A stretch of DNA of 64,000 nucleotides from an uncultured Solirubrobacteraceae bacterium (GTDB lineage: Bacteria > Actinomycetota > Thermoleophilia > Solirubrobacterales > Solirubrobacteraceae), in NCBI GenBank assembly GCA_964588985.1, contig CAZPQW010000009.1:60459-124458 (forward strand). The letters run 5' to 3'. This document shows positions 1 through 64,000 of the stretch, piece after piece. Position numbers and translations under genes: made by a program. The notes under the pieces are model-generated. The model saw only the letters and a program-made list of their open reading frames with translations, was not told where the DNA came from and searched no databases. Each line of letters starts with the position of its first letter. The first letter of the stretch is position 1.

Positions 1-750
1 CAGGCTCCCGTCGCCGTCGAGGGCGACGGAGTTGATGTGGGAGTAGTCCCAGTTGGCGCCCACGGGGGCGAAGGACTCCGCGAGCGGGATGTGCTCGAGG
101 CTGTGCCACTCGAGCAGCACCCTGCCGGTGGCGAGGTCGACCTCCTGGAAGATCGCGTCCTGGATCGTGCCGTCGCGCGCGCCGCCGACGCTCGAGAGGT
201 CGGCGCCGACGACCTGGTAACTGGTGATCAGCGCGGTGCCCTGGGGCGTGATGACGAACTCGTGCAGGTCGCCGCGCAGCCCGCCCGCGGCCTGGATGCG
301 GCGCACGGTGCGGTAGGCGGTGTCGGCGATCACGTATTCGCCGACGCCGTGGCCGAGTTCGATGTGTCCCTCCCACCACGTGAGCACCGGCTCGCCGCGA
401 TAGCTCTGGACCTTGAAGTTGGTGGTCACGATGCCCGCGACCGGGTTCTCCCAGATCGGCTCGCCGTGGTGGTCGACGATCACCGCGCCCGCCTGACCGT
501 AGGGGTTGTTGTAGGGGGCGATGAAGATCGGATCGGTGGAGGCGCCCTGCTCGTTGCGGAGCACCGTGAGCGCAGGGATCCTCAGGTCCGGGCGGCTGCG
601 CCACGCGGGCGGCCTCGGCGAGCGCCCGCTGCGGGCAGTGGCGGCGAGCACGACCTCGGTGACGCTGCCGGCGAGACCGAGCGTCATCGCGCCGAGCCCC
701 GCGGAGCGCAGCAGTTGACGACGAGTGACGCCGGTGCTTACCGTTGTCAT
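1..750 (-). CDS. Arylsulfotransferase (ASST)-family protein with Tat signal; 3' end runs off the window
   Basis: Manual translation from ATG at 750: MTTVSTGVTRRQLLRSAG (twin-arginine signal), SRPDL, GEPVLTWWEG, GDLHEFVIT, EWHSLEH, DYSHINSV motifs. Not in the ORF track because it is open-ended. Confidence 0.85.
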   Translation of the reverse strand, partial: MTTVSTGVTRRQLLRSAGLGAMTLGLAGSVTEVVLAATARSGRSPRPPAWRSRPDLRIPALTVLRNEQGASTDPIFIAPYNNPYGQAGAVIVDHHGEPIWENPVAGIVTTNFKVQSYRGEPVLTWWEGHIELGHGVGEYVIADTAYRTVRRIQAAGGLRGDLHEFVITPQGTALITSYQVVGADLSSVGGARDGTIQDAIFQEVDLATGRVLLEWHSLEHIPLAESFAPVGANWDYSHINSVALDGDGSL

Positions 751-837
751 AGCTAGCCCACAGCTAAGCGCACGAGCCGAAGGGGAACGTGAGGATCGCG
801 TAAGACGTTTCTGGGGAGGCGCCGGCGCGCGGGTCGT

Positions 838-1884
838 CTAGATCCAGCCGCGGGCGGTCGCCATGAGCACCGCCTGCGCGCGATCGATCGCGCCGAGCTT
901 GCCGTACACGTTGTGCAGATGGCTGCGGACGGTGCTCGTTGACAGTTCGAGCTCATCCGCGATCTGCTTGTAGATGCCGCCCTTGGCGAGGCCCTGGAGC
1001 ACCGACAGCTCGCGGTCGGTGAGCGGGCACGGATCGACGTGGCGCGCACGTTGGTTGGCCGTGGTCGGCAGCTCGTACATCAGCCCCCGCAGCTCGCGCG
1101 GGCTGATCCCCACTGCGTAGGCGGTGCGGCGCATGTGCCGAGGGGAGACGTTCGCGCCCTGCTCGTAGCGGGCGAGCATGTCCGCTAGCTGGATGAATGC
1201 GGCCTCGCCTTCGACCTCCTCGTTGTGGTGCTGCTCGACCGCCGACGCGATCGTGCCGGGCAGGCCCCAGCGCCTGAGGAGCACGCCGCCGACGAGGGCG
1301 TGGTCGACGCCCAGCTCCCTGCGCTCCTGATGAATGCGCTCCTCGGGTGTGCTCGCGCCGTTGTGGATCCGGCTCGGGTAGCCGGGGTAGGCGTTCGCGA
1401 GCACGAGCTTGCCGACGTCGTGCAGGAGGCTCGTGACCGCGAGACGGTCGCGGTGTTTGTAGCCCACCGCGCACGCGATCCGGTCGGCGACCCGCTGCGT
1501 CGCGACGGCGTGCAGCCGGAAGCGCTCGGGCGCGAAGTCCCAGCCGGTGGCGTGCTCGAAGAACTCGAACGTCACCGCATTCTCGGCCAGCTCGCGGAGC
1601 GCTTCGGGAGACAGCGCCTCGACCGCGCCAGGAACCGTGTCGATCAGCCCGCGACCCGACTGGCCGGCGTTCGCGCGGCGCAGGACGGCGATCACGAAGG
1701 CCACGTCGGACTCGATCGCCGAGACGACCTCGTCGGTGACGACGTGATCCTTGGCGGTGGCGGACAGCAGACGTGCGCGCGACTCCTCCAGAGCCGGGAA
1801 CGCATCGAGCGCTTCGAACGCCCTCGTCAGGCGACTGCCGTGGGTCTCGTTGTGGTGGCGCTGGGCAGCGACGGTTGCGGGCAT
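838..1884 (-). CDS. HDOD-domain protein fused to a C-terminal LuxR-type HTH
   Basis: LLHDVGKL and LGVDHALVG...WGLP HDOD motifs; C-terminal LTDRELSVL...LSTSTVRSHLHNVYGKLG LuxR HTH. Confidence 0.85.
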   Translation of the reverse strand: MPATVAAQRHHNETHGSRLTRAFEALDAFPALEESRARLLSATAKDHVVTDEVVSAIESDVAFVIAVLRRANAGQSGRGLIDTVPGAVEALSPEALRELAENAVTFEFFEHATGWDFAPERFRLHAVATQRVADRIACAVGYKHRDRLAVTSLLHDVGKLVLANAYPGYPSRIHNGASTPEERIHQERRELGVDHALVGGVLLRRWGLPGTIASAVEQHHNEEVEGEAAFIQLADMLARYEQGANVSPRHMRRTAYAVGISPRELRGLMYELPTTANQRARHVDPCPLTDRELSVLQGLAKGGIYKQIADELELSTSTVRSHLHNVYGKLGAIDRAQAVLMATARGWI

Positions 1885-2158
1885 GGCAGGTACATCCCTC
1901 CTGTCTCGAGGCGACGGTGGGCTGCCTGCTGCGACGATCGCCGTGAGGGCGGCGAGGGCGGTGCGGTGGGAAAGGATCGCAGCGGCAGCCTCTGAGTTAA
2001 CAACGGCTGGTTACCGGTGCTGCACGATCCGTAGTTAGCCCCTGATGTGGGTGTGGTTTGCCCGAGATTGATTGGCTGGCCTACGAACGGGGCGAACACC
2101 GTGGGGGCAACGCGCCCTCAACATGGACCCGCCGCCGCCTCCGGTATGGTTCTAATTG

Positions 2159-3277
2159 ATGGCTCTCCAAAACGAGATTGACCAGAGGCGCCGGGAGATT
2201 CAAACCGAGGGCTATCCCATGTCCGTTGGAGAGTTGCTGAATATCTATCGCGACGGAGATCTGGACATACATCCTGAGTTCCAGCGTTTTTTCCGGTGGA
2301 GCACTGCTCAGAAGTCCCGCTTCATCGAGTCTCTCCTACTCGGCATACCAATTCCGTCGCTGTTCGTTCATCAGCGTCAGGATGGTGTTTGGGACGTCAT
2401 AGACGGCCTTCAGCGACTGAGCACCATTTTTGAGTTCGTCGGGGTTCTAAAGGACTCCTCAGATCAACTTGTCAGACCTACCGCACTCACCGCAACTGAG
2501 TATCTACCTTCACTCGCTGGCGTCGTCTGGGATGACAACACCGATGGCTCCATCCCACTGACCCCCGATCAGCAACGCCTTATCAAGAGGGCGTCCATTG
2601 ATATAAAGATCGTAAAGCGCGAGAGCGACGAAGATGCAAAGTACGATCTGTTTCAGCGCCTCAACACTGGCGGATCCCAACTGTCCGACCAGGAGGTTCG
2701 CAACTGTCTCCTAATCATGGTGCGACCGGACTTCTACGGGTGGGTAAGAGGCCTACGCGACCTGGCAAGCTTTCAGCGCACCATCGCAATTTCCGACCGG
2801 GCCGTTGATGAGCAATATGACATGGAGCTCGCCATTAGATTCCTTGCACTCAAGAATGCTGACGCGGCCATCCTGAGAAACATTGGCGATATGAGTGACT
2901 TCCTTGATAAGCGATCTCTAGAATTTGCGCGCAGCGACCAATTTGACCTGGACACCGAAGGCAATACCTTTGCCCAGACCTTTGACATCCTAGACTCTGC
3001 CCTGGGAGACGATGCGTTTCGACGATACGACGGGGTCACCGATAGGTTTCTTGGAGGATTTGCCGTATCAGCCTTTGAGGCCATCACGGTGGGAGTACAC
3101 GCGAATCTCGACGCGTGGACCAAACTTGACGCAAGCGAGCGAAACGTAAGTTTGAGAGGTCGCGCTCAACAACTATGGAGCGATCAGGAGTTCCGGACCA
3201 ACTCTGGTAGCGGCATTCGTGCTTCAGGACGGATTCCTAAGACAGTACCTAGGGGCCGCGCACTGTTTACGCCGTGA
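2159..3277 (+). CDS. DUF262 (GmrSD N-terminal/ParB-like) domain protein
   Basis: PEFQR, VIDGLQRL and LFQRLNTGG signature motifs; AT-richer codon usage than the flanks. Confidence 0.85.
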   Translation: MALQNEIDQRRREIQTEGYPMSVGELLNIYRDGDLDIHPEFQRFFRWSTAQKSRFIESLLLGIPIPSLFVHQRQDGVWDVIDGLQRLSTIFEFVGVLKDSSDQLVRPTALTATEYLPSLAGVVWDDNTDGSIPLTPDQQRLIKRASIDIKIVKRESDEDAKYDLFQRLNTGGSQLSDQEVRNCLLIMVRPDFYGWVRGLRDLASFQRTIAISDRAVDEQYDMELAIRFLALKNADAAILRNIGDMSDFLDKRSLEFARSDQFDLDTEGNTFAQTFDILDSALGDDAFRRYDGVTDRFLGGFAVSAFEAITVGVHANLDAWTKLDASERNVSLRGRAQQLWSDQEFRTNSGSGIRASGRIPKTVPRGRALFTP

Positions 3278-3912
3278 AGCTTCGTAGCCTGTCCGAGCTA
3301 GAACTGGCTGTTGACCGTGAGACGGCTTGGCGGAAGCGTGAGCTCGTCACGATCTTGTTCCACGCGCGAGAGTCCCGTGCTACTAAGGCGCCGACGGCAT
3401 TGCGCGCCGGCGTGGCGCTCCTCTATGCGCATTGGGAGGGATGGATTAAGAACATAGCGACCTATTATTTGGATTACGTAGCCCGCCAGCGATTGACTTA
3501 CGAGCAGCTGAGTACTCCATTTTTTGCTCTTGCATTGAAGCAGCGGATGACCAAACTCAGCGAAGCGACAACGGCTAATCCTCATATTGAGTTTGCGGAA
3601 TTTCTCCGTAATGAGCTTTCAAACCCCGCCTACCTCAACTCCAAGGGCGCCGTGATCACGGCGGCAAACCTGAGTTCCTCAGTACTACGCGATATCCTTG
3701 CAAAGCTGGGCATCGACCAGCATCCGTACGAACTGCAAGCCAATCTCATAGATCAAGGCCTTCTCTTTAGACGAAACAATATTGCTCATGGCGAGTTCCT
3801 CGAAGTAAGCATGAGCGATTTCGAGGTACTGCACTCGGAGATTACTGAGCTGTTGATAATGTTCGCCGCAGACACCCTCAATTGCGCTGCAACCCGCGAC
3901 TACCGAATTTAG
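3274..3912 (+). CDS. HEPN-like nuclease, MAE_28990/MAE_18760 family
   Basis: WRKRE, LLYAHWEGW and RxxxxH motif RNNIAH; GTGA overlap with the DUF262 gene. Confidence 0.8.
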   Translation: MKLRSLSELELAVDRETAWRKRELVTILFHARESRATKAPTALRAGVALLYAHWEGWIKNIATYYLDYVARQRLTYEQLSTPFFALALKQRMTKLSEATTANPHIEFAEFLRNELSNPAYLNSKGAVITAANLSSSVLRDILAKLGIDQHPYELQANLIDQGLLFRRNNIAHGEFLEVSMSDFEVLHSEITELLIMFAADTLNCAATRDYRI

Positions 3913-4136
3913 CCACGTTGCTGCTGATTCGAGCTGCTCAATTTCCCCACGTCTTCACTACCTCGCACCTGATGCACTCCATTCTCGCGGTAGACGCTGC
4001 CACGCAGCATAGACTCAGACCGCTTGCTCGCGGGTAAAGAGCACTCGCCAGTCATCGACTTGCAGACCAGCCTTTCCCGCTGGTCGGGCCAACAAGGTCA
4101 CGCTATTTCGAGAAGCGCAATAGACGCGTTCGCTGG

Positions 4137-4412
4137 TCAGGCAGCCGCAAGTATCGACTTCAGCGCGTCAGCTTCGAGATGCTCAGGCGGCAGTGTCAGA
4201 GTGAGCCTGCCGTCCCGCTCGAGCGTATGACGGACGTTCAGCAGCGTGAGACCGATCACGGCCCCGGTCTCGTCGTAATGAATCGCGTGTCCGTCGGGCG
4301 TCTCGAGACCACGGGCTGCAGGGCGTGGCTCCCCTACATTCAGGTAGAGCACGTCTCCGCGCTCGTCGTAGTGGTGATGGTCGAAGGAGATACCAGCGAT
4401 GGTGATATTCAT
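4137..4412 (-). CDS. DUF2283-type protein (putative antitoxin)
   Basis: YDERGDVLYL...HYDETGAVIGLTLL pattern; ATGA overlap with the upstream gene. Confidence 0.7.
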   Translation of the reverse strand: MNITIAGISFDHHHYDERGDVLYLNVGEPRPAARGLETPDGHAIHYDETGAVIGLTLLNVRHTLERDGRLTLTLPPEHLEADALKSILAAA

Positions 4413-4711
4413 GGCTTCCAGCCTCGCGGGGGGTTCTGTTGGACCAGCGCGGTCACGACCCACGCAGGATCTTCGTTGAAGTCTACGACCACCCGCAGCC
4501 AACGGCGAGGGTCGACGTGTCTGCGGTAGAAATGCTCACGGCCAGGGAGCAGGTCGGAAGCGCGGTGGTCTGGGTGGGCTACCGTCCCGAGGATCAGGTC
4601 AATCTCCTCCATCAGCTCGGGCCGACCGAGTGCCAAATGCAGGCGCGTGCCAGCGTCGAAGACTACGCGGCGGCCTTCGGGGTCCCTGGTGCTTGGATGG
4701 TGGTGTGCCAC
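4409..4711 (-). CDS. Putative RelE-like/DUF4258-type toxin
   Basis: 100 aa; H..GRPEL and WLRVVV...WVVTA C-terminal pattern; translationally coupled to the DUF2283 gene; TAGCTT -10 box 6 nt before the GTG. Confidence 0.55.
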   Translation of the reverse strand: MAHHHPSTRDPEGRRVVFDAGTRLHLALGRPELMEEIDLILGTVAHPDHRASDLLPGREHFYRRHVDPRRWLRVVVDFNEDPAWVVTALVQQNPPRGWKP

Positions 4712-4779
4712 ACCAGGAAGCTACGTCCAGCCTGAGACGAAACGCGCAAGCCTGTCGAACGCAGCGGATCGCCTGAAAG

Positions 4780-4853
4780 TGGGCCCGGCAGGACTCGAAC
4801 CTGCGACCTATCGATTATGAGTCGACAGCTCTAACCAACTGAGCTACGGGCCC
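4780..4853 (-). tRNA. tRNA with CAT anticodon, most likely tRNA-Ile2 (lysidine)
   Basis: GGGCCCGTAGCTCAGTTGGTTAGAGCTGTCGACTCATAATCGATAGGTCGCAGGTTCGAGTCCTGCCGGGCCCA folds as a cloverleaf; loop CTCATAA; lacks initiator features; CCA not encoded. Confidence 0.9.
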
Positions 4854-4997
4854 TCCACGCGCTCGGGCCTCTCGGCTCTCGCGCGCGAGCCAGACGCTAC
4901 CAGCGGGATGCGCCGCGGACCAGATGTGGGATGCTCCCGCCCGGCCTTGCTGTCAAGGCCGCGCATCGATTCCGCAACCACAGGAGGGGGCCGCAGC

Positions 4998-5723
4998 ATG
5001 TCAGCACAGCGCGCAGCAATCGTCACCGGAGCATCCAGCGGGATCGGGCTCGCGATCGCGAGGATCCTCGGCGAGGAGGGCTACGGGCTCACCGTCGCCG
5101 CGCGCCGCCCCGACAAGCTGGAGGCCGCCGCGCAGGGGCTCGTCGCTGAGGGCTTCGACGTGCAGGCCATCGCGGCGAACGTCTCCGACGAGGCCGAGAT
5201 CCAGAAGGTGGTCGCCGCCCACCGCGAGCGCTACGGCCGGCTCGACGTGCTCGTCAACAACGCCGGTGTGGGCGTGGGGGCGGCAGTCGCTGACATCCAG
5301 ACCAAGCACATCGACATGCAGCTCGACATCAACCTGCGCTCGATCGTCCTCTTCTACCGCGAGTGCATGGGGATGCTGCGCGAGGCCGCCGCGGAGACCA
5401 AGAACGTGCTCGTCGTCAACACCTCCTCGATCTCCGGCAAGCACGGCGAGGCGTGGCTGTCCGTCTACTCCGCCACCAAGCACGGCGTGGTCGGCTGGAC
5501 CGAAGCGATGAACAAGGAGCTCGGCAAGGAGGGCATCAAGTCGACCGCCCTGTGCCCCGCGTTCGTGGACACGCCGATGACCGACTTCGCCAAGGAGCAC
5601 GTGCCCGCCGATGAGATGATCCGCCCCGAGGACATCGCGGAGGCGGTGCGCTACCTGCTGAAGGTCTCCCCCGCGTGCGTGGTGCCGGAGATGATGTTCG
5701 TGCGTCCTGGCGACTCGCTGTAG
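4998..5723 (+). CDS. Short-chain dehydrogenase/reductase
   Basis: TGASSGIG, NNAG, YSATK motifs; AGGAGG RBS upstream. Confidence 0.95.
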   Translation: MSAQRAAIVTGASSGIGLAIARILGEEGYGLTVAARRPDKLEAAAQGLVAEGFDVQAIAANVSDEAEIQKVVAAHRERYGRLDVLVNNAGVGVGAAVADIQTKHIDMQLDINLRSIVLFYRECMGMLREAAAETKNVLVVNTSSISGKHGEAWLSVYSATKHGVVGWTEAMNKELGKEGIKSTALCPAFVDTPMTDFAKEHVPADEMIRPEDIAEAVRYLLKVSPACVVPEMMFVRPGDSL

Positions 5724-5734
5724 GGTTTGCGGCG

Positions 5735-6769
5735 ATGAAGCTCGGCGTGCACATCGGCTACTGGGGTCTGGGCCTCAGCTCGCAGGACCAGCTCACGATC
5801 GTCCAGGAGGCCGAGCGTCTGGGCTATGACTCGGTGTGGGCCGCCGAGGCCTACGGCTCCGACACCGCCACCGTGCTGGGCTGGCTAGCGGGGCAGACCT
5901 CGAAGATCCGCCTCGGCTCGGGCATCTTCCAGATGCCGGGCCGCTCCGCGGCGATGACCGCGATGACCGCCGCCACGATCGACCAGCTGTCGAACGGGCG
6001 CATGATCTGCGGCATCGGCTCCTCCGGCCCGCAGGTCGCCGAGGGCTGGCACGGGCAGCGCTTCGCCAAGCAGCTGCAGCGCACGCGCGAGTACGTCGCG
6101 GTGATCCGCATGGCGCTCGCGCGCGAACGCGTGGAGTTCCACGGCGAGACGCTCGAGCTGCCGCTCCCCGACGGCCCCGGCAAGGCGCTCAAGCTCACGA
6201 TCTCCCCGGTCCAGGAGCGCATCCCGATCTACCTCGCTGCGATCGGGCCGAAGAACACCGCGCTCGCGGGCGAGATCGCCGACGGCTGGATCCCGACGCT
6301 GTTCTCCCCCGAGCACGTCTCCGACCTGCGCCCGCTGCTGCAGGAAGGCGCCGACCGGTCGGGCAAATCGCTCGAGGACTTCGACATCGCTCCGACCGTG
6401 AGCCTCTGCATCACCGACGACCTCGAGGGCGCACGCAACACGATGCGACCGTTCATCGCGCTGTATGTCGGCGGGATGGGCTCGCGCAAGCAGAACTTCT
6501 ACAACCAGCTCGTGAGCCGCTACGGCTACGAGGCGGAGGCGAAGGTCATCCAGGACCTGTACCTCGAAGGCAAGCGCGAGGAGGCGATGGCGGCGGTCCC
6601 CGACGCGCTCATCGACCAGGTCTCGCTGTGCGGGCCGAAGGACGTGGTGCGCGAGCGGATCGCGGTGTACCGCGACGCGGGCGTCGGCACGCTCGGCGTG
6701 ACCCCCACCGCGTTCACCGCGCCAGAGCGCCTCGAGCAGCTGCGCCTACTCGCCGAGCTCGCAGCCTGA
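5735..6769 (+). CDS. LLM-class (probably F420-dependent) oxidoreductase
   Basis: AERLGYDSVWAAEAYGSD, GSSGPQVAEGWHG, YLAAIGPKN...GEIADGW. Confidence 0.9.
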   Translation: MKLGVHIGYWGLGLSSQDQLTIVQEAERLGYDSVWAAEAYGSDTATVLGWLAGQTSKIRLGSGIFQMPGRSAAMTAMTAATIDQLSNGRMICGIGSSGPQVAEGWHGQRFAKQLQRTREYVAVIRMALARERVEFHGETLELPLPDGPGKALKLTISPVQERIPIYLAAIGPKNTALAGEIADGWIPTLFSPEHVSDLRPLLQEGADRSGKSLEDFDIAPTVSLCITDDLEGARNTMRPFIALYVGGMGSRKQNFYNQLVSRYGYEAEAKVIQDLYLEGKREEAMAAVPDALIDQVSLCGPKDVVRERIAVYRDAGVGTLGVTPTAFTAPERLEQLRLLAELAA

Positions 6770-6782
6770 TCCGAACCGTCGC

Positions 6783-7985
6783 GTGACGGACACCGCCGGC
6801 CCTCCGAGACGTGTGCTGCTGGGCGCCTTCGGCGACCCCGGCCACGCATTCCCGATGATCGCCCTCGGACGCGCGCTCGCCGCGCGCGGCCACGAGGTGA
6901 CGCTGCAGACGTGGAAGCGCTGGCAGGAGCCGATCGAAGCGGAGGGGCTCGCGTTCGCCGCCGCGCCGGAGTACCACGTGTTCCCCTCCGGCCCGGAGCC
7001 GCTCGACTTCTACGAGGCGGTCGTCCACGCCACCAAGGACACGCTCCCGCTCGTCGCCGAGCTGCAGCCCGATGTCGTGGTCGCCGACATCCTCACGCTC
7101 GCCCCCGCGCTCGCCGCGGAGAGCCACGGCGTCCCCTACGCGACGCTCATCCCCCACGTGCACCCGCACGTGCTGCCCGGCTCGCCGATCTACTCCCTCG
7201 GCGCGCGTCTGCCGCGCAGCCCGATCGGTCGCGCGTTCTGGCGGCGCATGCAGGCGCCCGTCGCCAAAGGACTCGAGCTGGGGCGCATGGAGCTCAACCA
7301 GACACGCGCACGGCTCGACCTGCCGCCCGTGGAGCACGTCCACGGCGGCATCAGCCGCTCGCTCGCGCTCGTCGCCACGTTCCCGCAGCTGGAGTACCCG
7401 CGGCCGTGGCCAGAGGGCGTGCACGTGGTGGGGCCGCTCATGTGGGAGCCGCCGACACAAGACGTGGAACTGCCTGATGGAGATGATCCGCTCGTGCTCG
7501 TCGCGCCATCCACCGCACAGGATCCCGAGCACACCCTGCTGCGCTCCGCTCTGGAGGGTCTAGCCGATGCTCCTGTGCGCGTGCTCGCGACGTGGAACCG
7601 GCGTCTGCCGCCGGTGCCTCTGCCGGTGCCCGACAACGCGCGGGTCGTCGACTGGGTCTCCTACTCGCGCACGATGCCCCACTGCGACGTGGTCGTCTGC
7701 CACGCCGGCCACGGAACGCTCGCCCGGGCGCTCGCCTGCGGCTGCGCCGTCGTGGCGGCCCCGGCGATCGGCGACATGAACGAGAACGCCGCGCGGCTCG
7801 ACTGGTCGGGCGCCGGTGTGCGGGTGCCGCGGCGGTTCGTCTCGCCGCGACCGATACGGCTCGCGGTCGAAAGAGCGCTCGGCGAGCCGTCGATCAGGGC
7901 GCGGGCGCGGGAGCTTGGGGCTTGGAGCGAGGGACACGACGCGGGCGAGACCGCCGCACGGCTGGTGGAGCAGCTCGCGGGCTAA
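6783..7985 (+). CDS. Family 1 (GT-B) glycosyltransferase
   Basis: GDPGHAFP N-terminal motif and VVCHAGHGT sugar-nucleotide motif. Confidence 0.9.
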   Translation: MTDTAGPPRRVLLGAFGDPGHAFPMIALGRALAARGHEVTLQTWKRWQEPIEAEGLAFAAAPEYHVFPSGPEPLDFYEAVVHATKDTLPLVAELQPDVVVADILTLAPALAAESHGVPYATLIPHVHPHVLPGSPIYSLGARLPRSPIGRAFWRRMQAPVAKGLELGRMELNQTRARLDLPPVEHVHGGISRSLALVATFPQLEYPRPWPEGVHVVGPLMWEPPTQDVELPDGDDPLVLVAPSTAQDPEHTLLRSALEGLADAPVRVLATWNRRLPPVPLPVPDNARVVDWVSYSRTMPHCDVVVCHAGHGTLARALACGCAVVAAPAIGDMNENAARLDWSGAGVRVPRRFVSPRPIRLAVERALGEPSIRARARELGAWSEGHDAGETAARLVEQLAG

Positions 7986-8001
7986 GAGAAGGTATTGCGC
8001 C

Positions 8002-8871
8002 TCAAGCCACTGCTGCCGCTGGCGGCGACGGCACATCTGCCCGAGCGTCAGGGCCGGGCGCGAGGTTCCGGTCGACGTGCTCGACGATCAGCTTCGTCAC
8101 GAGCTTGGTGTCGTCCCACATCGGCGCGTGTCCGCAGTCGGCGAGCGTGACCGCCTTGACACCCGGTATCTCGCGGCGGTAGCGCGGGGCGTGTCGAGGG
8201 CCGGGTAGTACGCGGTCGAACTGCGGGGTGGCCAACAGCACCGGGCAGGTGATCCGATCGAGATCGCCGATCGTGAGCCCGGCGTTGTCGGCGCGCAGCT
8301 CTCGGATCGCTCTCTGGCTGATGGAGCAGCTCATCGCAGCCTGCGATATCTCGGCTGCATCCGCGGGGGATACGAGCTCTCCGTGGCGCATGATTTCCCT
8401 GAACGCCAGCCGGCGAGTCCCGGGACGTCTCATGATCCGCTCGCTCCAGGCGTGGGTTCGCTCGAGCATCTTGATCTGCCTCGCGAAGAACGTCCCGATG
8501 CGCGGCCCCTCCCCGTCGCCCCGGCTCCAGCCGCCGGCGGGCGCGAGCGCGACGACCGAGCGCGCACGGCCGCGCTTGGCCAGCTCGAGTGCGATGCCGC
8601 CGCCCATCGAGTTGCCGACGAAGTGCGCCGTGCTGACGCCCAGCTCGTCCAGCAGCGCCTCGATCGCGTCGGTGGAGCGCTCGAACGTGATCGGCTGATC
8701 GGCGGGATAGGTGGGGCCGCCGTGGTGGCCTGGCAGCGTCGGGGCGATCACCTCGTAGCGAGCGGCGAGGTCGGCCAGGATCGGATGCCAGATCCTCCAC
8801 GCCGCGGTGAACCCGTGCAGCAGCACCACTGGCTCGCCAGATCCTGCCCTATAGATCGCAGCCTCGGACAT
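8002..8871 (-). CDS. Alpha/beta hydrolase
   Basis: LLHGF, GNSMGG nucleophile elbow, CGHAP; start trimmed to MSEAAIY. Confidence 0.9.
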   Translation of the reverse strand: MSEAAIYRAGSGEPVVLLHGFTAAWRIWHPILADLAARYEVIAPTLPGHHGGPTYPADQPITFERSTDAIEALLDELGVSTAHFVGNSMGGGIALELAKRGRARSVVALAPAGGWSRGDGEGPRIGTFFARQIKMLERTHAWSERIMRRPGTRRLAFREIMRHGELVSPADAAEISQAAMSCSISQRAIRELRADNAGLTIGDLDRITCPVLLATPQFDRVLPGPRHAPRYRREIPGVKAVTLADCGHAPMWDDTKLVTKLIVEHVDRNLAPGPDARADVPSPPAAAVA

Positions 8872-8929
8872 CGACTCCGATTCTACCCGTGCCGTTGCCT
8901 GCCGCCGGTGGTTGGCAAAATGTGGAGGG

Positions 8930-9523
8930 ATGCCTGATGAGCTTCCTGAGCTGCTCGTCGCCGACAGAGCCCGCTGGCGATCCTGGCTCGGCGCACACCA
9001 TCGGGATGAGAGTGGTGTGTGGCTCGTGCTCGCCAAGAAGCACGTGATCGAGCCGACCAGGCTCAGCTACGACGAGGCGCTCGAAGAGGCTCTGTGTCAC
9101 GGCTGGATCGACGGGCAGGTACGGCGCCGCGACGAGCGTACATTTCGCCAGCGGTTCACCCCCAGGCGGACGCGCAGCTCGTGGTCACAACGCAACGTCG
9201 GTCTCGTCGAGCGACTACAGGCCGAAGGCTTGATGCACCCGGCGGGGCTAGCGGCGGTCGCGCTGGCGAAGGACGATGGACGCTGGGATGCTGCCTACGC
9301 AGGTCAGGCAACGATCGAGGTGCCGGCGGACCTCACCGCGGCGCTCGACGTCGAGCCACGCGCCAAGGCGATGTTCGATCATCTCAGCAGTCAAAACCGA
9401 TACTCGGTCCTCTACAGGATTCACGAGGCCAAGCGCAGCGACACCCGCGCGCGGCGCATCGAGCGTTTCGTGGCGATGCTGGCGCGCGGCGAGACCATCC
9501 ATCCACAGGACAAAGCCAAGTAG
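8930..9523 (+). CDS. YdeI/OmpD-associated family protein
   Basis: ALCHGWIDG, FTPRR..S.WS..N, TRARRIE..V.ML motifs. Confidence 0.9.
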   Translation: MPDELPELLVADRARWRSWLGAHHRDESGVWLVLAKKHVIEPTRLSYDEALEEALCHGWIDGQVRRRDERTFRQRFTPRRTRSSWSQRNVGLVERLQAEGLMHPAGLAAVALAKDDGRWDAAYAGQATIEVPADLTAALDVEPRAKAMFDHLSSQNRYSVLYRIHEAKRSDTRARRIERFVAMLARGETIHPQDKAK

Positions 9524-9577
9524 CAGCCTGCGCCGATGGCGGCTAGAGAGCGGGTAGCGCAAGCGCCGCCGCGGCGT

Positions 9578-9683
9578 GACCCGGCGGCCGTGCTCGATCA
9601 GGTCCCTGACCTCGCCGAGTGGCTACGCGGCGCGATGCGCCGCACCGGCCTTGAGCCGTTGTGCGGGAAGAAGCTCCGGGGGT
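9578..9683 (+). pseudogene. Internally deleted relic of a serine-recombinase 3' tail ending in a tRNA-Asn 3'-end core
   Basis: 9578-9628 matches 11328-11378 at 45/51 nt (DPAAVLDQVPDL[A/S]EWLR); MRRTGLEPL vs MLRTGLQPL; ends in CTCCGGGGGT. Confidence 0.7.
9674..9683. repeat. att-like direct repeat of the tRNA-Asn 3' end (partner copy 11535-11544)
   Basis: CTCCGGGGGT is identical at both sites and follows homologous recombinase-tail sequence in both. Confidence 0.65.
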
Positions 9684-9746
9684 CTGCACTGACGCCGGGG
9701 ACAACGCTGGCGCAGGACTACCGACTGAGCGCCTAACGGCGCAGCC

Positions 9747-10940
9747 CTACCTATCGCGATCGGCGACGAATCCGCGCAGGCGACGCTCTACGAACTGCGA
9801 CGGGCGCCAACCGCGACGAAGGACATCTTGGAGGAAGTCTGCGGTCCCGATGATGGGTCCAGCCGCGATGCCAATAGGACCAGTCAATGCCACCCCAGCG
9901 GCGGTGCTTGCTCCCGTGACCGTGAGAAACCGGACTGTCTTGGCCGGAAGGCTGTCAGCCCAAGTCTCAGCCGTGCAAGCCTTCAGGTACTCGCGGGCTA
10001 GCTGATGATCCTCATCAAGGTCGGAGAGCCAGGATCGAAAGCGGTCAGCTCGCTCGGCAAGGTCCAACGCTTCTAGCAGCGAGCGCTGTCCGGAGTTTAC
10101 GGCCTCCCGCACCGAGCGAGCTTCGTCAAATACGAGATCCTGAAAGTCGTGCTGAGCGTCCGCCGATCGCTCGCGCGCTAGCAGGGCCTCCGTCTTTGTC
10201 CGAAGTATCCTGGCCGAGAAAGGGTTCGTAATCATCTCGGATGCGAAGTGTCCCGCAAAGGCCATCTCCTCATTTGCCCCCAAAATCCACCCGAGCACAT
10301 CGCTTGGCCCAATTTGGGACTCAGACTTCGCGCGCCAGTGCCGGTTGACGAGTGACCAGTCAAGGTTCGTCCGGATCTTGACACGCTCTTCCTCGGCCGC
10401 TTCGATCTCGAACACGAATTGCTCAGGGAGGTTGTAGTTCGGGGCCATGAATCCGATCACATCGCGAATGAGACTCGCGACGTAGTCGGCATTTAGAGCA
10501 TCGGCGGTGGCCGATGCGTGGATTCCTGCATCGAGCCCCACATCACCAACATGGTTCAGAAACCTAGCGGCTAGCCGGCGGCCTCGCCCGGACTTGCCAG
10601 TAGCTAGACGAAAATCCTCCACAGCGAGGCGCTCGATCGCTGTGTGCGGCATTTCCACCACACCCAGAAAGAACCGCTCTGTTGGTGTATTGGCATCCTC
10701 GGTCATCACCCCCGTGAATTGATTGCAGTACGAGAACGAAACCCTCTCCGATTCGACGAGTCTGAGAAATCCGTCAATCCCCAAGCTCGCAAACAACGCT
10801 TGAAAGACGCTTCTGTCAGCAACAATGTCAACTCGCCCATAGAACAAGAGCGCCTCTGCGACCAGCCCAAGGTCTAGACGCGCCTCGTCTTCGGCAATGC
10901 CAGTACGCCGGACACACACGGAGTCGAACATCTGTGGCAT
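9747..10940 (-). CDS. Hypothetical protein (397 aa), islet cargo
   Basis: Long ORF with globular-protein composition and AT-richer codons than the host; no motif recognised. Confidence 0.85.
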   Translation of the reverse strand: MPQMFDSVCVRRTGIAEDEARLDLGLVAEALLFYGRVDIVADRSVFQALFASLGIDGFLRLVESERVSFSYCNQFTGVMTEDANTPTERFFLGVVEMPHTAIERLAVEDFRLATGKSGRGRRLAARFLNHVGDVGLDAGIHASATADALNADYVASLIRDVIGFMAPNYNLPEQFVFEIEAAEEERVKIRTNLDWSLVNRHWRAKSESQIGPSDVLGWILGANEEMAFAGHFASEMITNPFSARILRTKTEALLARERSADAQHDFQDLVFDEARSVREAVNSGQRSLLEALDLAERADRFRSWLSDLDEDHQLAREYLKACTAETWADSLPAKTVRFLTVTGASTAAGVALTGPIGIAAGPIIGTADFLQDVLRRGWRPSQFVERRLRGFVADRDR

Positions 10941-10977
10941 CGTGCCACGAGCACCCGATCGATCGGCTCGACAGTTG

Positions 10978-11160
10978 CTAGATGGCGACCATGAGCGCCC
11001 GAGCGTCGATCGCGGGCGGCGGCGGCGCCGGGGTGATGCTCCCCGCCCACGTCTGCGAGTCGATCACGATGCGGGGTTCGAGCACCGGCGGCTCGTCAGG
11101 GTCTCCGATCAGGAGGCGATCTCCAACGGCGGGCCCGTCAACTTGCCTGAGTACGAACAT
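10978..11160 (-). CDS. Small hypothetical ORF (60 aa) starting within an SOS box
   Basis: ATG TTC G start overlaps the LexA box; coding potential uncertain. Confidence 0.35.
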   Translation of the reverse strand: MFVLRQVDGPAVGDRLLIGDPDEPPVLEPRIVIDSQTWAGSITPAPPPPAIDARALMVAI

Positions 11161-11168
11161 ACGTTCGA
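11153..11168. promoter_or_regulatory. LexA (SOS) box
   Basis: ACGAACATACGTTCGA matches the Gram-positive/actinobacterial CGAAC-N4-GTTCG consensus. Confidence 0.7.
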
Positions 11169-11207
11169 GGAAAGCAGATCGAGGGCTCCCGTACAAGATC
11201 AGGCGCC

Positions 11208-11573
11208 CAGGCTCTGGAGGCCGGAGTCGAGCCCGACGTAGTGCAGGCGCGGATCAACGAACTCAAGGCCGAGAAGGCGGCGGCGCAGGCGTCCCTGCCG
11301 AAGCTCGGACTGGCACCCGAACGCCAAGACCCGGCAGCGGTGCTCGATCAGGTGCCCGATCTCTCCGAGTGGCTACGCAATGCCGACGACGAGACCAAAC
11401 GCGCCCTGTTCGACGCTTTCGATCTGCGCGCCGTCTACGACAAGGCGAACGATCGGCTCTCGATCAGCGCCACACTGACCGAGACCGTCGCCACCATGCT
11501 GAGGACCGGCCTACAGCCGTTGTCCTCAACGTCACTCCGGGGGTGGGACTCGAACCCACAACTTCGAAGTTAA
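11208..11573 (+). pseudogene. C-terminal fragment of a large serine recombinase reading into the antisense tRNA-Asn 3' end
   Basis: QALEAGVEPDVVQARINELKAEK coiled coil, TKRALFDAFDLRAVYD; the terminus SLRGWDSNPQ is encoded by the tRNA T-arm; no catalytic domain present. Confidence 0.65.
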
Positions 11574-11607
11574 CAGCTTCGCACTCTGCCAATTGAGTTA
11601 CCCCGGA
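11535..11607 (-). tRNA. tRNA-Asn(GTT)
   Basis: TCCGGGGTAACTCAATTGGCAGAGTGCGAAGCTGTTAACTTCGAAGTTGTGGGTTCGAGTCCCACCCCCGGAG; cloverleaf, loop CTGTTAA, discriminator G73. Confidence 0.95.
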
Positions 11608-11629
11608 CCGCCACTTGAGCTACCCCGGA
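11608..11629 (-). repeat. Diverged tandem copy of the first 22 nt of tRNA-Asn
   Basis: TCCGGGGTAGCTCAAGTGGCGG vs TCCGGGGTAACTCAATTGGCAG (19/22 identical), directly abutting the tRNA. Confidence 0.85.
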
Positions 11630-12339
11630 GGGCGCCCAACCAACGCGTCGACCGGAACGGATGTCATCCCGTCCTCGACCTCAGCATGGCAATTAGAGCA
11701 CAGAAGGACGCACTTCCGCGCCTCGGCCCGCAACGTCTCGAGCGCAAGCGCCACGCCCTTCGCGTTGATCTCGTGTCGCTTCTGCGACGGCTCGACGTGA
11801 TGGAAGTGGAGCGCGCGCATGTTTTGGCCGTATCCGCATACGCAGCACGCGCCGCCGGCCTCCTCGACGAGGATCGCCTTCATCTTCTTGCGCCTGCGAA
11901 CGACGGCCTCCGATCGGCATCGCTTGCAGCGGTAGTAGCCACGACCATTGATCGAGAAGCCAGTCTCTCCATGCACCCTGCAGCGCATCGTCACCGTGGC
12001 GAGTCCGGCCTCCTTCGCGGCTGTCGCCTGCTCCGCGGGTCGCCTTCCGACGCCGCCCTGCGTCTTGAGCCCATATCTCCTGAGCCAGTGCCGGACCGTC
12101 GGCTTGCTGCGATCAACAGCCTCCGCGATCTGCGCGATGGATGCGCCGCTGTTGACCAACTGCTCGAGCTCTGTGCGCTCAAGCCCACCCCGCGCCGCGT
12201 GCCTCCCCTGCTTGGCGGCCTCCAACCCGTGTTTCTCAACCCAGTACGCGACCGTAGATTCGTGTCGCCCGAACCGCTGGCCTATCGCCGCGAGCGACAG
12301 GCCCTGATCCAGAAGCTGCTCCAAAGACACGCGATCCAT
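11620..12339 (-). CDS. HTH-HTH-zinc finger-HNH endonuclease
   Basis: Two repeated HTH units (GLSLAAIGQRFGRHESTVAYW / GASIAQIAEAVDRSKPTVRHW), CRVHG..RCKRC, and CCVCGY...LHFHH...KCVLLCSNCHAE HNH domain. Confidence 0.85.
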   Translation of the reverse strand: MDRVSLEQLLDQGLSLAAIGQRFGRHESTVAYWVEKHGLEAAKQGRHAARGGLERTELEQLVNSGASIAQIAEAVDRSKPTVRHWLRRYGLKTQGGVGRRPAEQATAAKEAGLATVTMRCRVHGETGFSINGRGYYRCKRCRSEAVVRRRKKMKAILVEEAGGACCVCGYGQNMRALHFHHVEPSQKRHEINAKGVALALETLRAEARKCVLLCSNCHAEVEDGMTSVPVDALVGRPPG

Positions 12340-12453
12340 GCACCCAATTGTCGTCGGCGCATGCGGTCAAATGGCGTGCCAAGTGCGTCAATTCTGTGTC
12401 CAACCTGCGCCAAGTCCGTGACTCGAAGCCGAGCACGACGAGGCCGCCACCCC

Positions 12454-14355
12454 TCAGCCCCTATCCCCCGTCTCCTCCAGCACCCGCCCATACGCCCGAT
12501 CGAACTCCAGCTTGATCTTGGCCTTGTGCTTGGCCAGGTCGCTCACGTCGCCGTTGTCCTGGCCGCGCGCGCGCTGGATCTGGCGGTCCACCCTCGCGAG
12601 CTCCAGCTGCAGGCGCTGCACCTCGAGCATCGCCGGGTCCGACTGTTCGCCGCCCGCCTCCACCACCAGCTCAGCCAGCAGCCCCTTCAGCTCCGGATCC
12701 TCCTCCAGCGACCCGCCCTCGCCGGGGCGATCGCGCATCGGCTGCTGCAGGCCGCCCTCGCGCAGGCGCCTCGCCGCGCGACGCAGCAGCCCGCTCGAGA
12801 AGTGCTCGTCAACGTCCAGGTCCTCAAGCGCCAGCGCGCCCTCCTGCGGCGAGGCGATGCACAGCGCCAGGAACGCCCGCTCTGTGTCCTCGCGCCGCGA
12901 CAGATCGCCGCCGCGAGGCCGCGGACCTGGCCCAGCGCCGCCGCCACGCTCGACCCGAGCGCCACCGCCGTTCGCCGCATCCGCCCCTGGCCGTCCCCCG
13001 CCCGCGCGCGCTCCACCCTGCCCACCCGCGGCGCCCGCGCCCGCCGCACCGCCACCCCCGCCAGCGAGCAGCGTCTCCGCGAGGCTCTCCGGCAACGCAA
13101 GGCGTCCCGACACGATCCGCGTCAGCTCCATCCGCATCGCGCTCGGCGGGAGCGTCGCGAACACCGGGCGCAGCTGCTCGACGATCCGGTCGCGTCCCTC
13201 CGGGCTCGAGTCGTCGCCGTTCGCGAGCACCCGTTCGACGCGGAAGCGCACGAACGCCACCGCCTTCGACACCAGCGCCGCCATCGCCTCCGCGCCCTCT
13301 CGCTGGATCAGCTCAGCCGGATCCGCGCCCGCTGGCAGCGGCACCACGCGCAGCTCCAGCTTGCGCTTCGCCGCCACCGTCGAGGCCTTCAGCATCGCCT
13401 CCTGACCAGCGCTGTCCGCGTCCAGCGCCAACAGCACCGTCTGCGCCATCCGCGCCAGCTCCCCCACCTGGTCCGCCGTCAGCGCCGTGCCCATCAGACC
13501 GACCGCGTTGCGCATCCCAGCCTGGTGCAGCGCGATCACGTCCGTGTAGCCCTCGCACAGGATCACCTCCCCCGCCTTTGTCGCATGCGCGCGCGCCAGA
13601 TCCGAGCCGTACAGGTGCAGACCCTTGTGGTAGACGTCGTTGTCGGACGTGTTCAGGTACTTCGGTTTCTGTTCCGCTCCCATCGCTCGCGCGCCGAACC
13701 CCAGCACCCGACCGCGCACGTCAGCGAGCGGGAACATGATCCGCGAGCGGAAGCGGTCGTACGGCTGGCCGTTCTGCTTCGAGCGCTGCGCCAGGCCAGT
13801 CGCGTACAGCTCGTCCACCGAGAACCCGCCCCTGCGCGACGCCAGCAGCACGCGATCCCACGCGCTCGGCGCATAGCCCACGCGGAACGCCCGCAGCGAG
13901 GACTCCTCAAGCCCGCGACCCGCGAGGTACTCGCGCGCCGGGGCCGCCTCCTCGGACTCCCACAGGTAGCGCTCGTAGTACGCCGTCGTGCGCGACAGCA
14001 GCTCCAGCAGCCGCTCGCGGCGTTTGCGCAGCTCCGCCGCGCGCGGGTCCTCCGCCTCCAGCTGCAGCTCCACGCCGTAGCGTTCCGCAAGCAGCTCCAG
14101 CGCCCCCTTGAAGTCCACGCCCTCCGTCTCCTGCACGAACGTGAACAGGTCGCCCGAGGCCTGGCAGCCGAAGCAGTAGTACACCTTCTGCGCCGGGTCG
14201 ATCCCGAACGACGGCGTGCGCTCGTCGTGGAACGGGCACAGCCCCTCATACCGCGCCGGACCCGCGCGACGCAGCTCCGTGCGCGCGGAGACGATCTCGA
14301 GGAAGTCCGCCGCGTCGCGCACGCGATCCTTGGACTCGTTGGTATACAGCGCCAC
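12454..14355 (-). CDS. dnaG: DNA primase
   Basis: CPFHDERTPSF zinc finger, PKYLNTS, TOPRIM EGYTDVI and DADSAG. Confidence 0.97.
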   Translation of the reverse strand: MALYTNESKDRVRDAADFLEIVSARTELRRAGPARYEGLCPFHDERTPSFGIDPAQKVYYCFGCQASGDLFTFVQETEGVDFKGALELLAERYGVELQLEAEDPRAAELRKRRERLLELLSRTTAYYERYLWESEEAAPAREYLAGRGLEESSLRAFRVGYAPSAWDRVLLASRRGGFSVDELYATGLAQRSKQNGQPYDRFRSRIMFPLADVRGRVLGFGARAMGAEQKPKYLNTSDNDVYHKGLHLYGSDLARAHATKAGEVILCEGYTDVIALHQAGMRNAVGLMGTALTADQVGELARMAQTVLLALDADSAGQEAMLKASTVAAKRKLELRVVPLPAGADPAELIQREGAEAMAALVSKAVAFVRFRVERVLANGDDSSPEGRDRIVEQLRPVFATLPPSAMRMELTRIVSGRLALPESLAETLLAGGGGGAAGAGAAGGQGGARAGGGRPGADAANGGGARVERGGGAGPGPRPRGGDLSRREDTERAFLALCIASPQEGALALEDLDVDEHFSSGLLRRAARRLREGGLQQPMRDRPGEGGSLEEDPELKGLLAELVVEAGGEQSDPAMLEVQRLQLELARVDRQIQRARGQDNGDVSDLAKHKAKIKLEFDRAYGRVLEETGDRG

Positions 14356-14364
14356 GAGTCGAGG

Positions 14365-15417
14365 CTATCGAGCAAACGCCTGCGGCACCTGCAGGTCGGT
14401 GTACTCCCGTATGCAGTACCTGTCGGTCATCCCAGCGAGATAGTCGGTCACCGCCGCAGCAAGCCACTCCTCATCGCCGGAATCCGCACCCACACGGCCC
14501 CCCGACAGCAGCTCCGGGTGCTCCACGTAGTGCTCGAACAGCCGTCGCACCACCGACGCGATCCTCCTGTGCTCCGCGCGCACCGCCGGCCCGAGGTACA
14601 CGCGCTCGAACATGAAGTCGCGCAGCTCCGCCATCGCCGGGCCCGCGCTCGGGCCCTGGACGATGTCGCCCTCCACCGCCGAGTGCTCCACCATGTCGTG
14701 CACAAGCGCGTCGATCCGCGCCGAGCCGCTCGAGCCGAGCACCGCGATCGGCTCGCTCGGCAGGTCCTCCTCGCGCAAGAGGCCCGCGCGCACCGCGTCG
14801 TCGATGTCGTGGTTTATGTACGCAACGCGGTCGATCACGCGCACGATCCGCCCCTCGAGCGTCTCCGGCGGCTCCGTGCGGCTCGAGTGGTGGGCGATCC
14901 CGTCGCGCACCTGCTCGGTCAGGTTCAGCCCCGCGCCGTCTCGCTCGAGGCGCTCCACGATCCGCAGCGAGTGCTCGTAGTGGCGGAAGTCCTTGCCGAA
15001 GCGCTCTTTGACGCAGCTGTCCAGCACGTCCTCGCCGATGTGCCCGAACGGCGGGTGCCCCAGGTCGTGGCCGAGGCCGATCGCCTCCACCAGGTCCTCG
15101 TTCAGCCCGAGCGCGCGCGCCACCGTGCGCGAGATGCTCGTCACCTCGAGCGTGTGGGTCAGCCGCGTGCGGTAGTGGTCCCCGCGCGGCGCCACGAACA
15201 CCTGCGTCTTGTGCGTCAGCCGACGAAACGCCTTGCTGTGCACGATCCGGTCGCGGTCGCGCTGGAACGGCGTGCGCAGCGAGCAGTCGTCCTCCGCGTG
15301 ATCCCGCAGCGCCGGGTAGGAGCGAGCCGCCAGTGGCGAGAGCAGCCGCTCCTCCTGCGCACGCCAACGCTCAGCAAACCCGGATGCGACGGTGTCCTGC
15401 TCGCTTGCGATGCTCAC
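14365..15417 (-). CDS. dgt: Deoxyguanosinetriphosphate triphosphohydrolase-like protein
   Basis: RTPFQRDRDRIVHSKAFRRL.HKTQVF, RLTHTLEV, GHDLGHPPFGH; start set at GTG 15417. Confidence 0.95.
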   Translation of the reverse strand: MSIASEQDTVASGFAERWRAQEERLLSPLAARSYPALRDHAEDDCSLRTPFQRDRDRIVHSKAFRRLTHKTQVFVAPRGDHYRTRLTHTLEVTSISRTVARALGLNEDLVEAIGLGHDLGHPPFGHIGEDVLDSCVKERFGKDFRHYEHSLRIVERLERDGAGLNLTEQVRDGIAHHSSRTEPPETLEGRIVRVIDRVAYINHDIDDAVRAGLLREEDLPSEPIAVLGSSGSARIDALVHDMVEHSAVEGDIVQGPSAGPAMAELRDFMFERVYLGPAVRAEHRRIASVVRRLFEHYVEHPELLSGGRVGADSGDEEWLAAAVTDYLAGMTDRYCIREYTDLQVPQAFAR

Positions 15418-15463
15418 CGCTCGATTGTCCCACCCGCCGCGGCCGGCGCCCTGCCGCACCCGC

Positions 15464-15823
15464 TCAGCTCTCGCGGTGCCAATCTTTGTGGCCCGTCATG
15501 CGGTTCACCATGTGGCTCCATTTATGGACCGGAGCCGACGGGTCCTCCGTATAGACCGGCGCTCCGCCACCCGGCTGCGGCAGACCCTGCGCCGCCGCCA
15601 GGTCGATGCTCAGGTCCACCCCACGCTCGTGGATGCTCGCCACGTCAGCCGCCTCCACGAACCGCTTGCCGTGGGCGGAGGTCGCGATCACGATGCCGTG
15701 GAAGATGTCCTTCTCCGGTGCAGCCACCACGTGGTGGACCGTCCCGATCTGCTCGCCGTTGGACGCCAGCACGGGCACGCCCTTCTCAAGCACCGTGTAT
15801 GCGATCGGCAGACCCTCGTCCAT
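15464..15823 (-). CDS. Hypothetical protein, PRC-barrel-like
   Basis: GVPVLASNGEQIGTVHHV...IFHGIVI pattern. Confidence 0.7.
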   Translation of the reverse strand: MDEGLPIAYTVLEKGVPVLASNGEQIGTVHHVVAAPEKDIFHGIVIATSAHGKRFVEAADVASIHERGVDLSIDLAAAQGLPQPGGGAPVYTEDPSAPVHKWSHMVNRMTGHKDWHRES

Positions 15824-15829
15824 TCGCGC

Positions 15830-16573
15830 CTACGATACCGCCGCCGGCATCAGCCGCACGTGCGCGTGGTGCTCGAGCGTCGCCGCGATCGCCCGCTCCA
15901 CCTGCCCCAGCGCCGCATCCTCCGCCACCGGCACGTCGCTCAGCGAGCGCCCCAGCGCGTCGGTCATGAACACGTACGCATCCTCGTGCAGCGGGAACGA
16001 GCCCGCCTCGCACGCACCGCACACCACGCCGCCCGCCGCGCCCGAGAAGCCCACCAGGTGCTCGTGCTCACCGCAGCTCGCGCACGCCGCCAGCTGCGGC
16101 GCGAGGCCCGCCGCCAACAGCAGCTTCAGTCGAAACGCCAGCGCCCCCGCGCGCGCAATCGCCGCCGAGCGCTCCCCCTTCCCCGCGCGCTCGTCGAGCA
16201 GAGCGAGCTGGCGGCACAGCAGGTTGAACACGCCCGGGTGCGGCTCTGAGGTCTCGAACAGCCTCCCCACCGCGTCGCACGCGCGCGCCGCCGCGTCCAG
16301 CGCGCGCGCGTCGCCGCGCAGCCGCGCGTGCCCGTCGATCGTCTGCGCGCCCGTCACCGTCAGCAGCTCGCCACGGCCTTCGTGCAGCTCCACGTGGATA
16401 CGGAAGAACGGCTCCAGGCGCCCGCCGAAGCGGCTGCGCGCGCGGCGCACGCCTTTCGCGATCGCACTCACCCGCCCGCGCGCCGGCGTGTACAGGTGCA
16501 GGATGCGGTCCGCCTCGCCGTAGCGCATCGAGCGCAGCACCACCGCTTCGCTCTTCACAGCTCTGCTTGCCAT
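15830..16573 (-). CDS. recO: DNA repair protein RecO
   Basis: VVLRSMRYGEADRIL, AIAKGVRR..SRFGGRLEPF, CxxC zinc motifs. Confidence 0.95.
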   Translation of the reverse strand: MASRAVKSEAVVLRSMRYGEADRILHLYTPARGRVSAIAKGVRRARSRFGGRLEPFFRIHVELHEGRGELLTVTGAQTIDGHARLRGDARALDAAARACDAVGRLFETSEPHPGVFNLLCRQLALLDERAGKGERSAAIARAGALAFRLKLLLAAGLAPQLAACASCGEHEHLVGFSGAAGGVVCGACEAGSFPLHEDAYVFMTDALGRSLSDVPVAEDAALGQVERAIAATLEHHAHVRLMPAAVS

Positions 16574-16633
16574 CTACCCATGTTGATCGATCCGCCCGAC
16601 GGCCCCGTCTCGAGCATCCTCTAACTTGCTCAT

Positions 16634-17428
16634 ATGGAGCCCAAGGAGCTGAACGACAAGCAGTACGAGCGCGAGCTGCTGCGCCTGCAGACCGAGCTCG
16701 TCTACATGCAGGAGTGCATCGTCGCCGACGGCCGGCGGCTCGTCGTGCTGTTCGAGGGGCGCGACACAGCCGGCAAGGACGGCACGATCAAGCGCATCAT
16801 CACGTTCCTCAACCCGCGCACCTGTCGCGTCGTCGCGCTCCCCACACCGAACGAGCGCGAGCGCACCCAGTGGTACTTCCAGCGCTACGCCCCGCACCTG
16901 CCCGCCGCCGGAGAGATCGTGCTGTTCAACCGCTCCTGGTACAACCGCGCCGGCGTCGAGCACGTCATGGGCTACTGCACCGAGGACGAGTACGAAGAGT
17001 TCCTGCGCTTCTGCCCGCTGTTCGAGCAGGCGCTTCAGAACGAAGGCGTCGTGCTCGTCAAGTACTGGCTGTCCGTCAGCGACGAGGAGCAGGAGCGACG
17101 CTTCGAGAAACGGCTGTCGGACCCTCGCAAGCGCTGGAAGTTCAGCCCCACCGACCTGCAGGCCCGCGCGCGCTGGGTCGACTATGCCGAGGCCAAGGAC
17201 AGGATGTTCGCCTACACCGACACCGACGCCAGCCCCTGGTACGTCGTCGAGGGCGACGACAAGCGCAGCGCGCGCCTCAACCTCATCGAGCACCTGCTCT
17301 CGCTGATCCCCTACGAGCACCCCGACAAGGCCAAGAAGCCCAAGCTCCCGCCCCGCCAGGAGCGCAAGTACCTGCGCCCGCCCAAGCACACCGAGCATCT
17401 CGTGCCAGAGCGCTACGTCGTCCGATAG
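16634..17428 (+). CDS. ppk2: Polyphosphate kinase 2
   Basis: FEGRDTAGKDG Walker A, FNRSWYNRAGVE, WYFQRY. Confidence 0.95.
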   Translation: MEPKELNDKQYERELLRLQTELVYMQECIVADGRRLVVLFEGRDTAGKDGTIKRIITFLNPRTCRVVALPTPNERERTQWYFQRYAPHLPAAGEIVLFNRSWYNRAGVEHVMGYCTEDEYEEFLRFCPLFEQALQNEGVVLVKYWLSVSDEEQERRFEKRLSDPRKRWKFSPTDLQARARWVDYAEAKDRMFAYTDTDASPWYVVEGDDKRSARLNLIEHLLSLIPYEHPDKAKKPKLPPRQERKYLRPPKHTEHLVPERYVVR

Positions 17429-17485
17429 CACCCCTTAACGACACGATTTGATTTACCAGCAAAGGCCGCTATACTTTATGAAGTA

Positions 17486-17740
17486 ATGAGTAAGGTGACC
17501 GTTTACACGACCGAGCCGTGCTCCTTCTGCGCGCGCGTCAAGGGGCTTCTGTCCTCGCGCGGGATCGAGTTCAAAGAGGTCAACCTCGCCAAGGACCCCG
17601 ACGGGCGCATGCAGCTCGTGCGCGAGACCGGGATGATGAGCTTCCCGCAGGTGATCGTCGACGGGCAGGTGCTCGGCGGTTTCAGCGAGGTCCAGGCAGC
17701 CGCGGAGAGCGGCCGGTTGGACGAGCTCCTCGCGGCCTAG
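17486..17740 (+). CDS. Glutaredoxin
   Basis: CSFC active site, SFPQV, GG motif. Confidence 0.9.
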   Translation: MSKVTVYTTEPCSFCARVKGLLSSRGIEFKEVNLAKDPDGRMQLVRETGMMSFPQVIVDGQVLGGFSEVQAAAESGRLDELLAA

Positions 17741-18599
17741 CCTTGACGCCCCGCGGGCGCTTCTGGCAGCTCTCGCACACGTAGGTCCCGCGCCCCGCCG
17801 CCACCATCTTCACGATCGTCGTCCCGCACGTCCCGCACGGCTCGCCCTCGCGCAGGTGCACCAGGAACTGGTGCTGGAAGGAGCCGCGCACGCCGTCCAC
17901 GTGACGGAAGTCGTCGATCGTCGCCCCGCGCGCGTCGATCCCCGCGCTCAACGCCTCGATCGTCGTCTCGCGCAGCCGCTCCCACTGCGCCAGCGTCAGC
18001 GTCCCCGCCGCGCGCAGCGGATGGATGCCCGCGCGGAACAGCGCCTCGTCCGCGTAGATGTTGCCCACCCCCGCGATCCTGCGCTGATCCAGCAGCAGCG
18101 CCTTGATCGGCATCCGCCGGCCCTTCGCGAGCGCGTGCAGGTGCTCCGCCGTGAACCGCTCGTCGAACGGCTCCAGCCCCAGCCGCGCCGCGAAGAACTC
18201 CTCCATCGCCTCCGAGCCCAGCAGCAGCTCGCCCGTGCCGAACCGCCGCGGGTCCACCAACGCCAGCCTGCGACCGGCGCCCCTCCCCTCGCCCTTGCGC
18301 GCCCCCAGTCGCACACGCACGCGGGTGTGCGCCGGCTCGGGGTCGGGGTCCGCGAGCACCGCGCCCGTCATCCGCAGGTGCTGCGCCAGGTACACGTCGT
18401 CGCTCAGGTGCCACACGAGGTACTTCCCGCGGCGCCCCAGACGCTCCACGCGCCTGCCCTCAAGCGCGTCCTCGAGCTCCGCCGGAGCCAGCGGCCGCGA
18501 CCAGCGTGGGTCGAGGATCTCCACTCGCAACAGGCGCCTGCTCTCCACCAGCGGCGCGAGCTGGCCCCTGATCGTCTCGACCTCCGGCAGCTCGGGCAT
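17682..18599 (-). CDS. mutM: Formamidopyrimidine-DNA glycosylase
   Basis: MPELPEVET, HLRMTG, GVGNIYADE, C-terminal zinc finger. Confidence 0.97.
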   Translation of the reverse strand: MPELPEVETIRGQLAPLVESRRLLRVEILDPRWSRPLAPAELEDALEGRRVERLGRRGKYLVWHLSDDVYLAQHLRMTGAVLADPDPEPAHTRVRVRLGARKGEGRGAGRRLALVDPRRFGTGELLLGSEAMEEFFAARLGLEPFDERFTAEHLHALAKGRRMPIKALLLDQRRIAGVGNIYADEALFRAGIHPLRAAGTLTLAQWERLRETTIEALSAGIDARGATIDDFRHVDGVRGSFQHQFLVHLREGEPCGTCGTTIVKMVAAGRGTYVCESCQKRPRGVKARPRGARPTGRSPRLPGPR

Positions 18600-18610
18600 C
18601 GCCCCGCACG

Positions 18611-19834
18611 CTAGCTCACGAACGCGTCCCCCGGAAGGCCGTCCGCCCTCGACCGCTCCTGCGCCTCACGTCCAGCCAGCCACCGCAGCACGCTCGCGCC
18701 CACGTCAGCCAGCGCCCCGTCGTGGCGAAAGCCGCCCATCCCGCCGGTCGCGCCGGAGCGTCGGCGCGCGAGCATCTCCCCCGTCACCGCCAGCAGCGGC
18801 GCGTACTCGCGCGTGTGGTCCGTCCCCGGGTGCGCCGGGTCCACGCCGTGGTCTGCCGTCACAACCAGCAGGTCGCCCTTGCGCATCTCGTCGAGCATCC
18901 GCCCCACGCGCGCGTCGATCTCCACCAGCGCGCCCGCGAAGCCGCGCACGTCCTTGCGATGCCCATACACCTGGTCCGTCTCGATCAGGTTCGCCATCAC
19001 CAACCCACACTCGAGCTCGACCAGCAGCTCCTCCACGCTGTCGAGCGCCCGCGCGTTCGTCGCGCCCGGGTGGGACTCGCCAACGCCAACCCCCGCGAAC
19101 AGATCGTCGATCTTGCCCACGCCGTGCACCGCCACGCCCGCGTCGCACAGCTCCTCCAGGTAGCTGCGCGACGGCGGCGAGAGCGCGCAGTCGCGCCTGC
19201 CCTCGGTTCGGACGAACGCGCCCTCCTCACCGGTGAACGGCCGCGCTATCACCCTTCCCACCGCGCACTCGCCCGTCATCGCCGCACGCGCCGCCTCGCA
19301 CGCCCTGTACAGCTCATCCACCGGCACACGACCGACGTGCGCCGCCAGCTGCAGCACCGAGTCCTGCGACGTGTAGAGGATCAGCGCGCCCGTGCGCACG
19401 TGCTCCGCGCCGAACTCCTCGATCGCCGCGAGGCCGTTGTCGGGGCGGCTGCAGATCACATCGTGGCCCATCGCGTCCACCAGCCGCGCCAGCACCTCCG
19501 GCGGGAAGCCCTGTGGGAACGTCGGCAGCGGCTGCGCGAGCGACACGCCCATCAGCTCCCAGTGGCCGCTGATCGAGTCCTTGCCCGCCCCCAACGGTCG
19601 CAGGCGGCCGTGGATCGCGGGGTCGTTCGCCGCCGCGACGCCCCGCAGCGGGAGGATCGAGCCGAGGCCGAGCGACTCGAGCGTCGGCAGCTGCAGGCCC
19701 CCCACCGCCTCCGCGACATGCGCGAGCGTGTTCGTGCCCTCGTCGCCATAGCGCGCCGCGTCCGGGAGCGCGCCGACGCCGCACGCGTCGATCACCAGTA
19801 CGAACGCGCGGCGTCCGAGCGGTCCGTCACTCAT
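18611..19834 (-). CDS. deoB: Phosphopentomutase
   Basis: VIDACGVG.LPDA..YGD, GKDSISGHWE, TADHG.DP, TDHTREY. Confidence 0.93.
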   Translation of the reverse strand: MSDGPLGRRAFVLVIDACGVGALPDAARYGDEGTNTLAHVAEAVGGLQLPTLESLGLGSILPLRGVAAANDPAIHGRLRPLGAGKDSISGHWELMGVSLAQPLPTFPQGFPPEVLARLVDAMGHDVICSRPDNGLAAIEEFGAEHVRTGALILYTSQDSVLQLAAHVGRVPVDELYRACEAARAAMTGECAVGRVIARPFTGEEGAFVRTEGRRDCALSPPSRSYLEELCDAGVAVHGVGKIDDLFAGVGVGESHPGATNARALDSVEELLVELECGLVMANLIETDQVYGHRKDVRGFAGALVEIDARVGRMLDEMRKGDLLVVTADHGVDPAHPGTDHTREYAPLLAVTGEMLARRRSGATGGMGGFRHDGALADVGASVLRWLAGREAQERSRADGLPGDAFVS

Positions 19835-19859
19835 CGCTGCCCGTGCCCGCCGTCGCTAC

Positions 19860-20816
19860 TCAACGTGATGTCGCCCGCGGGTGAGCGTTGAAGTACGCGT
19901 CCTTCAGCCGCTCCGCCGAGAGGTGCGTGTAGACCTGCGTCGTAGCGAGGTCCGCGTGGCCGAGCATCTCCTGCAGCGAGCGCAGGTCGCAGCCCCCAGC
20001 GAGCAGGTGCGTCGCGAAGCTGTGGCGCAGCGTGTGCGGGCTCATCCGGTCCTCCAGGCCCGCGCGGCGCGCGTGCCCCTGCACGATCTTGTAGAGCCCC
20101 TGGCGCGTAAGCCCCCCGCCGCGACGGTTCACGAACAGCCGCGACTGCGACCTCTCGCTGAGCAGCTCCGGCCGGCCGCCGCGGCGGTAGGCGACCAATG
20201 CCGTGACCGCCTTGCGCCCGATCGGCACGATCCGCTCCTTCGATCCCTTCCCGCGCGCGCACAGCAGACCCTCCTCGAGGTCCACGTCGCCGATGTCCAG
20301 CCCCACCGCCTCCGACGCGCGCAGCCCGCACGCGTACATCGTCTCCAGCAGCGCCCGGTCGCGCAGCGCGAGCGGCTCGGAGCCCTTGGGCTGTGCGAGC
20401 AGGCGCGCCACGTCGTCGCGGGAGAGCACGTGCGGCAACTTCTGGGGCTTGCGCGGTCCGTGCAGGTCCGCGGTCGGGTCGTGCTCGATCGTGCCGTCGA
20501 GTCGCAGGTGGCGGTAGAAGGAGCGCAGGCACGCGACCTTGCGCGCGAGCGTCGTCGGCGCCACCGGCGGGTGTTCCTCGCTGCCCGCCGCGAGCTCTGA
20601 GAGGAACGCCGCGAGGTCTCCGTGGGTGGACGCCCGCACGGTCATATCGTGGCGGTCGAGGAACTCGCCGAACTGCAGCAGGTCGCAGCGGTAGGCGGAG
20701 AGCGTGTTGCGCGACAGGCCCCGCTCCAGCTCCAGGTAGGCGAGGAAGTCGAGGATCAGCGGCGCTATCCCCACCGGCGTCGGCTTCGGCGGGGCGATCA
20801 CTGCGGCGGTGCTCAT
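19860..20816 (-). CDS. xerD: Site-specific tyrosine recombinase XerD
   Basis: ERGLSRNT, GLRASE, GKGSKER, SPHTLRHSFATHLL, LGHAD..TTQVYTH; start MSTAAVI. Confidence 0.9.
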   Translation of the reverse strand: MSTAAVIAPPKPTPVGIAPLILDFLAYLELERGLSRNTLSAYRCDLLQFGEFLDRHDMTVRASTHGDLAAFLSELAAGSEEHPPVAPTTLARKVACLRSFYRHLRLDGTIEHDPTADLHGPRKPQKLPHVLSRDDVARLLAQPKGSEPLALRDRALLETMYACGLRASEAVGLDIGDVDLEEGLLCARGKGSKERIVPIGRKAVTALVAYRRGGRPELLSERSQSRLFVNRRGGGLTRQGLYKIVQGHARRAGLEDRMSPHTLRHSFATHLLAGGCDLRSLQEMLGHADLATTQVYTHLSAERLKDAYFNAHPRATSR

Positions 20817-22009
20817 TCCTCCAGCTTCGCCTCCGCGGCGAGTGCTCCCTGCCGGTGCAACGCCCCGTTCAGTTGCGCGAGCGCTCCCCCGCCCGCCAGG
20901 GCGGCGCCGAAGAACAGCGGATCCTCTCCTAGCCCGCGCCCCATCGTCACCGTCGAGAGGCCGCTCGTCGCGTACGCCGGCAGGTCCACCGCCGCGCGGC
21001 GCCAGTCGTGGCGGGTGATGCGCACCGGGCGCGGCACGTCGAGCGCGAGCGCCGGACGCCCGGGCATCGAGCCGCCGAACACCGCGCCGAGCCCAGCGCG
21101 CAGGTCCGCGCCCACGGGCGAGCGCATCCCGGCGGGCAGCGCCACGGTGACGGGCTCGAGCAGCAGGTCGAGGACGGTGAGCGTGTGGTGTGAGATCCCG
21201 CGGTGGCGGGTGCGGTCGTCGCTCGAGGACATCCGCGCGACGAGCAGCGTAGGGCAGCCGAGCGCGAGCGCCACGTGCGCGGAGTCCAGCGCCACCATCC
21301 CGCCGTGCCCGAGCGCCGAGCTCGACCCCACTATCCCCGGCCCCGGGCCGCACACCACCGCGTCCCAGCCGAGGGTGTGCAGGCCATGGTGGATCGCGCC
21401 CGCGGTCGAGATCGCCTCGAGCTCGCCGCCGAACGCCGCGCCAGCGGTGATGTGGCCGGCGAGCAGGCCGCGCTCGCGCAGCGCGCGCACCGTGCGCGAG
21501 TGCCCGCCGGGTAGCGCCCCGCCGGCGGTCTGCACGTAGCCGAGCCTGCCCTCGGGCGCGCTCTGCGCGTATGCCCACGCGACCGGCGCTAGCTGGCCGT
21601 GCAGCGCGAGCACCGCCACCGGCCGTTCGAGCGGCACCTCCAGCAGCCCGTCGTCGACCGGCTCGACCGTGTGCTGAAGGCTCGTGTAGTTGAGCTTCAT
21701 CACGTTCGCCGCTTCGCTGCCCTCGCCGTCGAGGCCGCGGGTGAGGTTCACGTGCACCACGTCGAAGCCACCCGAGCCGAGCCCCAGGTCGAGCGCCTGC
21801 ACGTTCACGATCACTTCGTCGCCCGCCTCCGAGCGACCCACGAGCGACACGTCCGCGATCGCCGCGCGGGGCGCGTCGTCGGCGTTGTCATCCGTCAATT
21901 TGATCCGCAGCGTCTGCTCGGGTCCATCGCCCGCGTGGGCGTCGAGGACCGTGAGCTGCGTGTCGGGGTCCTCGACGTCGAGGACGATCGCTGGGCGGAG
22001 CTTCAACAT
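20813..22009 (-). CDS. DUF3866 family protein
   Basis: LGLGSGGFDVV, MKLNYTSLQ, GPGPGIVG, RHRGISHHT. Confidence 0.8.
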   Translation of the reverse strand: MLKLRPAIVLDVEDPDTQLTVLDAHAGDGPEQTLRIKLTDDNADDAPRAAIADVSLVGRSEAGDEVIVNVQALDLGLGSGGFDVVHVNLTRGLDGEGSEAANVMKLNYTSLQHTVEPVDDGLLEVPLERPVAVLALHGQLAPVAWAYAQSAPEGRLGYVQTAGGALPGGHSRTVRALRERGLLAGHITAGAAFGGELEAISTAGAIHHGLHTLGWDAVVCGPGPGIVGSSSALGHGGMVALDSAHVALALGCPTLLVARMSSSDDRTRHRGISHHTLTVLDLLLEPVTVALPAGMRSPVGADLRAGLGAVFGGSMPGRPALALDVPRPVRITRHDWRRAAVDLPAYATSGLSTVTMGRGLGEDPLFFGAALAGGGALAQLNGALHRQGALAAEAKLEE

Positions 22010-22022
22010 TCGGGGCTGGAAG

Positions 22023-23245
22023 CTACAGGGCCGCGTCCGGCGAAAGCGCCGCCGCCTCGTCCAGCAGCGCGAGCGCCACGTCGAGCATCTCCTCGAGCGC
22101 GGCCACGCTCACGCGCTCGCCCGGCTCGTGGTTGCGCTCGGTGCCGTTCGCGAGGTTCACGGTCTGGAATCCCTTTGTCAGCAGCGCGTTCGCGTCCGAG
22201 CCGCCGCCGCTGGAGATCGCCACGGGCTCGTGCCCGCAGGAGCGCAGCGCCGCCCGCGCGACCGTCACCGCGGGGTCGCGCTCGGACAGGGCGAAGCCCG
22301 AGAACGTCCGCTCGACGCTCACGTCCACGTCGCACGAGCACTCCGGCAGGTTCGCCGCCTCGTGCACTCGGTCGACGATCTCCGCAACCAGATCCTCCGC
22401 GCGCGCGTCGTCGGGGCCGCGCACCTCCCCGAGCAGCGTGCAGTGTTCGGGCACCACGTTCATAGCGGTGCCGCCCGCGATCGTGCCCACGTTCACGGTG
22501 CTCGTCTCGTCGATCCGCCCGTGGCGCATCGAGGCGATCGCGTGCGCCGCCGCGAGGATCGCGCTGTGGCCCTCCTCGGGGCGGATGCCCGCGTGCGCGG
22601 CCGCCCCGCGGAAGCTCGCCTCGACACGGAAGTGGGTCGGCGAGCGCATCACGACCTCGCCGATCGGCGAGGCGTGGTCGAACACGTAGCCGAAGTCGCT
22701 CTGCAGCCGGGTGGCGTCGAACACGCGTGAGCCCGCGAGCGCGATCTCCTCGCCGACCGTGAACAGCAGCTCCACGTCGACCGGCGCGCCCTGCTGTCGG
22801 ACGTGGCGCGCGAGCGCGAGCATCACCGCCACCGCCGCCTTGTTGTCCGCGCCGAGGATGCCTTCGTTCGCGTTCTCCCAGCCGCCGTCCACGAGCACCG
22901 GCTCGACAGGCGCCTGCAGCGGCACCGTGTCGAGGTGCGCGCACAGCAGGATCGAGCGGCGCTCGGCGCCCACGGATTCCTCGAACGAGGCCTGTCCGCC
23001 GGCGGGCACGCGCGCAAGCAGGTTGCCGCAGTCAGACCCGATCAGCGCACCCGCGCCGTCCTCCTCGACTGCCACGCCGAGCGCTCGCAGCTCCGCGATC
23101 ACCCGCTGTGCGCACTCGCGCTCGCGGCCCGAGGGGCTCTCGATCCGGCACAGCTCGGCGAACGTCCCATTCAAGTATCGATGCTCACGTAGTCCCCGAA
23201 GGGGGAGCGTCCCGACCCTGCTGGTGGACGCTCCCGCGCCGGCGC

Positions 23246-23249
<4 letters not shown>
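22023..23249 (-). CDS. M20/M25/M40 family metallopeptidase (peptidase T-like)
   Basis: AHLDTV, LGADNKA, GEEI, GGGSDAN; GTG start overlaps the pyrG stop. Confidence 0.88.
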
Positions 23250-25026
<1,777 letters not shown>

Positions 25027-25030
<4 letters not shown>

Positions 25031-25887
25031 GAGGGCCTGCCCCAGGAGTCTAGTGCCCGCAGCCACGGAGTCCTTTCCACGAGTGTGGAGATCGAGCGCA
25101 GCTCGCCGTAGATCGTGATCAGCGCTAGCGATGCGAGCGCCACGAGCTGCCCCGTCCCGGACAGGCTGAGCACCAGCCACAGGCCCGCGAGCGCTCCGAG
25201 CAGGTTCGCGCCGGTGTCGCCGAGCATCGCCCGCTCGCGCACGTCGTACGCGCCCGCGACGAGCGCGGGAGCGGCGAACAGGCCGAGCGCCCACAGCGGG
25301 CGCAGTTCCCCGGAGCCGATCGTCAGGCCCGCCCCGAGCGCCACGAACACCTTGATCGCGCGTCCGGGGCGCAGGTCGAGCAGGTTGAACACGTTCGTCG
25401 CGAGCACAAGGACGCCGGCTGCCAACAGCCAGCGGCCGTCAGAGAGGTCCAGGTAGGACATCGCCAGCAGCGCGAGTCCGAGCGACCCGGCGGCCTTGAG
25501 CACGCCCGTGGTGAGCTCGCCGCGCAGCAGCGCCGCGCCGTGCCCGCGCCAGCCGCGTTGGGCGCCCGCATCCCGCTTCTCCGCGTCCGTTGGCGCTTCG
25601 CGCGCGAGCGTGTCGTCGACGAGCCCCAGCGCGAGCACCCCGAGCGCGTACACCGCGATCGGCAGCGCGACGGGGTAGAAGACCGCGGTCGACGCGAGCC
25701 GCTGCACGAGCATCAGCGGGATCAGCGCCAGCAGCGCGGCGGCGAGCGCGAGCGCCCCGAACGCGTAGGGCAGCCGGCGCTCGCGATAGTTCGGGCGGGT
25801 GTGCCCGGCCTCGCTCAGCGCGCGCAGGAGCGCCGGCGCGAGGACGGCGGCGCTGAGCAGCGCGAGCAGGAACGGCAGGGCGTGCAT
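25027..25887 (-). CDS. MraY/GT4-like membrane protein
   Basis: [29 protein letters not shown]; multiple TM segments. Confidence 0.75.
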
Positions 25888-25931
25888 CCGTGCAAGCTAG
25901 CGCCGCGAGCGGACGCGGCCGTGGGTGTCGA

Positions 25932-26819
25932 TCAGGGCGCCGTGGCGGTCGCGGTGAGGCTCGGCAGCAGCGAATCGGCGGTCGACTTGACCCCGAACGT
26001 GCCGCGGTCTCCCGCGAGCGCGTACGCGAGCGCGGTGCGCCCCGCGAGCGTGTCGAGATCGTCGACGCTCGAGATCGCCTTGCCTCGATACCACGATACC
26101 TGCGACGGTTCTGTGCCGGTCAGCTCGACCCCGACCGCGGGCACGCCGACGGCGCCGATGCCCGCGAGCAGCCCTGAGTCGAACGCGCTCGAGACTTCGC
26201 TCGCTTCGGCGCTCATGTCGGTCGGCTCGGCGCGCATCACCACGACCCCTTCGAGGCGCGTGAGCTGCCCGTCGAACGCGCTCAGCAGGCTCGAGCGCAC
26301 CCGGCTGAAGAGCTCTTTCGTGACGAGCTGCCCGCCGCTCACGAGCTGTCGTCCCATCAGTTCTCCGAACCGTCCCACCAGGGGCGTGTTGCCGGTGAGC
26401 GGCGCGTAGTGCGTGCCGGCAGCCTGACGGTCGAGGCCGCTCAGGTCGAGCGGCTCCCTGATCGCGACGACCGTCGTCACCTCGCCGCCCGCCTGCGAGA
26501 TCGCGGTGCGCGCGAGCGAGTTGATCTGGTCGGAGGTGCCACCGAGGAACACGAGGCCGATGGAGCGCCCGGCGAGCAGTTCGTGCACCGCGAGCGGGTA
26601 CAGGCCGCCCGAGAACGATTCCTCTTCGGAGAGGCGGCTCTGCTGGGTCGAGAGCTGGTGGTGGGCTTCGTTGACTTCCGATTTGAGGTTGGCGACGATG
26701 CCGTCCTTGGCCGAGGACACGAGGTTGGAGTCGCCGATCGCCACGCCGATCAGGATCCCGAGCGCGAGCGCGAACAGGACCGCTGCGAGGGAGAGCGCGT
26801 GGTAGCGGAAGTCGAACAT
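25932..26819 (-). CDS. MctB/DUF3186 (SteB-like) protein
   Basis: MFDFRYHALSLAAVLFALALGILIG N-terminus and ISSVDD near the C-terminus; adjacent to steA. Confidence 0.8.
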   Translation of the reverse strand: MFDFRYHALSLAAVLFALALGILIGVAIGDSNLVSSAKDGIVANLKSEVNEAHHQLSTQQSRLSEEESFSGGLYPLAVHELLAGRSIGLVFLGGTSDQINSLARTAISQAGGEVTTVVAIREPLDLSGLDRQAAGTHYAPLTGNTPLVGRFGELMGRQLVSGGQLVTKELFSRVRSSLLSAFDGQLTRLEGVVVMRAEPTDMSAEASEVSSAFDSGLLAGIGAVGVPAVGVELTGTEPSQVSWYRGKAISSVDDLDTLAGRTALAYALAGDRGTFGVKSTADSLLPSLTATATAP

Positions 26820-26847
26820 TGCGGGGTGTGCTCGGGTGTCGGTGGCT

Positions 26848-28089
26848 TCAGACGGCGGCGGGCATTGCGGCGAGCAGCTTCAGCTTCAGCCACAGCAGTT
26901 CGGCCACGTCGCGCAGCGCGGGCGTCAGCCCGACGACGGCGATCATCGCGATCAGGCCGGCGGCGATCACGACGAGCAGCGGCGTGAGCCCGGGGCGTGG
27001 TTGGTAGAGGTGCCTGACGCCCTTCGCGTCCACGAGGATCTCGCCGATGCGCAGGCGCGTGAGGAACGTGGAGGACATGCCTTTGCGGTTGCGGTCGAGG
27101 AACTCGACGAGGTTGAACTGCGACCCCACGGAGACGATCAGGCGGGCGCCCTTCTCCGCGGCGATCAGCATCGCGACGTCCTGGCTGGTGCCTGGCGCGG
27201 GCACGAGCTTGAACGGCAGTTCCATCTCTTCCAGACGGTGGCGGCCGGGGGCCCTGCCGTCGGGGTAGGAGTGCACTACGAGCTCCGCGCCGCAGCGCAG
27301 CGCGGCCTCTCCGGCGGAGTCCATGTCGCCGACGATCATGCTCGGGGTGAGTCCCTCCTCGAGCAGCGCGTCCGCGCCGCCGTCGACCGCGACGATCACG
27401 GGGCGCATGTCGCGGATGAACGGTTTGAGCGCGCGCAGGTCGCGCTGGTGGCCGACGCCGCGGACGACCACGAGCGTGGAGCGGTCGCGGAAGTCGGTCG
27501 CGAAGCGCGGCAGCGCGATCCTGCCGGCGAGCAGCTCGCGCTCCTCGCGCATGTGCTCGATCGTGTTGTGCGCGAAGCGCTCGAGCGCCTCGCCGATCTC
27601 CGCGCGCCTGGCCTCGGTGTCGGCGCGCACGCGCTCGAGGTCGAGCACCTCCCCACGCGCGAGCACTATTCCCCTGCGCAGGACCTCCGCGACGCGAGGC
27701 CCCTCCTCGCCGGATGGCACGGTGCGCACGACGAGCGGATCGCCGTCTGAGATCTGCTTGAAGAGCAGGTCGTCGGGGAGGTCCACGAGCACGATGCCCG
27801 CTTCGACGAGCAGCTGTGGGCCGAGATTCGGGTAGGTGCCGCTGGAGGAGGCTTTGCAGTTGAGGACCGCGACGGCGCCCGCCAGGACGAGCTCCTCGGC
27901 GGAGACGCGGTCGATGTCGAGATGGTCGATCAGCGCGATGTCGCCGCGGATCAGTTTCTTGACGAGCAGCTTCGTGCGACGGCCCGGCCGAACGGGACCG
28001 GCGACCGTGCGGCCCGGGGTGGGCTCCTCAGGTGAGAGCGGGCTCCCCGCCGGCAACCCGCGCGGAGGGCTTGATCGCGTTGCGGCCAC
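26848..28089 (-). CDS. steA: SteA-like cytokinetic ring protein (thiamine pyrophosphokinase-like)
   Basis: RTK.LVK, IDHLDIDR, YPNLGP, VDGGADAL, MSSTFLTRL; lies downstream of recN. Confidence 0.8.
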   Translation of the reverse strand: MAATRSSPPRGLPAGSPLSPEEPTPGRTVAGPVRPGRRTKLLVKKLIRGDIALIDHLDIDRVSAEELVLAGAVAVLNCKASSSGTYPNLGPQLLVEAGIVLVDLPDDLLFKQISDGDPLVVRTVPSGEEGPRVAEVLRRGIVLARGEVLDLERVRADTEARRAEIGEALERFAHNTIEHMREERELLAGRIALPRFATDFRDRSTLVVVRGVGHQRDLRALKPFIRDMRPVIVAVDGGADALLEEGLTPSMIVGDMDSAGEAALRCGAELVVHSYPDGRAPGRHRLEEMELPFKLVPAPGTSQDVAMLIAAEKGARLIVSVGSQFNLVEFLDRNRKGMSSTFLTRLRIGEILVDAKGVRHLYQPRPGLTPLLVVIAAGLIAMIAVVGLTPALRDVAELLWLKLKLLAAMPAAV

Positions 28090-28138
28090 TACAGCGAGAG
28101 TAACGCCAGCGGGCTTGAAACGCTCTTTCTACAAGCCC

Positions 28139-29851
28139 TCAGGCGGCGCGGCGCAGGTCCCGCGCGTGCCGCCGCGCGGTGCTGTCGTCGCTGTCGGCGC
28201 CGAGCATGCGCACCAGCTCGGAGACGACCTCGCCCTCGCCGAGCTGCACCACGGTGGTGAGCGTCGGTTCGGCGGAGGTGTCCTTGACGATCGAGAAGTG
28301 GCGCGCGCCGAGCGATGCGATCTGCGGCAGGTGGGTGATGCACAGCACCTGCCTGCGCTCCCCCAGCTCGCGCAGCCTCGCTCCCACCGCCTTTGCGGTG
28401 TGCCCGCCGATCCCGGCGTCGACCTCGTCGAAGACGAGCGTCGCGTCGGCGGCGGACGCGTTCGCGACGCTCATGATCGCGAGCATCACCCGCGAGAGCT
28501 CCCCGCCGGAGGCGATGTCGCGCAGCGGCCCCGCCGGCACGCCGGGGTTGGGTGCGATCAGGAACTCGACCGTGTCGGCGCCCGCCGGTCCCGGGTCGCG
28601 CTCGCCGAGCGACACCTGGAACGTGGCGTCGCCCATCGCGAGCGACGCGAGCTGCTCGCCGACGCTCTTGGCGAAGCCCTTGGCGGCCTTCGCGCGCGCG
28701 CGGCGGAGCGTTGCGACGTGGCCGGCGAGCGCCGCGCGAGCCCGATCGAGCTGCTCGGTCGCGTCGGCGAGCGCCACCTCCGCGCCCTCCAGTTCCTCGT
28801 GGCGTGCTCGCGCGCGCTCGCCGTATTCGAGCGCCGCCTGGATGCTGCCGCCGTGCTTGCGCGCAACTCGCTCGATCGCCGCGAGTCGTTCTTCGAGCGC
28901 GTCGAGCGTCACCTCCTCGCCAAGCTGGGCAAACGACCCCTGCAGCCCGTGCGTGCCGGCGGTCTCGCAGTAGTCGCGCAACCCGGCCGCGAGGTCCTCG
29001 GACTCGATCACGAGCGCACGGACCCTCTCTGTGAGCGCGTCGAGCGCCGCGTCGACGCCGACGAGCGCGTCCAGCTGGGAGACCGCGCCGGCCAAAGCCT
29101 GCGCGGCGCCGGGGCCGTCGGGATCAGAGCTTCCGCCGGCGTCCGCGGCGAGCGCCCCGGCCGCCGCGCCGGCCGCGGAGCGCAGCGCGTCCATTCGTCG
29201 CATCCGCTCACGAGCGCCGAGCATCTCCTCGTGTTCGCTCTCGTCCAGCGCCAGCTCGTCGATCTCCCCCAGCTCGTACTGGAGCAGGTCGATCTCGCGC
29301 TCGCGCTGGGCGGAGAGCTCGTTCAGCTCCCGCAGGCGCTGCTCCAGGCGCCGTGTCTCGGCGAACGCCGCCGCGCACGCCTTCAGGTTCTCCGCGTGGG
29401 GCTCGCCGCAGAGGCCGTCGAGGATCTGCAGCTGCGCGGCGGCGAGCGTGAGCTTGCGGTGCTCGTGCTGGCCGTAGAAGGAGAGCAGCGTCGCGCCGAG
29501 GTCGCGCAGGTCCGCGACGCTCGCCGAGCGTCCGTTGAGGTACGCGCGGGTGCGTCCGTCCGCCCCCACGCGGCGTGCGAGGACGATCTCCTCCGCGTCG
29601 GGGCTGACGCGCTCGCCGAGCTCCTCGCGGACGTGCTCGGGCAGGTCGAAGATCCCCTCGACGTAGGCCTCGCCGGCTCCGGGACGCACGATTCCCGCGC
29701 GGGCGCGGCCTCCGAGCAGCAGGTCGAGGGCGTGCGCGAGCACCGTCTTGCCCGCCCCCGTCTCCCCGGTGAGCACGTTCAGTCCGGGCGCGAGGCGCAG
29801 CTGCGCCTGCTCGATCAGCAGGAGGTTCTCGACGCGTAGCTCTTGAAGCAC
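28139..29851 (-). CDS. recN: DNA repair protein RecN
   Basis: TGETGAGKT, ASGGELSR, FDEVDAGIGG, ITHLPQIA; true start GTG 29851 (VLQELRVEN). Confidence 0.95.
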   Translation of the reverse strand: MLQELRVENLLLIEQAQLRLAPGLNVLTGETGAGKTVLAHALDLLLGGRARAGIVRPGAGEAYVEGIFDLPEHVREELGERVSPDAEEIVLARRVGADGRTRAYLNGRSASVADLRDLGATLLSFYGQHEHRKLTLAAAQLQILDGLCGEPHAENLKACAAAFAETRRLEQRLRELNELSAQREREIDLLQYELGEIDELALDESEHEEMLGARERMRRMDALRSAAGAAAGALAADAGGSSDPDGPGAAQALAGAVSQLDALVGVDAALDALTERVRALVIESEDLAAGLRDYCETAGTHGLQGSFAQLGEEVTLDALEERLAAIERVARKHGGSIQAALEYGERARARHEELEGAEVALADATEQLDRARAALAGHVATLRRARAKAAKGFAKSVGEQLASLAMGDATFQVSLGERDPGPAGADTVEFLIAPNPGVPAGPLRDIASGGELSRVMLAIMSVANASAADATLVFDEVDAGIGGHTAKAVGARLRELGERRQVLCITHLPQIASLGARHFSIVKDTSAEPTLTTVVQLGEGEVVSELVRMLGADSDDSTARRHARDLRRAA

Positions 29852-29987
29852 GCGCCAGGTGTACCAGCGGACGGGGACGGACCGCTCGCGTGCAGCTGTT
29901 TCAATCAGCCCCTCGGGGGCGTAACCTGTGTGTCGCGCTCGAAAAGGACGAACACATGGGCGTACGTAAACTCCTCCGCTAAACGGC

Positions 29988-30506
29988 ATGGCTGCCAGCG
30001 ACCCACATCCGCTCTCCGACCGCCCCTCACGGGAGGCGCCCGAGTGCCTGCCCGCGCAGGCGCTGCTCGTGCGCCTGGACGAGGAGATCCACCGCGCCGA
30101 GCGCCACGGCACGCGCTTGAGCTGCCTGCTGGTGGCGATCGACGAGCTCGATGAGATGGCGCCGGCGCAGAGCGAGGAGCTGCGCGAGCAGACCCTCGCG
30201 TACGTCTCCTCCGCGCTCGGCCGCGAGCTGCGCCGCTTCGACCGGGTCGGGCGCCCGAGCGAGCGCGAGCTGGCGATCGTGCTGCCGGGGGCGGACGGGC
30301 CGCAGGGCGAGATCGTCGCGCGCCGCGTGCTCGAGAGACTGCGCACGATCAAGGTGGAAGTACACGGCGAGCGCATCGCGCTGACTGTGTCGGTGGGGCT
30401 GGCCGCGTGGCGGGAGGGCACGGACGCAGAGGAGCTGCTGCGGCGCACGCGTGCCGCGGCGCACCTGGGGCACGGCGAGGAGCTCACGCCCCTCGCGCCT
30501 TCATAA
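29988..30506 (+). CDS. Degenerate GGDEF-domain protein
   Basis: RLDEEIHRAERHG..LSCLLVAID and TVSVGLA fold motifs, but RPSERE in place of RxGGDEF. Confidence 0.75.
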   Translation: MAASDPHPLSDRPSREAPECLPAQALLVRLDEEIHRAERHGTRLSCLLVAIDELDEMAPAQSEELREQTLAYVSSALGRELRRFDRVGRPSERELAIVLPGADGPQGEIVARRVLERLRTIKVEVHGERIALTVSVGLAAWREGTDAEELLRRTRAAAHLGHGEELTPLAPS

Positions 30507-30515
30507 TCCCTTCCA

Positions 30516-31664
30516 GTGCTCTCCGGATCAGAGTTGTGGCTGCTGCGCCTGATGGCCGATCGCGGGCTCGCGCTGCTCGACGCGAGCACGCTGCTGGTGG
30601 TGATCGAGGAGCGCGGCGAGCTGCGCGTGGCGGCCGCCAGCGGGGCCGGGACGCCCCGCCTGCGGATCATGCCCGTGGAGGGCAGTGCGCTCGGAGCGGT
30701 CTACCAGGCGGGCAAGCCGGTGGCGCTCGAGCGACCGCGCGGCCAGGAGGCGGCGTGGCTGCACGAACTGGGGTTGGAGGCGCGCGCGGTGCTGATCGAG
30801 CCGCTGAGCATGGAGGGCCAGGGCGGAGGCCTGATCGTCGCGCTGCGCAGCGACGGCAGCTTCCGTGGACCGGACCGCGACGCGTTGAGCGCGTTCGCTT
30901 CGAGCGTCTCACAGCGCCTCGCCGCGGAGCGCTCGGTGGAGATCGAACGGCTGCGCTACGGCATGGAGGCGCGCGAGCGCGAGCGCACCCGCTGGGCGCG
31001 TGAGATCCACGACGAGAGCATCCAGGGCATCGGCGCGCTGCGGCTGCAGCTGGCGAACGCGCGCGACCTGGACGACAAGCAGGCGCTCAGCGAGGCGGTC
31101 GCGACGGTGCTCGAGGGCCTCGGCACGGAGATCGACCAGCTGCGCCACCTGATCACCGAGCTTCGCCCCGCGGCGCTCGACGATCTCGGCCTCGCCGCCG
31201 CGCTGGAGGCGCTCGCGAGGCGCGCACAGGCGATCGACGGGCTGGAAGTGAAGACGGAGATCGCGCTGGGCGCGAACGGCGCGACGGCCGCTGGAGGCGA
31301 TCTCGAGGAGATGCGCCGCCTGGACGCGGAGCTCGAGAGCACCGTCTACCGGATCGTCCAGGAGGCGCTCACGAACGTCAGCCGCCACGCGCAGGCGACG
31401 AGCGCGGTGGTGAGCGTGGTCGAGCGCGACGGGGTGCTGCGAGCGTCGGTGACCGACGACGGGCAGGGCATGCCCGACTCGAGCCGCCTCGGGCCCCGCG
31501 GCGACGGGCTGGAGGGCGGCTTCGGGATGGGCGGTATGCGCGAGCGCGCCGAGCTGGTGGGCGGAGAGCTCGAGTTCATGCCGGCGCCCGGCAAAGGCAC
31601 CACGGTCCGTCTGACGGTGCCGCTCGCCGGCCGTCCCAGCGCGGCGCACCAGCTGCTTTTCTAA
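30516..31664 (+). CDS. GAF + HisKA_3 sensor histidine kinase
   Basis: ERTRWAREIHDE H-box, QEALTNV..HA, DDGQG, GFGMGGMRER. Confidence 0.92.
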   Translation: MLSGSELWLLRLMADRGLALLDASTLLVVIEERGELRVAAASGAGTPRLRIMPVEGSALGAVYQAGKPVALERPRGQEAAWLHELGLEARAVLIEPLSMEGQGGGLIVALRSDGSFRGPDRDALSAFASSVSQRLAAERSVEIERLRYGMEARERERTRWAREIHDESIQGIGALRLQLANARDLDDKQALSEAVATVLEGLGTEIDQLRHLITELRPAALDDLGLAAALEALARRAQAIDGLEVKTEIALGANGATAAGGDLEEMRRLDAELESTVYRIVQEALTNVSRHAQATSAVVSVVERDGVLRASVTDDGQGMPDSSRLGPRGDGLEGGFGMGGMRERAELVGGELEFMPAPGKGTTVRLTVPLAGRPSAAHQLLF

Positions 31665-32683
31665 GCGGGCTTCTCGCCCTCGGGCTCGTCGTCGTCGCTG
31701 CCGGAGCCGTCGCCACGAAGCCATCCGGCGAGCTGCTGCCCGACGGAGTTGACCGACTCGCCGGCGTCGCGGAACGCGTCGCGGACCCGCTCGGCGTAGA
31801 ACGACACCGCCTCGCCGCCGTCGGCGCGCGGGTCGACTGGATCGTCGCGGCGCGTGTACTCGCCGGAGCCGACGATGCGGTCGTACTCGCCCGAGCGCAC
31901 CCACTCCATCAGCTCGTGCGTGCGCTTGACCGGCAGCGGGTGGGTGACACCGAGGTCGAGCATCAGCCGGGTGAGGCGCTCCAGGCCTCCGCCGCTCTCT
32001 TTGTAGTCGAGCCCCTGCCGCATGAACACGTCGAGGTCCAGCTCGTCGACCATTGTGCCCGCGGCGAGCGACATCAGCGTTCGGCACACGACGAGCGGGT
32101 CGCGCGTGACGAGCGCCGCGGCGCGGTCGGCGCTCAGCTCGGTGGCGCGCCCCCACTCCATCAGCGCGGTGCGGACGGGGGCGAGTGGCAGCGGCAGCCG
32201 CGCGGTACGCGTGAGCATCGTGAGGATGAACATCGCCGTGCGGTAGAGCTGGTGGTCGGCGAGGATGTGCGCGGCCTCGTGGGCGAACACCGCGCGGCGC
32301 TGGCGGGCATCGAGCAGCGCGACGAGCTCGGACTGCACCACCACGATCGGCTTCGCCGCGCCGATCGCCATCGCGTTGGGCGAGGGGAACTGCGTGAGAT
32401 ACAGGTCGGGCACCTCGCTCATGTCGAGCGTGGTGTAGGCGATCGAGTGCTCGCGCCACACATCACCGAGCTGGTCTTCGCCGAGGCGCACCGCCGAGCC
32501 GAGGTAGCTCTGGCGCAGCGCGCGCTCATAGCCCAGCTCGATCAGCTTCCTGACGACGGTGTCGAGGTAGGGAATCGATCCGAGCGCGGCGGTGGCGGCG
32601 CGGTCGGCGGGGTGCTGGAAGGCCCGCGCGGAGATCCCCTTCAGCTGGTGTCCCTCAACTGGCAGGATCGACTCGGGCGCCAT
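31661..32683 (-). CDS. M48 family zinc metallopeptidase
   Basis: HEAAH, ELSADRA, THP motifs. Confidence 0.9.
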   Translation of the reverse strand: MAPESILPVEGHQLKGISARAFQHPADRAATAALGSIPYLDTVVRKLIELGYERALRQSYLGSAVRLGEDQLGDVWREHSIAYTTLDMSEVPDLYLTQFPSPNAMAIGAAKPIVVVQSELVALLDARQRRAVFAHEAAHILADHQLYRTAMFILTMLTRTARLPLPLAPVRTALMEWGRATELSADRAAALVTRDPLVVCRTLMSLAAGTMVDELDLDVFMRQGLDYKESGGGLERLTRLMLDLGVTHPLPVKRTHELMEWVRSGEYDRIVGSGEYTRRDDPVDPRADGGEAVSFYAERVRDAFRDAGESVNSVGQQLAGWLRGDGSGSDDDEPEGEKPA

Positions 32684-32758
32684 CTACCTAGCGTACCCTC
32701 ACGGGCGGGGGTCCGGGGACGGGCGCGCGCGAACCGCGTTGAGGTCCCGTCGGACTGT

Positions 32759-33505
32759 TCAGCTGCCCTTGATGAACTTGCGCCAGTGCGCGAGGCTTTT
32801 GCCGGCCGCCTCCAGCGCGAGCACATCATCGCGGAAGCCCGTGATCGACTCGTCGTAGAGGCGGTCGAGCTTTCCGAAGTTGTCGGCGTCGGCCACCCAT
32901 CGGCCGTTCTTTTCAACCTCCGCACGAACCTGTGTCGCGAACTGACTTCTCGGCGTACCGGGAGGATTCGTCGGCTGCACGACGCGGTGCTTCGCGTCGA
33001 TCGCCTCCCACCTGGCGTCGCGCTCGCGCGCCAAGCGTTGGGCGTCGTCTACGTAGAGCCGCATGAGCTTTGGCGATCCCGCAACAACACTGTCCAGCAT
33101 CCAAGCGACTATCACGACCAACGTTCCGGGGCTGATGACGGACTCAGCGGTATGAAAGCGCGCGGTCAAGGGGTCAGCCGACAGGATGTACCAACTCTTG
33201 GCCTCAATCTCGAAAATGAAGTTCTCGGGCTTCTGGCGCTCGACCAGCAGAATGTCCGGGAAGCCGATCGGATACTTCCTGAACTCGTAGGCTCCGAGAC
33301 TCCCGTTCTCATCCCAGGTCGTGGACCGGACCCGGTTGAGCAGCTCCGGAATGCGGTCCTCGACAACGCCGCTGACAAGGGACGCCGCTTTCGAGATGTC
33401 CTTTAGATCGCTTGGAAGCGGGAGCCGCAGGTCATCGATGACCGTCGCCTCTAGCGCGAGCACCGCCTCGCGAATGGTCTCGGGATCGACTTTGGGAACC
33501 GCCAT
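32759..33505 (-). CDS. Putative type II restriction endonuclease (PD-(D/E)xK)
   Basis: FPDILL...FEIEAKSW catalytic pattern; directly downstream of a DNA methyltransferase. Confidence 0.65.
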   Translation of the reverse strand: MAVPKVDPETIREAVLALEATVIDDLRLPLPSDLKDISKAASLVSGVVEDRIPELLNRVRSTTWDENGSLGAYEFRKYPIGFPDILLVERQKPENFIFEIEAKSWYILSADPLTARFHTAESVISPGTLVVIVAWMLDSVVAGSPKLMRLYVDDAQRLARERDARWEAIDAKHRVVQPTNPPGTPRSQFATQVRAEVEKNGRWVADADNFGKLDRLYDESITGFRDDVLALEAAGKSLAHWRKFIKGS

Positions 33506-33537
33506 CGGCTCCTGAGGCTAACGCAGGGTCGCCGTCG

Positions 33538-34554
33538 TTAGGCAGCGGCCACACTGCGAAGCCGGTCGGCCGCGACCTCGAAGAATGCCGGATTGAGCTC
33601 CGCACCATAGCCACGACGCTCATCGAGCAGTGACGCAACCAGGCCAGTGGCCGTCCCGGCAAACGGCTCCCAGACACAATCGCCCGCGTCGGTTGTCCAC
33701 GCGATCGTCTGCCGCACCAGCGCCAGCGGCTTCTGGTTCATATGCGCCGATTTGCCGTTGACCTTAATGCGCTCGGCACCGCGAACCGCGCCGTGGTGCC
33801 ACACGTTGTGCACATCAGCCGGACAGTGGAACGTCGGGCGTAGAGCGTCCCACTCGTCGGCAGTCATTGACCTCTCGCCATCCAGGCTGAAATACGGCCG
33901 CCCATCGGGATCGCCGTGCGCGTTGGCGTAGTCCGCAAGCCGCACCAAGAACTCACCCGACGGTGCATACCATAGGTGGCACTCGGTGAACCACTTCCGG
34001 GTAGCCGCGTTCTTCACACCCGCAGCCGCGTTCGTAAGCGTCAGGGGCAGACCGGATCTGCGCCACTCGGCGCGAAGCCACTGCTTCATCGGTAGATGCT
34101 CGTTAGCGCCTCCCGCAACCGGGAGCATGACCTTGCGCACGTACTGGACACAGACCTCCGTGACTGTCGGGAGCTGCCGCAGCTTCTGCGAGTTCGTATT
34201 CCCGGCGATGTGAGACGCACCCTTGTCCCAGATGCAGGCCCGAACGTACTGCCAGCCCTGGGCCTCTAGAAGCGGATGAACTGTCGCCCAGCCGACCTCG
34301 CTACACCAAAACCAGAGCGTCGTGGATGGGTGTGCGTGCCGCCCCCATGCTTCCACGTGCGGCTGGTAGAACCTGACGAGGGTCGACACGTCGGGCGGGT
34401 CTCCGGGGAACGACCTCAACCCGTACGGTCCGTCCGAGATGATGGCCTTAGGCGTGGGCCAGCGGTCGTAGTGCCCCAGCGCATCTCCCAAGCACAGCGT
34501 GGTGCCCGCAACGCTCACAGGCTTGACCTTGCCTGTTGCTGTTCGCGCGCTCAT
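33538..34554 (-). CDS. Site-specific DNA methyltransferase (N4-C/N6-A, beta-class order)
   Basis: N-terminal IISDGPYG (DPPY variant), HMNQKPL, EPFAGTAT SAM motif; start ATG 34554. Confidence 0.88.
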   Translation of the reverse strand: MSARTATGKVKPVSVAGTTLCLGDALGHYDRWPTPKAIISDGPYGLRSFPGDPPDVSTLVRFYQPHVEAWGRHAHPSTTLWFWCSEVGWATVHPLLEAQGWQYVRACIWDKGASHIAGNTNSQKLRQLPTVTEVCVQYVRKVMLPVAGGANEHLPMKQWLRAEWRRSGLPLTLTNAAAGVKNAATRKWFTECHLWYAPSGEFLVRLADYANAHGDPDGRPYFSLDGERSMTADEWDALRPTFHCPADVHNVWHHGAVRGAERIKVNGKSAHMNQKPLALVRQTIAWTTDAGDCVWEPFAGTATGLVASLLDERRGYGAELNPAFFEVAADRLRSVAAA

Positions 34555-34694
34555 GAGGTATCGACAATAGATGGATAAACGGACGGAGTTAGGCCCATAT
34601 CCAGCTCCAGCAGGGACGGCGAGAGTATGTCGCCACGCGCTTCGGTGCGCGGACTGGCCGACGGCTTCTGAGCGGGGCGAGTCAGGGGCGAGAG

Positions 34695-35351
34695 TCAGTC
34701 GGCGAGGCCGACGCGGCGCACGTACGCGGTGATCTCGGCGCGCGAGGAGAAGCCGAGCTTCTCGATGGCTCGGGCGCGGTAGGTCTTGACGGTGCGCTCG
34801 GCGACGTTGAGCTGCTCGGCGATCTCGGGGTTGGTGTAGCCGTTGGCGATCAGCCGCACGACCTCGCGCTCGCGCTCTGAGAGCGCGACGCCGTCGGTGG
34901 CGCCGTCCTCGCCGGTGGCCATGAGCGCGCCGAGGCGCGGGTGCAGGTAGTTGCCGCCGGCGACCGCGAGGCGGAACGCCTGCAGCAGCTCGGCGGGCTC
35001 GGCCTCCTTGAGCACGTAGCTGCGTGCGCCCGCGCGCAGCGCCTGGCGCGCGTACTCGGGGTCCTCGCGCATCGTGAGGATCGCGACCGCGAGCGACGGG
35101 TGCGCGATGAAGCAGGACGGCAGCGCCCCGAGGCTCGAGCCTCCGGGCATGGTGAGGTCGAGCGTGAGCAGGTCCGGCTTGTGCTCGCGCACTTCGCGCA
35201 CGACCGACGGGATGTCGGCGGCTTCGGCGACGACGCGGAACTCGCCGGCCTCGCGTTCGAGCACCGCGCGGATGCCGTCGCGGACGACTGTATGGTCGTC
35301 GGCGATGATCACGTCGATCGGTCTGGTTACCCCTGGAGTGCCGTCTTCCAT
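34695..35351 (-). CDS. NarL/LuxR-family response regulator
   Basis: IADDH, LDLTMP, YVLK receiver domain plus LuxR HTH. Confidence 0.95.
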   Translation of the reverse strand: MEDGTPGVTRPIDVIIADDHTVVRDGIRAVLEREAGEFRVVAEAADIPSVVREVREHKPDLLTLDLTMPGGSSLGALPSCFIAHPSLAVAILTMREDPEYARQALRAGARSYVLKEAEPAELLQAFRLAVAGGNYLHPRLGALMATGEDGATDGVALSEREREVVRLIANGYTNPEIAEQLNVAERTVKTYRARAIEKLGFSSRAEITAYVRRVGLAD

Positions 35352-35477
35352 CAGGCGGACACCGTAGCGGCTTGACAGGACCGATCGCTAGGGCTGCAAG
35401 GGACGACACGACCCTGCCCCTTTGGGACGACATGATCGGCACCATAAGCCCTACAGACAAACTGCCTAAGAGGACGG

Positions 35478-35831
35478 ATGATCTCCTGCGTGCGTAGCGA
35501 CGTCGACACCGGTTCCAGCAAGCCATCGCGCCGCGAGCGGCCCGCGCTGCGTGTCGTGGGCGTGACCTCGCGGGTGGTGATCGCGGACTCCGACGCCGCG
35601 CGCCGGGCCGGTCTGCTCGACGATCTGACGCAGACGATGCCAGAGACGACGATCTTCCTGGAGGCGGCGACGGTGACCGAGCTGCTCGAGCATGCACGGG
35701 GCAGCCGCATGGTGATCCTCGGAGGAGCGCTCGAGCGTGTCCCCGTGAGCTCCCTGATCCGGATCCTCGCGCAGCGCCATCCGGAGCTGCACGTGGTCAA
35801 CTTGGAGACACCGGGCCAGCCGGAAAGGTGA
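35478..35831 (+). CDS. Hypothetical receiver-like single-domain protein
   Basis: RVVIADSD...LAQRHPELHVV resembles a degenerate REC fold. Confidence 0.55.
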   Translation: MISCVRSDVDTGSSKPSRRERPALRVVGVTSRVVIADSDAARRAGLLDDLTQTMPETTIFLEAATVTELLEHARGSRMVILGGALERVPVSSLIRILAQRHPELHVVNLETPGQPER

Positions 35832-35881
35832 TGTTTTCAGCCGCGCGCAGTCGTGTCACTGCAAGCGGCTAGCTTGTCCGC

Positions 35882-37162
35882 GTGCGTTCAGCGCTCCAAT
35901 CGCCTCAGCTGCGCCGCATCGTCGGCGCGTACACGATCAACCGTCTGGGCACCTGGTTTGGCCTCGTGGCGCTCGCGCTCGCGGTGTTCGACCACACCCA
36001 CAGCGCGATCGCGGTCGCGGGCCTGTTCCTCGCGGCCCAGGTGCTGCCGGCGTTCGCGGTCCCGGCGGTGGTCGCGCGCGTCGAAGCCTCACCCCATCGT
36101 GGGGAGCTCAGCGGGCTGTACTTCTTCGAGGCGACGGCCACGGTCGCCCTCGCGGTGCTGCTGTGGCACTTCTGGCTTCCCGCGGTGCTGCTGCTGGTTG
36201 CGCTCGACGGGACGGCGGCGCTCGCGGCGAGCGCGCTGCTGAGAGCGGAGCTGGCACGGGCCGCACGCGCGGATGCGACCGGCGAGGAGGACGGGGTGCC
36301 GGGTCGCGAGGAGGAGGCGCACGAGGCCGAACGCAAGGCAAACGCGGTGCTGAACGTGGCGTTCTCGGCCACGTTCATGCTCGGCCCGGCCCTCGCCGGG
36401 GCGGTGGTGGCGAAGACCGGAGCCTCCACCGCGCTGTTCGTGGACGCGGCTTCGTTCCTTGCCTGCGGGGCGCTGCTGATCAATCTGCGCCCGCACGTGG
36501 AGGAGGCAGCAGGCCATTCCGTGCGCGCCCGTCTGGGCGCGGCGAGGCGTTACATCGAAGAGGTGCCTGCGCTGCGCAGGCTGCTGCTGACGGAGGCGAT
36601 AGCGCTGGTGTTCTTCGAGTCCGCGGCGCCGATCGAGGTCGCCTACGCGAAGGCCACCCTGCACGCGGGCAGCTCCGGCTACGGGCTGCTGATGGCCAGC
36701 TGGGGCGTGGGCGTGGTGTTCGGCAGCCTGGTGTTCGCGCGCTCGGTGCGCCGGCCGCTGGGGGCGATGCTGAGCGGCGGCGCGCTGGCCGTGGGGCTCG
36801 CGTACGTCGGTTTCGCCGCGGCTCCCTCCCTGGCGGTTGCGTGCCTCGCGGCTCTCCTCGGCGGCGCCGGTCAGGGCGTGCAATGGGCGTCGCTGATCAG
36901 CGCGGTGCAGCGGCTCACACGACCCGATCTGCAGGGTCGGATCATGGGCGCGGTCGAATCGATCGGCGCGCTCGCGCCCGCGATCGGCCTGTCGCTCGGC
37001 GGCGCGGCGGTCGCGTTGAGCTCTCCGCGGCTGACGTTCCTGATCGCGGGAATCGGCGCGTGCGCGACGACGGCGGCGTTCATGCGACTCTCGATCGGCG
37101 CTCCCGCGACGATCGCCGTCGACGAGCAGCCGGCCGAGACCGAGATCCACCCGGCCGCGTAG
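35882..37162 (+). CDS. MFS transporter
   Basis: About 12 hydrophobic segments, LQGRIMG motif. Confidence 0.9.
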   Translation: MRSALQSPQLRRIVGAYTINRLGTWFGLVALALAVFDHTHSAIAVAGLFLAAQVLPAFAVPAVVARVEASPHRGELSGLYFFEATATVALAVLLWHFWLPAVLLLVALDGTAALAASALLRAELARAARADATGEEDGVPGREEEAHEAERKANAVLNVAFSATFMLGPALAGAVVAKTGASTALFVDAASFLACGALLINLRPHVEEAAGHSVRARLGAARRYIEEVPALRRLLLTEAIALVFFESAAPIEVAYAKATLHAGSSGYGLLMASWGVGVVFGSLVFARSVRRPLGAMLSGGALAVGLAYVGFAAAPSLAVACLAALLGGAGQGVQWASLISAVQRLTRPDLQGRIMGAVESIGALAPAIGLSLGGAAVALSSPRLTFLIAGIGACATTAAFMRLSIGAPATIAVDEQPAETEIHPAA

Positions 37163-37222
37163 CCTGCGGCCCCGGCGCGGCGCGGCCTCGTAGGCAGTCC
37201 GCGTACATAGGCGCCCGACACC

Positions 37223-37250
37223 TTTAGGACCACGTGGGATCGGTCGTTAA
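37223..37250 (+). promoter_or_regulatory. Possible sigma28/WhiG-type promoter
   Basis: TTTA-N16-GTCGTTAA upstream of the HD-GYP gene. Confidence 0.35.
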
Positions 37251-37268
37251 GCACTACGGACCCTTCCC

Positions 37269-38660
37269 ATGTTTACGCCACGACTAACGAGACGCCTGTA
37301 TTGGGGCGCCGAGGCGCTGCTGTTCTTCGCGACGATCGGCGCTCTGCTCTTGCTGGCCCGGCCCGACGAATGGGAACCGACGCAGCTCGCGGGCCTGCTG
37401 CTGGTGCTGACGCTGATTGGCGAGCGCCTCGACCTGGAGATCCGCGGCCAGCGCCTGACGGCGTCGTTCATCCCGCTCGTGCTGGCGATGAGCCTGCTCG
37501 GGCCGACGCCGGCGGTGGCGTTCGGGCTCGCGGCGATGATCGTGCAGTCGATCTCGCGCCGCCGCTCGCCGTCGGTGTGGCTGTGCAACGTGACAGCCTT
37601 CGCGATATTTCCGCTGGCGGGCGGGCTGCTGGTGCGCGCGGTGGTCGGCGACGTTCACACGCCCGCGAACGAACACCTCACGCAGAGCGTGTCCTTCGGC
37701 CTGCTGGTGTTCGCGGTGTTCATGGTCACGAACGCCCTCAACTTCGCCTGGATCGCGCTGGACAACCGCATCGTCGACGGCCAGGGGAGCATGATCGCGC
37801 AGGCGCGGATCCTGTTCGTGCCGATGCTGTCGGGACAGATCGCATCCGGCGGGCTCGCGGCGGCGCTGGCCGTGGCATACACGAACCTGGGCTTCCCGGC
37901 GCTGTTCGGAGCGGTGCTGGTGCTGGTGATCTTCCAGTACCTGATGCGCGCGCTGCTGCGCTCGGAGGATCGCGCAGACCAGCTGGAAGCGCGCTCGATG
38001 CACCTCGCGTCGCTGCAGTTGGGCGTGCTGACCACGCTGGTGGAGACGCTCGCGCTGCGCGACCGCACGACCGCCCGTCATGCGGCGGCGGTCGCTCGCT
38101 ATGCCCGCGAACTGGCGCGTGCGATCGGGCTCAGCGACGCGGAGCAGGAACTCGTGCACACGGCCGGCCTGCTGCACGACATCGGCAAGTTCGCGCTGCC
38201 CGACCACATCCTGCGCGCGGAGGTGCTCTCGAACGACGACTGGGCGGTGATCCGCCGCCACCCCCAGGACGGCGCGACGCTCGTGGGCCGTCTCGACGGC
38301 TACGGGCCTGTGGCGGACGCGATCCTCTACCACCACGAGCACATCGACGGCAGCGGCTACCCGGCGGGGCTGATCGGCAGCGAGATCCCGCTCGCCTCGC
38401 GGATCCTCGCGATCTGCTCCACATACGACACGCTGACGGCGCGCGAAACGTACCGCTCTCCGATGACTCCGCAGGACGCGATCGCGGAGATGCGACGCGT
38501 ATCGGGCCGCCAGCTGGACGGAGATCTCGTCGAGAGCTTCATCGCGATGCTCGAGACCGACGGGCCGGTCACGTCCGTGCTCGGAGACGAGGCGGACTTC
38601 CAGGAGGAGCTCGCCTTCGGCAGGCGCGCCGGCAAGATCGCGCAGCCGCCGCTCGGCTGA
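37269..38660 (+). CDS. Membrane-anchored HD-GYP phosphodiesterase
   Basis: N-terminal TM helices; LLHDIGK, HHEHIDGSGYP, IPLASRI. Confidence 0.9.
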   Translation: MFTPRLTRRLYWGAEALLFFATIGALLLLARPDEWEPTQLAGLLLVLTLIGERLDLEIRGQRLTASFIPLVLAMSLLGPTPAVAFGLAAMIVQSISRRRSPSVWLCNVTAFAIFPLAGGLLVRAVVGDVHTPANEHLTQSVSFGLLVFAVFMVTNALNFAWIALDNRIVDGQGSMIAQARILFVPMLSGQIASGGLAAALAVAYTNLGFPALFGAVLVLVIFQYLMRALLRSEDRADQLEARSMHLASLQLGVLTTLVETLALRDRTTARHAAAVARYARELARAIGLSDAEQELVHTAGLLHDIGKFALPDHILRAEVLSNDDWAVIRRHPQDGATLVGRLDGYGPVADAILYHHEHIDGSGYPAGLIGSEIPLASRILAICSTYDTLTARETYRSPMTPQDAIAEMRRVSGRQLDGDLVESFIAMLETDGPVTSVLGDEADFQEELAFGRRAGKIAQPPLG

Positions 38661-38680
38661 GCGGGGCTCAAGCGCGGACT

Positions 38681-38708
38681 TAAAGCACTAGAGGACGCCC
38701 CTCGATAA
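38681..38708 (+). promoter_or_regulatory. Possible sigma28/WhiG-type promoter
   Basis: TAAA-N16-CTCGATAA. Confidence 0.4.
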
Positions 38709-39081
38709 GCCGTTGGCCTGTCGACAAGACGTCCTCTATCAGGCTCTTAGCCTGTTGAAAAAGCTACTTGCTCCAACCCATAACCATTCTCCTTCGCTTG
38801 AGTCCCTGGGGCTCTGTTTGCGAGGTCTTCTGACTCTGTCTCGATCTCTGCACAGCGCCTACGTTTGAGTAGGTTCACGTACTTTACTCGACTTTTGGAC
38901 CTTTTGTCCAGCTTTGCGCAGGGTTGTGCACGAATGCTTGCACGGTCTATTCGGCCGTGCAGCCTGGAATCACAGGGGAAGGCGCTAGCGCCTGGGCCTG
39001 AAGGCCCAAGTCAAAAACACCCAAACGTCCACAAAGGTGGACGGCGCTCAAGTTCTGGGCGTTTTTGGGCGAAACATCCCC

Positions 39082-39345
39082 ATGTCCACCCCCCTCTCAG
39101 CCACCGTCGCCCCCAACGAGCGCCAGCTCGTGTTCACGAGCTCCCAGGCGGCTCGCTACCTGGGCGTGTCGCTGGCGACGATCCGTCGTTGGACGGACGC
39201 CGGCCACATCAGCTGCTACCGGACACCGGGCGGGCAGCGGCGTTTCTCACGTGCGCAGCTCGACGAGTTCATCTCCTCGATGCAGCACGACAGCCCCACG
39301 GCTCACCACACGAGCGTCGGGCAGCCGAGCGCCCGCGTCGCCTGA
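39082..39345 (+). CDS. BldC/excisionase-like MerR-type HTH protein
   Basis: SSQAARYLGVSLATIRRWTDAG...RTPGGQRRF. Confidence 0.88.
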   Translation: MSTPLSATVAPNERQLVFTSSQAARYLGVSLATIRRWTDAGHISCYRTPGGQRRFSRAQLDEFISSMQHDSPTAHHTSVGQPSARVA

Positions 39346-39346
39346 G

Positions 39347-40192
39347 TCAGCTGGCCAGACGCCCGAACTTCTCGCGCAGGCGTTTGTAGAAGGACGACCC
39401 GGGCAGCTGCGCGAGCGTGCCGATGTCGTGCGCGAAGTGCGCGTGGATCGACGCTCCGGCCGCGATCTCGCCCACGGGGCGACCGTCGACGGCGATGTCG
39501 AGCGGCTCGCGCGAGCGGTTGTGGATCGTGAGGCGGTCGTCTGGCGCGACCACCAGCGCGCGGGCTGTCATCGAGTGCGGCGCGATGAACGACACCACGA
39601 ACCCCTCCACCCCCCACGCCATCACTGGCCCGCCGTTGGCGAGGTTGTAGCCGGTCGAACCGGCCGGCGTGGCGACGACGAGGCCGTCGCAGCGCACGCT
39701 GCCGGCTTCCTCGCCGTCGAGCGCGTAGGCGAGCTCGGCGACGCGCTCGCCTACCTTGCGATGGATGGCGACGTCGTTGATCGCCAAGTGCGTGGCCCCG
39801 TCCAGCTCGAGACCGATCGCGGGCAGGCGCAGCAGCTCGAAGTCGCCGGCGAGGGCGCGACGGAAGCCGTCGCGGATGTCCTGAGGCTCGACGGTCGCGA
39901 GGAAGCCGATCTCGCCGAAGTTGATCGCGAACACGGGCACGCCGCTGCCGGCGTAGTGCTGCAGCGCGCGCAGGATCGTGCCGTCGCCGCCGAGCACCAC
40001 GCACAGCTCCACGTCCTGGTCGACGTCGGCGTCCACCTCGACGCCCGGACGGGCGAGGATTCCGTGCTTGCGCGTCTCCTCCTCGTCGAGGCGCAGCGTC
40101 ACTCCGGCCTCGCCCGCGTAGTCCATCAGCTGCGCGAGAGCATCGGCGACGTCGTCGGGACGACGGTGGGTGAAGACGGTGATCTGTCTCAC
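39347..40192 (-). CDS. nadK: NAD kinase
   Basis: GGDGTIL, AIND, DGLVVATPAGSTGYNL. Confidence 0.95.
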   Translation of the reverse strand: MRQITVFTHRRPDDVADALAQLMDYAGEAGVTLRLDEEETRKHGILARPGVEVDADVDQDVELCVVLGGDGTILRALQHYAGSGVPVFAINFGEIGFLATVEPQDIRDGFRRALAGDFELLRLPAIGLELDGATHLAINDVAIHRKVGERVAELAYALDGEEAGSVRCDGLVVATPAGSTGYNLANGGPVMAWGVEGFVVSFIAPHSMTARALVVAPDDRLTIHNRSREPLDIAVDGRPVGEIAAGASIHAHFAHDIGTLAQLPGSSFYKRLREKFGRLAS

Positions 40193-41013
40193 GGCTCCAC
40201 CTCACGGGCGAGACGCTCGAGCTCCTGCGCGTCGCGCGCGCCGCTGCGCTCGGCCGGGTCTGCGAGCCAGATGAACGTCTCGCGATTGCCCTTCGGCCCC
40301 GGCAGGCCGGAGGAGTGGTATCCGAGCACGGCGGCGCCGAACTCGAGCGCGCTCGTCCCGACCGCGACGAGCGCCGCGCGACGGTCGTCCGGGTCGCGCA
40401 CGACCCCGCCTTTGCCGACCCGTCCGCGGCCGACCTCGAACTGCGGCTTGACGAGCGCGAGCACGTCATAGCCGTCTCCGAGACAGCCCAGAACGGCGCC
40501 GAGGATCTTCTCGAGCGAGATGAACGACACGTCGATGGTGGCCATGTCGGGGAGCCCGTCAGGCGCTCCGTCAATCGGCGGCGGCAGCATCCCGGGGGTG
40601 AGCAAGCGCGCGTTGGTGCGCTCCATGACCGCGACGCGCGGATCGATCCGCAGGCGGTAGTCGAGCGTTCCGTAGCCGACGTCGACGGCGATCACCTCAC
40701 GCGCGCCGCGCTGGAGCAGGCAGTCTGTGAAGCCGCCGGTGGAGGCGCCCACGTCGAGCGCTCGACGGCCATCCACGTCGAGCCCGCACGCGGCGAGCGC
40801 GTTGGCGAGCTTGACTCCGCCGCGGGAGACGAACGCGGGGCGCTCCTGCACGCGCAGCAGCTCCTCCACGTCGACGAGCTCGCTCGGCTTGACCGCGCGG
40901 CGCTCGCCCACGCCGACGTGTACCTCGCCGGCCATCACCGACGCGGCCGCCCGGCTGCGCGACGGGAACAGACCCCGCTCGGCCAGCAGCGTGTCGAGTC
41001 GGCGCTTCTCCAT
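40189..41013 (-). CDS. tlyA: TlyA family rRNA 2'-O-methyltransferase
   Basis: S4 domain, VSRGGVKL, DVGASTGGFTD, LVKPQFE, GPKGNRE. Confidence 0.95.
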   Translation of the reverse strand: MEKRRLDTLLAERGLFPSRSRAAASVMAGEVHVGVGERRAVKPSELVDVEELLRVQERPAFVSRGGVKLANALAACGLDVDGRRALDVGASTGGFTDCLLQRGAREVIAVDVGYGTLDYRLRIDPRVAVMERTNARLLTPGMLPPPIDGAPDGLPDMATIDVSFISLEKILGAVLGCLGDGYDVLALVKPQFEVGRGRVGKGGVVRDPDDRRAALVAVGTSALEFGAAVLGYHSSGLPGPKGNRETFIWLADPAERSGARDAQELERLAREVEP

Positions 41014-41072
41014 CCTGGTCGAACCCTTACACACAAATGCGCCCGGTGCGCGCATTGAGAGGTTCAGTGCTT

Positions 41073-41108
41073 AAAAGAAACGGCCCGCCGGGGAAAGCGG
41101 GCCGTTTC
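41073..41108 (-). terminator. Intrinsic terminator downstream of dxs
   Basis: GAAACGGCCCGC / GCGGGCCGTTTC stem followed by TTTT on the minus strand. Confidence 0.8.
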
Positions 41109-41172
41109 GGGGAGGAGGGATTCAGGAGAGATGATGTTGCACTCTCGATCACTCATCATGATGCCCGTCTCC

Positions 41173-43164
41173 TCAGGCGAAGTGTGTGATATCGCGCACA
41201 GAAGGGTCTGCGAGTGCGGCGGTCACGCGCTCGGCGATCCGCTCGCCGGTGTAGCCGACCTCCTCGTACAGCAGCGCGGGCTTGCCGTGCGTGACGTAGT
41301 GGTCGGGCAGACCCACGCGCAGGATGCGTGGAGTCGAGCCGGTCTCGTTCAGGGTCTCCCACACGGCGGTGCCGAAGCCGCCGGCGAGCGCGCCCTCCTC
41401 GACCGTCACGAGCAGGTCGTGCTCGGCCGCCAGTTGCGCCATCAGGCCGGCGTCGATTGGCTTCGCGAAGCGCGCGTCGGCGACCGTCACGGCGATGTCT
41501 CGGCTCTCCAGCAGCTCGGCCGCCTCGAGTGCCTTGCCGACGCCGCTGCCGTAGCCGATCAACGCCACGCGCGTGCCCGCCTGTGCGGCGTCCGCCGAGG
41601 GCTTCGCCTCGCGAAGGATCTCACCGGTGCCGATCGCGATCGGCACGCCTTCGCTCGGCAGCGGCGTGCCGATGCCTTCACCGCGCGGATAGCGCAGCGC
41701 GATGGGACCGTCGTCGTATTCGAGCGCTGTGCGCAGCATGTGCACCAGCATCGCCTCGTCGCGGGGCGCCATCAGCACGATGTTCGGCAGGCAGCGCAGG
41801 TAGGAGATGTCGAATGCTCCGTGGTGGGTCGGGCCGTCGTCGCCGACGAGTCCCGCGCGGTCCATCGCGAACACCACGTTGAGGCTCTGCAGACACACGT
41901 CGTGCACGATCTGGTCGTACGCGCGCTGCAGGAACGTGGAGTAGATCGCCGCCACCGGCTTGACCCCCTCGAGCGCGAGGCCCGCGGCAAACAGGATCGC
42001 CTGCTGCTCGGCGATCCCCACGTCGAAGTAGCGCTCCGGCATCGCCGCCTGCAGGATGTTCAGCCCGGTGCCGGAGTTCATCGCCGCGGTGATCCCCACG
42101 ACCCGCTCGTCGCGTTCGCATTCGCGCACCAGCGCCTCGCCGAAGACCTGCGTGTACTGCGGCGGGGGCGGCTTGACGATCCGCGCGCCGGCGCCCTCGA
42201 CGACCTTCGGAGCACGGGTCGGGGAGCCGTTGAGGATCGATTTCGGCTTCGCCGCGTGCCACTTCTCCATACCCTCCAGGCCACCGTCCTCGGCGGGCGC
42301 GAAGCCCTTACCCTTGACCGTCGCGATGTGCACCACCACGGGACGCTCCGCGGCGAGCGCCTCGCGCAGCGCCTCGCGCAGCACGCGCACATCGTGACCG
42401 TCCACGACGCCCATGTAGGCCCAGTCGAGCTCCTCCCACCACAGGCCGGGGGCCCAGAACGCCTTGATCGACTCCTTCAGGTGCGGCCCCAGACGCTCGA
42501 ACGCGGAGCCGATCCCACCCGGCAGGCGCGTGAGTCCGCCCTCCACTCCCGAGCGGGCACGCCACAGCTTCGGGTTCAGCCGTACGCGGTTGAAGTAGCG
42601 CGACAGCGCCCCCACGTTCGGCGCGATCGACATACCGTTGTCGTTGAGGACCACCACGATCGGCGTTCCCAGGCCGCCCGCCTGACCGATCGCCTCGAAC
42701 GCCACGCCTCCAGTCATCGCTCCGTCGCCGATCACCGCGACGACCTTGCCGTCCTCACCCCCGCCGTGCTGGCGCATGCCCTCCTTGATGCCGACCGCGT
42801 AGCCGATCGACGTCGAGGCGTGACCGGCGCCCATGATGTCGTGCGGCGACTCCGCGATCGAGCAGAACGGCGCGAGGCCGCCGTATTGGCGGATCGTCTC
42901 CAGCTCATCGCGCCGGCCGGTGAGGACCTTGTGCGGGTAGGCCTGGTGGCCGACGTCCCAGAGGATCTTGTCCTTCGGCGATTCCAGCACCGAGTGCAGC
43001 GCCACCGCAAGCTCGCACGTGCCGAGGTTCGCGCCGAAGTGACCGCCGATCTCCCCGACGGTGTCGATGATGTGCTCGCGCACCTCCTGGGCGAGCTGTG
43101 CGAGCTCCTGCTCTGAGAGGGCTCGCAGGTCCTCGGGACCGTCGATGTTCTCGAGCAGGCTCAT
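41173..43164 (-). CDS. dxs: 1-deoxy-D-xylulose-5-phosphate synthase
   Basis: GGHFGANLG, WDVGHQAYPHK, GDGAMTGG, DVGIAEQ, DGPTHHG. Confidence 0.97.
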   Translation of the reverse strand: MSLLENIDGPEDLRALSEQELAQLAQEVREHIIDTVGEIGGHFGANLGTCELAVALHSVLESPKDKILWDVGHQAYPHKVLTGRRDELETIRQYGGLAPFCSIAESPHDIMGAGHASTSIGYAVGIKEGMRQHGGGEDGKVVAVIGDGAMTGGVAFEAIGQAGGLGTPIVVVLNDNGMSIAPNVGALSRYFNRVRLNPKLWRARSGVEGGLTRLPGGIGSAFERLGPHLKESIKAFWAPGLWWEELDWAYMGVVDGHDVRVLREALREALAAERPVVVHIATVKGKGFAPAEDGGLEGMEKWHAAKPKSILNGSPTRAPKVVEGAGARIVKPPPPQYTQVFGEALVRECERDERVVGITAAMNSGTGLNILQAAMPERYFDVGIAEQQAILFAAGLALEGVKPVAAIYSTFLQRAYDQIVHDVCLQSLNVVFAMDRAGLVGDDGPTHHGAFDISYLRCLPNIVLMAPRDEAMLVHMLRTALEYDDGPIALRYPRGEGIGTPLPSEGVPIAIGTGEILREAKPSADAAQAGTRVALIGYGSGVGKALEAAELLESRDIAVTVADARFAKPIDAGLMAQLAAEHDLLVTVEEGALAGGFGTAVWETLNETGSTPRILRVGLPDHYVTHGKPALLYEEVGYTGERIAERVTAALADPSVRDITHFA

Positions 43165-44078
43165 GAGGTGCGTGTGTAGATGAAGTCCGCGATGCCCTCG
43201 AGCTCGGCCGTTGCGGAGGCCCCGCCGGCGCCGTTGCCGGCGAGCGCCGCCCGGTCGGCGACTTCGCCCAGCGCCTGACGGACCATGCGGTAGGACTCTC
43301 CCGCCAGCTCTCTTGCCCGCTCCATGCCGAACTCGCTCACGTACGTACGCTTCCCGTGACGCTCATCGCTACCTCGTGGCTTTCCAAGTGCATCGTCGGT
43401 GCCAGTCACATCGAGTATGTCGTCGACGATCTGGAACAGTACGCCCAACTCCGCCGCGAAACTGCGGAAGGGCGCTGTGTCCGGACCGTCTTCGCTCCCA
43501 GACAACAGTAGTACGCACAGCACGGAGGCCCCGATCAGACGTCCAGTCTTCAGCTCGTGCAGCCGTCGCAGCGCGCCCGCGCCCGATGGTCGTTGCGGGC
43601 TCACGTCCGCGTACTGCCCGCCGACCATGCCGTTCACGCCCGTCGCCGCGGTCAACTCGGCGGCCGCCGCGAGCACGCGCTCGGGCGCGGCGCGCTGCTG
43701 GGTGAGGAGGTGGTGGAACGCCTCCGCGTACAGCCCGTCGCCCGCGAGGATCGCGACGCCCTCGCCGAACTTCACGTGGCAGGTGGGCTGACCGCGACGT
43801 AAATCGTCGTCGTCCATCGCCGGCAGGTCGTCGTGGATCAGCGAGTAGGTGTGGATCAGCTCGATCGCTCCCGCGAGCGGCAGCACGTCCGCCTGCTCGA
43901 TCCCCACCGCGCGTGCGGTCGCGAGCGTCAGCACGGGCCTGATGCGCTTGCCGCCGGCGAGCAGCGAGTAGCGCATCGCCTCCACCAGGCCCTCGGTGAG
44001 CGCCTGCTCGGAGAAGCGCATGCCCTCCAGGTAGCGCTCGACCTCCTCGCGCAGATGCTCCGGGTAGCTGGCGCTCAC
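43161..44078 (-). CDS. ispA: Polyprenyl (farnesyl) diphosphate synthase
   Basis: GGKRIRP, SLIHDDLPAMDDDDLRRG, FQIVDDILD. Confidence 0.92.
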   Translation of the reverse strand: MSASYPEHLREEVERYLEGMRFSEQALTEGLVEAMRYSLLAGGKRIRPVLTLATARAVGIEQADVLPLAGAIELIHTYSLIHDDLPAMDDDDLRRGQPTCHVKFGEGVAILAGDGLYAEAFHHLLTQQRAAPERVLAAAAELTAATGVNGMVGGQYADVSPQRPSGAGALRRLHELKTGRLIGASVLCVLLLSGSEDGPDTAPFRSFAAELGVLFQIVDDILDVTGTDDALGKPRGSDERHGKRTYVSEFGMERARELAGESYRMVRQALGEVADRAALAGNGAGGASATAELEGIADFIYTRTS

Positions 44079-44101
44079 GGTCTCCAGGACAAGCGGCGGG
44101 C

Positions 44102-44308
44102 TTATAGAAGCGTGTCTTGGCCGGGCGCGGGCGCGAACGCCTCGGCGTGCGTGAGCTGCTCGAGCTCCGCCGCCGCCTGCGTCGCCAGCGAGGCGCAGTC
44201 CTCGACCATCGTCGCGGCTGCGTCGGGCGAGAGCTCGCCCGAGCGCAGCTGCTCGGCGGCGCGCTCCAAGCGCGCGATCAGATCGTCAAGTCGCTCAACG
44301 CTGCTCAT
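44102..44308 (-). CDS. xseB: Exodeoxyribonuclease VII small subunit
   Basis: 68-aa helical protein (RLE...LRSGELSPD); position between nusB and ispA. Confidence 0.6.
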   Translation of the reverse strand: MSSVERLDDLIARLERAAEQLRSGELSPDAAATMVEDCASLATQAAAELEQLTHAEAFAPAPGQDTLL

Positions 44309-44715
44309 CGGATCTGCGCATTCTCGCGCACCTCGCGGAGGACTGCGGCGAGCACCCCGTTGACGAACCCCGGAGCGTCCGAGCCGCAGAACGTCTTCGC
44401 GCTCTCCACAGCCTCCTCGATCGCGCCCTCCGGCGGTATCGGCTCATCCGCGGGCGCCGCGTCGGGGTGCAGGATCTCGACGAGCGCCACGCGCATGATG
44501 CTGCGCTCGAGCGGCTGGATCCGCTCCACCGACCAGCCGTGCGCGTGACGGTCGATGACCGCGTCGAGCTCCTCCGCGCGGTCGGCCGCCGCGTGCGCCA
44601 GCGCGCGCGCGAACAGCGACGCGTTCGGGCCAAGCGTCTCAACGAGCGGTCTGCCGGTCAGGTCGTGCTGGTAGAGCGCTATCACCGCTGCCCTGCGCTG
44701 ATCGGAGCGGCGCAT
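44305..44715 (-). CDS. nusB: Transcription antitermination factor NusB
   Basis: RRAAVIALYQ, WSVERI..LERSIMR, AIEEAVE.AK, FVNGVL. Confidence 0.93.
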   Translation of the reverse strand: MRRSDQRRAAVIALYQHDLTGRPLVETLGPNASLFARALAHAAADRAEELDAVIDRHAHGWSVERIQPLERSIMRVALVEILHPDAAPADEPIPPEGAIEEAVESAKTFCGSDAPGFVNGVLAAVLREVRENAQIR

Positions 44716-44731
44716 CAGGAGGCTCGGAGCA

Positions 44732-45292
44732 TCAGGAGCGAGCCATGTATTCGCCCGAGCGGGTGTCGACGCGGATCCGCGTCCCCTCCTCGACGAACAA
44801 AGGCACGTTGATCGTCGCTCCCGTCTCGAGCGTCGCAGGCTTCGTGCCGCCCCCTGAGACCGAGTCGCCGCGCAATCCAGGCTCTGTCTCGGTGACCTCG
44901 AGGTCGACCGAGCTCGGCAGCTGCAGGTCGGAAGGCTCGCCATCGATGAACAGCAGGTCCACCTCGCTGCTCGGCGTGATCCAGCGCAGCGCCTCCTCGA
45001 GCGTTTTTTCGGCCACCGCGATCTGCTCGAATGACTCGGTGTCCATGAAGTGCGCGTCGGCGCCGTCCGCGTAGAGGAACTGCATCTTGCGCGCCTCGGT
45101 GTGCACCGGACGGAACTTCTCGCCCGCCCTGAAGGTCCGGTCGATCACGTTGCCGTCGGAGGTTCGGCGCAGTTTGGTGCGCACGAACGCTCCGCCCTTG
45201 CCGGGCTTGACGTGCTGGAACTCGAGGATCTTGAAGATCGTCCCCTCGACCTCGATGTGGTTGCCGTTCTTGAACTGGTTGGTTGTGATCAC
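44732..45292 (-). CDS. efp: Elongation factor P
   Basis: HVKPGKGGAFVRTKL, PGLRGD, KPATLETG. Confidence 0.97.
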   Translation of the reverse strand: MITTNQFKNGNHIEVEGTIFKILEFQHVKPGKGGAFVRTKLRRTSDGNVIDRTFRAGEKFRPVHTEARKMQFLYADGADAHFMDTESFEQIAVAEKTLEEALRWITPSSEVDLLFIDGEPSDLQLPSSVDLEVTETEPGLRGDSVSGGGTKPATLETGATINVPLFVEEGTRIRVDTRSGEYMARS

Positions 45293-45367
45293 GGAATGTC
45301 ACAGTAGCGGGAGAGCACTCATGAAAGCAGGTGCAGCACCTCGTGCGTTGGGTGCTACACTTGCTCG

Positions 45368-45631
45368 ATGCCGACGACCCGTCCTCGCTACACGATCACG
45401 GACACCGGCTCCATCAGCGCGCTGCTGGACGATGCCCATCGTCAATGGCCGGAGGTCGCAGATCGCAAGGAGCTGCTGCTGCGTTTGGCGCAGGCAGGCC
45501 ACGACTCGCTGCACCTGGACCGAGCCGAAGCCGAGGAGAGCAATCGTCGGGAGCGACAGTGCGCGGCGCTCACAAATCTGCAGCGCACCGTTGATTGGGA
45601 TGCGATCAGGGACGACCAGGCATGGGCCTAG
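45368..45631 (+). CDS. Putative VapB-type antitoxin
   Basis: 87 aa, MPTTRPRYTIT N-terminus, overlaps the downstream PIN gene. Confidence 0.65.
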   Translation: MPTTRPRYTITDTGSISALLDDAHRQWPEVADRKELLLRLAQAGHDSLHLDRAEAEESNRRERQCAALTNLQRTVDWDAIRDDQAWA

Positions 45632-46002
45632 GCGGGCTGCTGCTCGCTGACAAGTCGGCACTGGAGCGGGCCACCCCGGACACGCTCGAGCTTGGAGAGA
45701 TCTGCGTGTGCGCAGTCGTTCGTCTCGAGATGCTCTACAGCGCCCGGAGCCCTGACGACTACACGACGATCCAGGACAGCCTCTCGGCCTTTCGCGAGCT
45801 GAGCGTAAACGCTGAGACGATCCTCACCGCGATGACGGCACACCGAGAACTCGGGCAGAAAGGCCGCCACCGCCTTCCCATCCCCGATCTCCTCATTGCC
45901 GCCTGCGCCCAGCAACACCAAGCCGCAGTACTCCACGTCGACCGCCACTACGACGTGCTCGCCGAAGTGCTGGCCTTCGAGCCCGTACGACTCGAGGTCT
46001 AG
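45622..46002 (+). CDS. vapC: PIN-domain (VapC) toxin
   Basis: LADKSA, LEMLYSAR, PDLLIAA, LHVDRHY acidic PIN residues. Confidence 0.88.
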   Translation: MGLGGLLLADKSALERATPDTLELGEICVCAVVRLEMLYSARSPDDYTTIQDSLSAFRELSVNAETILTAMTAHRELGQKGRHRLPIPDLLIAACAQQHQAAVLHVDRHYDVLAEVLAFEPVRLEV

Positions 46003-46011
46003 GCTTAGAGC

Positions 46012-46446
46012 ATGGACGAGGATGCAGCAGCTGACTTCGCCACGCGCTTCACCCACTTCTGGCAGGCGCCGGCCACCGAGCGCCTCGGCACGCTGATCGC
46101 GCCCGACGCGCGCCTCTCCGCGCCCATGATCCCCACCACGGTCGGGCTGGAGGCGGGCAAGCGCGCGTTCGCGGACCTGTTCGAGCTGATCCCCGACATG
46201 ACCGCCGAGGTCCACCGTTGGGGCGCCACCTCCGACGGCGTGCTGATCGAGTTCACCGTTCACGGCACCGCCGGCGGGTCCCCCATCTCTTGGCATTCGG
46301 TCGACCGCTTCGTGCTCGACGACGCCGGGCTCGCGACCGAACGGTTCACCTACTTCGACTCCCTGCCGCTGATCCTGGCCGTGATACGCCGCCCTCGCGC
46401 GTGGCCGGGGTTCGTGCGCAACCAGCTCAAGCAGTTGCGACGCTGA
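46012..46446 (+). CDS. SnoaL/NTF2-like protein
   Basis: VLIEFTVHGT..G.PISW.SVDRF...ERFTYFD. Confidence 0.8.
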   Translation: MDEDAAADFATRFTHFWQAPATERLGTLIAPDARLSAPMIPTTVGLEAGKRAFADLFELIPDMTAEVHRWGATSDGVLIEFTVHGTAGGSPISWHSVDRFVLDDAGLATERFTYFDSLPLILAVIRRPRAWPGFVRNQLKQLRR

Positions 46447-46464
46447 GCCAGCCTCGCGATCGGG

Positions 46465-47370
46465 CTACCCGGCCGCCACCAAGCTCCCCATGTCGACCCC
46501 GATCACCTTCAGTCGCCGGCTGAGCGCGTTGAACGCAAACGTGTTGGTGTCCTCCATCGTGTAGTCGAGGATCGCGTAGCGCTGGGGGTCCGCCCCTGGC
46601 GGCACGAGCACCTGCGCGGCGAGCGGGATCAGCTCTCCGAGGCGCTCGCCGATGCGCCTGCGAAGCGCCGGGTCCTTGGCCTTCTCGCGCAGGAACCACG
46701 TGCCGTAGGCCACGTGGCGATGCTCGTCCTGGGAGATCAGCTTGAACCCCTCCACCCAGCCCGGCAGGATGCCCTTGCGCTCCATGTAGTCGGTCAGGAA
46801 CCACTGCCCCGTCAGCGCGAGCGTTCCCTCGATGATCATGTGGTAGAGCGTCACGAAGTCGACCTTCGCCTCGATGTCGCGCGGGTTCTCGACGAGCCGC
46901 TGCCCCCAGTCCACGAGCACGCCGTCGAACAGCTCGACGAACGCGGGGGTGAGGTTCTCCCTTGCCCGCGCGAGGCGATCCTCGAACGTCCCGTCGATCC
47001 GCATCACCTGCTCGTAGAAGCGGTCGAAGTGCTGGGCGTGGCGAGCCTCGTCGACCTGCTGGGTGGTCAGGAACGCCTCCTCGCTCTGGCTCTCATACGC
47101 CATCACCAAGCCGGAGAACTGCGTCGTCACGCGCTCCTCGCCGATGAAGAACGACGCCAGGTTCCACGACATCTGCAGTCGAACCGCCGGGTCCATCGAC
47201 TCCCAGTCGAGCCGGTCCTGGGCCATGTCGATCGTGTGCGACTGCCAGTTCTGGCGCTCCCACAGCTCATACAGCTGCTGCGGCGTCATCAGCGTCACAG
47301 ACGCCAGCCTGGACTCGTCCACGATGGTCCCGACGTCTCCCTGGCTGGTGAGATCCAACAGCGACGGCAT
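46465..47370 (-). CDS. Ribonucleotide reductase R2-like ferritin-fold protein (R2lox-like)
   Basis: GEE, DEARH, IIEG, DEHRH dimetal ligands; Phe at the radical-Tyr position. Confidence 0.8.
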   Translation of the reverse strand: MPSLLDLTSQGDVGTIVDESRLASVTLMTPQQLYELWERQNWQSHTIDMAQDRLDWESMDPAVRLQMSWNLASFFIGEERVTTQFSGLVMAYESQSEEAFLTTQQVDEARHAQHFDRFYEQVMRIDGTFEDRLARARENLTPAFVELFDGVLVDWGQRLVENPRDIEAKVDFVTLYHMIIEGTLALTGQWFLTDYMERKGILPGWVEGFKLISQDEHRHVAYGTWFLREKAKDPALRRRIGERLGELIPLAAQVLVPPGADPQRYAILDYTMEDTNTFAFNALSRRLKVIGVDMGSLVAAG

Positions 47371-47453
47371 GATCGATCCTCTCTCCTCGAACGTTCGGCG
47401 TGAGCGGCTTCCCCGGCAAGCGAGATTACTCCCTTCGCAGGGCCGGAAATGGC

Positions 47454-47481
47454 TCAAGGCGCCCGTCGCTCGCGCCGATGC
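47454..47481 (+). promoter_or_regulatory. sigma28/WhiG-type promoter
   Basis: TCAA-N16-GCCGATGC, 6 nt before ATG 47488. Confidence 0.6.
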
Positions 47482-47487
47482 CTACAC

Positions 47488-48786
47488 ATGCGGCAAGCCC
47501 TGCGCGAGAACGCGCTGTGCGCGTTCGCGGCGATGACCGGCTGCGCGACGATCGCGTGGCTGGGGCTGTACGGCTTCGCCTGGAACGACTACGAACTTGA
47601 GGCGCAACCGTCCTTCGAAGCGCTCGAGCACGGCCACCTGCTGGAGTTCCTCAAGCTCGCCCCCGCCTATGGCGGCTCGCTCGTGGAGAGAGCCCCGTTC
47701 GCGCTGCTGCCCGGCCTCTGGGGCGGCGGCCAGCTCGCGGTCTACCGCATGGTCGCGCTCCCATGCCTGCTGGCCGCTGTCGTGCTCGCGGTCTGGCTGT
47801 GCGCGCGGATGCGCGCCGCCGGACACTCCACGCTCTCGCGCGCGGTCGCGCTGGGTGTGTGCGCGGCGAACCCGCTCACGCTACTCGCGCTCGAATACGG
47901 CCACCCCGAGGAGATCCTCGGCGGGTGTCTGTGCGTCGCGGCCGTGATCGTCGCCGGACGACCCTCGCTCGGTCGACGCCACGGCCTATGGGCCGGCGTG
48001 CTGCTTGGGCTTGCGATCGCCAACAAGCCGTGGGCGCTGCTGGCTGTCGGACCGGTGCTGCTGGCGCTCGTGACGAGCTCGGGAGCGTGGCCGTGGCGGC
48101 GGGCGATGATCTGCCTCGCGAGCACAGCGGCGGTGGCCGCGCTCGTTCTCGCGCCCCTCACGATCGTCTCCCGCGGTGGCATCGAGACGAGCGCCCTCGG
48201 GGTCCCCCCACAGGAAATCTTCCAGCCGTGGCAGCTGTGGTGGCTCCTCGGCTCCTCAAATCACGTGCATGCGGCGCAGGGCGGGGCGGCGCGAAGCGTG
48301 CCCGCGGACGCGCCTCTGAGCACCCGCCCCGAATGGCGTCTCTCCCCCGCGTGGCTGAGCGGCGTCGCTCACCCGCTGATCGTCCTGCTGGCCCTGCCGC
48401 TCACGCTGCTGGCCTGGCTGCGACGACGGCGCGTGGAGAACGTCTCGCTGCGGCTGCTCGCGCTGCTGCTTCTGCTGCGCTGCGTGCTCGATCCGTGGGA
48501 CATCTCCTACTACATGCTGCCGTTCGCGCTTGCGCTGCTCGCCTGGGAGGTCTCGGCGCACAGGTCCCGCCCGCCGGTGCTCGCGCTGGCGATCACGACG
48601 CTCGCCTGGATCAGCTTCCAGTGGCTGCCGGCGCACGTCTCCCCCGATGTCCAGTCGACCTTCTTCCTTGCCTGGTCGCTGCCCCTGGCGGGAGCGCTGG
48701 CCGCTCGACTGTTCGGCCCCGGGCGCCGGCGCCGGACGCGCAGCACGCAACCAGATCCGACGTGGATCTCGATGCCCGCGCGGTAG
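47488..48786 (+). CDS. GT-C (GT87/DUF2029-like) membrane glycosyltransferase
   Basis: Polytopic membrane protein; WNDY luminal loop, GHPEE, LAIANKPWA, DPWDISYY. Confidence 0.7.
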   Translation: MRQALRENALCAFAAMTGCATIAWLGLYGFAWNDYELEAQPSFEALEHGHLLEFLKLAPAYGGSLVERAPFALLPGLWGGGQLAVYRMVALPCLLAAVVLAVWLCARMRAAGHSTLSRAVALGVCAANPLTLLALEYGHPEEILGGCLCVAAVIVAGRPSLGRRHGLWAGVLLGLAIANKPWALLAVGPVLLALVTSSGAWPWRRAMICLASTAAVAALVLAPLTIVSRGGIETSALGVPPQEIFQPWQLWWLLGSSNHVHAAQGGAARSVPADAPLSTRPEWRLSPAWLSGVAHPLIVLLALPLTLLAWLRRRRVENVSLRLLALLLLLRCVLDPWDISYYMLPFALALLAWEVSAHRSRPPVLALAITTLAWISFQWLPAHVSPDVQSTFFLAWSLPLAGALAARLFGPGRRRRTRSTQPDPTWISMPAR

Positions 48787-48788
48787 CT

Positions 48789-49898
48789 TCAGGAGACGAC
48801 CGTCAGCTCCTTCGACAGCCCGGTCAGGACGTCCGGGCCCAGCTCGCCCACGACCGCCAGGTCCTCGATCCGCACCCCGAGCTCGCCGGGCAGGTATATG
48901 CCGGGCTCGACCGTCACGACGTTGCCGATCACCAGCGGCTCCTCCGAGGCCGTCCGCGAGAGCCTCGGCGCCTCGTGGATCTCGAGGCCGACGCCGTGCC
49001 CGAGGCCGTGACCGAAGTGCTCGCCGTGGCCGGCCTGCTCGATCACCTGGCGCGCCACCGCGTCGAGGTCGCGTCCGCTGAGCCCGGCGGCGACCGCCGC
49101 GAGGCTCTGTTCCTGAGCGTCCAGCACGATCCCGTAGACCTCCTGCGCGAGCGCTGAGATCCCCTCGCCTGTGGCGTACGTGCGGGTGCAGTCCGAGCAG
49201 TAGCCGTCGAGCTGCGCGCCCCAGTCGATCGTCACGAGCACGTCGCGGGGGATCTCCTCCGCGCGTGGCTCGGCGTGTGGAAGCGCGCCATGCGCGCCCG
49301 CCGCGACGATCGAGGTGAAGCTCGGCGCCTCGGCGCCGAGGCGACGCATGCGCAGCTCGAGTTCGATCGCCACGTCGCGCTCGCTACGTCCCGTCAGCCC
49401 AATCTCGAGCACGCCGCGCAGAGCCTCGTCGGCGAGCTCGCTCGCCGCGCGGATCCGTGCGATCTCGCCCGGCTCCTTGACCGCGCGCAGCCGCTGCACC
49501 GCGGACGCGCACCCCACGAGCTCCCAGCCCTCCCCCAGCAGCTCCCCCAGGCGCGCGTGCGCCTTGACCGTCACGCTCGCGTCGTCGAACCCAAGCCTGC
49601 CCGCGTGTCCGGCGAGCGTCGCCGCCACCGCCTCTCCCAGCTCACCGGTGACGATCTCGCGCGCGAACGACGCAGGGACCTGCTCAGCAGACTGGGTGGT
49701 GTAGCGGAAGTCGGTGTAGAAGCGGTGCGGGCCCAACTCCGCGGCGAGGCTCGGTGCGAGCACAAGCGCAAGCCCGTTACTGCCGGTGAAGCCGGTCAGA
49801 TAGCGCACGTCGACGAGCGATTGCACCAGCAGCGCGTCCACCCCGAGATCGCCAAGCTCGCCCGCTAGGCGTTCGACACGCTCGGGACCGACGCTCAT
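48789..49898 (-). CDS. pepQ: Xaa-Pro aminopeptidase
   Basis: [45 protein letters not shown]. Confidence 0.93.
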
Positions 49899-50356
49899 GC
49901 CGCGTCCCCGTCGAGATGCTCGCGTAGCTGTGCGAGCGCGTCGCTGTAGCCGTCGAAGCCGCGGCCCGAGATGGTCGCGAAACACAGCTCGTCGAACACC
50001 GAGAAGCGGCGCCACTGCTCGCGGTTCTGGACGTCTGAGATGTGTATCTCCAGGGCGGGCAGCTCGGCGATCTCGAGCGCGTCGCGGATCGCCCACGCGT
50101 AGTGCGTCCAGGAGCCGGCGTTGATCAGGATCGCATCCGCTTCGCCGCCGCGCAGCGAGTGCAGGTGCTCGACGAACGCGCCCTCGTGGTTGCTGTGGAA
50201 GAAGCCCGTGCTCATCTCAAGCGCCGCCGCCTCGCGCTCGATCCGCTGCTCGAGCTGAGCGAGCGTGAGCGTCCCGTACAGCAGCGGGTTGCGGTTGCCG
50301 AGCTGGTCGAGGTTGACCCCGTGCATAACCTCGATGCGGTGGCGAGCGGCGCTCAT
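49895..50356 (-). CDS. aroQ: Type II 3-dehydroquinate dehydratase
   Basis: HGVNLDQLG.R.P..YG, SNHEG, INAGSWTH, EIHISDV..RE. Confidence 0.93.
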   Translation of the reverse strand: MSAARHRIEVMHGVNLDQLGNRNPLLYGTLTLAQLEQRIEREAAALEMSTGFFHSNHEGAFVEHLHSLRGGEADAILINAGSWTHYAWAIRDALEIAELPALEIHISDVQNREQWRRFSVFDELCFATISGRGFDGYSDALAQLREHLDGDAA

Positions 50357-51903
50357 GCGGCAAGCTCCGCGACCGCCGCCCGCACGTCCGCGTCGGCGAC
50401 CTCGCGTCCGTGCGCGACCTCGCCGGGCGCGTCCACCAGCACGAACGGCACGCTCGCGCCCACGCGCTTCTTGTCGCGCGCGGTCGCCGCGATCACGTCC
50501 TCGACCGAGACATCGGACAAGGCCACCGGCAGGTCGTGCCCGATCAGCAGCTCGCGCACCTGCTCGCGCAGCTCTGGCAGCCCCGACAGCGACAGCGCCG
50601 CCAGCAGCCCGAGGCCGACAGCCTCGCCGTGGCGATAGCGCGCGTAGCCGCTCGCTGTCTCGATCGCGTGCCCGATCGTGTGCCCGAGGTTGAGGACCTG
50701 GCGGCGCCCGCCGTCGCGCTCGTCCTTCGCCACCACCGCCAGCTTCGTCCGTGCGCACGCGAGGATCGTGCGCTCGTCCACGTCTGCCCCGCCCGCCACG
50801 TCCTCCCACAGGCGCCCGCCCGCGATCAACGCGGTCTTCAGCACCTCGACCCAGCCCGCCGACAGCTCCTCCCTGGGAAGCGTGTCGAGCGCGCCGGGGT
50901 CGACGAGCACCCCGGCGGGCTGGTGGTAGACGCCGACGTAGTTCTTCGCCTCCGGCAGGTCCACCCCGGTCTTGCCGCCATAGGCGGAGTCGACCTGCGC
51001 GACGAGCGTGGTCGGTACCTGCACCACCGGCACGCCGCGCTGATAGGTGCCGGCGCAGAACCCCGCGAGATCGCCCACCACGCCACCGCCTAGCGCCACC
51101 ACGTGATCGGCGCGCGTCATGCCGCCCGCGACCAGCTCGTGCCACACGCGCTCGGCGCTCGCGAGCGTCTTGGACTCCTCCCCGGCCGGGATCGCGACCG
51201 TCCCCGCGAGATCCCCGAGCCGATCCCCATACAGCCCCGCGACCGTCTCGTCGCTCACGCAGAACGACCGCGAGCTCGAGCGGTCCAGTGGCCAAAGCGC
51301 TGAGGAGCGCGCGAGCTGATCGAGCAGGCCGCGCGCGACGAGCACCGGGTATTCCCCCGACTTCGAGCTGGCCCACAGCAGCCGCGCCCCGCTGGGCGCC
51401 GCCGCGAGCGCGTCGAGGCCGGGCAGCGTGTGCGCCGCCGCCCCGCTCGGCAGGTCGCCGAGGATCGCGTCGGCGAGATCCTCGTACAGGTCGCTGCGCT
51501 CCGCGTGCAGCCGTTCGAAGTAGTCGCGGTCGCGCGCCAGCGGTCGCGCAGCGCCGCCGGGTGTGGCGTGCACACGCTCCCACGCGGTCGCCGGGTCGAC
51601 GTCCAGAAGCACCGTCACGTGTCCGGCGAGCGCCTCGCGCACCCGCTCCGATGTGACGCTGCCGCCTCCGAGCGCGACCACCTCCCCACGCCCCGCGCGA
51701 GCCAGCACCTCGCACACGAGCTCCTCCTCCTGTGCGCGAAACGCCGCCTCGCCGTGGAGCGCAAACTCGCGCGCCACCGGATGGCCGAGGCGCTCCTCGA
51801 GCAACGCGTCGCTATCGATCGCGCGGACGCCCGCGGCGGCCGCCAGTTCCCTGGCCACGGTCGTCTTGCCGGCCCCCATGAAGCCGATTAGGACGAATGC
51901 CAT
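50353..51903 (-). CDS. aroKB: Bifunctional shikimate kinase / 3-dehydroquinate synthase
   Basis: GFMGAGKTT plus GGGVVGDLAGF, PTTLVAQVDS, LNLGHTIGHAIE. Confidence 0.93.
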   Translation of the reverse strand: MAFVLIGFMGAGKTTVARELAAAAGVRAIDSDALLEERLGHPVAREFALHGEAAFRAQEEELVCEVLARAGRGEVVALGGGSVTSERVREALAGHVTVLLDVDPATAWERVHATPGGAARPLARDRDYFERLHAERSDLYEDLADAILGDLPSGAAAHTLPGLDALAAAPSGARLLWASSKSGEYPVLVARGLLDQLARSSALWPLDRSSSRSFCVSDETVAGLYGDRLGDLAGTVAIPAGEESKTLASAERVWHELVAGGMTRADHVVALGGGVVGDLAGFCAGTYQRGVPVVQVPTTLVAQVDSAYGGKTGVDLPEAKNYVGVYHQPAGVLVDPGALDTLPREELSAGWVEVLKTALIAGGRLWEDVAGGADVDERTILACARTKLAVVAKDERDGGRRQVLNLGHTIGHAIETASGYARYRHGEAVGLGLLAALSLSGLPELREQVRELLIGHDLPVALSDVSVEDVIAATARDKKRVGASVPFVLVDAPGEVAHGREVADADVRAAVAELAA

Positions 51904-53057
51904 CCGATCCGCTGTTCATAGGCCTGCACCGCGTCACGGACGTCGTCGATGTGGTCGCCCCCGAACTTGCGCCGGTATGCGTCCGCGAGCACCAGCGCGA
52001 CCATCGCCTCGCCGACGACGCCCGCGGCCGGCACCGTGCACGAGTCGGTGCGCTCGCGCAGCGCCTGCGCCGGCTCGTGCGTGGCCGTGTCGACCGACCG
52101 CAGCGGCTTGGTGAGCGTCGGCAGCGGCTTCATCGCGCCGCGGACCACGAGCGGGTCGCCGGTCGTCATGCCGCCCTCGAGGCCACCGCAGTGGTTGCTC
52201 TCGCGGTAGTAGCCGCGCTCGGGTGAGAAGAAGATCTCGTCGTGTGCCTGGGAGCCCGGGAGGCCCGCCACCGTGAACGCGTCGCCGATCGACACGCCCT
52301 TCATCGCCTGGATCGAGCAGATCGCCATCGCCAGGCGACCGTCCAGGCGCTCCTCCCAGGAGACGTGCGAGCCGAGCCCCGGCACGAGCCCGAACGCCCG
52401 CACCTCGAACACGCCCCCGAGCGACTCGTTCGCCTTGCGCAGCCTGTCGATCTCGCGCACCATCGCCTTGGACGCGTCCGCGTCCAGGCAGCGCACGGGC
52501 GAGCCGTCGACGTCCGCGAAGTCCGCCGCGAGGAGCTCGCGCTCGCTGGGCGGTGCGTGCACGGAGGCGATCTGGATGACGTGCGAGTAGACCTCCACGC
52601 CGAGCGCGCGCAGGAACGCCTTGCACAGCGCCCCACCGGCCACTCGGGCCGCCGTCTCCCGCGCGGAGGCCCGCTCGAGGATGTTGCGCACATCGGTCTG
52701 CTTGTACTTCTGCGTGCCCACCAGATCGGCGTGCCCGGGACGCGGCAGGTGCACCTCGGGCACCGGCTCGTCGACCGGCCACGGGTTCATCCGCTCCTCC
52801 CAGTTGGCGTAGTCGCGGTTGGCCACCTGCAGCGCGATCGGCCCGCCGAGCGTGCGCCCGTGGCGCACTCCTGCGGTGATCGCCGCGCTGTCGCGCTCGA
52901 TCTTCATGCGCCCGCCGCGGCCGTGGCCGAGCTGGCGGCGCGCCATGTCGCCGTTGATCTCCTCCTCGGCCAGCGCCAGGCCTGCCGGCAGGCCCTCGAC
53001 GATGCATGTGAGGCCGGGGCCGTGCGACTCGCCGGCGGTGATCAGACGGAGCGTCAT
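51888..53057 (-). CDS. aroC: Chorismate synthase
   Basis: TAGESHG, RPGHAD, ERASARETA, GGLEGGMT, MKPLPTL. Confidence 0.97.
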   Translation of the reverse strand: MTLRLITAGESHGPGLTCIVEGLPAGLALAEEEINGDMARRQLGHGRGGRMKIERDSAAITAGVRHGRTLGGPIALQVANRDYANWEERMNPWPVDEPVPEVHLPRPGHADLVGTQKYKQTDVRNILERASARETAARVAGGALCKAFLRALGVEVYSHVIQIASVHAPPSERELLAADFADVDGSPVRCLDADASKAMVREIDRLRKANESLGGVFEVRAFGLVPGLGSHVSWEERLDGRLAMAICSIQAMKGVSIGDAFTVAGLPGSQAHDEIFFSPERGYYRESNHCGGLEGGMTTGDPLVVRGAMKPLPTLTKPLRSVDTATHEPAQALRERTDSCTVPAAGVVGEAMVALVLADAYRRKFGGDHIDDVRDAVQAYEQRIGWHSS

Positions 53058-53082
53058 CGCCCCTAGCTTATTTGCTGGGCGC

Positions 53083-54036
53083 TCAGCGGCTTGAGTCGAA
53101 GCGCCGTGCGCCGTGCGCGCGGGCCGCGGAGGCGTGGTGGCTGGCGAACGCCAGCACACCCATCCGCGAGGAGTAGTGCAGGTAGGGGATCGCCACCAGG
53201 CCGGCGCTCCTGAGCACTTCGCGACCGGCCTTGGAGACCCCGCCGAGCAGGCTCTTGACCGAGCCCGTTTTGGCTTTGCTCGACGCGATCGTGACGAGCT
53301 TCAGTTCGTAGAGCACCGGCGCGCCGCCGGTCGTGGGCAGGACTTCCAGCTGCTCGCTCTGGCCGGGCTTGAGGTCGATCGCTTCGCACTGCGAGGCGTT
53401 CGGCAGACAGCTCGCGGCGCCGCGCAGGATCACTTCGCCGACGACCGTGAAGGTCGCGCTGTGCCCGCCGGCGATGACGCCCCGGTAGACGATCAGCGGC
53501 AGCTTCGCGGACGGCAGCGGCGTGAGCAGCTTGAGGTTCTCATACGGGGTCAGCACCGCCGTCTGCGGGTCCGTTCCGAGGGGGATCGCGCCGAACAGCA
53601 CCGCCACGTGGTAGACGGTCTTCGGCTTGGCGGGCTTCGTCGATTTCGAAGGCGTCGTTTCTTTGGACGTCGTCGTCGTTCCCGAAGAGGGCGTCGAACC
53701 CGTGCCGGTCGCGGGAGCGGCCGTGGTGGTGGTCTTGGTCGCGGGCGAGGGCAGCGCTACGAAGGGGTCACGAGCGACTCCGCCGTGCTGGGCGCTCGTG
53801 CCTTCGGTCGTCTCCGCGACGGGCTTTTCGGTGCTCGCCTGGCTGATGGCGAGTTTCGAGCCGGGGACGCTCGCGGTGACCGGAGCGACCGTCGAGGCGG
53901 GCGTCGAGGAGCTCGAGCCGCCGCCGATGACCACGTATGCGACCGCGGCGAGCAGCGCCACCGCCACAAGCGCCACGACGGGCAGCAGACGCCGGTCTGA
54001 GAGGTCCGTCTTCAGTGCGTTCAGGAAGTCGGTCAT
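53083..54036 (-). CDS. Membrane-anchored protein in the PilP position of the pil operon
   Basis: N-terminal TM helix, S/T/P-rich linker with RDPF, C-terminal domain with a Cys pair; ATGA-coupled to pilO. Confidence 0.7.
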   Translation of the reverse strand: MTDFLNALKTDLSDRRLLPVVALVAVALLAAVAYVVIGGGSSSSTPASTVAPVTASVPGSKLAISQASTEKPVAETTEGTSAQHGGVARDPFVALPSPATKTTTTAAPATGTGSTPSSGTTTTSKETTPSKSTKPAKPKTVYHVAVLFGAIPLGTDPQTAVLTPYENLKLLTPLPSAKLPLIVYRGVIAGGHSATFTVVGEVILRGAASCLPNASQCEAIDLKPGQSEQLEVLPTTGGAPVLYELKLVTIASSKAKTGSVKSLLGGVSKAGREVLRSAGLVAIPYLHYSSRMGVLAFASHHASAARAHGARRFDSSR

Positions 54037-54767
54037 GGGGTCACCGAGACGGTCGCCGGAGCGGTCGGGGAGCTCGCGGCTCCTGTGGTCGAAGAGGTCG
54101 GGGTGCCGGCGCCGGGGACCGGGCTCGATCCGGTGACCGACTGGCCTCCGGGGAGCACGTAGGCGCTCGCCGTGACGGTTCCCGTGAGTTCGCTGCTCGC
54201 CTTCGAGCCCGAGCCGACGGCTTCCGTGTGGGACGGGGTGAGGTTCACGCTCTGGATCGTCAGCAGGCGCCCGTTGACCGACAGCGCGCCGGATGCGGTG
54301 CGCGTGGTGAAGCTCGTGAGCTTGCGCATCAGCTTTTCCAGGTCGAAGAAGCTTCCGTCGAAGACGAACGAGAACGGCATCGCGGTGAAGCCAGCGGCGG
54401 CCGTCGCGGCGGTCGCGGACGTGCTCGCGGCACCGGTCGTGCTGGTGCTTGAGATCGAGGAGAAGAACACGTTCTTCTGTTCGCTGGCGCGAGCGAGCTG
54501 CACGATCAGGGACGGCACTTCCTTGCTGGCGGGGACGGCTTTGCCGAGGCTCACGATCGAGCTGTACGCGGCCGCGTATTGCGACTGCGCCGCGCGCGCC
54601 TTGGAGAGTTCGCCTTCGGCCGTCGTCAGCGACGCCTGGGCGGTCGTCACTTCGGCGCCGATGCTGTTCGCCTTGTTGCGCTCGGGCGAGACCACGAGCA
54701 CCCATCCGGCGCCGAGGATCGCGACGACGATCACTGCCATCAGGACCATGCGGTCACGGCCGGTCAT
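54033..54767 (-). CDS. pilO: Type IV pilus assembly protein PilO
   Basis: TM helix plus coiled coil, LGKAVP...VPSLIVQL, F.GSFFDL, GRLLTI. Confidence 0.8.
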   Translation of the reverse strand: MTGRDRMVLMAVIVVAILGAGWVLVVSPERNKANSIGAEVTTAQASLTTAEGELSKARAAQSQYAAAYSSIVSLGKAVPASKEVPSLIVQLARASEQKNVFFSSISSTSTTGAASTSATAATAAAGFTAMPFSFVFDGSFFDLEKLMRKLTSFTTRTASGALSVNGRLLTIQSVNLTPSHTEAVGSGSKASSELTGTVTASAYVLPGGQSVTGSSPVPGAGTPTSSTTGAASSPTAPATVSVTP

Positions 54768-55546
54768 CGCAGTGCGCTCCCCGAGGTGGTGGTTGACGAT
54801 GAGCTGCTCGAGCCGTCTGCGACCGTGCTCGTCGAAGTTGTGTGGGCGGTGGGAGTCGGCATCCCGGCGAACGTGATCGTCACCGAGAAGGACGGGTCGT
54901 GACCCGTGCATCCACCGCCGGCGCCACCGCCGGAGGAGCCGCCGGCGGAGCTGCCGGAAGCCGTCGAGCTCTGCAGCGAGACTTCGCTTACGCCGTCGAT
55001 CAGACGCAGACGCTGGAGCATCTGCGCGACCGTCGCCTGGCTGACGGCGCAGCCGGCGAGGGTGAAGGTGGGGACGCTGCCGGGAGGCGTCGCCGAGGCG
55101 ACGGGAGTCGCGGCGCTGGCCGGTGTGCCTGACGCGGTGACCTTCGTGGCGACCGTGGCGGACGCCGAGCCGATCGTGCCGGCGAGCGAGGAGAAAGACA
55201 CTCCGGCGGGGACCGTGCGGCCGAATTCGTGGAAGACGTGCGCCCAGTCGAAGCGGGACGCGACGAGCGTGTCGACGGCCTGTACGCGCGCGTCGCGCAG
55301 CGACACGAAGCTGGTGTAGGAAGCGAGCTGGCTCGCCTGCGACTGTGCGCTCTGCGCCTGTGCGGTGAGAGACGCGGCCTGCGCGCGACGGCTGGACAGA
55401 TCGTGATTGGCTTTCCCGTAGAGCAGGGCGAGCAGGGCAACGCCGGCCAGCAGTCCGAGCAGTGCGTAGGCGCCGCCTTCGGAGCGCCCGGCGCCGACTG
55501 ACGCCCCCTCGCGCTGTGCTGTCGGGATCAGGTTTACGGCCTTCAT
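54764..55546 (-). CDS. pilN: Type IV pilus assembly protein PilN
   Basis: VNLIP PilM-binding motif, TM helix, RFDW, LRLIDGVSEV. Confidence 0.85.
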   Translation of the reverse strand: MKAVNLIPTAQREGASVGAGRSEGGAYALLGLLAGVALLALLYGKANHDLSSRRAQAASLTAQAQSAQSQASQLASYTSFVSLRDARVQAVDTLVASRFDWAHVFHEFGRTVPAGVSFSSLAGTIGSASATVATKVTASGTPASAATPVASATPPGSVPTFTLAGCAVSQATVAQMLQRLRLIDGVSEVSLQSSTASGSSAGGSSGGGAGGGCTGHDPSFSVTITFAGMPTPTAHTTSTSTVADGSSSSSSTTTSGSALR

Positions 55547-56790
55547 TGCGGCGCCTCCGACGTCGCCAGGCCGGTTGCGACGGCCAGCCGGTGGGCGGAG
55601 ACGTGGTCGGCTGAGTGCTCGTCGGTCAGCCCGATCGTCTCGCCGCGCACCTCCAGCCCGAGGGACGCCTGCAGCGCCTCGGCGAATCCGGGGATGTCCT
55701 GTGCGGAGCCGCTGAGCACGACGTGCGAGACGTCGCCGCCGCCGTCCTGGGAGCGGTGGAAGTCGAGTGAGTTGCGGACCTCGCCGGAGATCTCGCGGAT
55801 GCCGCCCTCGAGCACCGTCGCGACCTCGGAGTCCGACGCGGCCTGCGGCTCGACGGCAAAGCTCTGGTAGTCCTGCTCGCCGCTCTCCTCCGGCGTCTCG
55901 ACGTGCTCCTCCTCGCCGAGCTCTCCGGCCACGCCCTCGTGCTCGGCCTGCGGCTCGGCGGGCGCCTCGACGGGCTCCTGCACGACGGGCATCGGTGTGG
56001 GCGCGGGGACGGTGAGGTCGGCGCCCGCGAGCAGCTCGCGTGCCTCTGTGAGTGCGATTCCGCGGCGCTCGGCCAGCTCGCCGGCCATGCCCTCGAGGCC
56101 GCTGCCGACCACACGGGTGAAGTGGCAGACCTTCCCCTCCGCGATCGCCAGGTTGGTCAGGCCGTCGACGTTCAGGTAGAGCACCCGCGCGGACTGCTCG
56201 GGGTCTGCCCGGTAAAGGGAGCGGATCAGCGCGAAGGCAGACAGGTCGACGCCTTCGGGAGTCAGGCCCGCGCGTCGAACCGCCGCGAGCAGCCGTTCGA
56301 CCATGTCACGCTGAGCGGCCACGAGCACCACGCGCTGGCGCGGGCCGGCGGGCGTGTCGACGACGCCGAGCGGGTGGAAGTCGAGCACGGCGTTGCTCAG
56401 CGGCATCGGCACCTGGTCCTGCGCCTGGAAGGTGACGGCCGCGGCGAGTTCCTTCGGGTCGCTGACCGGGGGAAGTTCGAGTGTGCGCAGCACGGTGCGC
56501 TGGTTGGCCACACCGACACGCACGCGCTTGTTCAGCTTGCTCTCGCCGAACAGCTCGCGCAGCGCCTCGCTGAGCACATCCTGGTCCATCACTTCGCCGT
56601 CGCGCACCACGTCGGCCGGCAGTGTCGTCGCGGCCGCGTGCTCGACGAGGATCGAGCCGTTGATCCTGGCCTTGACCGCCGCGACGAATCCCGGCTGAAT
56701 GTCCAGCCCAACGATGTCGGCGCCGGCGCGGCGGCCGATCTTCATGTTGAGCTTGATGCTCGGGGTTGGGATTCGTGAGGGGAGTTGCAT
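55543..56790 (-). CDS. pilM: Type IV pilus assembly protein PilM
   Basis: VGLDI, actin/FtsA-like fold motifs, EVRNSLDF, VLSG. Confidence 0.9.
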   Translation of the reverse strand: MQLPSRIPTPSIKLNMKIGRRAGADIVGLDIQPGFVAAVKARINGSILVEHAAATTLPADVVRDGEVMDQDVLSEALRELFGESKLNKRVRVGVANQRTVLRTLELPPVSDPKELAAAVTFQAQDQVPMPLSNAVLDFHPLGVVDTPAGPRQRVVLVAAQRDMVERLLAAVRRAGLTPEGVDLSAFALIRSLYRADPEQSARVLYLNVDGLTNLAIAEGKVCHFTRVVGSGLEGMAGELAERRGIALTEARELLAGADLTVPAPTPMPVVQEPVEAPAEPQAEHEGVAGELGEEEHVETPEESGEQDYQSFAVEPQAASDSEVATVLEGGIREISGEVRNSLDFHRSQDGGGDVSHVVLSGSAQDIPGFAEALQASLGLEVRGETIGLTDEHSADHVSAHRLAVATGLATSEAPQ

Positions 56791-56836
56791 GGTCAGTGGG
56801 GCGCTTCGAGCGGAGTGCGGATCGTCCGCAGGAGAG

Positions 56837-56864
56837 GTATCGGCGTCAACGCCTCGGCGCTTTA
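56837..56864 (-). promoter_or_regulatory. sigma28/WhiG-type promoter for pilMNO
   Basis: TAAA-N16-GCCGATAC. Confidence 0.75.
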
Positions 56865-57620
56865 GTGAACGAAGTGATTGACGTAGAAATCGATCAGCTG
56901 CTGCCCTGCGAAGATCGCGCTCAACGCGCCAAGCGCGAGAAAGGGACCGAAGGGAACCGCCGTCTTGCGGCCCTCATGCGCGCCCTTGCGAGCTATCACC
57001 ACGACGCCGAGCAGAACGCCGCTGACCAGTGCGATCAGAATCGCCGGCGCCACCGCCGCGCCCAGGAACAGACCCATCATCCCCGCGAGCTTCACATCGC
57101 CCATGCCCATTCCGCCCGGGTAGGCAAGCGCCGCGAGTAGCAGGAACCCGCCGGCGCCCGCGCCGGCGATCAGCCGTTCAGGCTCCCCGCTCGGGTCCAG
57201 CGCCAGCCCGATGCCGAGCGCCAGGACAGCGCCGAGCGCGGTGATGCGGTTGGGGATGATGCGGTGCTCGAGATCGATCAGCGCGGCCGGCACCACCAGC
57301 AGGATCAGCACGATGGCAAGGGCGATCCCCGCGGCCGATTCGTGGCTCAACACGGCTCCGACACACAGCGCGGCGGTGAGCGCCTCTACCAGTGGGTAGC
57401 GGGCCGAGATCGGCTCGCCGCAGCCGCGGCAGTGTCCGCGCAGCAACAGCCACGAGAGGACTGGGATGTTGTCGTAGGGCTTGACCGGGGTGGCGCAGCG
57501 AGGGCAGTGCGAGGCCGGTGTGACAAGCGACTCGTGGCGCGGAAGGCGGTAGGCGACGACGTTGAGGAACGACCCGAAGATCGCCCCGAACAGTCCCGCG
57601 AATGTCGCTGCCTCCACCAT
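56862..57620 (-). CDS. pilD: Prepilin peptidase
   Basis: GSFLNVVAYRLP, CxxC...CxxC, IDLEH, MGMGDVKL, PFGPFL. Confidence 0.95.
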   Translation of the reverse strand: MVEAATFAGLFGAIFGSFLNVVAYRLPRHESLVTPASHCPRCATPVKPYDNIPVLSWLLLRGHCRGCGEPISARYPLVEALTAALCVGAVLSHESAAGIALAIVLILLVVPAALIDLEHRIIPNRITALGAVLALGIGLALDPSGEPERLIAGAGAGGFLLLAALAYPGGMGMGDVKLAGMMGLFLGAAVAPAILIALVSGVLLGVVVIARKGAHEGRKTAVPFGPFLALGALSAIFAGQQLIDFYVNHFVH

Positions 57621-57650
57621 GATCAGGTGCCCAGACGGTGCACGGCGGAG

Positions 57651-58112
57651 CTACCAGCTGCCGGTCGCACAGCCGCCTTTGTTGCTCGATTCGGCTTTGC
57701 ACGTGCGCGACACTTCGCCTTTTTCGTTGCGCGTGACGGTGAACGTGTCCCCGCTGCCTCCCGGGGCGACCGCGGTGATCACGTAGCCCTTGCCTGATTC
57801 CTGTTCTTTGGCCACGCTCAGGTAGGCGTTGTTGCCGCCGGCGGCGATCTGAATCGCCGACTCGTATTCGCGCAGGATTTTGGGTTCGATGCCGGTGTAG
57901 AGACCGTTGTGGTCGGTCGAGAAGGTCTCGGCGGCGAGCGAGCCGGTGCGCGCCATTTCCTTCGCGGAGGAGTCGTACGCCTTGCCCTTCTGGTTCAGGA
58001 AGACCGGGATCGCGATCGCGGCCAGGATGCCGATGATCAAGATCACGACGAGGAGCTCGACGAGGGTAAAACCCTGATCGTCGCGCGCGCTTTGCTGAAG
58101 CCGAGGGATCAC
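57651..58112 (-). CDS. Type IV pilin (second copy)
   Basis: G|FTLVELLVVILIIGILAAIAIP class III signal; C-terminal Cys pair. Confidence 0.93.
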   Translation of the reverse strand: MIPRLQQSARDDQGFTLVELLVVILIIGILAAIAIPVFLNQKGKAYDSSAKEMARTGSLAAETFSTDHNGLYTGIEPKILREYESAIQIAAGGNNAYLSVAKEQESGKGYVITAVAPGGSGDTFTVTRNEKGEVSRTCKAESSNKGGCATGSW

Positions 58113-58118
58113 ACCCAC

Positions 58119-58146
58119 CTATCGGCAGCGACCATGGAGTTCTTTA
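58119..58146 (-). promoter_or_regulatory. sigma28/WhiG-type promoter for pilin 2-pilD
   Basis: TAAA-N16-GCCGATAG, 6 nt before GTG 58112. Confidence 0.75.
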
Positions 58147-58183
58147 TAGTCGGGAGCGGATTTTAGCCGGCTGCGTATTAACG

Positions 58184-58221
58184 AAAAAAGAGGGGCGGCC
58201 CCGTGGGCCGCCCCTCTTCTT
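58184..58221 (-). terminator. Intrinsic terminator after the major pilin gene
   Basis: AAGAGGGGCGGCC / GGCCGCCCCTCTT stem with a T6 tail on the minus strand. Confidence 0.85.
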
Positions 58222-58260
58222 CGATGCTGAGCCCTGCCCGATGCAGAGCTCAGATGCCGA

Positions 58261-58710
58261 TTACCAGCTTCCGGATTTTCCTCCGCTGCAACCGGTCGTG
58301 GCGGATTTGCAGGTACGCGTGATGACACCTTCCGCGCTCCTGCTGATGATGAATTCGTCGCCGGTGTTGGCGGCCGTCGCGACCACGGTGTACGAGGTTG
58401 CGGCGGGAGTCGTCGAGCTGATGTACGCACCGTTACCCGCAGCGGTCTGAATCGTCGACTCATATGCTTTGAGTTCCGCAGGCGTCACTTTCGTGTATTC
58501 GCCGTTGTTGTCGGTGGCGATCGTCTCCGCCGTGGTCTGAGCCGTACGTGCAAGCTCCTTCGCCGAAGCGTCGTACGCCTTGCCCTTCTGGTTCAGGAAC
58601 GACGGGATAGCGATAGCGGCCAGGATGCCGATGATCAGGATGACGACCAAGAGCTCGATCAGGGTAAAACCACCCTCATCGGTCGAGCGCTGGCGCAGTC
58701 GATACAACAT
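58261..58710 (-). CDS. pilA: Type IV pilin (probable major pilin)
   Basis: G|FTLIELLVVILIIGILAAIAIP; GGAGG RBS; own promoter and terminator. Confidence 0.93.
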   Translation of the reverse strand: MLYRLRQRSTDEGGFTLIELLVVILIIGILAAIAIPSFLNQKGKAYDASAKELARTAQTTAETIATDNNGEYTKVTPAELKAYESTIQTAAGNGAYISSTTPAATSYTVVATAANTGDEFIISRSAEGVITRTCKSATTGCSGGKSGSW

Positions 58711-58737
58711 TGTGATCCTCCTAGGATCGCCTTCATG

Positions 58738-58830
58738 GGCGCCAGCCCTCGGTAATCGCCTCAAGCGGCGATGCGTCCCCCTTGTTCGAGAGCCGCCGGC
58801 TTTGCTACGCACCTTTCGGATGCTTGCCTT
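58738..58830 (-). ncRNA. c-di-GMP-I (GEMM-I)-like riboswitch in the pilin 5' leader
   Basis: AAGGCAA-GCATCC-GAAA-GGTGC-GTAGCAAAGCC followed by a pairable P2 and TTACCGA; tetraloop receptor not canonical. Confidence 0.45.
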
Positions 58831-58860
58831 GGCACCTCGGTACTGGCCTTGTCAGGCGGT

Positions 58861-58888
58861 GCATCGACTCCGCTGCGGACAGGCTTTA
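58861..58888 (-). promoter_or_regulatory. sigma28/WhiG-type promoter for the major pilin
   Basis: TAAA-N16-GTCGATGC. Confidence 0.6.
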
Positions 58889-58965
58889 CAGCTGCAAGAA
58901 ACTCTGGACACATTCATCCGCCAACGAGGTGAACCCCGAGCCGACCGGCGTGCCCTCGTGCAGCG

Positions 58966-59244
58966 CTAGGAGGCAGGCACCGGATCGGCGGGCGCTTTCG
59001 CGGCCGTCGCCTCGTCCGCCGGTGCTGGCGGAACCTCGTTGGCCGGCCAATGCGCCTGGGCGTCGGTGTCGGGCACGCGCACTCCGCCACCGCCGCACCA
59101 GGGGCAGGCGATGTTGTTGGGGGTGCCGCCGAGGTTCGAGATCACCTGTCCGCTGCCGCGGCAGGGCATACACTCCCGCGGCTCATGGGACTCCTCGGGC
59201 CGGGCCTCGCCCTCGGCGCTCTCGCTGTTGATGTCGCTGGCCAT
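58966..59244 (-). CDS. Small DnaJ-type zinc-finger protein
   Basis: CMPCRGSG and CPWCGGGG (two CxxCxGxG repeats). Confidence 0.75.
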   Translation of the reverse strand: MASDINSESAEGEARPEESHEPRECMPCRGSGQVISNLGGTPNNIACPWCGGGGVRVPDTDAQAHWPANEVPPAPADEATAAKAPADPVPAS

Positions 59245-59270
59245 CGTGCGATGAGACTAGCGTTCCCGGC

Positions 59271-61163
59271 ATGAGAAGACCGGGCAGACGCGGCGAGTGG
59301 GTCGCCGTGGCGGCGATCACGCTCGGCGGGGCGGTGCTGAGACTGCTGTATCTGAGCAGGGTCTCGCCGGACCCGTTCTACGACGCGGCGGTGCGCAGCA
59401 TGTCGCTGTCGTGGCACAACTTCTTCTTCGGGGCGTTCGAGCCGGGCGCCAGCGTGTCGATCGACAAGCCCCCGATCGACCTGTGGCTGCAGGTCGTGAG
59501 CGTGAAGCTGCTCGGGTTCAGCTCGACGACACTGAAGCTGCCCGAGGCGTTCGCGGGGATCGCCTCGGTGCCGTTGATCTACGTGGCGGTGCGCCGCATG
59601 TGGAGCGCCACCGCGGGCATTGCCGCCGCGGTCGCCCTCGCGGTGCTGCCGATCGAGGTGATCACCTCACGCAGCGACACGATGGACGCGGTGATGATGC
59701 TCACGCTCGTGCTCGCGCTGCTGGCGCTGGTGCGCGCCGCCGAGAGCGGCCGACGGCTGTGGCTGCTGCTCGGCGCCGCGGCGCTGGGGCTGGCGTTCAA
59801 CGTGAAGCTGCTCGAGTCTCTGATCGCCCTGCCGGGGCTTGCCGCGTTCGCGTACCTCGGACTCCCCGGCACGCGTGTGCGACGCCTTGCGCGGCTGTCG
59901 CTCGCGGGCGTCGTGTACGTGGCGGTGGCGCTGTCGTGGCTGACCGCGACGCTGATCGCGCCGGCGCACGACCGCCCGTTCGCGATCGGGTCGACGAACG
60001 GCAGCGCGTGGAACGCGGCGTTCGTGTTCAACGGCACCGACCGGCTCGGCGGCAAATCGCCGGAACCGCAGTTCACCGTCTACCAGCCGGGCCACACCTA
60101 TCCCGAGGCGACGCAGTCCGAGCGCGACCACATCCCGATCGTGCCCGGCTCCCCCACGCGCCTGCTCTCGCGGATCGGCCCGCTTTCGGGCGAGCGCCTG
60201 GGGATGGAGGTGCTGCTCGCGCTGCTGCTCGGCGTGCCTGCGCTGCTGTGGGGGCTGCTGCGAACCGAGAGCGCGGAGTCCGAGACCACCGAGGCGGAGG
60301 CTTCCGCCCGCGAGGGTCGCGCGCGCATGCGCCGCGCGGTCGCCGTCGGCATCGGGCTGTGGATGCTCACGGGGATCGCGCTGTTCAGCCACATGGCGCG
60401 GCTGCACCCGCGCTACGTGGAGGGCTTCACCCCGGCGGTTGCCGCCATGTTCGGGATCGGCGTGGCGTGGGCGTGCGCGCAGGTCTCCAATCGCAGGGAG
60501 AGCGCGCTCAGACTGGCGATTCTCGCGGCGTCGCTCGCGATCGCCGTGTTCTACTCCGAGCGGTTGATGTACGGAACGCCCGCCACGTGGTGGGTGGCGC
60601 TGCTGGGCGCGCTCGGCGCGATCGCGTCGGCGGCGCTCGCGCGCTTCCCCGGCTCTCCCTCTCCCCGACGGGCATCGCTCGCCGCCGCGGGCGCGACGAT
60701 CCTGACGCTCGTGGCGATCCTCGCGGTTCCCTTCGGGGCCGACGTGACGGCGATCGAAACCCACGTGACGGACGCCGGCTACGTCGGTGCACTGCCGAGC
60801 GAACAGCAGCGTCCGCTGAGCGCGTACCTGCGCGCCCATCAGGATGGCGCGCGTTACGAGGTCGCGGCGGAGTCGGCCACCGCGATCGGGTCACTGATCG
60901 TCCAGGACGCGCGTCCGGTCCTGGTGCTGACAAGCTACAGCGGGCGCGTGTTCACCTCGATCTCCAAGCTGCAGCAGCTCGCGGCCGAAGGCCAGGTGCG
61001 CTACGCCTTCCTGAACACGTTCTGCGGCCGGGTCGCCACGAGCACCAACCCCGCGTGCGCCGCGCCTGTGAAGTGGGTGCGCGCTCACGCGACGGACGTC
61101 TCGCGGGAAGCGGGGCTGGGCAAGAACGGGCTGCTGTATCGGCTGCCGGGAGTCGCGCCGTGA
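59271..61163 (+). CDS. GT39/ArnT-like (PMT family) glycosyltransferase
   Basis: FYDAAVRSM..SWHNFFFG, IDKPP, GLAFNVK, IGSTNGS. Confidence 0.85.
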   Translation: MRRPGRRGEWVAVAAITLGGAVLRLLYLSRVSPDPFYDAAVRSMSLSWHNFFFGAFEPGASVSIDKPPIDLWLQVVSVKLLGFSSTTLKLPEAFAGIASVPLIYVAVRRMWSATAGIAAAVALAVLPIEVITSRSDTMDAVMMLTLVLALLALVRAAESGRRLWLLLGAAALGLAFNVKLLESLIALPGLAAFAYLGLPGTRVRRLARLSLAGVVYVAVALSWLTATLIAPAHDRPFAIGSTNGSAWNAAFVFNGTDRLGGKSPEPQFTVYQPGHTYPEATQSERDHIPIVPGSPTRLLSRIGPLSGERLGMEVLLALLLGVPALLWGLLRTESAESETTEAEASAREGRARMRRAVAVGIGLWMLTGIALFSHMARLHPRYVEGFTPAVAAMFGIGVAWACAQVSNRRESALRLAILAASLAIAVFYSERLMYGTPATWWVALLGALGAIASAALARFPGSPSPRRASLAAAGATILTLVAILAVPFGADVTAIETHVTDAGYVGALPSEQQRPLSAYLRAHQDGARYEVAAESATAIGSLIVQDARPVLVLTSYSGRVFTSISKLQQLAAEGQVRYAFLNTFCGRVATSTNPACAAPVKWVRAHATDVSREAGLGKNGLLYRLPGVAP

Positions 61164-62356
61164 GCGAGCCCGACACGCAGACCGAGCTGCTGCGCACGCT
61201 CGCTGACGGCGCGCGCAAGGCTGGCTGCCTTGCGCTCGACACGGAGTTCATGGGCGAGGGTCGCTACCGGACGCTGCTGTGCCTCGTCCAGCTCGCGATC
61301 CCCGAGGGCACCGTGGAGGGCGAGCGAATCCTGATCGTCGATCCGCTCGCCGAGGGCCTAGACGGCTCGCCGCTCGCCGACGTGCTCGCCGATCCGGCGA
61401 TCCAGGTGGTCGTGCACGCGGGCCGCCAGGACATCGCGCTGATCCGCAGGCACCTCCAGACGGAGGTGACGAACGTGTTCGACACGCAGGTCGCCGCCGG
61501 CTTCGCGGGCCTCGGCGCGCAGAGCTCCTACGACTCGCTGCTGACCGACATCCTCGACCTGCGGGTGGCGAAGACCGCGAGCTTCACGCGCTGGGACGCG
61601 CGTCCGCTCTCGCGCGAGCAGCTCGCCTACGCACGCGAGGACGTGGTTCACCTGCTCGAGCTGGCGCGCGAGATCGAACAACGCCTGACCGCGAGCGGAC
61701 GCCTGGAGTGGGCGCGCGAGGAGTGCGGGCCACTCGCGAAGTCAAGCGACGAGCGGGTGCCCGAGACGATCTTCGCGCGCCTGCCGCGGATCGGCGGTCT
61801 TAGCTCCTCGGCGCGCCCGATCGCGCGCGAGCTGGTGGAGTGGCGCGAGCAGACCGCCGAGCGCCAGAACCGGCCCGTCCAGAGCGTGCTCGGCGACGCC
61901 GCGCTGGTGGAGATCGCGAGGCGCAAACCGTCCTCGCGAGGAGAGCTTGAGAAGATCCGCGGCGTCGGAGCGAACGGCTCGGGCAGACGCGCCGACGACC
62001 TGCTGCAGGCGATCGAGCGCGGCGCGAACCGTGTCCCCGATCCGCCGCCGCAGGGCTCTCGTCCGCCCACGCCAAGACAGGACGACGCGCCGCTCGTGGC
62101 GCTCGCCGAGGCGCTCCTGCGCGCAAGGGCCCGTGAGGCGGGGCTCGCCTACGAGCTGCTGGCCTCGCGTGCGGACCTGCAGGCGATTGTCGCGGCCAAC
62201 CGCGCGGGCAGAGACGAGGCCGACGTGCGCACCCTCAGAGGCTGGCGTCGCGAGCTCGCCGGAGCCGAGCTCCTCGACCTCCTCGACGGCCACGGCTCGC
62301 TGTCGGTCAGCGACGGCAAGCTGCGCGTGACGCGCGAGCCGCCGGATCTCGACTAA
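61160..62356 (+). CDS. rnd: Ribonuclease D
   Basis: ALDTEF, HAGRQD, FDTQVAA, W.ARPL...YA.EDV, HRDC domain; GTG start overlaps the upstream stop. Confidence 0.92.
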   Translation: MSEPDTQTELLRTLADGARKAGCLALDTEFMGEGRYRTLLCLVQLAIPEGTVEGERILIVDPLAEGLDGSPLADVLADPAIQVVVHAGRQDIALIRRHLQTEVTNVFDTQVAAGFAGLGAQSSYDSLLTDILDLRVAKTASFTRWDARPLSREQLAYAREDVVHLLELAREIEQRLTASGRLEWAREECGPLAKSSDERVPETIFARLPRIGGLSSSARPIARELVEWREQTAERQNRPVQSVLGDAALVEIARRKPSSRGELEKIRGVGANGSGRRADDLLQAIERGANRVPDPPPQGSRPPTPRQDDAPLVALAEALLRARAREAGLAYELLASRADLQAIVAANRAGRDEADVRTLRGWRRELAGAELLDLLDGHGSLSVSDGKLRVTREPPDLD

Positions 62357-63558
62357 CCGATGTGGTTATAAACTTCAAATAGCGGCAGGTACATCGAGAT
62401 GACGATGAACCCGACGATGCCGCCGATCACGACGATCATGATCGGCTCGAGGATCGACGTGAGCGCCTTGACCGACGCTTCGACCTGTTCCTCGTAGAAC
62501 TCCGCCACCCGGTCGAGCATCTGGTCCAGGGCGCCGGTCTCCTCGCCGACGCCGACCATGTGGGTGACCATCGCGGGGAACAGCGGTGCGGCGGCGAGCG
62601 GCGCGGCGATCGTGCCTCCGCGCTTGACCGATGCGATCACGCCGTCCATCGCTTCCTCGACCGCGACGTTGCCGCCCGTGCGGCCGGTGATCTCCAGGGC
62701 CTGCAGCAGCGGCACGCCCGCGCCGGTGAGCGAGGCGAGTGTGCGCGACCAGCGCGCCACGGCCACCTGCTGGACGATCGTGCCGATCTTCGCGGGCACG
62801 TGCAGGCGGAAGTGATCCCACTGGCGCCGTCCCCATGAGGTTTTCTTCCACTTCGTGAACGTGAGCATGATCAGGGCGGCGGAGCCGAACATCGCCCACC
62901 AGTAGCCGGTGACCATTTCCGACAGGAACACCGACACCTGCGTCAACTTGGGAAGTTCGCCGCCGAACTGCTTGAACACGCCCACGAACACCGGGACGAG
63001 GAACGCGACGAGAGCCATCATCACGCCGACGGCGAAGATGATCACGAGGACCGGGTAGACCATCGCGGATTTGATCTGGCGGCGCAGCGCCGCGTCCTTC
63101 TGCAGCTGGTCGGCGACGCGGATGAGCGCGTCCTCGAGCACGCCTCCCATCTCCCCCGCCTCCGTCATCGCGACGAACAGCGGGTTGAACACCTTCGGGT
63201 GGCGCGCCATCGAGTCGCTCAGCGAGAGGCCCGCCTCGACGTCCTTGCGCACCGCGACGATCGTTTCTTTGAGGTATTTGCTCTCCGTCTGCTCCTCGAG
63301 CACGTACAGCGCCCGCAGGATGCTCATGCCGGAGGAGATCATCGTCGAGAGCTGACGCGAGAATATCGCGAGCTCGGCCGGCTTTACGCGCTTGACGCCG
63401 ATCTCGATGTTCGCCGAGCCGCGCTTGTCGGAGATGTCGAGGACGATCAGGCCGCGCTGCTTGAGCTGGTCTGAGACGGCCTGCTTGGACTCCGCCTCGA
63501 CCTCGCCGCGAGCCTTGACGCCCGCGACGTCGATGGCCTTGAAGACGTACGTGCTCAT
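62353..63558 (-). CDS. pilC: Type IV pilus platform protein PilC
   Basis: FSRQLSTM, AGEMGG.L, SAMVYP, VGEETG.L, LEPIMI. Confidence 0.95.
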   Translation of the reverse strand: MSTYVFKAIDVAGVKARGEVEAESKQAVSDQLKQRGLIVLDISDKRGSANIEIGVKRVKPAELAIFSRQLSTMISSGMSILRALYVLEEQTESKYLKETIVAVRKDVEAGLSLSDSMARHPKVFNPLFVAMTEAGEMGGVLEDALIRVADQLQKDAALRRQIKSAMVYPVLVIIFAVGVMMALVAFLVPVFVGVFKQFGGELPKLTQVSVFLSEMVTGYWWAMFGSAALIMLTFTKWKKTSWGRRQWDHFRLHVPAKIGTIVQQVAVARWSRTLASLTGAGVPLLQALEITGRTGGNVAVEEAMDGVIASVKRGGTIAAPLAAAPLFPAMVTHMVGVGEETGALDQMLDRVAEFYEEQVEASVKALTSILEPIMIVVIGGIVGFIVISMYLPLFEVYNHIG

Positions 63559-63568
63559 CGCGCGATCC

Positions 63569-64000
63569 CTACGCCGCCGCGAGCGTGTTGGCGCCGAGCA
63601 GTCGCCTCAGCTCCTCCGGCGTCGAGGAGCGCGCTTCGGCGAGCTTCTGGGTGATCTTGCCCTGGCGCACGAGCCCCGAGAGCGCGGTGTCCATCGTCTG
63701 CATCCCCGCCGCGGAGCTGGTCTGCAACACGGAGTAGATCTGGTGGGTCTTGCCCTCGCGGATCAGGTTGCGGATCGCGGGGTTCGGCACGAGCACCTCG
63801 CACGCCGCCACGCGGCCGGAGCCGTCGGCGGTCGGCAGCAGCTGCTGGGTCATGATGCCCTGCAGCGCGACCGACAGCTGCACGCGCACCTGGCCCTGCT
63901 GGTGGGCGGGGAACACGTCGATGATGCGGTCGATCGTCTGCGCCGCGTCCTGCGTGTGCAGGGTCGCGAACACGAGGTGGCCGGTCTCGGCCGCGGTCAG
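63569..64000 (-). CDS. pilT: Type IV pilus retraction ATPase PilT (5' end outside the window)
   Basis: AAETGHLVFATLHT His box, AIRNLIRE, GMQTMD. Confidence 0.95.
   Translation of the reverse strand: MTAAETGHLVFATLHTQDAAQTIDRIIDVFPAHQQGQVRVQLSVALQGIMTQQLLPTADGSGRVAACEVLVPNPAIRNLIREGKTHQIYSVLQTSSAAGMQTMDTALSGLVRQGKITQKLAEARSSTPEELRRLLGANTLAAA

Follow-up and report, generated by a model that had tools for sequence, protein, structure and literature searches.

A free-standing HNH endonuclease gene and a cassette-linked tRNA 5' motif at the tRNA-Asn gene of Solirubrobacterales: a candidate chromosomal homing system

The tRNA-Asn gene in the window, a 64,000-nt stretch of DNA from an uncultured Solirubrobacteraceae bacterium, is directly preceded by a tandem copy of its own 5' end, and a gene for a putative free-standing HNH endonuclease terminates within that copy. 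Comparison of the locus across the order Solirubrobacterales suggests that the nuclease gene is exchanged between lineages together with the 5' half of the tRNA gene, and our preferred reading, which we hold to be probable, is that the gene encodes a free-standing, chromosomally located homing endonuclease, with the 5' half of the tRNA as a co-converted tract. To our knowledge, the free-standing homing endonucleases described to date come almost exclusively from phages and organelles, while hundreds of natural alleles of a single homing system appear here to be chromosomal and located at a gene that the cell cannot lose. A search of the literature outside subscription journals and supplements brought up no description of an HNH gene placed in this way at tRNA-Asn on a chromosome of Actinomycetota or Solirubrobacterales.

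The first-pass annotation of this DNA had proposed the succession dnaG, HNH gene, copy and tRNA-Asn, with the TAG stop codon of the HNH gene inside the copy, 19 of 22 positions matching, and G10 in the copy against an A10:U25 pair in the tRNA. All of this was confirmed in the sequence. The features of the locus, all of them on the minus strand, are as follows.

14365-15459 (-): dgt, upstream of the HNH ORF, as is dnaG
12454-14355 (-): dnaG (primase), 633 aa, from the ORF list; conserved left flank and proposed left homology arm of the cassette locus
12340-12453 (-): spacer of 114 nt between dnaG and the HNH ORF, presumed HNH promoter region
11620-12339 (-): ORF of 239 aa for a free-standing HTH-HTH-Zn-ribbon-HNH endonuclease, from the ORF list, the residue motif and PHROG
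12232-12336 (-): HTH module 1, aa 2-36; Pfam HTH_38 at residues 2-36, modelled helices at 3-11, 16-23 and 27-36
12064-12177 (-): HTH module 2, aa 55-92; Pfam HTH_23/HTH_28 at residues 60-89
11914-11997 (-): Zn ribbon, aa 115-142 (C120, H123, C138, C141); modelled strands at 115-120, 124-130 and 136-138
11674-11859 (-): HNH (His-Me finger) core, aa 161-222, with C165/C168, H180-H181, C214, N216, C217 and H218
11608-11629 (-): pseudo-5' end of tRNA-Asn, 22-nt tandem copy TCCGGGGTAGCTCAAGTGGCGG, 19/22 match
11616-11629 (-): conserved cassette-linked motif TCCGGGGTAGCNC(G/A), the first 14 nt of the copy
11620-11622 (-): TAG stop codon of the HNH ORF, nt 8-10 of the copy
11535-11607 (-): tRNA-Asn(GTT), allele with an A10:U25 pair in the D-stem; ARAGORN, and Rfam RF00005 with 67.1 bits
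11563-12199 (-): exchanged cassette, approximate, comprising the HNH gene from about codon 45-47, the motif and the tRNA from nt 1 to about nt 45

The bounds of the cassette were inferred from identity breakpoints in other close genome pairs, not in this genome, and from the segment identities of the window locus against its relatives.

The HNH ORF ends in ...CCT CCG GGG TAG, and the copy abuts the tRNA gene directly. Copy and tRNA differ at nt 10, 16 and 21 of their first 22 nt; A10 of the tRNA pairs with T25 (ACTC/GAGT), whereas the copy has G10. A repeat search recovered the tandem pair independently (20 nt, 90%, spacing 22), and the chance of at least 19 matches in 22 at one fixed offset is about 2e-9 by our own estimate, made with no tool. 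Within the 3.41-Mb assembly the exact 11-mer TCCGGGGTAGC is found a single time, in the copy itself; the HNH ORF is single copy in the assembly and the tRNA-Asn is unique among its 48 tRNAs. A scan with consensus promoters and terminators, the consensus being ill-suited to a high-GC host, found no promoter between dnaG and the tRNA. Remnants of an integrated element are present on the 3' side of the tRNA-Asn gene. The stretch is present in DNA runs labelled as rhizosphere metagenome; four sequencing runs gave short contigs only, among which none spanned the locus and none carried a presence/absence joint. An RNA library yielded one contig, of 169 nt, that runs from the tRNA 5' half through the copy into the HNH 3' end, with 10 mismatched letters and 2 gaps; DNA carry-over is possible, so this contig is not evidence of co-transcription.

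The product of the ORF can be classed, from its sequence, as an HNH or His-Me finger endonuclease. The identification rests on the residue motif and on the PHROG families named 'HNH endonuclease' (phrog_2255, 3106 and 35854, E 1e-25 to 1.6e-17, phrog_2255 covering residues 114-226 at E 1e-25), because Pfam and NCBIfam recognise the HTH parts only; no HNH model was found in Pfam at E up to 0.1. The core residues (CxxC...HH...CxNCH) are kept in 88-89 of the 89 intact homologues, and those of the Zn ribbon are invariant in all 89. An AlphaFold model (mean pLDDT 80) places a strand-strand-helix at residues 177-222. Foldseek against the PDB, a search limited by the multi-domain model (pTM 0.48), returned nothing at E up to 0.001, its top rows, both weak, being Cbp1 (2lvs, E 9.7e-3) and the CBASS nuclease Cap5, also an HNH enzyme. 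In 13 pairs of HNH homologues dN/dS was 0.09-0.17, indicating purifying selection of the strength seen on ordinary host genes.

Two other views of the protein were rejected. The label 'transposase' that it bears originates in JGI names, and its matches to transposase models are confined to the HTH parts and lie well under the cut-offs (IS630 scores 37.7 bits where 100 are required); the single copy in the assembly also speaks against an IS or transposase. The idea of HTH module 1 as a conserved anchor and module 2 as a variable reader failed as well, the mean pairwise identities being 0.63 and 0.61.

Distribution and exchange of the HNH gene

The HNH gene was present in 20 of the 36 genomes of the genus, the remaining 16 giving no match. 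The family spans four families of Solirubrobacterales, and full-length relatives were confined to this order in a phylum scan of 401 genomes. A tie between the free-standing nuclease and tRNA-Asn had been claimed from the single sequence, with a survey of homologues as the proposed check, and that survey bears it out: the HNH gene lies directly upstream of a tRNA-Asn gene on the same strand in 26/27 and 80/80 loci of Solirubrobacterales, the second set being biased towards HNH-bearing genomes because it was chosen as the best HNH matches. Using tblastn with the window's dnaG, the upstream gene in most related loci was found to be dnaG. The phylum scan also gave weaker Zn-HNH matches near other tRNAs at five loci (L159, L160, L164, L168 and L169), which were not counted as support because most of them run convergently towards tRNA 3' ends and they could be parts of integrated elements.

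A set of 129 non-redundant loci comprised 89 that were intact, 15 that were not full-length in one frame, 2 remnants, 22 empty loci and 1 at a contig edge; frameshifted, deleted or remnant-only copies accounted for 17 decayed loci. Little room separates the nuclease gene from the tRNA: the median distance from the HNH stop codon to the tRNA is 17 nt, 17 of the 89 intact ORFs continue into the tRNA gene, and 35 have their stop codon at nt 8-10 of either the motif or the tRNA. On the dnaG tree, empty alleles show a random scatter: with 13 empty rows, presence and absence of the HNH gene took 11 changes, compared with a mean of 12.5 (minimum 10) for shuffled labels.

The history of the tRNA followed the nuclease gene rather than dnaG. 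The class of the tRNA D-arm changed 17 times on the HNH tree versus 43 times on the dnaG tree (75 rows), these counts resting on FastTree trees of partial dnaG, and labels shuffled on the dnaG tree gave a mean of 46 and a minimum of 41. The dnaG data rejected the monophyly of 10 genomes with one cassette type (p-AU 1.6e-47) and three sister pairs of the dnaG tree were in turn rejected by the HNH data (p-AU 4.6e-8, 3e-4 and 2.5e-3), the groups for these tests having been picked after the trees had been seen. Genome pairs with flanks 88-98% identical had cassettes only 40-66% identical, or had a cassette in one genome and none in the other, and where dnaG identity reached 90% or more (8 pairs), the median HNH identity was 0.61. 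Identity breakpoints in close pairs fell at the HNH 5' end or the dnaG end, and in the tRNA, whose 3' half was invariant across loci.

Together, the sequence patterns indicate that the HNH gene, the motif and the tRNA 5' half are an exchangeable cassette. Homing with co-conversion of the tRNA had been predicted, and the observations agree with the prediction, since the HNH gene and the tRNA 5' half move together relative to dnaG and the copies are patchy and partly decayed. The gene also has the comparative features by which free-standing homing endonucleases are recognised, namely a sporadic distribution, a phylogeny discordant with that of the flanking dnaG, and a position beside a conserved target gene with flanking markers apparently co-converted, as judged from the patterns. 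No nearly identical cassette was found in divergent backgrounds, the maximum HNH identity being 0.85 among pairs with dnaG below 0.7; exchange therefore looks old or slow, which would also fit long-lived balanced alleles.

tRNA-Asn alleles and the homing interpretation

Divergence of the tRNA appears to be tied to the presence of the HNH gene. At nt 6-11 the tRNA was unlike GGTAGC in 38/89 intact loci versus 1/22 empty ones. Empty alleles had the highest score with the tRNA model, 71.6 bits, and seven HNH-linked alleles scored 54.8-67.1. The anticodon stem and nt 8, 9, 10, 14, 21 and 25 carried compensated changes. The proposal that A10:U25 marks an immune allele stood only in part: A10 was present in 23/89 intact loci and in 0/22 HNH-less loci, but it is one of several HNH-linked classes, and 21/89 intact loci retain the canonical G10..GAGC D-arm. 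In at least one intact locus, L118, the tRNA sequence is identical to that of HNH-less genomes. Because of these 21 canonical loci and of L118, immunity cannot reside in the tRNA alone.

Under the homing interpretation, the ORF product would cut DNA site-specifically as an HNH (His-Me finger) endonuclease equipped with a Zn ribbon and two N-terminal HTH modules. Lineages of Solirubrobacterales would swap the cassette by homologous recombination, the left arm being either dnaG or the conserved first part of the HNH gene and the right arm the invariant tRNA 3' half. The exchange would most likely begin with the nuclease cutting HNH-less or heterologous alleles in or beside the tRNA-Asn gene; repair templated by the HNH-bearing copy would carry over both the nuclease gene and the tRNA 5' half by co-conversion, a process of intronless homing. 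As the tRNA is essential and encoded only once, any linked allele that evades cutting would have to keep the tRNA fold, a requirement that fits the compensated changes described above. We infer DNA cleavage, the cut site, the immunity of linked alleles and any role of the motif from comparative data. If the full target were the canonical tRNA 5' motif, it would be awkward that the cassette keeps a copy of this motif beside itself.

The host may benefit, because selection on the protein is like that on ordinary host genes and the family is old in the order. A rival reading is a domesticated or beneficial host gene, for example a DNA-binding regulator or a maintenance nuclease at tRNA-Asn; the divergent HNH-tRNA alleles would then be old polymorphisms under balancing or diversifying selection, for example in escape from tRNA-targeting toxins, reshuffled by ordinary recombination with no drive. 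The dN/dS values of 0.09-0.17, the invariant catalytic and Zn residues, the occurrence in four families of the order, the lack of very recent cassette transfers among the pairs compared, and a tandem HTH like that of a repeat-binding protein next to a conserved tandem motif at the tRNA start would all suit such a gene. A gene useful to its host is, however, hard to reconcile with its not being found in 16/36 genomes of the genus, with decayed copies at 17/129 loci and with the random scatter of empty alleles on the dnaG tree, and its phage relatives reside in tRNA clusters like known homing nucleases. Domestication of the WhiA type loses the nuclease residues, whereas they are retained here. 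We regard a host gene as rather unlikely, even with the precedent of WhiA itself, an actinobacterial transcription factor which an excerpt of PMC10243135 derives from a homing endonuclease.

If homing is the true explanation, the locus is a natural experiment on a selfish nuclease reshaping an essential RNA gene, with compensated changes at near-invariant tRNA positions. It would also offer a panel of related DNA-binding nucleases, presumably of differing specificities, for one short known target region, and tRNA-Asn and its surroundings would be poor phylogenetic and synteny markers in Solirubrobacterales.

The tandem motif at the tRNA 5' end

The 22-nt copy in the window is, by the alignment of loci, the local version of a conserved cassette-linked motif, a 13-14-nt replica of the canonical tRNA-Asn 5' end that does not track the neighbouring tRNA. 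The motif TCCGGGGTAGCNC(G/A) was found in 58/89 intact, 9/17 decayed and 1/22 HNH-less loci, and in 49 of 9661 background windows. Its 11-nt core is conserved at 77-100% against 30-50% in the flanks, and in the 28 loci whose tRNA departs from the consensus the motif beside it still follows the consensus. Probably the copy is either left over from an ancestral overlap of the ORF with the tRNA, and retained for a function, or a recognition element for the protein.

Other arrangements were considered for the motif. A second copy at the dnaG end, as in a target-site duplication around the HNH gene, was rejected, the best matches having mostly 3-5 mismatches; dnaG ends in ...GGGG(G)TAG or ...GGGAGGGCTGA. 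Retention of the motif mainly where the tRNA's own motif is mutated was unsupported, as it was present in 38/51 loci with an intact tRNA core and in 20/38 with an altered one. The locus also did not look like an integrative element with duplication of a tRNA att site: the 5' end is repeated, in tandem and with nothing between the copies, and the ORF list shows no integrase between dnaG and the tRNA.

An extension of the homing interpretation, which we put forward tentatively and do not expect to hold in full, is that of an active gene drive at the essential single-copy tRNA. Rival HNH lineages and tRNA 5'-half alleles would co-evolve throughout this soil bacterial order, forcing compensated changes at near-universal positions (U8, A9, G10, A14, A21 and the 10:25 pair), and the pseudo-5' motif would be the recognition element of the enzyme (operator, decoy or self-mark), read together with the tRNA start as a direct repeat by the two HTH modules.

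An action of the copy at the RNA level, with any role in DNA secondary, is improbable in our judgement. The copy would in that case be a pre-tRNA leader or an element at the 3' end of the HNH mRNA (for RNase P processing or mRNA stability), or a small RNA would be released from it. Given the tight packing of ORF and tRNA (median 17 nt; 17/89 into the tRNA), an RNase P cut of a co-transcript would set the 3' end of the mRNA, and with the copy in place the stop codon would survive such a cut in 26/89 loci; for SegB and the T5 nucleases, an excerpt of PMC2330249 speaks of tRNA processing as a proposed means of control. In 23 loci, however, the ORF ends before it reaches the motif, and the motif is conserved there to the same degree; no Rfam match besides the tRNA was found. 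The motif rows likewise gave no covariation for a hairpin when judged by eye, because nt 12 varies freely and its putative partner stays G.

The insertion scar suggested at the first pass fares worst: although a directly abutting tandem repeat is what slippage or staggered-cut fill-in would leave, and integrated-element remnants do lie on the tRNA 3' side, a neutral private scar, a chance match or an att-site duplication is very improbable and already contradicted by sequence comparison, since the motif is not private to this genome but accompanies the cassette at the frequencies given above (intact and decayed versus empty loci and background), has a conserved core between variable flanks and keeps its consensus beside deviant tRNAs, and since an att duplication would flank the element and involve the tRNA 3' end.

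Phage relatives and known systems

The analogy with phage homing nucleases, drawn at the first pass, was supported. Homologues were retrieved by tblastn in 131 phage records, with 30-45% identity over about residues 100-230. In 13/13 phage loci examined, tRNA genes lay within 1-1.5 kb, tRNA-Asn being the immediate neighbour in 6 of them, and two phage ORFs overlap the start of the downstream tRNA (Yen9-04 by 24 nt, FelixO1 by 7 nt). By sequence homology and by location beside a tRNA gene, the protein of the window is a member of this family of phage tRNA-cluster HNH endonucleases, which share a homologous Zn ribbon and HNH core, are free-standing and stand beside tRNA genes; homologues are annotated in phages FelixO1, Cronobacter CR3, Acinetobacter Aci05, Yersinia fHe-Yen9-04 and Bacillus Goe5, among others. 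The gene described here differs in being chromosomal and fixed at one site, by a single-copy essential tRNA, across a bacterial order. It has two N-terminal HTH modules that most phage matches are without, a conserved pseudo-5' tRNA motif of which there was none in 5 phage junctions checked, and many divergent cassette alleles. If the homing interpretation is true, the habit of phage HNH genes of residing in tRNA clusters, often by tRNA-Asn, becomes linked to a chromosomal case open to comparative dissection.

[quoted passage not shown] The same paper describes SegB of phage T4 as an enzyme whose recognition site is built around a conserved motif of tRNA genes and which is inherited along with the tRNA genes that flank it (PMC2330249); the tRNA-5'-like end of the HNH ORF echoes this site of T4/T6 SegB. 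SegB is unlike the present nuclease in its GIY-YIG instead of HNH fold, in being a phage and not a chromosomal gene, and in its motif, which is the T-psi-C arm and not the acceptor/D-arm 5' end. In T6, microhomology drives a segmental amplification of which none was seen here.

Cbp1, a CRISPR repeat-binding protein (PDB 2lvs), has a similar tandem HTH, with profile matches to 2lvs_A over residues 5-92 at E 3.7e-5 and to NCBIfam HTH_Cbp1 at E 6.8e-4. It has no nuclease domain, and the scores are weak and under the curated cut-offs; by analogy, the resemblance suggests binding to direct DNA repeats.

Intron-encoded homing endonucleases are also found in cyanobacterial tRNA genes, I-Ssp6803I being an example. 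Unlike there, no intron is present at this locus and the nuclease gene lies outside the tRNA, so that the tRNA would have to evade cutting by sequence change and not by interruption of the site. The two situations have in common, as group I introns in cyanobacterial tRNA genes are described in an excerpt of PMC3984707, that a chromosomal bacterial tRNA gene is both the home and the target of a homing endonuclease.

Anatomy and distribution of the HNH-tRNA-Asn locus

The first-pass annotation had placed a free-standing HNH endonuclease gene between dnaG and tRNA-Asn, with its stop codon inside an abutting copy of the 5'-end of the tRNA, and this arrangement was confirmed from the coordinates of the ORF, the tRNA and the repeat:

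15459-14365, minus strand, dgt
14355-12454, minus strand, dnaG
114 nt, minus strand, spacer between dnaG and the HNH gene
12339-11620, minus strand, HNH ORF (239 aa)
11629-11608, minus strand, 22-nt copy of the tRNA 5'-end
11607-11535, minus strand, tRNA-Asn(GTT)

The copy was identical to the first 22 nt of tRNA-Asn at 19 positions, no gap separated the two, nt 8-10 of the copy formed the TAG stop codon of the HNH ORF, and the copy/tRNA pair was also recovered independently by a repeat search of the window. This tRNA-Asn, which scored 67.1 bits with the Rfam tRNA model, was the only one among the 48 tRNAs of the assembly (3.41 Mb, 48 contigs).

By their record titles, the relatives belonged to the Solirubrobacterales. 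A match was found in 27 of 61 related genomes (20 of 36 within the same genus), and tRNA-Asn lay just downstream on the same strand in 26 of the 27 loci, the remaining one being a truncated match adjoining tRNA-Lys. The same arrangement was present in 80/80 loci from species-representative genomes, which were the best 80 of 567 HNH matches and included four duplicates; the order dnaG-HNH-tRNA-Asn was kept in most loci. After removal of duplicates, the set of 129 loci comprised 89 with an intact HNH gene, 15 in which no single frame spanned its full length (8 frameshifted, 1 with an internal deletion, 2 C-terminal remnants and 4 with the N-terminus unmatched, possibly intact), 2 with short remnants, both between dnaG and the tRNA, 22 without HNH and 1 at a contig edge. 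In HNH-less members of the genus, a spacer of ~20-70 nt bearing a TAAAGT-like box separated dnaG from the tRNA. Two versions of the locus (L034 and L017) were found on separate contigs of one metagenome-assembled genome (G016), one with an intact HNH gene, whereas of the other only the tRNA, the motif and a 3' remnant were left. Strains may have been mixed in the bin, in which case the locus would be polymorphic within the population.

The median distance from the stop codon to the tRNA was 17 nt in the 89 intact loci. The ORF stopped at the TAG of the copy in 26, elsewhere within the copy in 1 and upstream of it in 23; 22 loci had no copy and an ORF ending upstream of the tRNA, and in 17 the ORF extended into the tRNA gene, 9 of these ending at tRNA nt 8-10.

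On the other side of the tRNA, a 110-aa ORF on the opposite strand entered the 3'-end of tRNA-Asn, its last 13 codons overlapping the tRNA:

11241-11573, plus strand, 110-aa ORF
9536-9736, plus strand, region grouped with the 110-aa ORF and the 51-nt repeat
9578-9628 and 11328-11378, 51-nt direct repeat, copies 88% identical and 1750 nt apart
9747-10940, minus strand, unannotated 397-aa ORF between the repeat copies

The sequence right after the tRNA (...ACAACGGCT...) was similar in other genomes (loci L007, L050, L103, L132 and L142). These features have the appearance of leftovers from an element that had integrated at the 3'-end of tRNA-Asn; no matches were obtained for them with Pfam, NCBIfam, PHROGs or PADLOC.

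The tRNA 5'-end motif and the tRNA-Asn alleles

Allowing up to 2 mismatches to TCCGGGGTAGC in the 45 nt preceding the tRNA, we found the motif in 58/89 intact, 9/17 decayed and 1/22 HNH-less loci, and in 49 of 9661 background windows. Its start lay 15 nt from the tRNA in 29 of the intact loci and otherwise at 19-25 nt. In anchored alignments, nt 1-11 were conserved at 77-100%, nt 13 was C in 93-100% and nt 14 was G or A, nt 12 varied freely, and the flanks reached 30-50%. In all 28 loci whose own tRNA departed from the consensus at nt 1-11, the copy was nearer to the consensus than to the adjacent tRNA, so that the copy is not homogenised from it. The copy is either under selection itself or renewed again and again. 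As to its role, we rank a recognition element for the protein first, a retained relic of an ancestral overlap between ORF and tRNA, with which the stop codon would survive the RNase P cut, second, and an element acting at the RNA level third.

Two HNH clades had no copy and carried other conserved leaders instead. An ATACACC leader ending 4-5 nt before the tRNA was seen in seven HNH-bearing loci devoid of the motif (L090, L110, L114, L120, L126, L145 and L149), and a TAGAAT box lay 9-13 nt before the tRNA in eight loci, seven of them with the GGCAGC tRNA allele. In L050 (genome G025), the sole HNH-less locus with the motif, ttcggggtagg (2 mismatches) lay directly after the dnaG stop codon, at 16 nt from the tRNA, as would be expected had the HNH gene been cleanly deleted.

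Nucleotides 6-11 of the tRNA were GGTAGC in 21/22 HNH-less loci versus 51/89 intact ones, the remaining 38 having GGTAAC (23, the allele of the window), GGTGGC (9) or GGCAGC (6). A canonical D-arm was present in 21/23 loci first classed as empty versus 21/89 intact loci. The A10:U25 pair of the window had been proposed to mark an immune allele; it is thus one HNH-linked class among several, neither necessary nor unique. All eight tRNA-Asn alleles tested passed the tRNA model, the empty-site allele scoring best (71.6 versus 54.8-67.1 bits) and that of L106 giving 54.8 bits.

Among the sequences read, the GGCAGC allele also differed from the canonical one at nt 14 and 21 (G14 and C21 versus A14 and A21). 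Six intact-HNH loci (L102, L106, L107, L108, L136 and L141) and two decayed ones (L064 and L139) carried C8, G14 and C21 where U8, A14 and A21 are nearly universal, apparently a tertiary base triple altered in a compensated way. Of these genomes, G036 (locus L064) was checked and had no other full-length tRNA-Asn match. In 21 loci (L006, L007, L009, L012, L013, L017 and others) the 3' strand of the D-stem was longer by one base (GATGC versus GAGC); these alleles went with a single HNH clade and with the motif in its 15-nt form.

Exchange of the cassette against dnaG

Trees of HNH and dnaG were compared for the 75 loci having both genes. The D-arm class of the tRNA required 17 changes on the HNH tree versus 43 on that of dnaG (after shuffling of labels, means 46.3 and 46.5, minimum 41 on each), and the anticodon-stem type 34 versus 46 (shuffles about 53.6). 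With 13 rows empty, HNH presence or absence required 11 changes, against a mean of 12.5 and a minimum of 10 in the shuffles. For groups picked only after the trees were seen, the dnaG data rejected a clade of the 10 genomes with a common type of cassette (p-AU 1.6e-47, lnL difference 1267), and the HNH data rejected three dnaG sister pairs with support of 96-100 (p-AU 4.6e-8, 3e-4 and 2.5e-3).

Identity profiles of three pairs of loci (L012/L097, L125/L082 and L007/L084) showed dnaG at 85-100% nucleotide identity and only 40-66% in HNH from ~nt 140, the copy and the 5' half of the tRNA. Downstream of the tRNA, the genes of the first two pairs were as similar as dnaG and the sequence of the third was unrelated. 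Two further pairs (L128/L047 and L005/L038) differed by presence or absence of HNH in backgrounds ~90% identical. Overall, HNH and dnaG identities correlated with r of only 0.45 over 2346 pairs, and among the 8 pairs whose dnaG genes reached 90% identity or more, median HNH identity was 0.61. The genome of the window had no very close background among those sampled. Nevertheless, its nearest HNH (L070) was 87% identical in nucleotides over most of the gene, with an identical tRNA and dnaG at 79%, and its nearest dnaG (L013, 82%) was accompanied by an HNH at 58%.

The layout of the locus and its comparison among genomes agree with a free-standing homing endonuclease of chromosomal location that would co-convert the 5' half of the neighbouring essential tRNA gene, a reading that we consider fairly probable. 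Its main rival, which we regard as rather unlikely, is a gene serving the host and bound to the locus, whose old alleles were shuffled by ordinary recombination; strong purifying selection on HNH and the absence of very recent transfers speak in its favour. For HNH, dN/dS was 0.09-0.17 (dS 0.27-1.0) in 13 pairs chosen among the closest, which indicates that the protein is maintained while intact.

The HNH protein, its phage relatives and known nucleases

Pfam and NCBIfam matches were confined to two HTH modules (residues 2-36 and about 60-89). A Zn ribbon (C120, H123, C138, C141) and an HNH core (C165, C168, H180-H181, C214, N216, C217, H218) were located by aligning 15 intact relatives, and these residues were retained in 88-89 of the 89 intact homologues. 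PHROGs families annotated as HNH endonuclease matched, among them phrog_2255 over residues 114-226 (E 1e-25) and phrog_8446 over residues 7-225 (E 3.5e-13). In the AlphaFold model the modules were folded separately (mean pLDDT 80, pTM 0.48). The tandem HTH weakly resembled Cbp1, a CRISPR-repeat-binding protein. Relatives were named at source 'helix-turn-helix domain-containing protein' or 'transposase'; on testing, the latter label did not hold. The tandem HTH also matched intein-like insertions within ThyX-like ORFs in loci L163 (genome G186; E 2.3e-7) and L162 (unpublished genome G373; E 1.8e-8), and the DNA-binding module may thus serve an intein-borne homing endonuclease too; G373 contributed to no other result.

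Homologues were detected by tblastn in 131 phage records, with 25-51% identity among the matches listed, mainly over the Zn-ribbon and HNH part. All 13 phage loci examined, from different phage groups, carried tRNA genes in the 1-1.5 kb analysed (ARAGORN predicted 71 in total), and in 6 of them tRNA-Asn was the immediate neighbour, either upstream (CR3, LAh_6, Muenster and Goe5) or downstream (Kaldavass and S-H38) of the HNH homologue. The hosts of these six (L171, L174, L177, L178, L179 and L182) were Proteobacteria, Bacillota and Cyanobacteria, so that the family may have favoured this tRNA gene since early in its history. The phage ORF overlapped the start of the downstream tRNA by 24 nt in fHe-Yen9-04 and by 7 nt in FelixO1; the copy of the tRNA 5'-end was absent from the 5/5 phage junctions checked.

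No description of a chromosomal HNH-tRNA-Asn system was found in the literature searched. According to passages of PMC2330249, SegB of phage T4 has a 27-bp recognition site built on the conserved T-psi-C motif of tRNAs and homes along with flanking tRNA genes, and the HNH enzymes F-TflI/II/IV of T5 are homing endonucleases in a tRNA cluster, for which control of expression via tRNA processing was proposed. In contrast to these phage nucleases, the gene described here is chromosomal, order-wide and situated at a single-copy essential tRNA, its product has additional tandem HTH modules, and it is accompanied by a conserved pseudo-5' tRNA motif and occurs in many divergent cassette alleles.
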